From Chloroflexota bacterium (GTDB taxonomy: Bacteria; Chloroflexota; Dehalococcoidia; SM23-28-2; RBG-16-64-32), in the NCBI GenBank assembly GCA_022564695.1, contig JADFKX010000003.1:1-37498 (forward strand): DNA of 37,498 nucleotides. Direction: 5' to 3'. The notes beneath the pieces were generated by a model. That model was not told where the DNA came from. It was given only the letters and a program-made list of their open reading frames with translations, and did no database searches. The position numbers and the translations under genes were made by a program. Shown here piece by piece: positions 1 through 37,498 of this stretch. The first letter of the stretch is position 1. Each line of letters begins with the position of its first letter.

Positions 1-15
1 GCGCATGGATTTATC

Positions 16-44
16 TTGACCGTGAACTCTGACGTCTATATTAT
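16..44 (+). promoter_or_regulatory. sigma70-type promoter of pyrF
   Basis: TTGACC(16-21)-17 nt-TATTAT(39-44), followed by AAGGAGG at 54-60. Confidence 0.65.
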
Positions 45-75
45 GCGCAGGCAAAGGAGGTGGGCTACTACGGGT

Positions 76-888
76 ATGACATTCTGGGAGAAGCTCGCCG
101 AGGCGAGCCGGCGTAACCAGAGCCTCCTCTGCATTGGCCTTGACCCTGACCCCTCAATTCTCAGGGGTACGCCCGTAGCAGCGTTCCTCCAAGCGATCAT
201 CGAAGCCACTCAGGATTTGGTCTGCGCCTACAAGCCGAACTTAGCGTTCTTCGAGGCGCTGGGGATCGGTGGCATGCAGACTCTCCTTGAGGCGCTACGA
301 GGGGTGCCGTCCTACGTCCCGATCATCGCAGACGCGAAGCGGGGAGATATCGGCTCCACTAACCGCTTCTACGCCCAGGCCCTGTTTGAAGTGTACGACT
401 TCGACGCGGCTACGGTGAACCCCTACCTGGGCGGTGACTCAGTACAGCCGTTCCTGGAGTATGGTGACCGTGGTGTGTTCATATTGTGCCGTACGTCCAA
501 CCCGGGTGCGGCGGACGTGCAAGGGCTTCGTCTTGAGGATGGCAGGCTGCTGTTTGAGGCGGTAGCGGATCTGGCCAATCTCTGGAACACAGCGAGTAAT
601 GTGGGGTTGGTGATGGGCGCCACGTGGCCGGAGGAGCTGGAGCGGGTGCGGGCGATCTGTCCAGAGCTGCCGATGCTGCTTCCGGGGGTCGGTCCTCAGG
701 GCGGAGAGCTGGGCCGGGCGTTGGAGGCCGCCCTGGACGCCGAGGGCGGCGGCGTCATCGTCAGCGCCTCACGTCAGATCCTATACGCGTCACCGACAGA
801 CGATTTCGCGAAGGCCGCGCGGAGGGCCGCGCTGGGGTTGCGGGACGAGATCAACCGAGAGCGAGACGCCCTGCTGGCCAGACGTTAG
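76..888 (+). CDS. pyrF: orotidine-5'-phosphate decarboxylase
   Basis: [45 protein letters not shown] motifs; start moved to ATG 76, downstream of the promoter and SD. Confidence 0.95.
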
Positions 889-890
889 CG

Positions 891-1100
891 ATGGTGATGG
901 AGGTGCGTCTGGGAGACGTGGTGCGGCTGCGCAAGGTACATCCCTGCGGCGGCTACGTTTGGGAGGTAGTTCGTTTGGGCGCGGACATTGGCATTCGATG
1001 CCGCAACTGCGGCCGGCGTGTGCTCCTGGAGCGTCGGGTGTTCGAGAAGCGGGTGAAGGAGTTTCTGGCGAGAGGCGAACCGGACGAGTCCGCGAGCTAG
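891..1100 (+). CDS. DUF951 family small Cys-rich protein
   Basis: [33 protein letters not shown] pattern; C-terminal part of track ORF 624..1100; ATG 891. Confidence 0.9.
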
Positions 1101-1107
1101 CCCGAAT

Positions 1108-2481
1108 ATGGTCTACGAACCCCCGCAGATCGAGGACATCGCCGACTCTCGCTCCCTCCTCAGGCAGCCCCGCTTCGCTACCCTCTGGCTAACTCAGGGT
1201 CTGGCCCAGACGGCCCAGAACGCCATCCTGTTCACGCTCCTGGTGCTGGTGCTGAAGCTCACGGGCTCCAGCGCCGCCAGCAGCCTGCTGGTCCTGGCGT
1301 TTATTCTGCCTTCGATCTTCATTGGCGTGTTTGTTGGGGTGATGCTTGACCGCTGGCGAAAGGGGACGATCCTTGTCATCACTAACGTTGTGCGGGCGGG
1401 CGCGTGCGGCCTGTACCTGTTCTTCAACGATGATGTGGTGGCGATCCTGGCTATCAGCCTGGTGTTCAGCACCAGCGGTCTCTTTTTCAACCCGGCGATA
1501 GTATCGCTGATCCCATCTATGGTGAGCCAGGACCGGCTCGTAAGCGCCAACAGCCTGTACAACTTCACTCTCACCGGCGCTCAACTGGGGGGGTTGGTGT
1601 TCCTGGCGCCCGTGATCCTGAAGCTGGGTGACGAGCGGACGATGTTCGTGGTGGCGGGTGGCCTGTTCATCGTGGCCGCCGGGCTGGCCGTGTGGCTGGA
1701 TACGCTGCGTGATGATCGGGAGACCGAACCGCGAAGGGGGCGGCAGTTCGGTGGCATACTGGAGGAGTTCCGAAAGGGATGGCACGCTCTGACATCAGAT
1801 TCCGCATCCGCTCTAGCGATGGCGCAACTGACTATGGGCAGCACTCTGGTCCTCCTGTTCGCGATACTCATCCCCCGGTATATGGAAGAGGTGCTGAGCC
1901 GCTCTCCGGACGACGCCGCCTTCCTGTTCGCGCCGACGGGGGTGGGGGCGCTGGTGGGGCTGCGCTTCATTCCCTGGTTTAGCCGCAAGGGTAATAACAG
2001 AGTTGTCGTCATCGGTCTTGTGGGTGTCGCGGTGTCGCTGGTGCTGCTGGCGACGGTGCGCGGCCTGACGGAGATTATGGAGACGACACCCGGGCCGCTG
2101 AACCCCGGCCGGTTCCTGGGCCTTTCGTTATTGCAATCGTTAACGATGATGTTCGCTGCGCCTATGGGTTTCTCCTATGCGCTGCTGAACGCCCCGGCCC
2201 AGACCATACTCCACAAGCGGGCGCCGCCGGAGATGAGAGGCCGTATCTTCGCCACTCAGGTGGTATCGGCGAACTTCATCTCGCTGCTGCCGCTGCTGGT
2301 GGTGGGAGGCATGATCGACATCACTAGCGTGACGGTAGTGCTGGTGGGTGTAGCGGCTTTCCTGTTACTATTCGCTTACGCGAGCGCCCGCGTAGGCGGC
2401 ATGACGGACGGGGACGAGACGCCGCCGCGAGCGCGGGAAGGCGTATCCAGTTCAGTTGACACCCCTACTAGGCTGAGCTAG
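1108..2481 (+). CDS. MFS transporter
   Basis: about 12 hydrophobic segments, GVMLDRWRKG motif A-like, PPEMRGRIFA. Confidence 0.9.
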   Translation: MVYEPPQIEDIADSRSLLRQPRFATLWLTQGLAQTAQNAILFTLLVLVLKLTGSSAASSLLVLAFILPSIFIGVFVGVMLDRWRKGTILVITNVVRAGACGLYLFFNDDVVAILAISLVFSTSGLFFNPAIVSLIPSMVSQDRLVSANSLYNFTLTGAQLGGLVFLAPVILKLGDERTMFVVAGGLFIVAAGLAVWLDTLRDDRETEPRRGRQFGGILEEFRKGWHALTSDSASALAMAQLTMGSTLVLLFAILIPRYMEEVLSRSPDDAAFLFAPTGVGALVGLRFIPWFSRKGNNRVVVIGLVGVAVSLVLLATVRGLTEIMETTPGPLNPGRFLGLSLLQSLTMMFAAPMGFSYALLNAPAQTILHKRAPPEMRGRIFATQVVSANFISLLPLLVVGGMIDITSVTVVLVGVAAFLLLFAYASARVGGMTDGDETPPRAREGVSSSVDTPTRLS

Positions 2482-2484
2482 AAT
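2456..2484 (+). promoter_or_regulatory. near-consensus sigma70 promoter inside the 3' end of the MFS gene
   Basis: TTGACA(2456-2461)-17 nt-TAGAAT(2479-2484). Confidence 0.75.
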
Positions 2485-2513
2485 TGCCATGCATTGAATC
2501 TGGAGGTGGGAGT

Positions 2514-3053
2514 GTGGTTGAGCTAACTATAGAGAGCATTCGCGTCAGCCTGATGAACTATCAGCGGGTGGTCATTCTCAAGGAGAAGGAGACCGACCGT
2601 TATCTGCCGATCTGGATTGGGCCGGCAGAGGCGGACGCGATAGCCGTGCGGCTGCAAGATGTGGCGGTGGCGCGGCCCCTGACTCACGACTTGCTGCGGA
2701 CGCTCATCGATAGCCTTGGGGCGAAGGTGAGCCACATTCTGGTTAACGACCTGGAGAACGATACGTTCTTCGCCCGCATCGTATTGACGGTTGACGGCAA
2801 GGAGATTGAGATAGACTCTCGTCCCAGCGACGCGATCGCTCTGGCTGTGCGCGCCCAGGTGCCCATCTACGCGAACGAGGCTGTGTTGGAGAAGGCGGGG
2901 GTCCGTCTGGACCAGGAGGGTCAACCTCTGGGGAAGGGTGTGGGACCAGAGATTGAGCCGACCAGCGAGGCGGATGCGGATGAGCTGAAGAAGCTATCGC
3001 CCTTCCGCGATGTGATAGAAGGGCTGGATATGGAGGGCTTCGAGAAGAAGTAG
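2514..3053 (+). CDS. bifunctional nuclease family protein (DUF151)
   Basis: RYLPIWIGPAEADAI, RPLTHDL, IDSRPSDAIALA motifs; GTG 2514 after GGAGG. Confidence 0.92.
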   Translation: MVELTIESIRVSLMNYQRVVILKEKETDRYLPIWIGPAEADAIAVRLQDVAVARPLTHDLLRTLIDSLGAKVSHILVNDLENDTFFARIVLTVDGKEIEIDSRPSDAIALAVRAQVPIYANEAVLEKAGVRLDQEGQPLGKGVGPEIEPTSEADADELKKLSPFRDVIEGLDMEGFEKK

Positions 3054-3075
3054 TCGAAGATCCGACGGCGGCGGC

Positions 3076-3110
3076 GCCTCAGGCTTTACGGCCTGGGGCT
3101 TTTGTGTTAT
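3076..3110 (+). terminator. intrinsic terminator
   Basis: GCCTCAGGC-tttacg-GCCTGGGGC stem (one G-U pair) followed by TTTTGTGTTAT. Confidence 0.7.
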
Positions 3111-3141
3111 TGGAGGGTTGAAGTTGGATTGTAATGGGCGG

Positions 3142-3159
3142 TTGTGATAAAGTGCGCAA
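3142..3159. promoter_or_regulatory. Rex-like operator overlapping the putative extended -10 of the atp operon
   Basis: TTGTGATAAAGTGCGCAA versus Rex consensus TTGTGAANNNNTTCACAA; contains TG-A-TAAAGT. Confidence 0.5.
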
Positions 3160-3192
3160 TCGGAGAGGCTTGCGGAGGTGGTGTGTGCTGCC

Positions 3193-3423
3193 ATGATGGA
3201 ACGGCTGCCGCCGACGATGCGGCTTACCGGCCTGGGGTTCTATCTAGCGCTATGCATCAGCGGTGGCGTGTTCGGCGGGGTGCAGTTGGATGGGTGGCTG
3301 GACACGGGGCGCCTGTTCGCTGTCCTGGGCCTGCTTCTGGGGCTGGCTCTGGGTTTAGGAGGCAGCTTTATTCTCCTGCTGGAAGTGCTTAAGACGAACT
3401 ATGATAAGAAGGAAGGACAATAG
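3193..3423 (+). CDS. AtpZ/AtpI family (ATP synthase gene 1) protein
   Basis: two hydrophobic helices around GVQLDGWLDTG; first gene of the atp operon; start uncertain (3178-3196). Confidence 0.8.
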   Translation: MMERLPPTMRLTGLGFYLALCISGGVFGGVQLDGWLDTGRLFAVLGLLLGLALGLGGSFILLLEVLKTNYDKKEGQ

Positions 3424-4503
3424 ATGAGGCTCAGTCGGGGCCGGCTGATCGCCGGTGGACTGATTGTCCTTACCGTCCTGGGCTTCGTTTTTCTGCGGGG
3501 TCCCACGCCTGCCATCTCCATCAAGGCGGAGACGATCCAGACCTTCGGCCCTGTAGATATCACGAATACGATGCTGACTTCGTGGATCGTGGTGATAATC
3601 ATGGTCACGATAGTGTATCTGGGGACGCGCCGGCGCGACCTGGTGCCCAGGGGCTTCCAGAACATGTTTGAGGCAGCGCTGGAGGCGTTCTATAACTTGG
3701 TGGTGAGCGTGGCCGGCGAGAAGAACGGGCGCCGGTTCTTCCCCGTCGTCGCTACGCTCTTCTTCTTCATCCTGGTCTCCAACTTGCTGTCGCTGTTTCC
3801 GATGTTCAGCGTCATCGGTCTGGTCCGGGAGGAGGAGCATGGGTTCGTGATGGAGCGGACGGATGTGGGCCCTCTCCCCGTGAGCTGGGTGGGGCTGTCC
3901 AGCCTCAGCAGCCTCAGCGGCGACTCGATAGACGAGGACGACCCGGACGCGGAGGAGCAGCTTAGGGAGGCTAACGAGGATGGGAAGATCGTGGGGGAGC
4001 TGATCCCGTTGTTCCGCGGCCCCAACACGGACCTCAACACCCCTCTGGCGCTTGCGATCGTATCCGCGATAGCGGTGGAGAGCTGGGGGATCGCGTCGTT
4101 GGGGTTGGGCGGGTACGGCCGTAAGTTCTTCAACTTCGGGGGCATGTTCCGGGGTTTATTCCGGCTTAACTTCCGGCAGTTCTTCCAGGGGGGGATCGAC
4201 GCCTTCGTGGGTATTCTGGAGTTGATCTCGGAGATTGTGCGGCTGATCAGCTTCACCTTCCGTCTGTTCGGGAACATGTTCGCCGGCGAGGTGGTGATAC
4301 TGATGTTCACTTTCCTGACGCCGCTGGTAGTGACTGTCCTCTTTTACGGTCTGGAGCTGTTTGTGGGCATCATACAGGCGTTCATTTTCGCCATACTGAC
4401 GCTGGTGTTCGGCATGATGGCAGTCGCCCACGGTGAGGCGCAAGCCGCCGAGGGAGGGCATGAAGAGGGGCCTGGGGCGATGGCTTCGGAGGCCCAAAAC
4501 TAG
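3424..4503 (+). CDS. atpB: ATP synthase F0 subunit a
   Basis: VPRGFQN, SFTFRLFGNMFAGE, ELFVGIIQAFIF; long acidic loop insertion. Confidence 0.97.
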   Translation: MRLSRGRLIAGGLIVLTVLGFVFLRGPTPAISIKAETIQTFGPVDITNTMLTSWIVVIIMVTIVYLGTRRRDLVPRGFQNMFEAALEAFYNLVVSVAGEKNGRRFFPVVATLFFFILVSNLLSLFPMFSVIGLVREEEHGFVMERTDVGPLPVSWVGLSSLSSLSGDSIDEDDPDAEEQLREANEDGKIVGELIPLFRGPNTDLNTPLALAIVSAIAVESWGIASLGLGGYGRKFFNFGGMFRGLFRLNFRQFFQGGIDAFVGILELISEIVRLISFTFRLFGNMFAGEVVILMFTFLTPLVVTVLFYGLELFVGIIQAFIFAILTLVFGMMAVAHGEAQAAEGGHEEGPGAMASEAQN

Positions 4504-4532
4504 AGCAAAACGAACGAAGAGCAAGGAGGTAG

Positions 4533-4853
<321 letters not shown>

Positions 4854-4893
4854 GCGACCGGTCCGGGCGAGGGCTTAGACGGGAGCTAACGGC

Positions 4894-5433
4894 ATGGTGT
4901 TTCTTGCAGAGGGCGGCATCGGGGCGCTTGGTATCAACCTGCCCAGCCTGATCGCCCAGCTCATCAACTTCACTTTCCTGCTGATCGTGTTGGGCTGGGC
5001 GTTCAAACGGTTCTTGTTCCCGCTGCTGGACGAACGACGGAAGCGCATCCAGGAGGGGCTAGAGGCTTCCGAGGAGGCGAAGAAGCACCTGGCCCAGACG
5101 GAGACCGAGACAGCGGCTGAGCTGGATAAGGCACGTCAGGAGGGGCAGGGGCTCATCGGGCAGGCGCAGCAGATGTCTTCTCGAATCCAGGAGGAGGCGC
5201 GCCAGTCAGCCCGCACGGAGACGGAGACGCTGCTGGAGCGGGCGCGCAGTGAGATACAGATGGAACGGGATGCGGCGATCGCTGACTTGCGACGGGAATT
5301 CGCCGATCTCACGATCACGGCCGCGGAGCGGGTGATCCGGCGCAGCCTGGACCGGACGGCGCACCGGGAGCTGATCGAGGAGGTGCTGGCGGAGGCGCCG
5401 CAGGGTGACGATGGGAAGGACGGCCATACATGA
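4894..5433 (+). CDS. atpF: ATP synthase F0 subunit b
   Basis: AQLINF transmembrane segment, LDERRKRI, long coiled coil. Confidence 0.96.
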   Translation: MVFLAEGGIGALGINLPSLIAQLINFTFLLIVLGWAFKRFLFPLLDERRKRIQEGLEASEEAKKHLAQTETETAAELDKARQEGQGLIGQAQQMSSRIQEEARQSARTETETLLERARSEIQMERDAAIADLRREFADLTITAAERVIRRSLDRTAHRELIEEVLAEAPQGDDGKDGHT

Positions 5434-5969
5434 TCCGTGAGATCGCGGCCCGCCGCTACGGCGAGGCGGCGTTCCAGATCGCCCGCGATGGCGGCACGGA
5501 GGAACGCTGGTCGGAGGGGCTGGCCCTTATGGCCGACGTCTTCTCCGATCCTGAGATAGCGGCGCTGATGCAGGAGGCGCGCGTGTCCGCCGCCGATAAG
5601 ATGGGGCTTGCGGAGAAGTCGCTTGCGGGCGTCGATCCGCTGGTGCTGAACCTGGCACGGCTGCTGGTGCACCGAGGCCGTACGGCGCTGGCGGGCCAGG
5701 TAGCGGAGGCGTTCCAGGAGCTGATGGACGCGAAACGGGGCATCGCCCACGCGCTGGTGACCACCGCCGTCCCTCTATCTGACGACGAAACAAGGGCGGT
5801 GGCCGAAAGGCTGAGCGAGATCAGCGATCGGCAGGTGGTGGTTGAGACGCAGGTGGACGAGAGGATCATCGGCGGCCTCGTCGCCCGTATCGGCGACAAG
5901 CTTATCGACGGGTCCACGCGCAGCCGGTTGCTGGCGCTAAAGCGCCGTCTGCGGGAGGCGCGGGCGTGA
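5430..5969 (+). CDS. atpH: ATP synthase F1 subunit delta
   Basis: ARRYGEAAF, IIGGLVARIGDKLIDGS. Confidence 0.96.
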   Translation: MIREIAARRYGEAAFQIARDGGTEERWSEGLALMADVFSDPEIAALMQEARVSAADKMGLAEKSLAGVDPLVLNLARLLVHRGRTALAGQVAEAFQELMDAKRGIAHALVTTAVPLSDDETRAVAERLSEISDRQVVVETQVDERIIGGLVARIGDKLIDGSTRSRLLALKRRLREARA

Positions 5970-6460
5970 CTGCTGCTGTTGCGAAGGCGGACGTTGAGCG
6001 AGAGCTCCTGGGGGCCTGGGAGACGCTGGGCGCTGCGGTGGACTCCTTCTCCGATATGGAGTTGGAGCAACCCGGGGTGGTGGAGAGTTGGTCGATAAAG
6101 GACCTGCTGGGACACATCGCTTTCTGGGCGCAGCAGGCGGCTAAGAACATGCAGCTTATCGCCGAGGGCAGGGCGGATGATGTTCAGCGCCCCAGCGACG
6201 AGAAGGCGTTGGACGAGTGGAACGAGCGCGAATGGCGGCTGCGCCGAGCGCGGTCTCTTTCGGACGTGAGGGAGGAGTGGCTGGAGAGCTTCGACGGAGC
6301 GGTGCAGGCGCTGGCGGCCTTATCATCCGAGAGGCTGGAAGAGAAGTTCAAGAGTTACACGGCGCTCAAGCTGTTCGCGGAGGATACTTACGAACATTAC
6401 AAGGAGCACCTGGCGCATCTGACGGCCTGGCGGCGGGAGCTGGAGACGACGGAGACGTAG
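5966..6460 (+). CDS. DinB/ClbS-DfsB-like four-helix-bundle protein inserted in the atp operon
   Basis: WSIKDLLGHIAFW and EHYKEH metal-His motifs; GTGA overlap with the atpH stop. Confidence 0.8.
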   Translation: MTAAVAKADVERELLGAWETLGAAVDSFSDMELEQPGVVESWSIKDLLGHIAFWAQQAAKNMQLIAEGRADDVQRPSDEKALDEWNEREWRLRRARSLSDVREEWLESFDGAVQALAALSSERLEEKFKSYTALKLFAEDTYEHYKEHLAHLTAWRRELETTET

Positions 6461-6469
6461 GAGGACGAT

Positions 6470-7981
6470 ATGGCGGTACGCCCTGAAGAGATAGCGTCTA
6501 TAATCCGGCAGCAGATCGAGCAGTTCGGTGGCGCGATCACGGCCGTTGACGTGGGTACGGTGGTGGAGGCCGGAGACGGCATCGTGCGCGTGCACGGCCT
6601 GCGCGGCGCAATGTACAGCGAGATGCTGGAGTTCCCCAACAACGTGATGGGGATGGCCTTGAACCTGGAGGAGGAGACCGTCGGCGCGATCGTCCTCGGC
6701 GATTACAAGGGGATCAAGGAGGGCGACGAAGTCCGTTCCACGGGGCGCATCGTGGAGGTCCCCGTAGGCGAAGGGCTCATAGGTCGCGTGGTTGACCCGT
6801 TGGGCCAGCCGCTGGACGGCAAAGGCCCGGTCAAATCAGACAAGACGCGGCCGGTGGAGCGCATCGCCCCCAACGTGGTGATGCGACAGAGTGTCGACAC
6901 GCCGGTGCACACCGGCATCAAGGCTGTGGACGCCATGATCCCTATCGGCCGCGGTCAGCGCGAGCTGATCATCGGCGACCGGTTCACCGGCAAGACGGCG
7001 ATCTGTCTGGACACGATCATCGCGCAGAAGGGTGGCGACCTGGTCTGCATTTACGTGGCTATCGGCCAGCAGGCGTCGAAGGTGGCACAGGTGGTAGCCA
7101 CGCTGGAGGAGCACGGCGCAATGGAGCACTCGGTGGTGGTGGCGGCCAACGCCGCCGACCCCGCTGCCCTTCAGTACCTGGCGCCCTATGCCGGCTGCGC
7201 AGTGGGTGAGGAGTTCATGGAGCAGGGCAAGGATGCGCTGGTCATCTACGATGACCTCTCCAAGCACGCCTGGGCCTACCGGCAGATGTCGCTGCTGCTG
7301 CGGCGCCCGCCCGGCCGCGAGGCGTATCCCGGCGACGTCTTCTATTTGCACAGCCGGTTGCTGGAGCGGGCTGCCAGGCTCTCGGCGGAACTCGGCGGTG
7401 GCTCGTTGACCGCTCTTCCCATCATCGAGACGCAGGCGGGCGACGTCTCCGCCTACATTCCGACCAACGTCATCTCCATCACTGACGGTCAGATCTACCT
7501 GGAGGCGGACCTGTTCAACGCGGGCATCCGTCCCGCGATTAACGTTGGCCTCTCGGTCTCCCGCGTGGGCGGCGCCGCCCAGACGCGGGCGATGCGCAAG
7601 GTATCGGGCGGCCTGCGCCTGGACCTGGCGCAGTACCGGGAGCTGGCCGCGTTCGCCCAGTTCGGCACGGCGGATCTGGACGCCGCCACCCGTCGCCAGC
7701 TGGAGCGGGGTCAGCGCCTTACGGAGGTGCTGAAGCAGCTCCAGTTCCAGCCGCTTTCCCCGGGCCAGGAGGTGAGCATCCTCTACGCGGGGGTGAACGG
7801 CTATCTGGACGACGTTGAGCTGGGCAAGGTGCATGGTTTTGAGGAGGCGTTCCACAACTACATGCAGGGAAGCCACCCGGACACGCTCAAGGAGATCGAC
7901 GAGAAGAAGGAGCTGACGCCGGAGATAGAGGAGCAGATCAAGACGGCGATCAAGCAGTTCAAGGAGAGCGTTCCCTATTAG
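6470..7981 (+). CDS. atpA: ATP synthase F1 subunit alpha
   Basis: [43 protein letters not shown]. Confidence 0.99.
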
Positions 7982-7985
7982 CGCC

Positions 7986-8129
7986 ATGGCTGCACTGACG
8001 CGTATTCGCAGGAGCATGCATGGAGGTCAACTCTTGGCACCGCGGACTGAAGTCCGCGGCATGGTCTGTTGGAGCCGCGCACCATACCTACCGGCAGGCA
8101 GGCTTGAGTGCGCGGGGTGGGCTTCATAG
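7986..8129 (+). other. mini-ORF 1 (47 aa, MAALTRIRRS...) with degenerate atpG-like start and two hairpins
   Basis: ATG 4 nt after the atpA stop, open to TAG 8127-8129; translation not demonstrated. Confidence 0.4.
8040..8115. repeat. REP-like hairpin pair 1 with nested 21-nt insertion
   Basis: CCGCGGACT-GA-AGTCCGCGG (8040-8059) and CCGCGCAC[CATACCTACCGGCAGGCAGGC]TTGAGTGCGCGG (8075-8115). Confidence 0.75.
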
Positions 8130-8131
8130 CG

Positions 8132-8178
8132 ATGGCAACTCTGCGTGAGATAAAGCGTCGTATCCGCAGCATCGAGAG
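8132..8178 (+). repeat. 47-nt direct duplicate of the atpG 5' end (second copy 8269..8315, 1 mismatch)
   Basis: ATGGCAACTCTGCGTGAGATAAAGCGTCG[T/C]ATCCGCAGCATCGAGAG occurs twice. Confidence 0.97.
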
Positions 8179-8191
8179 ACGAATGGCTAGA

Positions 8192-8251
8192 CCGCAGCCT
8201 GAAGGCTGCGGCATCGATGGAAAGTTGCATGCGCCAGGCTTGAGCCTGGGG
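8192..8251. repeat. REP-like hairpin pair 2
   Basis: CCGCAGCCT-GA-AGGCTGCGG (8192-8211) and CGCCAGGCT-TG-AGCCTGGGG (8232-8251). Confidence 0.75.
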
Positions 8252-8268
8252 TCTAGGTATGCTGCCTA

Positions 8269-10621
<2,353 letters not shown>

Positions 10622-10631
10622 GAATAGGGCG

Positions 10632-10922
10632 ATGGCTAAACAGAGTGCCCGTACCCTGCCGCGGCCGTTCACCCTGCACTGGGGGAGCGGGCGCATTGTG
10701 GAGGAGGCTGCCTACGCCGGACAGCATCACGAGCCGTCTCTGCAACTCCTGGAGTTCGATGACGGCTCTCTCTCGGTACGATTCTGCTATTATGACCACG
10801 CCGGCCGATTCCAGCGCAGCCCGCTCATCGTTAGTGACGACGAGGTCGCTGGTCTCCAGAAGGCTCTGGCCGGGACGCCCAAGTTTCGAGCGCTGTTGCG
10901 GGAGATGTTGAGTAAGAGATGA
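10632..10922 (+). CDS. hypothetical protein (96 aa) inserted between atpD and atpC
   Basis: ATG 10632 (MAKQSARTLPRPF...), fills the gap exactly and ends in an ATGA overlap with atpC. Confidence 0.75.
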   Translation: MAKQSARTLPRPFTLHWGSGRIVEEAAYAGQHHEPSLQLLEFDDGSLSVRFCYYDHAGRFQRSPLIVSDDEVAGLQKALAGTPKFRALLREMLSKR

Positions 10923-11362
10923 CCCTTAAGGTCGAGATAGTCACGGCGGAGCAGTTGGTCTACTCCGAGGAGGACGTGGATCAACTGATCGTGCCCGGTG
11001 TGGCGGGCGAGCTGGGCGTCCTTACGCTGCATGCGCCTCTATTGACTATGATCCAGCCGGGAGTGCTGCGCATAGTCAAAGGCGACGAAGAGGTGGAGAT
11101 GGCGATCACGGGTGGCTTCATCGAGGTGCGCGACAACCGAGTAACGATCCTGGCCGACGCGGCGGAGCGGTCTGAAGAGATCGATGAGGAGCGAGCGGAG
11201 GAGGCGCGCCACCAGGCCCAGCGCCGCCTGGAGGAGCGGGGGGCGGAGGTGCCCCTGGTGCAGGTGCAGGCGGAGCTAGCGCGTGCGCTGGCCCGAATCA
11301 AGGCTGTGTCGCGACGGCGTCGGCGAAGGGGCGGGGTGCCGCCCGGCCCACCACGGCCCTAG
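10919..11362 (+). CDS. atpC: ATP synthase F1 subunit epsilon
   Basis: LKVEIVTAE, GELGVL..HAPL, GGFIEV, ILADAAE; poly-Arg/Pro tail. Confidence 0.97.
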   Translation: MTLKVEIVTAEQLVYSEEDVDQLIVPGVAGELGVLTLHAPLLTMIQPGVLRIVKGDEEVEMAITGGFIEVRDNRVTILADAAERSEEIDEERAEEARHQAQRRLEERGAEVPLVQVQAELARALARIKAVSRRRRRRGGVPPGPPRP

Positions 11363-11375
11363 TGAGATTCTTGTA

Positions 11376-12674
11376 TTGAAAGAGCAGACGGCGCCGCTTA
11401 TCTTCACGAACAGTCGCGACGGTACCAAGCTGGTTATCGATGGCGGGAGACCGCTGCACGGCAGCGTTGACGTTAGCGGCTCCAAGAACGCGGCGATGGG
11501 CGCGATGGCGGCGGCCCTTCTTGTAGCGGAAGACTGCTATCTGGAGAACGTCCCCGCTATCGGCGACGTGGGGCATATGGCAGAGGTGCTGCGCAGCCTG
11601 GGCGCTACCGTGGAGCCGACTTCCGAGCATGGTCTGCGCATCAACACCGCTAAGCTGACAAGCTCTTCGCCTCCAACGGAGCTGGTCGGGAACCTGCGCG
11701 CCAGCTTTCTTGTCATGGGGGCGCTGCTGGCGCGGCTGGGCTCGGCCGGCTGCTCGCCGCCGGGGGGCGATGTCATCGGCCAGCGTCCCATCGACGTGCA
11801 CCTGGCTGGGTTTGAGGCGATGGGTAGCCGCGTCAACCGTGAGGGAGAGAAGTACGTCGTGGAGACCGACGGGCTCAGAGGGGCGCGCGTGTTCTGTGAC
11901 TACCCGAGCGTGCTGGGCACACAGAACTTGATGCTGGCCGCGGTGACCGCCGACGGCACAACAACTATCGTGAACGCGGCCTCGGAGCCGGAGGTGCAGA
12001 GCCTGGCCGCGATGCTGAACTCCATGGGGGCGCGTATCAGTGGCGCCGGCAGTCACACGGTCACGATCGCCGGTGTGGAGGCGCTGCACGGCACAACGCA
12101 CCGCATCATCCCGGATCGCCTGGAGGCGGGCACCTTTGCTATCGCCGCTGCTATCACGGGCGGCCGGGTGGAGATTCGAGGCGTCGACCTAGGCCACCTG
12201 TTCTCACTTATCGCTAAGATGCGGGAGGCCGGTGTAGTGGTGGAGGAGGATGGGGATACGTTAAGGGTCTGGCGGGAAGACGAGTTGCGGGCGGTCACTA
12301 TTCAGGCGCTGCCGTACCCCGGCCTCGCCACCGACCTCCAGGCGCCGATGGCTGTGCTCCTGACTCAGGCCCGCGGCGTAAGCTACATACACGAGCGGGT
12401 GTTCGATAACCGCCTGTTGTATGTGAGTGAGTTGCGCAAGATGGGTGCGGAGGTAGTGACGACTGGCACAACCACTGCTATCATTAGCGGGCCGACCCCA
12501 CTCCTCGGTTCCAGCGTAAGGGCGCTGGACGTGCGGGCGGGCGCGGCGTTGATATTGGCCGGCCTGGCTGCCAGTGGTCGAACTGAGGTGGCGGACGTGT
12601 ATCATGTGGACCGCGGCTACGAGCGCATCGCTTCCAAGCTGCGCAGCCTCGGGGCGGCGATCGAGAGGGTGTAG
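11376..12674 (+). CDS. murA: UDP-N-acetylglucosamine 1-carboxyvinyltransferase (Asp-type active site)
   Basis: SGSKNA, LRASFLVMG, PGGDVIGQRPIDVH, IPDRLEAGTF, PYPGLATDLQ, DRGYE; start uncertain (TTG 11376 chosen). Confidence 0.95.
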   Translation: MKEQTAPLIFTNSRDGTKLVIDGGRPLHGSVDVSGSKNAAMGAMAAALLVAEDCYLENVPAIGDVGHMAEVLRSLGATVEPTSEHGLRINTAKLTSSSPPTELVGNLRASFLVMGALLARLGSAGCSPPGGDVIGQRPIDVHLAGFEAMGSRVNREGEKYVVETDGLRGARVFCDYPSVLGTQNLMLAAVTADGTTTIVNAASEPEVQSLAAMLNSMGARISGAGSHTVTIAGVEALHGTTHRIIPDRLEAGTFAIAAAITGGRVEIRGVDLGHLFSLIAKMREAGVVVEEDGDTLRVWREDELRAVTIQALPYPGLATDLQAPMAVLLTQARGVSYIHERVFDNRLLYVSELRKMGAEVVTTGTTTAIISGPTPLLGSSVRALDVRAGAALILAGLAASGRTEVADVYHVDRGYERIASKLRSLGAAIERV

Positions 12675-12675
12675 T

Positions 12676-13704
12676 TTGTTCGGTAAGCGCATCGGTGTTG
12701 ACCTGGGTACCGCCAACGTTCTGATCTACGTAAAGGGCAAGGGAATAGTTAGCGCAGAGCCCTCTGTTGTGGCTGTGGCTCAGCGGGACAACAGCATTGT
12801 GGCGGTGGGGACCGAGGCGCGCGAGATGCTGGGCCGGACGCCGAGCGCCATTCAGGTGATCCGTCCTATGCGCGACGGCGTCATCGCCGATTATCTGACC
12901 ACGGAAGCGATGCTCCGCTATTTCATCGGCAAGGTGAACGGGCGGTTCTCCCTGGTGAAGCCTGAAGTGATGGTCTGTGTGCCCGCGGGCGTGACCGGGG
13001 TGGAGCAGCGAGCTGTGCAGGACGCCTGCGAGGCGGCCGGGGCGCGGCGGCCCGCCTACGTTGTTTCGGAGCCGCTGGCTGCGGCCATCGGGGCCCGCAT
13101 CCCCATCAGCACGCCCCAGGGCCACATGGTAGTGGACATCGGTGGCGGCCGCGCCGAGGCGGCGGTCATCTCTATGTACGGCATCGTCGTCAGCGAGTCG
13201 GTGCGGGTGGCGGGTGATCGTTTGGACGACGCCATAGCCGCGCACATAAAGCGCCGCTATAACCTCAACATTGGCGATCGCACGGCCGAGAATGTGAAGA
13301 TCGCCATCGGCAGTGCCTTGCCGCTTGACGAGCAGCTCACGTACGACGTGCGTGGGCGGGACCAGATCAGCGGCCTTCCTAAGACGGTAACCGTCACCGC
13401 GGAAGATGTTTGCCAGGCTCTCCACGATTCGCTCCAGACCATTTTGGGCAGTGTTCGCTCGGTCTTGGAGCGGACGCCTCCAGAGCTTGCCGCGGACATA
13501 ATTGACCGGGGCATAGTGCTCACCGGCGGGACGGCGCTTCTGCGCAACCTGGACCGGATGATCACGCAGGAGATCGGCATCCCCTGCTATGTAGCGGATA
13601 ACCCGATGGACTGCGTGGCTATAGGGGCTGGAATTGCCTTAGAGCATCTGGAGCTGATCCAGCGGGCGCAGCCACCCGAGGGAGAGTGGATGGTCAGCTT
13701 CTAG
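12676..13704 (+). CDS. mreB: rod shape-determining protein MreB/Mbl
   Basis: IGVDLGTAN, EPSVVA, RPMRDGVIAD, LERTPPEL, GIVLTGG; TTG start 1 nt after murA. Confidence 0.95.
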   Translation: MFGKRIGVDLGTANVLIYVKGKGIVSAEPSVVAVAQRDNSIVAVGTEAREMLGRTPSAIQVIRPMRDGVIADYLTTEAMLRYFIGKVNGRFSLVKPEVMVCVPAGVTGVEQRAVQDACEAAGARRPAYVVSEPLAAAIGARIPISTPQGHMVVDIGGGRAEAAVISMYGIVVSESVRVAGDRLDDAIAAHIKRRYNLNIGDRTAENVKIAIGSALPLDEQLTYDVRGRDQISGLPKTVTVTAEDVCQALHDSLQTILGSVRSVLERTPPELAADIIDRGIVLTGGTALLRNLDRMITQEIGIPCYVADNPMDCVAIGAGIALEHLELIQRAQPPEGEWMVSF

Positions 13705-14341
13705 AGGCCGCTGCTGTGGAGCGAGGAGAGTTTTTCAGGTAGTAGGCCATGCTCTGGAGCGCCAGGACCGGCTCGATGCGCTTCAGATAGACTCCCTGCG
13801 GCACACGGGCGGGAATGGGCGCATAGCTGAGGATGGCGCGGACGCCGCACTTAACCAGGGTATCGATGACGTTCTGGGCGATCACAGCGGGGACAGCGAC
13901 GATTCCAACGTCCACGGGGCTCTTCAATAGGATCTTCTCCAAGTCGTTGGCGTCTCTTATCGTCAGGTTCTCGATCAGCTGTCCTATCCTCTTGGGGTCG
14001 GCGTCGAACGCCTCGACGATGCGAAACCCCTGAGGTGTGAAACCTTCGTAGCCGAGGATGGCGCGGCCCAGTTTGCCTACGCCTATTACGGCCATGCGCC
14101 ACTGCCTGTCCAGACCGAGGATGTGGTGTAGTTCGTCCAGAAGCTTACGGACGTTGTAGCCGCGCCCTTGCTTGCCGAAGCGGCCGAAGTAGCTGAGGTC
14201 CTTGCGGATCTGGGCGGGGGTTACGCCCAGAAGAGTGCCTAACTCCTGGGAGCTGACCACGTCTCGGCCTTCCTCATCAAGAGTAGACAGGGCACGTGTG
14301 TAGAGGGGGAGCCGGTCGATGACTACAGGCGGTATCTCCAT
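13694..14341 (-). CDS. rex: redox-sensing transcriptional repressor Rex
   Basis: RLPLY, SSQELG, QIRKDLSYFGRFGKQGRGY wHTH followed by Rossmann IGVGKLG; 11-nt convergent overlap with mreB. Confidence 0.97.
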   Translation of the reverse strand: MEIPPVVIDRLPLYTRALSTLDEEGRDVVSSQELGTLLGVTPAQIRKDLSYFGRFGKQGRGYNVRKLLDELHHILGLDRQWRMAVIGVGKLGRAILGYEGFTPQGFRIVEAFDADPKRIGQLIENLTIRDANDLEKILLKSPVDVGIVAVPAVIAQNVIDTLVKCGVRAILSYAPIPARVPQGVYLKRIEPVLALQSMAYYLKNSPRSTAAASRS

Positions 14342-14370
14342 GAAGGCTTGTCTCCGTTGTTATTTGTTAT

Positions 14371-14402
14371 CTCAATAGACGTCTTTGCCAACGTCTATTG
14401 AG
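14371..14402. repeat. 12-bp perfect inverted repeat in the rex 5' region
   Basis: CTCAATAGACGT-ctttgcca-ACGTCTATTGAG. Confidence 0.85.
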
Positions 14403-14420
14403 TTCGATAGGGCTGAGCAT

Positions 14421-14450
14421 CTTATAGCATTCGCGGTGCGCCCCAGTCAA
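14421..14450 (-). promoter_or_regulatory. putative rex promoter
   Basis: minus strand TTGACT-18 nt-TATAAG, with TG extension. Confidence 0.5.
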
Positions 14451-14454
14451 GGGT

Positions 14455-14472
14455 TTGTGCTCACAATTACAA
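14455..14472. promoter_or_regulatory. Rex-like operator adjacent to the rex -35
   Basis: TTGTGCTCACAATTACAA, 18 bp with TTGT...ACAA ends. Confidence 0.5.
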
Positions 14473-14689
14473 TCCTTCGGCCTCGCGGCTGACGATTGCC
14501 GGCGGCGGGTGGTGATCAAGGCGGCGGCGAATCTATCAGGTTCCCGCTTTGCGCTCGTGATGCGCCAGATCGTATCTCAAGAGGAGGCCGATAGGTGGCC
14601 CAGCCGTCCCCTTTCCAGGTAACGTAACTGATGTAGGTGGCGTCTTAACCTGATGACGGCGATTAGCCAACGTCAGGAGAGTATTTGAT

Positions 14690-16219
14690 ATGGAGCGTAG
14701 ATACGAGTCCGCTGAGGAAGTCACTGAAGGCGGATCAATTGGACAATCGGGTGAGACGCAGCGGCAGTCGGGGGGGTTCCCTGGCGAGGACGAAGACAGA
14801 CGGGACGGTCAGGGTTTGTCGTCTGATAGTGGTCCAGCCCAGAATGAAGCCAGGGATTCGATAGCGCAGACGTTGAGCAACGCCGCCGCGACCCTGGAGG
14901 CCGACCCGCCCGTATCGGCGGGAAGGCCGCAAAGTTCGATCTTCCCCAAGCAGCCGAGCACGCTGGCGGAGGTTGGCCTTTCAAAGGCATTTCTTACGGA
15001 TCTGACGCTCAAGATAATGCACTACTCCGGCACCCCATCCTCAACACAGCTAGTGCGTAGGTTGGGGCTTGGCTCGACGATGGTGCAGCAGATACTGAAG
15101 GTCCTCCAGGAAGAGCGCCTGTGTGAGGTGTTGAGCCAGTCAGACCTGTTTACAGGGAACTATTGCTACCGCCTATCGGAACGAGGCACGGCGAGGGCGT
15201 CGGAGGCGCTGGAGCGTACTCGCTACGCCGGGCCTGTGCCCGTGACTGCGGAGCAGTACACGGAGGTCATTCGGGCGCAGCAGGCGCAAAGACAGATGCC
15301 GTCAGCGGCGCGCATCAAGGCGATTGTTGATGAGTTTGTCCTGGCGCCGGAGGTTGCCGATTCGGTGGCGCGCGCGCTCTACTCCGGCAAGACTACGATG
15401 TTATACGGTCCTTCCGGCAACGGTAAGAGCAGCATCCTGGAGCTGTTCGCCAGCAGATTCGAGGGCGTAGCCCTTATGCCCTACGCCCTGTATGTCTACG
15501 GTCAGGTGATCCGGGTGTTCGACCCCTCCGTTCATGAGGCGATCGGTGATGTTAGCGGCGGAGAGGCAGTGAAGGACGATGCGAAGGTGGATCGTCGCTG
15601 GGTGATGGTGCGCCGTCCGGCCGTTGTCCTCGGCTCGGAGTTGGGGCAGGAATCGCTGAACCTGGCCTATGATTCACAGGCCCGCTTCTACCAGGCCCCT
15701 CCGCACGTGAAGGCCCAAGGCGGCGTCCTGATTATTGATGACCTGGGCCGTCAGAAGACGGACGCCCGGGAGCTGATGACCCGTTGGCTTCTCTCCGTGG
15801 AACGCGGCTGGGACAGCCTGAGCCTCATTACGGGCGAGAAGCTGAGAATACCATTTGATGTTCAGCTCCTGTTCGCGACCAATCAGCCGATGGAGAAGTT
15901 GGCCGATGAGGCTCTCCTGAGGCGGATTCTGTACAAGGTAGAGATACCCAGCCCCAGCCCGGTGGAGTTCACGGAGATCCTGCGCCAACTCTGCCGGCAG
16001 AGGGGGGTACAGGCGCCGGATGGCGCGATTGAGCGCGTGGTGGAGCGGCTGTACGGTCAGGCGGGAGAAAGGCCGAGAGCGGCCTACGCCCGCGACTTTC
16101 TGGATGTCATTATTGAGAGTGCGTCCTTCGATGGGCGTGAGCCCGTGCTGGACGATGAGTCGTTCGAGCGGGCGATTCGGCTTATGAGGAGCCAGCGCTC
16201 GGCCGGCGAAGCGGTTTAG
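14690..16219 (+). CDS. AAA+ family ATPase with N-terminal winged-helix-like region
   Basis: Walker A GPSGNGKS, Walker B LIIDDLGRQ, FATN sensor, DEALLRRI. Confidence 0.85.
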   Translation: MERRYESAEEVTEGGSIGQSGETQRQSGGFPGEDEDRRDGQGLSSDSGPAQNEARDSIAQTLSNAAATLEADPPVSAGRPQSSIFPKQPSTLAEVGLSKAFLTDLTLKIMHYSGTPSSTQLVRRLGLGSTMVQQILKVLQEERLCEVLSQSDLFTGNYCYRLSERGTARASEALERTRYAGPVPVTAEQYTEVIRAQQAQRQMPSAARIKAIVDEFVLAPEVADSVARALYSGKTTMLYGPSGNGKSSILELFASRFEGVALMPYALYVYGQVIRVFDPSVHEAIGDVSGGEAVKDDAKVDRRWVMVRRPAVVLGSELGQESLNLAYDSQARFYQAPPHVKAQGGVLIIDDLGRQKTDARELMTRWLLSVERGWDSLSLITGEKLRIPFDVQLLFATNQPMEKLADEALLRRILYKVEIPSPSPVEFTEILRQLCRQRGVQAPDGAIERVVERLYGQAGERPRAAYARDFLDVIIESASFDGREPVLDDESFERAIRLMRSQRSAGEAV

Positions 16220-17085
16220 GCTAACCCCTCAAGAAATCCTTCGATAGCCTCCATAAGCTCGCGCGGCCGCTGCAGAGGCACGTCATGGATGGTGTCCTCC
16301 AACCAAACCACCTTTACCGCCGGCGCCTGTTCTTCCGCCAGGGTTATGGCCTTCCGCTTCTGCTCCATCCAGATTGTAGCGCGCGAGTCCTGATGATCGC
16401 TTGCGGCGGGGATCAGGAGGGCGGGGCAGCGGAGGTGGGGCCACAGCGTTGAGGGCTTCTGCTCCCACAAAGAGCGGAGTATCTTCAGGTGGTTTTCGCG
16501 GCTCAGGTGCGGGTAGATCGTCTTGTCTTCGTCTATGCGAAAGTTAGCCAGGACTATCTCTTGGACGTCGTCGTTCCAGAGTGAGCCCAGGCCGGGCCAG
16601 TTGCGAGCTCCCTGGAGAAAGGTCTCCAGCTTCAGGCCGGCCAGGGGCGGCGGCGACATCATCTCCAGTGTCCGTTCCCAGGTCATGCCGGGGAAGGCTG
16701 AGATCTCCAGGAAGCCGCCGTCCACCAGGGCCAGCCAGGATACGGCGTCCGGCCTTTCGGCGGCGAACTGAAGGGCGACGTTGGCGCCCCAGGAGTGGCC
16801 CACCAGCGCGGGCCGTTCCAGGCTGAGGGCCTCTACGAAGGCCTGGAGGTCGCCGGTGATGGAGTGGAAGTCGTAGCCGTCGTCCGGTTTGGCGCTTGGG
16901 CCATGGCCGCGCTGATCCAGAGCCAGGACGCGAAAGCGCTGGGCCAGCATGGGGGCGACGAGCTTCCAGATAAGCGAATTAGATGCCAGGCCGTGCAGGA
17001 GAACGAGCGGCTGTCCCGAGCCGCCCCAATCGCGGTAGTGGAAACGGAGGCCACGCAGGTCTAGGAACTGATTCTTGGGCGTCAC
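16216..17085 (-). CDS. alpha/beta hydrolase
   Basis: LLHGLAS, DQRGHG, GHSWG nucleophile elbow, HDVP. Confidence 0.92.
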   Translation of the reverse strand: MTPKNQFLDLRGLRFHYRDWGGSGQPLVLLHGLASNSLIWKLVAPMLAQRFRVLALDQRGHGPSAKPDDGYDFHSITGDLQAFVEALSLERPALVGHSWGANVALQFAAERPDAVSWLALVDGGFLEISAFPGMTWERTLEMMSPPPLAGLKLETFLQGARNWPGLGSLWNDDVQEIVLANFRIDEDKTIYPHLSRENHLKILRSLWEQKPSTLWPHLRCPALLIPAASDHQDSRATIWMEQKRKAITLAEEQAPAVKVVWLEDTIHDVPLQRPRELMEAIEGFLEGLA

Positions 17086-17087
17086 GG

Positions 17088-17804
17088 TTAGCCTGCCAGC
17101 GGAATCTCGTTCTTTACAATATGTCCCGGCACTCCGTTGCGCCAGGAGAGGACGAACAACTCCAGTCGGTGGACGCGGAAGCAGCCGATGTCCGTATCAC
17201 GCTCCGTCTGGATCAGCTCAACCATCTCTCCCAGCCGGTCTTCCCGTTTGTACTGGGTGAGCGAGATGTGAGGCAGTGGCTCGTGTCCGTCTGGGTAGCG
17301 TTCCGGGAGCTCCGGTATGGCGGAGCGGAGAAGGCGGCCCAGCTCCAGGCCGCGGCCTCCATCGTAAGGGACGGCGATGAGCACATCGCGGAAGGCGTTG
17401 AGGCCGCGGACCGCTACGTCGAACGGGCCCAGGCTCTGCGCGACCTTCCGCCCCTTCTCTAGCGCCTCCGCTATGAAGGACATCGGCAGCAGGTTTGCTG
17501 GACCGTCAGGCAGGCGCGGGGGTGTGGGGTCGCCGCTGGTGAGCATGATCGGCGGCACGATGGTGATGTGCCAGTAGTTCGGTGGGAAGGGGTTGACGCA
17601 GCCGGTGGCCTCCAGCCGCGAAACGGTCTCCCGCAACCTGCTGCTGACCGTCGCATCGTCAACAGGTATCACGAAGCCGGCTGTCGCGGTGACCTCAGGT
17701 GGCAGGGGCAGCCGACCGGTCCAGGCCGAGACTGTGGGGCAGCGATGGAACTCCTCCCAGATCGCCTGGTGGCGCTTGGCCGTCTCTCGGTCGGCTTCGT
17801 TCAT
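17088..17804 (-). CDS. 2H phosphoesterase (2'-5' RNA ligase family)
   Basis: two HxT/S motifs: WHITI and PHISL. Confidence 0.8.
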   Translation of the reverse strand: MNEADRETAKRHQAIWEEFHRCPTVSAWTGRLPLPPEVTATAGFVIPVDDATVSSRLRETVSRLEATGCVNPFPPNYWHITIVPPIMLTSGDPTPPRLPDGPANLLPMSFIAEALEKGRKVAQSLGPFDVAVRGLNAFRDVLIAVPYDGGRGLELGRLLRSAIPELPERYPDGHEPLPHISLTQYKREDRLGEMVELIQTERDTDIGCFRVHRLELFVLSWRNGVPGHIVKNEIPLAG

Positions 17805-17815
17805 GCGGGAGGGCG

Positions 17816-18835
17816 CTAGAGCTTCTTCAGCTCTTGTATGATCCAGCGCAGGCGATCCTCCTGCTCCGCGGTGATGGTCGAATAGCCGAAGCCGAGGGTG
17901 TTCACCACGCCGGAGTAGCGCTCCTTGATCTTGGGCACTATCTCATCGTAGGTGCCGACGACGGCGAACTCGTTGAGCATCTCGTCGGTGATCTCGTTGG
18001 TCATCTCCGCCCACTTGCCCTCCATGGAGAGGCGGTGGAGTCGCATGCCCACGTCGCCCCAGCCGTGGCACTCCAGCACCGGATGGTAGGAGCGGGTGGA
18101 GCCGTAGAATGCTATCTGCTGCTTGAAGGGCGCTTTGGCCCTCTCCACCTCCTCTTCGTTCTTGCCGGTGACGAGGAAGCCGCCGCCGACGACATCGATG
18201 TCTGAGAGCTTACGGCCGGCTTTCTCGGCGCCCTCCTCGATGTTGGGGATGATCACCTCACGGGTGTACTTGGGGGTGTTGAAGGGGTGCATGCGGATAC
18301 CGTCGCAGATCTCGCCGACGAGGCGGCAGTGGTACTTGTTGACGGCGGAGATGTAGATGGGGACGTTGTTAGGGTTGGGGCCGGGGTTGAAGAATGGGGA
18401 GATGAGGGTGAACTGGTACCAGTCGCCTTTGAAGTTGGGGCGTTCGTTGGTCTGGAAGGTGTTGAAGATCGCCTTGAGACAGAGGATGTATTCGCGCAGG
18501 CGGGGCCCCGGCGGCGCCGGCCAGGGTGTGGAGTAGCGACGCTCGTTGTGGCCCTTGACCTGGGTGCCCAGGCCCAGGATGAACCGCCCGCCGGAGTAGC
18601 GCTGGAGGTCCCAGGCCATCTGGGCGACGACGAAGGGGCTGCGGGGGAAGGCGATGGCCACGGCGGTGCCGAGCTTGAGCCGCTCCGTGTGCTCGGCCAG
18701 GATGGCAAGCGGCAGGAACGGGTCGTGGCCGGCCTCGGGAGTGACGATGGAGTCGTAGCCCATCTCCTCCATTCGTTTGCCGTAGTCGGCCAAGTCCTTG
18801 ATCGTGGGGGCCATGACCGTTGTCTCTAAGCGCAT
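17816..18835 (-). CDS. LLM-class (probably F420-dependent) oxidoreductase, TIGR03617-like
   Basis: EAGHDPFLPL, AIAFPRSP, GRFILGLGTQVKGHNERRY, QIAFYGST. Confidence 0.9.
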   Translation of the reverse strand: MRLETTVMAPTIKDLADYGKRMEEMGYDSIVTPEAGHDPFLPLAILAEHTERLKLGTAVAIAFPRSPFVVAQMAWDLQRYSGGRFILGLGTQVKGHNERRYSTPWPAPPGPRLREYILCLKAIFNTFQTNERPNFKGDWYQFTLISPFFNPGPNPNNVPIYISAVNKYHCRLVGEICDGIRMHPFNTPKYTREVIIPNIEEGAEKAGRKLSDIDVVGGGFLVTGKNEEEVERAKAPFKQQIAFYGSTRSYHPVLECHGWGDVGMRLHRLSMEGKWAEMTNEITDEMLNEFAVVGTYDEIVPKIKERYSGVVNTLGFGYSTITAEQEDRLRWIIQELKKL

Positions 18836-18851
18836 GTGCGGTCTCCTTTCG

Positions 18852-19727
18852 TCAAGGGGTGATGAACTCAGCGATCGCCTGGTTGACCAGCTCCGGCTTC
18901 TCCCGCTGCACCCAGTGGCCGCACTCCGGGACGGTGCGCAGGGTCAGGTCCGTGAAGAAATCGGGCAGCTTGTCGCTCCAGGCGACGGGGAAGATGGGGT
19001 CGTTCTCCGCCCAGAGGACGAGGGTGGGGGCGTGGATCTTGGGGTCCGCGACCGGGTCGGGGCGGCCCAGGGTGCGGAACATGGCGCGGTAGCAGTTGAA
19101 GCCGCCGCGCAGGGCTCCGGGCTGGGAGAGCACCTCCACGAACTGCTCCACCTCCTCGTCCGTCCAGAGCGACTTGTCGTAGGACCAGTGGGAGAGGAAG
19201 TGGCGCAGGTATACTTCCGTGGCCCGGAGGCTGGAGCCGACAAGCTGTTCGGCCAGGGGGAGTTGGTGGAACATCATGTACCAGGTTTCGGGTAGTCGGT
19301 CGGGCGTGAAGAAGCGGGCGCCGATGCCGGGGTAGACGGGCTGGAAGAGGACGAGTTTGTCCACCAGGTCGGGGTGGGTGCGGGCGAAGCGCTGTGTCCA
19401 GACGGAGCCGAAGTCATGGGAGACGATGCTCACCTTATCGAACCCGAGGTGCTGCACGAGAGCGCGCAGGTCCTCGGCGAAGACGTCAGCCGTGTAGCCT
19501 TCTTCCGGCGGCAGGTCTGGCTTGTCCGTCTCGCCGTAGCCGCGCATATCGGGGACGATGACGTCGAAGCGCTCAGCGAGGGGCTTAATGTTGAGATGCC
19601 ACTCGTAGTGGAAGCCGGGCCAGCCGTGGATGAGGAAGAGAGGGGGGCCGCTGCCCTCACGTACGAAGTGATAGCGCAGGCCGTTGATGGTGGCGTATTG
19701 GTGGTTGAAGGCTTCCGTATCGCTCAA
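18852..19727 (-). CDS. epoxide hydrolase-like alpha/beta hydrolase
   Basis: HGWPG, DMRGYG, SHDFG (Asp nucleophile), WY and YRA tyrosines, GHWVQ. Confidence 0.9.
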   Translation of the reverse strand: MSDTEAFNHQYATINGLRYHFVREGSGPPLFLIHGWPGFHYEWHLNIKPLAERFDVIVPDMRGYGETDKPDLPPEEGYTADVFAEDLRALVQHLGFDKVSIVSHDFGSVWTQRFARTHPDLVDKLVLFQPVYPGIGARFFTPDRLPETWYMMFHQLPLAEQLVGSSLRATEVYLRHFLSHWSYDKSLWTDEEVEQFVEVLSQPGALRGGFNCYRAMFRTLGRPDPVADPKIHAPTLVLWAENDPIFPVAWSDKLPDFFTDLTLRTVPECGHWVQREKPELVNQAIAEFITP

Positions 19728-19765
19728 CTAGGGGCGGCTCCTGTTCAGGGTGGCAATTAACGTCA

Positions 19766-19794
19766 ACTGTATTCGCTGTAGCAACTACTGTAAA
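19766..19794 (-). promoter_or_regulatory. sigma70-type promoter of the hydrolase/LLM operon
   Basis: minus strand TTTACA-17 nt-TACAGT; overlapped by the imperfect palindrome CAATTAACGTCAACTG (19754-19769). Confidence 0.55.
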
Positions 19795-19800
19795 GGGCGG

Positions 19801-20691
19801 TTACGGCTGTGCAGGGGCGATGGTCGCGGGTTCGATCTCGAAGCTGAGTTCATCGCCGTCCGGTAGCTGCACCACTAGGCGCAGGGGGAGATCGCTGTTT
19901 GAGGCGGCATCAGAGAGCTGAACGGCCCACATGACGAACAGCGTATCCGCAGAAGCGAGCAGTGAGACGGACAGGCTTTTCTCATCGGTACAGGGGGATG
20001 ACGGCAGCAGGGCGCCGATAGCGATGAACGAGCCGCCCCAGAGGCTGAGCGAGCCGGCGGTTCCGTCGTCGGCATCGGTGCCCTGGTCGTCCGGGATTTG
20101 GACCGCGCTATCGGCGGTGGCGCTAACGGGCCCGCCGGAGGCGAGGGCGGGCTCGCTGCCGGTGTCGTGGTCGTAGGCCGTGAGGAGGTCGAACCCTTCG
20201 CAGGTGTAGCGGATGGTGAGCAGGTAGGCATCGCCCGGTAAGGCGTTATCGATTCGCAGGAGGAGGGGGATCGCTACACCCTCATGGTAGGCCGCGGCCT
20301 GCGGCAGCGCGTCGAACTGCCACTGGCCTTCATCGAAGACGGCCAGGCGGTAGAGGGGTGCGCTGAAGGTGGGGGTTGGCGTTGGTGTGGGCGTAGGTGT
20401 TGCCGTTTGGGTGGGCGTAGGTGTTTCCATCGGTGTTGCCGACGGAGTTGGCGACGACACGACTGGGGTCGAAAGCACAGGGGTAGGTGTGTCGGCGGCG
20501 CCGGTTGGCGAGTTGTCGTCCGAGTCAGACAGCCAGATGGCGAGAAGGGCGAGGGCGATGAGCAGGACGAGGAGTCCGGCTCCGGCAAGAGGCAGGAGGG
20601 GCGGTCCCGGCCGAGGGCGAGGCGGGGTTGAAGGCGGGCGCGACCAGTTCCAGCCGGACCCGCTGGAGCCGCGGCGACCGACGACGTTCAA
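19801..20691 (-). CDS. hypothetical membrane-anchored protein with Pro/Thr linker and extracytoplasmic domain
   Basis: one transmembrane helix, TPTPTPTP linker, acidic C-terminal domain with 2 Cys; start uncertain. Confidence 0.7.
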   Translation of the reverse strand: MNVVGRRGSSGSGWNWSRPPSTPPRPRPGPPLLPLAGAGLLVLLIALALLAIWLSDSDDNSPTGAADTPTPVLSTPVVSSPTPSATPMETPTPTQTATPTPTPTPTPTFSAPLYRLAVFDEGQWQFDALPQAAAYHEGVAIPLLLRIDNALPGDAYLLTIRYTCEGFDLLTAYDHDTGSEPALASGGPVSATADSAVQIPDDQGTDADDGTAGSLSLWGGSFIAIGALLPSSPCTDEKSLSVSLLASADTLFVMWAVQLSDAASNSDLPLRLVVQLPDGDELSFEIEPATIAPAQP

Positions 20692-20732
20692 GATAGGACT
20701 CCAGAGAGAAAGGCGGGGTAGGTAGCGTAGAA

Positions 20733-20762
20733 ATTATGGGCGCGTGGGCGAGTTATTGTCAA
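20733..20762 (-). promoter_or_regulatory. sigma70-type promoter
   Basis: minus strand TTGACA-18 nt-CATAAT. Confidence 0.6.
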
Positions 20763-20806
20763 GTAATGACTGTCGTGAACAGATGCCCGGAACGGAGTGC
20801 GACCGT

Positions 20807-21172
20807 CTAGTTTGATACGGCGCCAGTTGTCGGGGGCCCAGTCACATATTCAATACTGACTTCTACCCAGTACCGTAGAGTTTCAATATCATTTATCATC
20901 GCTTCCGGCAAAACGACATAATCCTTCTTGACAGGCCCTTTAGGGAAATATCGAAGCTGCTTTGTACCGTTGTGTCTCATCAGAGCGTTTCGTGATTCTT
21001 CTGGCAATTTTACCGCGAAGCCGACGGGGGTTAGCGTTATGCAGATCCTTCCGTTCGCATAAACGGCAGCTCCGCTAAAGAAATGCTTGCATTCCAGATC
21101 AACATTCTTGAACTTATCGGCCGTTGCGCGGCTCATTAGTTCAGACAACTTCTCTACGTACTCTTTAGCCAT
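20807..21172 (-). CDS. TfoX/Sxy N-terminal-domain family protein
   Basis: KHFFSGAAVYANGRI...KDYVVLP...WVEVS pattern; visibly AT-richer than its neighbours. Confidence 0.75.
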   Translation of the reverse strand: MAKEYVEKLSELMSRATADKFKNVDLECKHFFSGAAVYANGRICITLTPVGFAVKLPEESRNALMRHNGTKQLRYFPKGPVKKDYVVLPEAMINDIETLRYWVEVSIEYVTGPPTTGAVSN

Positions 21173-21190
21173 TGAGTGGTATCCCAGCGC

Positions 21191-22102
21191 CTAACGTATG
21201 TCGGCCTCCCGCGCCCAGACGTCAATCTTGCGCCGAAGGCGCTCGATGTCTTCCTGGGTGCCCCACACGTGGGGCCGATCGATGGCGCCCTCTGTCTCGG
21301 CCAGGAAGGTGGCGCCGGCCCAGGCCCTGAGCGGGTGGTAGTCGGGCATGGGGCCGGCCACTTCCTCGTAGCCGGAGCGCCAGGCTCGCAGGATCAGGCT
21401 TCGGGCAAGGTTAAAAAGGGCGCTGAGCGGACCCGGTGGCACCGGCGCCGCCAGGAGCGTAATTTCGGTGCGGGCCAGGTCGGCGCGGGGATCGCCGGCG
21501 GCGGCCCCAGACCAGTCAAGGATACCGGTGACGGTGGCGCCGTTGCTGACTACGTTCAGCGGGTGATAGTCCATGTGGATGAGGGAGGATGTGGATAGCC
21601 CCAAGGAGAGGGCATGAGCGGCAAGATCGGCGTACTCCTCGGTGACCCGCGACACCCAGTCATTCGGTGCGCCGGTGACGAACTCGTCGGGAGGCGTGAC
21701 GGCGTGCAGCTTCGCCTGCGTCCGTCCGAACAGGCGGCCCAGACGCCACAGCGTCCACGGCTTCTTCTCCATGAAGGCCAAGATGGGGATGCCCGGGCAC
21801 CAGGAGAGCACCATGGCCGGCAGCTCCTGAATCTCGCCGATCTTCTCGATGCGCGGGGCCGCCAGTCCGGCGGTGGCGCACGTCTCCAGCGCGAGACGCT
21901 CCCGCAAGGCGATCTCGTTTCGGCCGGGCAGGCAGAACACTCTCAGTGAGTGGTTGCGACCGTCCGGCGTGCCGAAGCGCCAGAGGAGCGTGTCCCAGCC
22001 GCCCTTCACCCGCCGCGGCTCCGAGATATCGGCGAAGCCGAGACCTGCCAGGGCCTCTCGCGGGTTTATCTGGGCCTCGATGTTCGTCAGGTCTGCGCTC
22101 AT
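21191..22102 (-). CDS. aminoglycoside phosphotransferase (APH) family kinase
   Basis: LIHMDYHPLNV, ILDWS, GDPRADLA. Confidence 0.9.
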   Translation of the reverse strand: MSADLTNIEAQINPREALAGLGFADISEPRRVKGGWDTLLWRFGTPDGRNHSLRVFCLPGRNEIALRERLALETCATAGLAAPRIEKIGEIQELPAMVLSWCPGIPILAFMEKKPWTLWRLGRLFGRTQAKLHAVTPPDEFVTGAPNDWVSRVTEEYADLAAHALSLGLSTSSLIHMDYHPLNVVSNGATVTGILDWSGAAAGDPRADLARTEITLLAAPVPPGPLSALFNLARSLILRAWRSGYEEVAGPMPDYHPLRAWAGATFLAETEGAIDRPHVWGTQEDIERLRRKIDVWAREADIR

Positions 22103-22111
22103 CGCAGTGGT

Positions 22112-23008
22112 CTAAGGTGAAACGGCCCGAATGAACTTGAGGATGTGCTTGGCGACGGTGGACGGGTCCTCTATCAGGAGGAAGTGCCCGAGCCCGGACA
22201 GCTCGATGTAGTGCGCCTGCGGGAGCTCCTTGCTCAGGGCCCGACCCATCTCCACGTTCGCCACGGGATCGCCGTCCGCCCACACGAGCTGTATCGGCGT
22301 CTCGGTTCGCTTCAGCGCGCCCAGCCAGCGCTCCCTGTGGATGTAGCGCTCACGCATATAGGAAGCGAGGGCTGGGATGCGCCGGTTGCCGTCCTGGTAG
22401 AGCAGGAGCTCTTCCATCACCTTGGCGTCTTCCTCGCTCATCGCCTCAGGGCGTTTCATCAACGCTTTTAGCCCCTCGATGTAGATTGCGCTGACGTTCT
22501 CGCAGACGGCGATGGCCTGGGGGAGGGTCTCGTTTGACGCGAGGAGGCGCTGGAACTGAGTGACGGTGGCCTTGTCCTGCAGCGTGCTGCCGTTAAGGAT
22601 AGTGGACGAGGTGATGTGGAAGGCGAGACGCTCCTCCTGCTCGCGGGCCAGCAGCTCCGCGTGGACAGTCTGGCCCACGTCGTGGCTTACCACGTGCGCC
22701 TCATTGATCCCCAAAGCTTGCGCTAATCCCTCGAGGGAGTCCGTCTGCTGGAACAGGGAGTAGCTGTAGGCGAGGGGCTTGTCGGAGAGGCCGTAGCCCG
22801 GGAAGTCGAAGGCGACGCAGCGAAAATCGGCGGAGAGGACGTCTACAACCCCGCGCCAGTCGTAGCAGGAGGTTGGGAAGCCGTGCAGGAGGAGGATCGC
22901 CGGCCCTTCGCCCCGCTCATAGACGAACAGACGCCGGCCGTCCACCTCAACGCGTCGCCCCTCGCCGAGCCAGCGTCGCGTAGGCGGTGAGAATTCGGAT
23001 TCGTCCAC
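22112..23008 (-). CDS. alpha/beta hydrolase (MEST-like)
   Basis: LLHGFPTS, DFPGYGLSDKP, SHDVG, GHF; GTG 23008 after AGAGGAG. Confidence 0.9.
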   Translation of the reverse strand: MDESEFSPPTRRWLGEGRRVEVDGRRLFVYERGEGPAILLLHGFPTSCYDWRGVVDVLSADFRCVAFDFPGYGLSDKPLAYSYSLFQQTDSLEGLAQALGINEAHVVSHDVGQTVHAELLAREQEERLAFHITSSTILNGSTLQDKATVTQFQRLLASNETLPQAIAVCENVSAIYIEGLKALMKRPEAMSEEDAKVMEELLLYQDGNRRIPALASYMRERYIHRERWLGALKRTETPIQLVWADGDPVANVEMGRALSKELPQAHYIELSGLGHFLLIEDPSTVAKHILKFIRAVSP

Positions 23009-23069
23009 AGTTACTCCTCTCTTGCGGCGGCCGCTAGTCAAAGGGAGGCGTGTCAGGATCGTAAGCCCG

Positions 23070-24323
23070 TCAGGCGCGGGCGGCTATCGTCTCTCCGATC
23101 TCGGTTAGGGCGCCGTCCATGGCGTCCAGCACTTCGTCCACCTCGTTCGCCTGGATGATCAGCGGCGGCATGAGCTGGAGGATGTTGGGGTTGTAGTGGG
23201 CGTAGACAGCGATAACGCCTCGCTTGGCGAGGGCGCGCATCGCCAACATGCCGCACTCTTCGCGGGACATGACCACGCCGATCATCAACCCGCGGCGGTT
23301 CAACCCCTTGAGCATATCGGGGTGCTTCTCCCTTAGGGCCGCGAAGCCATCTTCGAAGCGCTGGCCCATCGCCTGTACGTGCTCCGAGAAGCCGGGCTCT
23401 GTGATCTGGTCCAGCATCGCCAGGGCGGTGACGCAGCCCAGCTCCGAGCCGCCCGTGGAGGAGAGGTGCGCGAAGGCGTTGTCGTCGAAGAAGGACTGGA
23501 TGGGCTTGCGGTAGGTGGCGGTGGATAGCGGGTAGATGGCCGCGCTCATCCCTTTGCCGCAGACCATGATGTCCGGGAGTATGTCCCATTCTTCGTAGGC
23601 CCAGAGTCGCCCCGTGCGTCCCAGGCCAGCCTGCACCTCGTCCAGGATAAGGATGACGCCCCGCTCGTCGCACAGGCTGCGGACGCGCGGATACCAGTCG
23701 TCGGGGGGGATGGGGAAGCCGGCGGTGGCGGGGATCGTCTCCATGATGACGGCGGCGACATCGTCGGTGACGGCCGCCTCCAGCGCGTTGTAGTCACCGA
23801 AGGGGACGCGGCGGAAGCCGGGGGCCAGGGGTCCCCACTTGTCGCCGAACTCGTCGGTGGCGGCCAGGGCGAGGCCGGTATGGCCGTGGTATCCTTTTTC
23901 GGCGGAGACGACGCCGGGCTTGCCGGTATGGCCGCGGGCGAGCTTCAGGGCGAAGTCGATCGCCTCGCCGCCGGAGGAGCCGAAGGTAGTGTACTGGAGG
24001 TCGCCCGGTGTGAGCTCGGCAAGACGCTTGGCCAGGAGGCCGCGATAGCCGCTGGCCAGCATGTGGTCACTTATATCGATCTCGTCCAGGGCGTTCTTCA
24101 GGGCGGCGATTACGCGCGGCGGCCGGTGGCCCAGGTTGAACACGCCGCCGGCGCTGCGGCAGTCGATCCAGGAGCGCTTGCCGTCGTAGTCCCACACGCG
24201 GACGCCTTCGCGGCGGCCGGGGATGAAGTCCACGCCCCACATGCGGTACATCTTCACCTTCTGAGGCGATACGTAGTCGGCAAAGTATTCCAGGAGCTGT
24301 TCCTGGGACGGCTGTTCGGTCAT
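23070..24323 (-). CDS. class III PLP aminotransferase (putrescine/acetylornithine type)
   Basis: SGGEAID, GYHGHT, DEVQAGLGRTG, GKGMS; ATG 24323 after GAGAGG. Confidence 0.92.
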   Translation of the reverse strand: MTEQPSQEQLLEYFADYVSPQKVKMYRMWGVDFIPGRREGVRVWDYDGKRSWIDCRSAGGVFNLGHRPPRVIAALKNALDEIDISDHMLASGYRGLLAKRLAELTPGDLQYTTFGSSGGEAIDFALKLARGHTGKPGVVSAEKGYHGHTGLALAATDEFGDKWGPLAPGFRRVPFGDYNALEAAVTDDVAAVIMETIPATAGFPIPPDDWYPRVRSLCDERGVILILDEVQAGLGRTGRLWAYEEWDILPDIMVCGKGMSAAIYPLSTATYRKPIQSFFDDNAFAHLSSTGGSELGCVTALAMLDQITEPGFSEHVQAMGQRFEDGFAALREKHPDMLKGLNRRGLMIGVVMSREECGMLAMRALAKRGVIAVYAHYNPNILQLMPPLIIQANEVDEVLDAMDGALTEIGETIAARA

Positions 24324-24557
24324 GGGGCACCTCTCTCCGTGATAAGTCAGTGGCCTCGGGGCCAAGAGACCAGATTTGGTGGCCGCTGTCAACCGAGGGC
24401 GGAGGCGGCTGTAGCGCTGGTTGGGGTGCGTCCAAAGATGAGGATGATCGCCGCCTTCACTAATCGTTAACCTTGGTTCAGTTTGGGCCCGTAACACGGG
24501 GTTGGCTACCGAGTCTCTGATGGTGAATCTATTCCGTTTAGTTTAAGGGGGAGGCGC

Positions 24558-25517
24558 ATGTCCGGAAACGGCCACCGCCAGACATACAACATCGAGGGCT
24601 TCGAGGAGCGGGCGCGCACGTCTACCCGGCGTGTGGATAGAAGCGGCACAGCGCCGCACAGGTTCGGCAAGTGGCTCTGGGTAGCCGGAGCCGTCATCAT
24701 CGTCGCCTCCATAACGGTGCTACTGATGGGCCAGGAGCCCACCTTGTTCAACTATCTGTCCACGTCTGCGCTTCTCGGCTCCATGGGGCTCCTGGCGTTA
24801 GTCTCGGCGTCTCGCGCCCTCAACGTCGGCGCACGCTACGAGGAGACGATACTCCAAGTGGAGGAGGTAGAGCGTAGCTACCACTCTCTGCGCCAGGTCG
24901 TTACCTCGGCGATGGATCTGCGCGATAACGTGACCGGCGGCCACTCTGACCGGGTCGTGCATCTGTCTTTGGAGCTGGGACGGGGTTTGGGCTTGACGGA
25001 AGACCGTCTCCAGCAGTTGGAGTGGGCTGCTTTCCTGCACGACATCGGCAAGATCCACGTCCATGAGGAGATACTCACCAAGCCCGGACCACTGGATGCC
25101 AGCGAGTGGGGCGAGATGCGGCAGCACGCGTTCTTCAGCTATTCAATATTGACGCAGGTTGACGAGCTGAGCGAGATAGCGGAGATAGTGTACTGTCATC
25201 ATGAGCGGTACGACGGTAAGGGGTATCCACGTTGTCTGCGGGGCGCCGAGATACCCCTGGCGGCGCGCATTTTCTCGGTGGCCGACGCATACGACGCCAT
25301 GGTGTCGCAGCGACCCTATCGCGAGCCTCTGAGCCACGAGTGCGCCGTGCGCGAGATCATCAGCAACGCCGGGACCCAGTTCGATCCGCAGATGGTGGCC
25401 GCGTTCGCCCGGTGGGCGATCTCGACCGGTGACGATGGCATTGGACGCATGGTGGAGGATGAGATGGAGCGGCTGCCCGCCGGCCTGCCGCAGCTTGACC
25501 GTGCCAACTGGGCCTAG
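24558..25517 (+). CDS. membrane-bound HD-GYP phosphodiesterase
   Basis: two transmembrane helices, GHSDRV, LHDIGK, HHERYDGKGYP, ADAYDAM, QFDP. Confidence 0.92.
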   Translation: MSGNGHRQTYNIEGFEERARTSTRRVDRSGTAPHRFGKWLWVAGAVIIVASITVLLMGQEPTLFNYLSTSALLGSMGLLALVSASRALNVGARYEETILQVEEVERSYHSLRQVVTSAMDLRDNVTGGHSDRVVHLSLELGRGLGLTEDRLQQLEWAAFLHDIGKIHVHEEILTKPGPLDASEWGEMRQHAFFSYSILTQVDELSEIAEIVYCHHERYDGKGYPRCLRGAEIPLAARIFSVADAYDAMVSQRPYREPLSHECAVREIISNAGTQFDPQMVAAFARWAISTGDDGIGRMVEDEMERLPAGLPQLDRANWA

Positions 25518-25571
25518 GCGTAACGGAGTCCTGACGACGGCCAGCCTCAGGCGGGTCGTTATCCATTTAGC

Positions 25572-25589
25572 GGATGCTACAATGCATCC
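25572..25589 (+). promoter_or_regulatory. extended -10 embedded in an inverted repeat
   Basis: GGATGC-TACAAT-GCATCC; the -10 hexamer ends 9 nt before ATG 25593. Confidence 0.5.
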
Positions 25590-25592
25590 CGC

Positions 25593-26399
25593 ATGATCAC
25601 TGACGTCCACCATGTGGGGATTGCCGTCCGCGATATGGAGGCGGCGCTGCGCTTCTACGCGGAGGCGCTGGGCCTGCCCCTGGTCAAGCGGGGCGAGGCC
25701 CCGGCACGGGGGGCGCGGGTAGCGCTGCTGGCTGTCGGCGGCAGCTACCTGGAGCTGGTGGAGCCGACGAGGGACGACTCGCCGTTCGCTGAGCATATCG
25801 CAGAGCGGGGTGAGGGGTTGCACCACGTTGCCCTGGGTACGGACGATGTGGATGCGCTGGTGGCCGAACTGCGGGCGAAGGACGTGCCGCTACAGGACGC
25901 GGAGCCGCGCGAGGGGTTCACGGGTCGCCTGAGCTACCTGGCGCCAGAGGCGATGGACGGGGCGTTGCTGGAGGTGGTGCAACCGCCGCGTGAGCTATTC
26001 GGCGGCAGCGCCGGCGATTGTCCGGTATCACGGATAGACCATGTGGTGTTGCATCTCCCGAATGTGGAGGGGGCGTGCGGGCGCATGCGCGAGTACTTTG
26101 GCGTGGAGACGAAGCGCACGTTCGAGCGGGGCGAGATGCGGTTCAGCTTCCTGCGCCCCGGCGACGTGATAATGGAGCTGATCGGGCCAAAGAAGCCGCC
26201 GTCCGAGGCGCGGCCCGGGTCCATCGCCGGGCTGGCGTTCGAAGTTACGGATATCGAAGCGCTGACAGCAGACCTCAAGGAGCGGGGGCTGCCGGTGGGG
26301 GAGCCGCACGCGGCGCTCCAGGGAGGGCGTATCGTGAGCGTCAACGCCAGCGGGGCCTGCGGCGTGCCGGTGGCGTTCATCGACTTTTCGGATGGATAG
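25593..26399 (+). CDS. two-domain VOC/glyoxalase protein, methylmalonyl-CoA epimerase-like
   Basis: HHVGIAV, LELVEP, GEGLHHVAL, LLEVVQ; second domain IDHVV...MELI. Confidence 0.85.
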   Translation: MITDVHHVGIAVRDMEAALRFYAEALGLPLVKRGEAPARGARVALLAVGGSYLELVEPTRDDSPFAEHIAERGEGLHHVALGTDDVDALVAELRAKDVPLQDAEPREGFTGRLSYLAPEAMDGALLEVVQPPRELFGGSAGDCPVSRIDHVVLHLPNVEGACGRMREYFGVETKRTFERGEMRFSFLRPGDVIMELIGPKKPPSEARPGSIAGLAFEVTDIEALTADLKERGLPVGEPHAALQGGRIVSVNASGACGVPVAFIDFSDG

Positions 26400-26636
26400 G
26401 CCACTGAGTTCGCCCTTCTAGTGCAGTGCAGTTGTACGGTCGTACCCCGCGCCGCAGGTAGCACAGCATAGATCGAGATCATGGCAAAAGGGGGTGCCTG
26501 CGGTCGTTTCCCGTGCTTGATTGTTGGCAGGGGGGCTGATATGATTTAGGTAGATTGAGGCACAATAACGATAACCTTCGTCCGTTAAGTGCGCCGTTCT
26601 CTTGTAAGTAGACACAGATTGACAACGAGGTAAAGA

Positions 26637-26840
26637 TTGTCTGTTTTCTCACTATATGTTGATCCAACGGCTGCGGGCCTGGGCCTCCAGATGTTGCTTG
26701 GTGGGGTTGTCGGTGGTCTAGTGACGATTAAGCTTTTCTGGGGACGTGTTTTCTCGATGTTCCGCAGGACCGAGGAAGAGACGGAAGACACTTCGGCTGG
26801 CGGCGAGGAGCCGAGCGAAGCGATGGAAGAAGAGGCCTAG
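26637..26840 (+). CDS. small membrane protein of the Y[IV]DP-x6-Q type
   Basis: YVDPTAAGLGLQMLLGGVVGGLVTIKLFW plus acidic tail; GAGGT SD before TTG. Confidence 0.75.
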   Translation: MSVFSLYVDPTAAGLGLQMLLGGVVGGLVTIKLFWGRVFSMFRRTEEETEDTSAGGEEPSEAMEEEA

Positions 26841-26946
26841 CCGTTCTGACAGACGGCTGGAACTGGGCCCCGCCCCGGCCAAGGCACGATTCCGAACAAG
26901 CGCTACGCCTGGTTACGGCGTTTGGGCTAAGCGCGGGCTAAAACGA

Positions 26947-28347
26947 ATGGTACATCGGGACCCAGGGTCCTTTCGGGACCCCGCAGGAGGGGTCTTGCTG
27001 GGCGACCGTCGAGTATACCGCTATTTCACCGGCCAGCACGCGACGGAGTTCACGGCCTTGCTTGAGACTGGGCTCCTGGACTCGTTTGTGAAGAGCGGCG
27101 CGGTGATAGGGACCAAGCCCATCGCGATCGAGGAGGCTGCTGAGCTATATCGCGCGGCCCCCGACATAGGCTTGGTAGTTGAGCACCCGCGGATACCGTT
27201 CATCTCCTACGTATACGAGTGGCCGTTTGAGATGCTAAAGGCGGCGGCGATCCGCTCTCTGGAGATCCTGCAAACGTCCTTAGACAAGGGTTTCATCCTG
27301 AAGGACGCAACGCCTTACAACATCCAGTTTGTGGGGCTCAACCCTCTGCTGATCGACGTGGGATCCTTCGAGCGGTACGAGGAAGGGATACCCTGGATGG
27401 GCTATTCCCAGTTCTGCCACACCTTTCTTAATCCGTTACTTCTCCAGTCCATCACCGGCGTCCCGTTTCAGATGTGGATGCGCAGCTCTCTGGAGGGGAT
27501 AGACCCAGTCCACCTCAACAGTCTAATCCCCCTTAGACACAAGCTGCGGAAGAACGTCTTTATCGACGTCGTCCTCCAGGCGTGGTTCAGTCGGAGGTAT
27601 GTATCGCGGCGCAGTGATGCGCCGAAGCTTCGAGAACGATCCATTCCAAAGGGTGTCATCACGGGGCTTGTTAATCGGCTGACGAAGAGCGTGTCGGGGC
27701 TGAAACGGCGAGGTAAGGCTCATTCTACCTGGCTGGACTACGAGGAGCAGTGTCACTATGAGCCGGAAGCGCTGCAGTTCAAGGATCGCTTCGTAGAGGA
27801 AGCGCTGGCGAAGGCGAGGCCACGGATGGTCTGGGACTTGGGCTGCAATGTGGGGCGCTACAGCGTGATGGCTTCGCGCTGCGCTGATTACGTGGTAGCC
27901 ATGGACAGCGACGAGGCGACGGTTGGCGCCCTATACGAGCGGATAAGGGGCCAGCAGACTAACGTCTTGCCCCTGACGGTCGACCTGATGAACCCCTCGC
28001 CCGGCCAGGGCTGGGCTCAGGAGGAGAGGCGGGGTCTGGGAGAACGCGGCGCCGCCGATTTCGTCCTCTGTCTCGCCCTGGTGCACCATCTGGCGATCAG
28101 CGGCAACGTTCCCCTGAGTAAGATCGTAGAGTGGCTCTCTACCATCACGGAGGCGGGCGTTGTGGAGTTCGTGCCGAAGAGCGACCCGATGGTGCAAGCG
28201 CTGCTGCGCACCCGTCAGGATGTGTACAGCGGCTATACGCAGGACGCCTTCGAGGAAGCTCTCAGAGAGCAGTTTGAGATAACTGATGTGGCTTGCCTGC
28301 CCAAGTCAGAGCGAGTTCTCTACCAGTTTTGCCATAAGCAGCGTTAG
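26947..28347 (+). CDS. NoeA-like protein: kinase-like N-domain plus class I SAM methyltransferase
   Basis: SFRDP, ISYVYEW, LKDATPYNIQF, IDVGSF; WDLGCNVG, LALVHHL, EFVPKSDPMV. Confidence 0.85.
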   Translation: MVHRDPGSFRDPAGGVLLGDRRVYRYFTGQHATEFTALLETGLLDSFVKSGAVIGTKPIAIEEAAELYRAAPDIGLVVEHPRIPFISYVYEWPFEMLKAAAIRSLEILQTSLDKGFILKDATPYNIQFVGLNPLLIDVGSFERYEEGIPWMGYSQFCHTFLNPLLLQSITGVPFQMWMRSSLEGIDPVHLNSLIPLRHKLRKNVFIDVVLQAWFSRRYVSRRSDAPKLRERSIPKGVITGLVNRLTKSVSGLKRRGKAHSTWLDYEEQCHYEPEALQFKDRFVEEALAKARPRMVWDLGCNVGRYSVMASRCADYVVAMDSDEATVGALYERIRGQQTNVLPLTVDLMNPSPGQGWAQEERRGLGERGAADFVLCLALVHHLAISGNVPLSKIVEWLSTITEAGVVEFVPKSDPMVQALLRTRQDVYSGYTQDAFEEALREQFEITDVACLPKSERVLYQFCHKQR

Positions 28348-28350
28348 CTC

Positions 28351-29955
28351 ATGAGAGTGAGCAAGCTGTCCGGCTATAGAGAGCTGCTGTACGCAGCGCT
28401 GATCATCTTCAGCGCCGTGAGCCTCGCTTCCCTGGAGTTCATGAAGAATGCGTTTCCTATCGCAGATGCGTTGCTGGTAACCAAGACCACCGTGATCTAT
28501 ATGATCGTTCTGGTGCAGGTCTTGCCCGCTCTTGCGCTGTTGGGTGCTGACCGCCTCATCGCTGCGCGATACGGCGCCGGCCGGCGCCTTCGGGTGTTCC
28601 GCTCGGTGCTATTCGTCGTGGCCGTCGTACTGATACTGCGTCAGTTGCAGCTCTACTGGGGCCCGGCGAGCGACTTCGCGGATTCGGTGAGTTCATCGGG
28701 CTGGGTGCTGGTGGTGCTTGTCGACCTCACGATTCTTGCAGCCGTAGTCGGCTTCGCCGTCTGGATGTTCAGGGGCCTGGCCATGTTCTTCGCCTACATG
28801 TCCCCGGTGGCGATAGTCATGACGGTCCTCATTCCATCCCAGGTACCAACGGGCGAGAGCCTCCCGGAGACGTATGGTCAGGAGGTGGTGACAGCGTCAC
28901 GGTCAGAATCTCAGCCAGCCGTTTTTGTACTTGTATTCGACGAACTAGGATATGACGTGCTCCTTGACGATGGGAAGGTGGACGCGGAGAGCTTCCCTAA
29001 CATCGCCGCACTGGCAGAGGACGGGGTCTGGTTTACCAACGCTACCACCAATAACTATTGGTCTTTGTTCGTCCTGCCAACCATCATCGATCCAGTCAAA
29101 TCGCTGGCCGAGCGTTTTGACATCAGGCTCTATACGCAGTTCCGGTTTGTGGAGCAACGATACGTCAAGGCTTGTGGCGAGGTCATGACGTGTCGGGGCT
29201 ATGGCTACTTGACCGAGAACGACCAGCTGCGGGTGGCCGGTAACCTGGCTCTGCGGTCCTTCTACCAGGCGACCCCGAAGCCGGTGGAGTGGGCCATAAG
29301 CCGCCCAATGGGTTGGCTACTGGACCGCCTGGGCTGGGCGTATCCGTCCGTGGATAGCCAGGGCTTCCATACGCTTACCAAGAGACAGTTTGATGTGTTT
29401 CTAGATGACATCACGGGTCGAGACGCGTTGGGACGCATACATGTGTTGCACCTGTTATTACCCCATCACCCGTTCGCATTCAGCGGAGAGGGGAACGCCC
29501 TCAGCAACGGCTGTTCTTGCGCCGCTGGCCAGGACTTTCAGCCGGAGAAATACCGGCAACAGTCGATGTACGTGGACGTTCTGGTTGGCAGGCTTATGGA
29601 CAAGCTAAAGAGAGAAGGAATTTACGACGAGGCGGTCATTGTTCTCACGGGGGATCACGGACCGCGGCCCTACGTCCCCGGGCCACAGGCGCCCCTGGAA
29701 GACTCCATCGCGCGTGTCCCGTTGGTGATCCGCGCTCCCGGCTTAGGCAGCTCTGTGTCCGATGTGGACTACCAGCACATAGATTTCGGCCCAACGTTGA
29801 TGGATATCCTGGGGCTGCCGCCGATCAGCGATGCCGAGGGGGTCTCGGCCTTCAGCGAGGAGCGGCCGCAGCGGGATAAGGTATTTCGGGTGTTCAGTAG
29901 TACGTTCATCCGTAGCGAAGAGGACGATAGCTGGCAGCTTGTTCTGGATGAGTGA
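28351..29955 (+). CDS. membrane-anchored sulfatase/LtaS-like alkaline-phosphatase-superfamily enzyme
   Basis: about 5 N-terminal transmembrane helices; VFDEL, LLLPHHPF, TGDHG, RVPLVI, IDFGPT. Confidence 0.85.
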   Translation: MRVSKLSGYRELLYAALIIFSAVSLASLEFMKNAFPIADALLVTKTTVIYMIVLVQVLPALALLGADRLIAARYGAGRRLRVFRSVLFVVAVVLILRQLQLYWGPASDFADSVSSSGWVLVVLVDLTILAAVVGFAVWMFRGLAMFFAYMSPVAIVMTVLIPSQVPTGESLPETYGQEVVTASRSESQPAVFVLVFDELGYDVLLDDGKVDAESFPNIAALAEDGVWFTNATTNNYWSLFVLPTIIDPVKSLAERFDIRLYTQFRFVEQRYVKACGEVMTCRGYGYLTENDQLRVAGNLALRSFYQATPKPVEWAISRPMGWLLDRLGWAYPSVDSQGFHTLTKRQFDVFLDDITGRDALGRIHVLHLLLPHHPFAFSGEGNALSNGCSCAAGQDFQPEKYRQQSMYVDVLVGRLMDKLKREGIYDEAVIVLTGDHGPRPYVPGPQAPLEDSIARVPLVIRAPGLGSSVSDVDYQHIDFGPTLMDILGLPPISDAEGVSAFSEERPQRDKVFRVFSSTFIRSEEDDSWQLVLDE

Positions 29956-30260
29956 TGCCAGAACCTTGTAGCGGCGCTACCGGCTCATCCGGTAGACCTC
30001 ACCCTCCGTCTTGTTGGGAGGGAAAACGGTTGCACCACAATACGGTATACGATGAGGGTAGAGGCGTTCGCCCCGATTACCGATGTCACTAAACGCTGCT
30101 GGTCTGGTTGGTAGCTCTGCCTAGGAGGCTCCTGGATGGAGAGCACTGGCCGAGGGCTAGCCCCTATGGTTAGAACCGGTGCTTGTGCCGGGGAAACTGG
30201 CGCGGGCGCGGGTCTCGTATTACTATACGGAGGCATTACGTTTACGCTAGGAGGCGCTCC

Positions 30261-31415
30261 GTGAGAGAAGTGGTCATTGTAGAGGCGGTCCGTACCCCCA
30301 TGGGCCGCAAGAATGGGGTGCTGTCCGGCATTCACCCCAACAACCTGGGGGCGATGGTGCTGAACGAGGTTGTGAAGCGGGCCGGCATCGAGTCGTCGTT
30401 GGTGGAGGACGTTGTGTTCGGAAATGTGGACGAGGTGGGAGAGCAGGGGGCGAACGTGGCCCGTAACTGTCTCCTGACGGCGGACTTCCCGTACGAAGTA
30501 CCGGCTACCACGGTGGACCGCCAGTGCGGTTCCGGCCAGCAGGCGATCCACTTCGCCGCGAACCTGATCCAGGCGGAGACGTGCGACATCACTATCGGCG
30601 GCGGGGTGGAGTCGATGTCACGAGTGCCGCTTGGGATCAACATCACGCAGGGGCCGGGCTTCCCCTTCCAGCCGGAGCTGCTGAAGAAGTACCAGCTCAC
30701 CGCTCAGGGGATCTCCGCCGAGGAGATCGCCAAGAAGTGGGGCATCGAGCGGCCGGAGGCGGACGAGTTCGCGCTTGAGAGCTACGAGAACGCGAAGGGG
30801 GCCCGGGACGAAGGCCGTTTCGACCGCGAGATCCTGCCTGTGGACGTGCAGCTTGAGGGGCTGCCGGCCACGATCAAGACGGACGAGGGCATCCGCGACA
30901 CGTCGCTGGAGAAGCTGGCTTCGCTGCAGCCCTCGTTTCGCCCGGACGGTGTTCACCACGCCGGCAACTCCAGCCAGATCACGGACGGGGCAGCCGCGGT
31001 GCTGCTGATGGCTAGGGAGAAGGCGGAGGAGCTGGGCGTAAAGGCGCGGGCGCGCATCATCGGCCAGGCGGTGGTGGGCACCGACCCGGTGCTGATGCTC
31101 ACGGGTCCGATCACGGCGACGCCGAAGGTGCTGGCGAAGGCGGGGCTGAAGCTGAGCGATATCGACCTAATCGAGATCAACGAGGCGTTCGCCTCCGTGG
31201 TCCTGGCCTGGAAGCGCGAGGTGAAGCCCGATATGTCGAAGGTGAACGTGAATGGCGGCGCTATCGCCCTGGGGCACCCGCTGGGGGCCACAGGCGCCCG
31301 CCTTATGACCACGCTCCTGCACGAGCTGGAGCGCACGGGTGGCCGCTACGGGATGCAGTTGATGTGCTGCGGCGGCGGCCTGGGTACGGCCACCATCATC
31401 GAGCGGCTGGACTAG
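30261..31415 (+). CDS. thiolase (acetyl-CoA acyltransferase)
   Basis: VDRQCGSG, GGVESMS, EINEAFA, NGGAIALGHPLG, MCCGGG; GTG 30261 after AGGAGG. Confidence 0.96.
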   Translation: MREVVIVEAVRTPMGRKNGVLSGIHPNNLGAMVLNEVVKRAGIESSLVEDVVFGNVDEVGEQGANVARNCLLTADFPYEVPATTVDRQCGSGQQAIHFAANLIQAETCDITIGGGVESMSRVPLGINITQGPGFPFQPELLKKYQLTAQGISAEEIAKKWGIERPEADEFALESYENAKGARDEGRFDREILPVDVQLEGLPATIKTDEGIRDTSLEKLASLQPSFRPDGVHHAGNSSQITDGAAAVLLMAREKAEELGVKARARIIGQAVVGTDPVLMLTGPITATPKVLAKAGLKLSDIDLIEINEAFASVVLAWKREVKPDMSKVNVNGGAIALGHPLGATGARLMTTLLHELERTGGRYGMQLMCCGGGLGTATIIERLD

Positions 31416-31499
31416 GGGCGGCAGGCCCCATTTCGCTGCCGGTGGGGGGAGGTCAGGGTCTTGTTATCGGCGCCGTATGGGGGCGAAGCAGAGGAAGTG

Positions 31500-31949
31500 C
31501 TAGCGGCCCTGGCGCTCGATCTCCGCCACCTTCTCCAGGCGGCGGCGGTACCGTTCCTCTCCTGACAGGCGGGCGTCTACGTACGCTTGCACCAACTCCA
31601 GCGCCAGCTGTGAGTCGATGACGCCGGCGCCGAGGCAGAGGACGTTCATATCGTCGTGCTCCACGCCCTGGCGAGCGGAGTAGGTGTCGTGGCAGATGGC
31701 GGCGCGGACCCCGTGTATCTTGTTCGCCGCGATGCTGGCGCCCACGCCGCTACCGCAGACCAGGACGCCGCGCTCCGCGCGGCCGTCCTGGAGCGCCTGG
31801 CCGATGGCGCGGGCGTAGTCCGGATAGTCGACGGAGTCGGCGTTGTGGGTGCCCACGTCCAGGACTTCGTGGCCGGCCTGTTTGAGGTTGGCCGCGATCT
31901 GGTCCTTCATTTCGTAGCCGCGGTGGTCGGCGCCGACGACGATGCGCAT
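31500..31949 (-). CDS. rpiB: ribose-5-phosphate isomerase B
   Basis: GADHRG, DYPD, CGSGVG, AANK, EHDDMNVLCLG. Confidence 0.95.
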   Translation of the reverse strand: MRIVVGADHRGYEMKDQIAANLKQAGHEVLDVGTHNADSVDYPDYARAIGQALQDGRAERGVLVCGSGVGASIAANKIHGVRAAICHDTYSARQGVEHDDMNVLCLGAGVIDSQLALELVQAYVDARLSGEERYRRRLEKVAEIERQGR

Positions 31950-31969
31950 CTCAGTCCTCTTCTGTCATC

Positions 31970-32959
31970 CTACAGCCAGCGGTGTTGACGGTACCAGGCC
32001 GCCGTGAGCGAGGCCCCCTCTTTGAGGGTGACCCGGGGCGTCCAGCCCAGGTCGCGGCTGATCTCGTTGTGGGAGCAAACCCAGTGGCGCTGGCTCATCT
32101 CCTTGACCTTATCGCGAGTGAAGATGACGGCCTGCCGGCGTAGGCGGCCGTAGGTCTCGCTGAGGAAGGCGGCGGCGGTGAACGCCCAGGGAGGGGAGTT
32201 AATGCGCAGCGCTTTCCTGCCGTTGGCCTGCTCTACCGCGCCCAGCATCTGGCGCCAGGTGTAGACTGCGCCGTCGTCCAGGGTGTAGGTGGCGATGGGG
32301 GCCTCGTCAGAGGCGGTGGCAGCCAGGGCGACCGCGCGGGCCGCATCCTCGACGTAGACGCAGGAGATTGTGTTGGCGCCGTCGCCCAGGAGGGGCGCCA
32401 GCCGCCAGCGGGCAAGCCGGAAGAAGGTAAGGAGCTCGCGGTCGCGGGGGCCGTAGATGACGGGAGGACGGAAGATGACGGCCCCGACCCCGGCGGGTTT
32501 GCCGGCCCAGTCGCGCACCATCTCCTCGGCCTTGAGCTTGCTGCGTCCGTAGGCGGTAACCGGGGTGGCGGGGGCGTCGAGGGGGCGCGGCCGGCCGTCC
32601 TCGCTGGGGCCGTGAGCGGCGAGGCTTGATATGAAGACGAAACGGGGGGCGGCTTCGGCGGAAGCCAGGGCGGAGAGAAGGTTGGCGGTGCCCTCCGCGT
32701 TCACGGAGTTGAACTCGGCGGCGGAACGCGCCTTCACCAACCCAGCGGCGTGGACGACGGCGTCAACGCCCGCGACGGCGGCTGGGAGAGTGTCCGGCTG
32801 GGTGATGTCTCCCAACGCTTCCTCGATCTCTAAGCCGCGGAGGAACGAGCGGTCGCTCGTGCGTCGCGCCAGCACGCGGACGGTATGGCCTTCGCGGGCG
32901 AGCTGCTCGGCGATGTGGGAGCCGAGGAAGCCGGTGGCGCCGGTGACCAGGAATTTCAT
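31970..32959 (-). CDS. extended SDR NAD(P)-dependent reductase/epimerase; candidate ceramide or 3-ketosphinganine reductase
   Basis: TGATGFLG, SSLAA, YGRSK, RPPVIYGP; ATGA-coupled to the bCerS-like gene. Confidence 0.85.
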   Translation of the reverse strand: MKFLVTGATGFLGSHIAEQLAREGHTVRVLARRTSDRSFLRGLEIEEALGDITQPDTLPAAVAGVDAVVHAAGLVKARSAAEFNSVNAEGTANLLSALASAEAAPRFVFISSLAAHGPSEDGRPRPLDAPATPVTAYGRSKLKAEEMVRDWAGKPAGVGAVIFRPPVIYGPRDRELLTFFRLARWRLAPLLGDGANTISCVYVEDAARAVALAATASDEAPIATYTLDDGAVYTWRQMLGAVEQANGRKALRINSPPWAFTAAAFLSETYGRLRRQAVIFTRDKVKEMSQRHWVCSHNEISRDLGWTPRVTLKEGASLTAAWYRQHRWL

Positions 32960-34089
32960 GACGTAAGGGGTTTCTCGTAGAGGCGGTAGGTCTTGTCCAG
33001 GTGGCAGCCGACGTTGCGGATGATCGTGTTCACGGCGTTGTTGTCCTCCAGCGTCCAGGAGAACTCAGCCGAGTGGTAGCCGCCATCGCGGGCGGCACGG
33101 TAGACCTGGTCACAGAGGAGATAGGCCATGGCGAGGTATTTGCGGGTGCGGTATTCCTTCTTGACGCCCAGGATCATCAGGCGGCCGGTCTTGAGGCCGC
33201 GAACCTTCAGCCGCCACAGCAGCTTCGCCCAGCCGAAGGGGAAGAGGTGGCCGTTCAGGTCGCGGATTGCCTCGTTGATGTTGGGTACGGCGAGGATGAC
33301 GCCCGCGGTTTCTCCGTCCACCTCCACGATTGCAATCAGGCTGGTATCGACAATCGGGCGCAGATCTTCTGCGAGGTGGTGCGCCTCGGCGGGCGTCACG
33401 GGGACGAACCCCCAGTTCCCACTCCAGGTGGAGTTGAAGACTTCGAGTATAGTGGCGATCTCTTCATTGAAGCGTTTGATGTTGCCCTGGCGAATGTTGA
33501 CGTCCGGCCGCTGGCGGAGCTCCTCCACGGCGCGGCGCGCCTTTTGGGGTACGATGGCCGTATCGTAACGCCAGGAGTAGAGGTCCTTGGCTTTCTGGAA
33601 GCCCGCGCCCTCGATGAGTCGCCCGTAGTATGGCCGCGAGTAGGGCATCATGATCATGGGCGGCGTGTCGAAGCCATCAATCAGGAGCCCTACCTCCTGG
33701 TTGATGGAGAAGCTCAGGGGCCCGCGGATGGCCTCCATGCCATGCTGCCGGAGCCAGTCCTCAGCCGCTTCAAATAGCGCCTGAGCCGTCTCCGCCTCAT
33801 CCTCCGATTCGAAAAAGCCGAAGAAGCCGGTGCGCTCCTCGTGGTACCGGTTGTGCTCGTGGTCCACCTGGGCCGAGATGCGCCCGACTACCTGGCCGTT
33901 ACGGTGGGCGAGGAAGAGTTGGGCGTCGGCGTGTTGGAGGAAGGGGTTGGTCTTCGGTTTGAACCGTTTGCGCTCCAGATAGAGGAGCGGGGGCACCCAG
34001 TTGGGGTCTTCCCGGTAGAGGTGGAAGGGCAGCTTGATGAAGGCGTTCAGGTCACGGCGGCCGGAAACCGGCGACACAGTCACCGACAT
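32956..34089 (-). CDS. double-GNAT (YghO-like) acyltransferase; bacterial ceramide synthase-like
   Basis: FIKLPFHLY..DPNWVPPL, NPF, VGRISA, GFFGFFE, GLLIDGF..PP.IMMPY, NWGFVP, SWTLEDN, KTYRLY; ATG 34089 after GAGGAG. Confidence 0.85.
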   Translation of the reverse strand: MSVTVSPVSGRRDLNAFIKLPFHLYREDPNWVPPLLYLERKRFKPKTNPFLQHADAQLFLAHRNGQVVGRISAQVDHEHNRYHEERTGFFGFFESEDEAETAQALFEAAEDWLRQHGMEAIRGPLSFSINQEVGLLIDGFDTPPMIMMPYSRPYYGRLIEGAGFQKAKDLYSWRYDTAIVPQKARRAVEELRQRPDVNIRQGNIKRFNEEIATILEVFNSTWSGNWGFVPVTPAEAHHLAEDLRPIVDTSLIAIVEVDGETAGVILAVPNINEAIRDLNGHLFPFGWAKLLWRLKVRGLKTGRLMILGVKKEYRTRKYLAMAYLLCDQVYRAARDGGYHSAEFSWTLEDNNAVNTIIRNVGCHLDKTYRLYEKPLTS

Positions 34090-34102
34090 GATTGGGCTCC
34101 TC

Positions 34103-35395
34103 TTAGGGTAGGAGGCCGTGCTTGCGTCCCAGGGTCTGAAACTGTTCAAGGACGAACTCTATCTGTTCGTCCTTGTGGGTGGCCATGCAGCTGGTGCGGA
34201 GCAGGGCCTTACCCATGGCCACGGCGGGGAAGATAACGGGGTTGGTGTACACACCGCAGTCGATGAGGTCTCGCCAGAATGTGACGGTGGCGAGCTCGTC
34301 GCCGATACTGATGGGGATGATCGACGTCTGGGATTCGCCGGTGTCGAACCCCATATCGTTCAGTCCGCTGCGAAGCGTTTCCCCGAGGCGCTGTACGGTC
34401 TCCACCAGCTCCGGCTCGTCAATGAGCACCTCCAGGGAGGCGAGGGCGGCGGCGGCCGAGGCGGGGGGCAGGCTGGCGGAGAAGATCATGGAGCGGCCGA
34501 AGTGCTTGATCCAATCCAGCACGGCGCGGCTGCCGGCGACGAAGCCGCCAACGGAGGCGAAGGACTTGGAGAAGGTGCCGACCGTCAGATCAATCTTCCC
34601 ATCTATGCCGAAGTGGCTGGCGGTTCCGCGGCCACCGGTGCCGATAACGCCGATGGCGTGGGCGTCGTCTACCAGGAGGCGAACCTGATGGCGCTGGCAC
34701 ACCTCGACGATCGCGGGCAGGTCGGCGATGTCGCCGCCCATGCTGAACACGCCGTCGATGATTACGAGGCAGGTTTTTTTCTTATCCAGGCGGCGGAGGA
34801 TCGTGTCCAGATGCCTGGCGTCGTTGTGGCGGAAGCGCAGCATCTCACCTTCCGCGAGGCGGCAGGCGTCGTAGATGCTGGCGTGATCCGCTTTGTCGAC
34901 GACAGCCACGGAGCGGCTGTCAACCAGGGATGAGATGACGCCGAGGTTTGTCTGGTAGCCGGTGGCGAACACCACGGCCGCCTCCGTGCCCAGGAACTTG
35001 GCGATCCTGTTCTCAAGCTTCTCGTGCAGGTGAGTGGTGCCGTTGAGAAGACGGGAGCCGGTTAAGGAGGTGCCGTGCTCGCTGATGGCGTCCTGGGAGG
35101 CCTGAACGACGCGGGGATGCCTTGTAAGCCCCAGATAGTTATTGGAGCCCAGCATAATCACTTCGCGGCCGTAGATCATTGCTACGGCGCCGTCGTTGCG
35201 GTCCAGGGGCTGGAAGAAGGGGTAGAGTCGAGCGGCGCGGGCCTGCTCTGGGAGCTTGAAGCTGTGGACCTTGGCGAAGATGTCGCGCCCGTCCCCGTCG
35301 TCGTAGCGACCGGGCAGCATGCCTTCAATGGTGAGACCGGCGAAGGCGAGGGCTGCGGTCTGCGGATCGGGTTTCGGCTCAGCCTGTTTGGCCAT
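34103..35395 (-). CDS. spt: serine palmitoyltransferase-like alpha-oxoamine synthase
   Basis: MLGSNNYLGL, GSRLLNGT, TGYQTNLG, DHASI, DGVFSM, DDAH, GTFSKS (PLP Lys). Confidence 0.8.
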   Translation of the reverse strand: MAKQAEPKPDPQTAALAFAGLTIEGMLPGRYDDGDGRDIFAKVHSFKLPEQARAARLYPFFQPLDRNDGAVAMIYGREVIMLGSNNYLGLTRHPRVVQASQDAISEHGTSLTGSRLLNGTTHLHEKLENRIAKFLGTEAAVVFATGYQTNLGVISSLVDSRSVAVVDKADHASIYDACRLAEGEMLRFRHNDARHLDTILRRLDKKKTCLVIIDGVFSMGGDIADLPAIVEVCQRHQVRLLVDDAHAIGVIGTGGRGTASHFGIDGKIDLTVGTFSKSFASVGGFVAGSRAVLDWIKHFGRSMIFSASLPPASAAAALASLEVLIDEPELVETVQRLGETLRSGLNDMGFDTGESQTSIIPISIGDELATVTFWRDLIDCGVYTNPVIFPAVAMGKALLRTSCMATHKDEQIEFVLEQFQTLGRKHGLLP

Positions 35396-35406
35396 AAGTC
35401 GTCTCT

Positions 35407-35454
35407 AGTTTGGTTACCTACGGCCTAATTGTCAACCCGCCAATACGATTGGCG
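35407..35454 (-). promoter_or_regulatory. putative spt promoter plus upstream inverted repeat
   Basis: minus strand TTGACA(35435-35430)-17 nt-CAAACT(35412-35407); CGCCAAT-acg-ATTGGCG at 35438-35454. Confidence 0.45.
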
Positions 35455-35584
35455 ATTATGAGTCAAGTGTCTAATCGGGTACGTTCGTTGAATATACAGC
35501 GGATGCCCGTTGACGGAGCCGCGGTCAGCGCGTTCGTTTGGGACGTGGCTGAGCCACTCGTCGGCTGTTCGTGACTGGAGTTGG

Positions 35585-36463
35585 CTAGTCCGCGATAGGC
35601 GGGTCAGCCTCGCGTTCCGCCAGCCGCGCCTGTGCCGCAGCCGGCGTGGGTGCGACAGACGGAGAGGCTGGACGCATGGCGATGAAGTACCAGGAGGCCA
35701 ATACTAGGTATGTGGGGTAGGCGATGACCTCCAGCAGCGATGGGTTGCCGTTGTATCCAAGCAGTGCTTTCAACCAGAGGCCGACGCCACTGCCATCGTT
35801 AACGATGTTGTTGATGTCCCAGACGTGCTCGATGGAGATAGGCAGTAGGGCGGCCTCCTGAAGCTCGTGAATGCCGTGTATCAGTAGCCCTGCCGCGAAG
35901 AAGATGAGAAGGGTGCCGGTCACGTTGAAGAACACCCGCAGGTTCAGGCGATAGCCGCCGCTGTAGATTCCCCACGACAGGCCAACGGCGACGACTATCC
36001 CTGCCGTTGCGCCGATGGTGGATTCCAGCGGTGTTGATGTCCGTGTCGCGGCGAACAAGAAGACGGCCGTTTCCAGACCTTCTCTCAGGATGGCGCTGAA
36101 CGGTATCAGGGCCAGCGCAAACACCGACCCCATCCCGATCGCCTGCGCCATCTCGTGTTCCAGGCTCTTCTTGATCCCGGCCGACTGCCGCTTCATCCAG
36201 ACGATCATCCAGCTCAGGACGCCGACCGCCGCCAGCATAGCAAGCCCTTCGAACGCCTCCGCCCCCCTGCCCTCGAACTCGCCGGCGATGGCAAAGATCG
36301 CTGCTCCTACGACGAGGCTGATGGCCACGGCGGCCAGGGCCGCCAGGAGCACCGTCCGGAAGTGACGCCTCTGGTTGGTGGACTTGAGGTAGGCCAGGAT
36401 GATAGCGACGATGAGCCCGGCCTCTAGGCCTTCTCGCAAGGTTATGAGGAAGCTGCCACCCAT
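35585..36463 (-). CDS. FTR1/EfeU family iron permease
   Basis: two REGLE motifs, about 7 transmembrane helices, WMIVWM, GIHELQEA. Confidence 0.93.
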   Translation of the reverse strand: MGGSFLITLREGLEAGLIVAIILAYLKSTNQRRHFRTVLLAALAAVAISLVVGAAIFAIAGEFEGRGAEAFEGLAMLAAVGVLSWMIVWMKRQSAGIKKSLEHEMAQAIGMGSVFALALIPFSAILREGLETAVFLFAATRTSTPLESTIGATAGIVVAVGLSWGIYSGGYRLNLRVFFNVTGTLLIFFAAGLLIHGIHELQEAALLPISIEHVWDINNIVNDGSGVGLWLKALLGYNGNPSLLEVIAYPTYLVLASWYFIAMRPASPSVAPTPAAAQARLAEREADPPIAD

Positions 36464-36473
36464 TGGAGACTGC

Positions 36474-36530
36474 CTACCGAAAACGGGTGGGGATGGAACG
36501 GGCGGTATTGGAGAGGGAGCGGTTCGGCAT
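36474..36530 (-). other. upstream mini-ORF (18 aa, MPNRSLSNTARSIPTRFR)
   Basis: strong SD GGAGGTGA 5 nt before the ATG; stops 10 nt before the FTR1 ATG. Confidence 0.5.
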
Positions 36531-36547
36531 GCTGGTCACCTCCAGGT

Positions 36548-36594
36548 TAATGTCCGTCTTAACTTAGCGCTTGCTTAATATTAGCGCGTACTTA
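36548..36594. promoter_or_regulatory. tandem DtxR/MntR-like operators
   Basis: TTAGCGCTTGCTTA (36564-36577), TTAGCGCGTACTTA (36581-36594), weaker TAATGTCCGTCTTA (36548-36561). Confidence 0.55.
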
Positions 36595-36623
36595 CCTTAG
36601 ACCTGTGCACGTGCATAAGTCAA
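36594..36623 (-). promoter_or_regulatory. sigma70-type promoter of FTR1
   Basis: minus strand TTGACT-18 nt-TAAGGT; spacer contains the palindrome TGCACGTGCA. Confidence 0.55.
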
Positions 36624-36629
36624 GAGCTT

Positions 36630-36647
36630 TTGGGAAATATTTCGCAA
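36630..36647. promoter_or_regulatory. Rex-like operator
   Basis: TTGGGAAATATTTCGCAA, 2 differences from TTGTGAAATATTTCACAA. Confidence 0.55.
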
Positions 36648-36731
36648 ATTGGACGATACGACTGCGCGCAGTGTGGCGCCGCTAAGGGGCAGCCACAGTC
36701 GCTGAAGCCCCAGGATGGCGATGGAGCGCGT

Positions 36732-36935
36732 CTACATCTCGACGGCGGGCTTGCCGGCGCCTATGTACTTGGGTGGGTCCTCGTCGAACATATGCTTGCA
36801 GCCGGGGGCGCAGAAGTAGTAGGTCTCGCCCTCGTGCTCGCTGGTGGCGCGGGCGGTCTCCTTTTCCACCGTCATGTGGCAGACGGGGTCGATGGCGGTG
36901 GCGGGCTTCTTGCGGAAGATGTCCAGGATACCCAT
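36732..36935 (-). CDS. YHS domain protein
   Basis: IDPVCHMTV...YYFCAPGCK..F..DP..Y; ATG 36935 after AAGGAG. Confidence 0.92.
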   Translation of the reverse strand: MGILDIFRKKPATAIDPVCHMTVEKETARATSEHEGETYYFCAPGCKHMFDEDPPKYIGAGKPAVEM

Positions 36936-36951
36936 GCTGATCTCCTTCACG

Positions 36952-37431
36952 CTAAGCGGTTGACTGTGCAGGGATGAGGATCGCAAACGCGACGCCGAGC
37001 CCGCCGACGGTCGAGTGGAGGCTGGTCGCCATGTAGCGCACAAACGGCGGCAAAGACTGCGTATCGGGCGGGCTCTCACCGGGCGTAAACACAATCGTTC
37101 TGGCTTCGTGTGCCCGGCCACGGAGCCAGTAGCGAACATTGGGGTTCACGCGAACGTTTTCAATCCATTGGGATCGGTTGCCGCGGACCGTGCCGATTAA
37201 GAGGTAGTCGCCGAATAACGTGGCTAGAATCGGTATGGAATACGGTAGCCCGGTCCGCCGGCCCTTCGTTTCTAACGCGATCAGCCCGGTAAGGCCAAAG
37301 GCAGGGAAACCGCATCCCGCGCGCACTGCCGGTTCAACCAGCAGGTTCAGGGTGCGATAGAATCCGGCCTCCATGGTCGCAAGTCTGGACACGGCAGCAC
37401 CTAGTATTCGGGGGTGCTGGACGGTTGTCAA
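36952..37431 (-). CDS. deazaflavin (F420H2)-dependent nitroreductase family protein
   Basis: LETKGRRTG..Y..P, SQWIENVRVNPNV; start uncertain. Confidence 0.75.
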   Translation of the reverse strand: MTTVQHPRILGAAVSRLATMEAGFYRTLNLLVEPAVRAGCGFPAFGLTGLIALETKGRRTGLPYSIPILATLFGDYLLIGTVRGNRSQWIENVRVNPNVRYWLRGRAHEARTIVFTPGESPPDTQSLPPFVRYMATSLHSTVGGLGVAFAILIPAQSTA

Positions 37432-37498
37432 CTCTGAGCGTGCGACGCTACTTCTCCTTGACGGCGTGGCCGCCGAACTCGTTCCGCAGGGCAGCGAT

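What the first reader, a model, noticed from the sequence alone, without database searches (positions are those of the whole stretch)
31970..35395. Spt-bCerS-reductase operon: candidate sphingolipid/ceramide pathway in a probable Chloroflexota bacterium
Seen: three tightly coupled genes (13-nt gap, then ATGA overlap): an oxoamine synthase with SPT-type GSRLLNGT/GTFSKS, a YghO-like double GNAT and an extended SDR. Established: bacterial ceramide synthesis (defined in Caulobacter) uses Spt, the GNAT-fold bCerS and the reductase CerR, and is known mostly from diderm phyla. Inference: this lineage makes ceramides or related amino-lipids, which would be notable for a group generally lacking an outer membrane. 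No dedicated ACP or acyl-CoA ligase is present in the window.
Basis: partly seen in the sequence, partly recalled or inferred. Interest (0 to 1): 0.8.

Follow-up and report, generated by a model that had tools for sequence, protein, structure and literature searches.

The report
Ceramide-synthesis operon in a Dehalococcoidia genome
Three tightly packed genes in this sediment Chloroflexota bacterium match the three enzymes that bacteria use to build ceramide, a real and well-supported pathway call, but one already predicted for this phylum from metagenomes.

Summary
Three minus-strand genes at 31970-35395 have a 13-nt gap and an ATGA overlap, and carry the motifs GSRLLNGT and GTFSKS.

- **Gene 1** is an alpha-oxoamine synthase. 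In a 70-row tree it falls in a strongly supported clade with E. coli and Caulobacter-type Spt, apart from Kbl, BioF and ALAS.
- **Gene 2** is a tandem GNAT. It is 44% identical over its full length to E. coli YghO, which the literature equates with Caulobacter bCerS (CC_1154).
- **Gene 3** is an extended SDR. Its best hit in E. coli and in Caulobacter endophyticus is the CerR-position gene beside spt.

The order Spt-bCerS-CerR recurs in 8 of 80 related loci from four phyla. No ACP or acyl-ACP synthetase accompanies it, so acyl-CoA is the likely donor.

The host MAG (86.8% complete) has no other oxoamine synthase and no BioB, BioD, Omp85 or LpxC match.

Spt-like genes occur in 46 of 301 sampled genomes of the same class.

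The product is untested. Novelty is modest, because Ding et al. 2024 already reported Spt-like genes in 218 Chloroflexota MAGs.

Verdict: a real feature and a new member of a known kind. Interest 0.35.

The parts
34103..35395 (-). Spt-like alpha-oxoamine synthase (430 aa), the predicted first step: amino acid (probably L-serine) plus long-chain acyl thioester gives a 3-keto long-chain base.
   Evidence: Pfam Aminotran_1_2, 213 bits. Best NCBIfam model is SPT-CFB at 448.5 bits, against bioF 379.5 and Kbl 351.9; all are below their cut-offs. Best PDB matches are S. multivorum SPT at 352 bits, then S. wittichii and S. paucimobilis SPT. It lies in a 52-row Spt clade with SH-aLRT 99. Active-site and motif columns match Spt.
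34090..34102 (-). 13-nt intergenic spacer with a GAGGAG ribosome-binding site in front of the GNAT start.
   Evidence: Read directly from the sequence.
32956..34089 (-). YghO/bCerS-family tandem GNAT (377 aa, P0001), the predicted N-acyltransferase that adds the second acyl chain.
   Evidence: 44% identical to E. coli YghO. 46% identical to the C. endophyticus copy 7.5 kb from spt. YghO is listed with CC_1154 in PMC9386255. Tandem-GNAT fold. It is the only copy in the genome.
31970..32959 (-). CerR-like extended SDR (329 aa), the predicted NAD(P)H-dependent 3-keto reductase. Its start overlaps the GNAT stop as ATGA.
   Evidence: Pfam Epimerase, 136.8 bits. 31% identical, E 2e-39, to the epimerase-family gene inside the E. 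coli spt cluster. Its best hit is the cluster gene in E. coli (117 bits; next 68) and in C. endophyticus (126 bits; next 59). It is the best hit of the E. coli gene in G000.
31500..31949 (-). rpiB (ribose-5-phosphate isomerase B), 20 nt downstream on the same strand. It may be co-transcribed but is not part of the conserved module.
   Evidence: NCBIfam PRK05571, 182 bits, above its cut-off. It is syntenic only in the near relative L089 and is absent next to the module in L005 and L108.
35396..35584 (-). Upstream intergenic region between efeU and the synthase, the presumed promoter region.
   Evidence: ORF map. The sigma-70 consensus scan found no site, so the promoter is inferred only.

Best explanation
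This is a compact, ACP-independent Spt-bCerS-CerR operon that gives a Dehalococcoidia-class Chloroflexota bacterium the core pathway to dihydroceramide.

Step 1 (inferred from family): the PLP-dependent Spt-like synthase condenses L-serine with a long-chain acyl thioester to 3-ketosphinganine. The donor is most likely acyl-CoA, because no dedicated ACP or acyl-ACP synthetase accompanies the gene.

Steps 2 and 3 (inferred): the tandem-GNAT bCerS/YghO homologue N-acylates the long-chain base, and the extended SDR (CerR homologue) reduces the 3-keto group. The order of these two steps is disputed even in Caulobacter and cannot be decided here.

Shown here: gene structure, translational coupling, homology of all three products to the E. 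coli and Caulobacter-type cluster proteins, phylogenetic placement of the synthase, the fold of the GNAT, conservation of the module across phyla, and its family-wide presence in the host's relatives.

Not shown: any enzymatic activity or any lipid.
For: **Gene structure and coupling.** A 13-nt gap with GAGGAG and an ATGA overlap link the three genes.

**Synthase.**
- Its best PDB matches are the SPT structures 8guh/3a2b at 352 bits. The other scores are 2x8u 297, 2jg2 288, an AOS/Kbl-type enzyme 255, Kbl 234, cysteate acyltransferase 228 and BioF 200.
- In the 70-row tree it lies in a 52-row clade (SH-aLRT 99). That clade holds all 21 Spt rows assigned to the ACP type, including E. coli and C. 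endophyticus. It also holds the rows labelled GNAT-adjacent and the other Chloroflexota Spt-like rows.
- The 9 Kbl rows, the BioF rows, ALAS and a third Chloroflexota clade lie outside that clade.
- In a 14-sequence table, Asn at the position of S. multivorum N85 and the motifs GSRxxNG and GTFSKS occur in 7 of 7 Spt or Spt-like rows and in 0 of 7 Kbl, BioF, ALAS or third-clade rows.
- Residues equivalent to S. multivorum N52, G80, S81, H138, S185, D210, A212, H213, T241, S243, K244 and A274 are conserved (numbering from PMC10196870 passages).

**GNAT.** It is 44% identical to YghO. In an E. coli UPEC strain, yghO sits beside a fatty acyl-AMP ligase, an epimerase-family SDR, an ACP and spt. PMC9386255 lists yghO with CC_1154.

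**SDR.** Best-hit tests in both directions point to the cluster SDR.

**Synteny.** The figures come from 80 loci fetched with the GNAT.
- 40 hold an Spt or Spt-like gene and 32 hold both that gene and the SDR.
- 8 have the identical adjacent order. These are Dehalococcoidia, Polyangiaceae, three Eisenbacteria and three Gemmatimonadota loci.
- 20 of the 40 have no ACP or ligase.

**Own genome**. There is a single AOS-family gene. BioB and BioD have no match, and the BioA matches are weak (24-29% identity).

**Distribution.**
- Spt-like genes occur in 38 of 401 sampled Chloroflexota genomes, and 37 of those 38 also hold a GNAT homologue (cross-tabulated by hand).
- They occur in 46 of 301 genomes of the same class, including 6 of 7 other genomes of the host's family.
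Against: No biochemical or lipid data exist for this clade.

The synthase falls below the curated cut-off of every NCBIfam Spt equivalog (448.5 vs 640, 398.3 vs 500, 324.3 vs 670).

NCBIfam has no model that names the GNAT or the SDR. The SDR's top models are HpnA and OleD, far below their cut-offs.

The amino-acid specificity of Spt-like enzymes is not readable from sequence. S. multivorum SPT also turns over Ala and Gly at low efficiency (PMC10196870 abstract, seen in the search listing).

The YghO family is broader than ceramide synthesis.
- 34 of the 71 GNAT-positive Chloroflexota genomes had no Spt-like match at E <= 1e-90.
- Three genomes of genus g71 were checked. They have a GNAT at 44-46% identity but only an unlinked AOS at 38-39% identity.

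The promoter and terminator scan was uninformative. Co-transcription therefore rests on spacing alone.
Confidence: 0.78

Rival explanations
1. The enzymology is the same but the building blocks differ. The synthase would use alanine, glycine or another amino acid, or unusual acyl chains. The product would then be a 1-deoxyceramide or another N-acyl amino-alcohol lipid rather than canonical dihydroceramide.
For: Black Sea lipidomics found 1-deoxyceramides attributed to bacteria with Spt-like genes (PMC11334938 passages). The synthase is below all Spt equivalog cut-offs. At the positions of S. multivorum F83 and M271 it has Leu and Ile.
Against: All polar residues that the S. multivorum structure paper names around the serine carboxylate and hydroxyl are conserved (N52, G80, S81, H138, S243). 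The F83 position also varies among accepted Spt enzymes: Met in E. coli and Ile in Caulobacter.
Confidence: 0.12
2. The synthase is a housekeeping BioF or Kbl (biotin synthesis or threonine catabolism), and the two neighbours are unrelated.
For: It is the only AOS-family gene found in the MAG. It scores 379.5 bits against the bioF model and 351.9 against Kbl.
Against: It lies outside the Kbl and BioF groups in the tree and lacks their motifs. E. coli BioB and BioD have no tblastn match in the genome (86.8% complete). The gene is translationally coupled to bCerS and CerR homologues, and this arrangement recurs across phyla.
Confidence: 0.02
3. It is a sulfonolipid (capnine-type) pathway. The synthase would be a cysteate-C-fatty acyltransferase and the SDR a dehydrocapnine reductase.
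For: A cysteate-C-fatty acyltransferase structure (28eh) is among the PDB matches at 228 bits. Capnine synthesis also pairs an AOS with a reductase (recalled, not from a call).
Against: The match is 124 bits weaker than the match to SPT. The abstract of PMC13692747 says that cysteate enzymes form a distinct branch with a remodelled pocket. The neighbour is a bCerS/YghO homologue.
Confidence: 0.02
4. It is a small biosynthetic cluster for a diffusible amino-ketone or amino-alcohol signal or secondary metabolite (CqsA-like), not a membrane lipid.
For: AOS enzymes such as CqsA make signals. The CAI-1 synthase structures match at 133 bits.
Against: That match is very distant compared with SPT. The module is conserved family-wide in the host's relatives and across many phyla together with bCerS and CerR homologues. 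This fits a core lipid better than a strain-specific metabolite.
Confidence: 0.03

Closest known systems
Caulobacter crescentus ceramide genes spt (CC_1162), bcerS/cerS (CC_1154) and cerR (CC_1164), with acpR (CC_1163) and aasR (CC_1165)
   Same: The same three enzyme families are present. Against Caulobacter endophyticus, used here as stand-in, the synthase is 42% identical to the Spt gene. The GNAT is 46% identical to the copy 7.5 kb from spt. The SDR is 36% identical to the gene beside spt.
   Different: No AcpR or AasR was found in the window, and no convincing match in the MAG. The three genes form one coupled operon instead of being spread over about 10 kb. The host has no Omp85 or LpxC match. 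In Caulobacter, CerR is reported to be periplasmic (PMC11324152 passage), a compartment this host probably lacks. C. crescentus itself was not compared.
E. coli yghO-aasR-cerR-acpR-spt cluster (BL21, UPEC; disrupted next to IS5 in K-12)
   Same: YghO is 44% identical, Spt 40% and the cluster SDR 31%. According to PMC9386255 (abstract and passages), E. coli BL21 Spt forms 3-oxo-sphinganine.
   Different: E. coli Spt passes the NCBIfam NF047599 cut-off (597 vs 500) and prefers acyl-AcpR. The window's enzyme passes no cut-off and has no ACP partner. yghO is divergently placed in E. coli.
Sphingobacterium multivorum serine palmitoyltransferase (PDB 8GUH, 3A2B)
   Same: It is the closest solved structure (352 bits; query residues 41-419 aligned). 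The active-site residues are conserved. It is a soluble enzyme that uses palmitoyl-CoA (abstract in the search listing).
   Different: The window's protein has an N-terminal extension of about 33 residues relative to the aligned chain. It has Leu and Ile at the positions of F83 and M271.
'Spt-like clade B' with co-localised bCerS and CerR in Black Sea metagenomes (Ding et al. 2024, PMC11334938)
   Same: The concept is the same: an Spt-like gene outside the classical Spt clade, validated by neighbouring bCerS and CerR, and reported for 218 Chloroflexota MAGs (passages).
   Different: That paper and its 2025 follow-up (PMC12619533) name Anaerolineae and Caldilineae. This window is from a Dehalococcoidia-class MAG found in sediment runs. 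Their supplements were closed, so I cannot tell whether this family was among the 218.
Myxobacterial module (Sorangium, Polyangiaceae)
   Same: These are the nearest non-Chloroflexota relatives of the synthase in the tree (7-row clade, SH-aLRT 99). Polyangiaceae locus L016 has the identical adjacent order AOS-GNAT-SDR without an ACP.
   Different: In Sorangium sp. So ce375 the Spt-like gene lies about 6 Mb from the GNAT-SDR pair. These hosts are diderm.

Membership tests
Bacterial serine palmitoyltransferase (Spt; alpha-oxoamine synthase subfamily) | Fold-type I PLP enzyme with the catalytic Lys and the PLP-binding His, Asp and His | tested here: met
   K277, H171, D243 and H246 align with S. 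multivorum K244, H138, D210 and H213. Pfam PF00155 scores 213 bits.
Bacterial serine palmitoyltransferase (Spt; alpha-oxoamine synthase subfamily) | Groups with characterised Spt rather than with BioF, Kbl or ALAS in a phylogeny | tested here: met
   It lies in a 52-row clade (SH-aLRT 99) that contains the E. coli and Caulobacter-type Spt. Kbl, BioF and ALAS lie outside (quick IQ-TREE, 70 rows).
Bacterial serine palmitoyltransferase (Spt; alpha-oxoamine synthase subfamily) | Score above a curated Spt equivalog cut-off (NCBIfam NF047600, NF047599, NF047603) | tested here: not met
   448.5 vs 640, 398.3 vs 500 and 324.3 vs 670. The Sorangium (457 bits) and Polyangiaceae (459.5 bits) Spt-like proteins also score below the 640 cut-off of their best Spt model.
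Bacterial serine palmitoyltransferase (Spt; alpha-oxoamine synthase subfamily) | Spt-type motifs GSRxxNG and GTFSKS | tested here: met
   Present in 7 of 7 Spt or Spt-like rows, including the window. Absent in 7 of 7 Kbl, BioF, ALAS and third-clade rows.
Bacterial serine palmitoyltransferase (Spt; alpha-oxoamine synthase subfamily) | Condenses L-serine with a long-chain acyl thioester | not testable with these tools
   Needs an enzyme assay.
Bacterial ceramide synthase bCerS (CC_1154 / YghO family) | Full-length homology to CC_1154 or YghO | tested here: met
   44% identity, E 5e-107, to K-12 YghO. 46% identity to the C. endophyticus copy near spt. The equivalence of YghO and CC_1154 is taken from the PMC9386255 figure legend. 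C. crescentus CC_1154 itself was not available to compare.
Bacterial ceramide synthase bCerS (CC_1154 / YghO family) | GNAT-fold acyltransferase | tested here: met
   The AF2 model has pLDDT 95.3 and a tandem-GNAT fold. The top Foldseek hits are 2wpw, 5kf1 and 7q3a, with E around 1e-14 to 1e-15. At sequence level Pfam GNAT reaches only 21.7 bits.
Bacterial ceramide synthase bCerS (CC_1154 / YghO family) | Genomic association with spt and cerR | tested here: met
   It is coupled to both in the window. 40 of 80 GNAT loci hold an Spt or Spt-like gene. 37 of 38 Spt-like-positive Chloroflexota genomes hold a GNAT homologue. Caveat: 34 of 71 GNAT-positive genomes had no Spt-like match.
Bacterial ceramide synthase bCerS (CC_1154 / YghO family) | N-acylates a sphingoid base or 3-ketosphinganine | not testable with these tools
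   Needs an assay.
Ceramide reductase CerR (CC_1164 family, extended SDR) | Extended SDR with TGxxGxxG and YxxxK | tested here: met
   T6-G7-x-x-G10-x-x-G13 and Y137-x-x-x-K141, read from the translation. Pfam Epimerase 136.8 bits.
Ceramide reductase CerR (CC_1164 family, extended SDR) | Orthology with the SDR inside characterised spt clusters | tested here: met
   Its best hit in E. coli is the cluster gene (117 bits; next 68). In C. endophyticus it is the gene beside spt (126 bits; next 59). The E. coli gene's best hit in G000 is this ORF (98.6 bits; next 74.3). Identity is only 31-36%.
Ceramide reductase CerR (CC_1164 family, extended SDR) | Reduces the 3-keto group of the long-chain base or oxo-ceramide | not testable with these tools
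   Needs an assay.
Five-gene 'Rhodobacteria' system (AasR and AcpR feeding Spt) | Dedicated ACP and acyl-ACP synthetase next to spt | tested here: not met
   No hit to the E. coli cluster ACP in the whole MAG. Hits to the ligase are generic, about 25% identical, and lie on other contigs. 20 of the 40 loci with an Spt or Spt-like gene showed neither gene.

The most novel reading that the evidence does not exclude
Whole families of Dehalococcoidia, bacteria without recognisable outer-membrane machinery that live in marine and other sediments, may make ceramide-type sphingolipids with a minimal, ACP-independent three-gene module. Bacterial sphingolipids would then not be tied to outer-membrane function. 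Dehalococcoidia could also be a substantial, so far uncultured source of the sphingolipids seen in anoxic sediments.
Probability: 0.6. Interest if true: 0.5.

Novelty: new member of a known kind. Interest (0 to 1): 0.35.

Why it matters
Bacterial sphingolipids were long treated as an oddity of a few diderm groups. This window gives a clean, gene-level example of the complete core module in a Dehalococcoidia-class bacterium with no match to the outer-membrane markers Omp85 or LpxC.

The module is conserved across several families of that class: 46 of 301 sampled genomes, and 6 of 7 other genomes in the host's own family.

That supports, independently and at class level, the metagenome-based proposal that Chloroflexota contribute sphingolipids in anoxic sediments.

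It also offers a very small construct (three genes, no ACP or ligase) for heterologous tests of the disputed order of acylation and reduction.

It does not open a new kind of system.

Tried and rejected
- **Papers not held.** The key paper on bacterial ceramide synthesis (Stankeviciute et al. 2022) was not held under its DOI or PMC id. What I say about it comes from other papers' passages.
- **Literature search.** A search for 'bacterial ceramide synthase' plus 'GNAT' found 0 papers.
- **Family libraries.** At E up to 10, NCBIfam gave the GNAT only a 13.4-bit aminoglycoside acetyltransferase match. Pfam gave only the weak GNAT match.
- **PDB by sequence.** The search with the GNAT found nothing meaningful.
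- **First alignment.** The 48-sequence alignment was too diverse for the search for related loci. A 12-sequence alignment worked.
- **Promoter and terminator scan.** There were 0 promoter-like sites, and terminator-like sites were no more frequent than in shuffles.
- **Head-group transferase idea.** I considered that the nearby sulfatase/LtaS-like membrane protein (28351-29955) might be a sphingolipid head-group transferase. The Caulobacter CPG paper passages mention no sulfatase-family enzyme. The gene is also not found next to the module in L005 or L108. I dropped the idea.
- **Biotin role.** Rejected, because BioB and BioD have no match.
- **Expression.**
  - One RNA-Seq run (X20) and two runs filed as 'metatranscriptomic WGA' (X3, X19) hold similar sequence. 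X20 and X3 were laid; X19 was not.
  - In X20, contigs at least 90% alike lie on parts of all three genes (records 17-24).
  - These are contigs. DNA carry-over is not excluded and no record spans a gene junction. I therefore do not count this as evidence of transcription or of an operon transcript.
  - Stretches without cover in X20 mean nothing.

Full report
**1. Observation**

The window is contig C46 of a 2.06-Mb MAG in 240 contigs, 86.8% complete and 0.84% contaminated.

- An aminotransferase class I/II protein of 430 aa lies at 35395-34103.
- A 13-nt spacer containing GAGGAG follows.
- A 377-aa protein starts at ATG 34089 (P0001).
- A 329-aa protein follows, whose ATG overlaps the previous TGA as ATGA (32959-31970).

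GSRLLNGT and GTFSKS are present in the first protein. TGATGFLG and YGRSK are present in the third. rpiB follows 20 nt downstream on the same strand. efeU lies 189 nt upstream.

**2. The synthase**

Pfam places it in PF00155. Among NCBIfam models the best is the Bacteroidota-type Spt model NF047600 at 448.5 bits. Next come the beta-proteobacterial Spt model (398.3), bioF (379.5), the BioF/Kbl subfamily (369.8) and Kbl (351.9). None reaches its curated cut-off.

Against solved structures, the four best distinct proteins are all serine palmitoyltransferases. S. multivorum scores 352 bits, S. wittichii 297 and S. paucimobilis 288. Then come a Kbl/AOS-type enzyme (255), Kbl (234), a cysteate-C-fatty acyltransferase (228) and BioF (about 200).

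I built a 70-row tree (quick IQ-TREE, LG+C20+F+G4, SH-aLRT only). The rows were synthases found next to GNAT homologues in 80 public loci, paralogues from E. coli, Caulobacter endophyticus and Sorangium, and Chloroflexota paralogues. I named the paralogues by NCBIfam.

Five duplicate rows and one truncated row were dropped beforehand. They are listed in the script.

- The window's protein lies in a 52-row clade with SH-aLRT 99.
- That clade contains all 21 Spt rows that I assigned to the ACP-linked type. They include E. coli Spt, which is above the NF047599 cut-off, and C. endophyticus Spt at 677 bits.
- It also contains the rows labelled GNAT-adjacent and the other Chloroflexota Spt-like rows.
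- The nine Kbl rows, the BioF rows, ALAS and a third Chloroflexota clade lie outside.
- Within the clade, the Dehalococcoidia sequences are sister to Sorangium/Polyangiaceae (SH-aLRT 99).

Two group labels were loose. L089 was labelled 'next to GNAT' although its GNAT is deleted (section 7). L063 was placed in the ACP group although no ACP is visible in its locus.

A 14-sequence column table shows the Spt-type motifs in 7 of 7 Spt or Spt-like rows and in 0 of 7 other rows. It also shows conservation of the residues that the S. multivorum structure paper names around PLP and serine (PMC10196870, passages).

**3. The GNAT**

Sequence libraries barely see it: Pfam GNAT gives 21.7 bits, NCBIfam nothing useful, and PDB nothing by sequence. 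Yet it belongs to a large family.

- 7998 of the 8000 scored candidates matched in the word-indexed search. The named top hits are Chloroflexi or Dehalococcoidia MAG proteins.
- 8589 cluster representatives match at E <= 0.001, and 1723 at E <= 1e-30.

It is 44% identical over its full length to E. coli K-12 YghO.

In K-12, yghO abuts an IS5. In a UPEC chromosome the same gene sits beside a fatty acyl-AMP ligase, an epimerase-family SDR, an acyl carrier protein and a PGAP-named spt, followed by extra lptG and lptF copies.

The figure legend of PMC9386255 lists 'aca: CC_1154, yghO ECD_02850' and 'epi: CC_1164, ECD_02852' as the genes required for dihydroceramide synthesis. Its abstract states that E. 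coli BL21 Spt forms 3-oxo-sphinganine.

The AlphaFold2 model built from a 48-sequence alignment is confident (pLDDT 95.3, pTM 0.92). Its best PDB neighbours are tandem-GNAT enzymes. The 'YghO-like double GNAT' description holds.

**4. The SDR**

It is an extended SDR. Its best NCBIfam models (HpnA, OleD) are far below their cut-offs. The E. coli cluster SDR shows the same pattern.

- It is 31% identical (E 2e-39) to the E. coli cluster SDR over about 312 residues.
- Searched against whole genomes, its best hit in E. coli is that cluster gene (117 bits; next 68).
- In C. endophyticus its best hit is the gene next to spt (126 bits; next 59).
- Conversely, the E. coli cluster SDR finds this ORF as its best hit in the MAG (98.6 bits; next 74.3).

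**5. Conservation of the module**

I fetched 80 loci with a 12-sequence GNAT alignment and counted neighbours.

- 40 loci hold an Spt or Spt-like gene within the fetched flanks, 41 hold the SDR and 32 hold both.
- Among the 42 loci with more than 8 kb on both sides, 28 hold the Spt-like gene.
- Two architectures appear.
  - In twenty loci the Spt gene comes with the ACP and/or the ligase, and the GNAT lies some kb away. These are Caulobacter, Phenylobacterium, other Pseudomonadota and some Thermodesulfobacteriota.
  - In twenty loci there is neither ACP nor ligase.
- Eight loci have exactly the window's adjacent order on one strand. These are one Dehalococcoidia locus (L005), one Polyangiaceae locus (L016), three Eisenbacteria loci and three Gemmatimonadota loci.

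Beyond the three genes, nothing from the window is conserved next to the module in the more distant Dehalococcoidia loci.

**6. The host and the distribution**

In the MAG, the synthase is the only AOS-family gene. E. coli BioB and BioD find nothing, and BioA finds only aminotransferases at 24-29% identity. Omp85 (PF01103) and LpxC (PF03331) find nothing, while the control genomes respond. At 86.8% completeness these absences are 'not found', not proof.

In a sample of 401 Chloroflexota genomes:

- 71 have a GNAT match at E <= 1e-30.
- 38 have an Spt-like match of at least 406 bits. A clear gap separates these from the next class, which scores at most 326 bits.
- By hand cross-tabulation, 37 of the 38 also have the GNAT. 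The exception, G303, is 82% complete.
- These tallies include the unpublished genome G231, which is positive for both. Without it the counts are 70 and 37 of 400, and 36 of 37. The unpublished genome G149 is also in the sample and gave only a weaker match below the gap.

In a sample of 301 genomes of the host's class:

- 46 have an Spt-like match at E <= 1e-110.
- These include 6 of 7 other genomes of the host's family, 17 of 17 of family f22 and 5 of 5 of f90.
- There were 0 of 10 in the other families of the host's order.

The class is Dehalococcoidia by the public titles of the closest loci. L005 lies at the same coordinates as a same-family genome.

Similar DNA occurs in sediment and marine-sediment runs of 11 studies.

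**7. Caveats that cut against a simple reading**

(a) The YghO family is wider than ceramide synthesis. 34 of the 71 GNAT-positive genomes had no Spt-like match. Three checked genomes of genus g71 have a GNAT at 44-46% identity but only an unlinked synthase at 38-39% identity. The functional call therefore rests on the operon context, not on the GNAT alone.

(b) In a closely related bin (G004), one contig is syntenic with the window from rpiB to beyond efeU. There the GNAT is reduced to a short in-frame remnant that still overlaps the SDR start.

- The same bin also holds a window-like intact fragment (GNAT 97% identical) and a 79%-identical copy elsewhere.
- The bin is a co-assembly and may mix strains.
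- Contigs about 90% alike in three runs join 33084 to 34023. This is a second deletion allele with different ends.
- Populations without the in-operon acyltransferase therefore exist.

(c) No activity, product or transcript has been shown.

**8. Mechanism**

The most likely reading (0.78) is an ACP-independent Spt, bCerS and CerR route to dihydroceramide in the cytoplasm or at the cytoplasmic membrane of a bacterium without an outer membrane.

- Acyl-CoA is inferred as donor from the lack of a dedicated ACP and ligase. It also fits the affinity of the synthase to the S. multivorum type, which uses palmitoyl-CoA (abstract in the search listing).
- The gene order matches the reaction order proposed by one group (acylation before reduction; PMC11087976 passage). 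Gene order is not evidence, and the alternative order (PMC11324152 passage) is equally compatible.

The main rival (0.12) keeps the enzymology but changes the amino acid or acyl chains, giving 1-deoxy or other amino-lipids. BioF/Kbl, sulfonolipid and signal-molecule readings are each at or below 0.03.

**9. What is known**

- PMC11334938 (passages) defined an 'Spt-like' clade by co-localised bCerS and CerR. [quoted passage not shown]
- PMC12619533 (passages) repeats this for Anaerolineae and Caldilineae.
- A search for 'Dehalococcoidia' with 'sphingolipid' listed 5 papers. None has either term in its title or abstract (listing only). A search for 'Chloroflexota' with 'serine palmitoyltransferase' listed 3 papers, all from the same line of work.
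- I therefore found no paper that treats this pathway in Dehalococcoidia.

**10. Verdict**

It is a new member of a known kind.

The value added here is threefold: the explicit link from YghO to bCerS, the class-level distribution, and the ACP-free compact architecture shared with Myxococcota, Gemmatimonadota and others.

Noticed in passing
L089 (G004 contig C26), aligned to window 31592-33007 and 34015-36885; also L095 and L004: A close relative's contig has the same efeU-Spt-SDR-rpiB locus. There the GNAT is reduced to a short in-frame remnant ORF that still overlaps the SDR start. The same co-assembled bin also holds an intact window-like fragment (GNAT 97% identical). A third GNAT copy (79% aa) lies on another contig and carries about 73 nt of the SDR 5' end.
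   Followed up: partly
window 33084-34023: Contigs about 90% alike in three runs (X1, X2, X3) join 33084 to 34023 with four other letters between. This skips most of the GNAT and is a second deletion allele, with ends different from the one in L089. The side lengths are 24, 24 and 79 letters, so another organism or an assembly artefact is not excluded.
   Followed up: no
G227:C1:368064-369191, G052:C14:121701-122816, G193:C23:300531-301643: Genomes of one Chloroflexota genus (g71, about 6 Mb) carry a YghO-family GNAT at 44-46% identity. Three of them were checked. Their best oxoamine synthase is only 38-39% identical and lies on another contig or about 2.6 Mb away. The family therefore probably has roles outside ceramide synthesis.
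   Followed up: partly
L098, L105, L106 (Chloroflexota family f29): A third oxoamine-synthase clade is sister to the whole Spt clade. Its motifs are GVRTLAGT and GTLSKT. Its NCBIfam scores are nearly equal for Spt-CFB, BioF/Kbl and bioF. Function unknown.
   Followed up: no
G399:C44:222105-223285: An Spt-like gene is split into two overlapping frames (49% and 54% identity to the two halves of the window's protein). This is a frameshift or an assembly error.
   Followed up: no
P0122, P0219, P0191, P0228: Much longer relatives of the GNAT exist. One is 784 aa with two matched stretches. Others are 940, 630 and 648 aa, which suggests duplicated or fused forms.
   Followed up: no
G001 (Caulobacter endophyticus) C6:30787-31911 and C25:28758-29876: This Caulobacter has two YghO-family paralogues, 46% and 44% identical to the window's GNAT. 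Only the first lies near spt.
   Followed up: no
window 26746-29955 (+): There are two adjacent genes. The first ORF has no Pfam or NCBIfam match. The second is a 534-aa protein with a C-terminal sulfatase/LtaS-like domain (Pfam PF00884, 65.9 bits). They are not found next to the module in the more distant relatives.
   Followed up: partly
L002 (E. coli K-12 3129043-3131340) versus L003 (UPEC): In K-12, yghO abuts an IS5 and is followed by yghQ. In the UPEC strain the ligase, SDR, ACP, spt, lptG and lptF genes lie beside yghO. yghO DNA is present in 4549 of 5426 complete E. coli genomes.
   Followed up: partly
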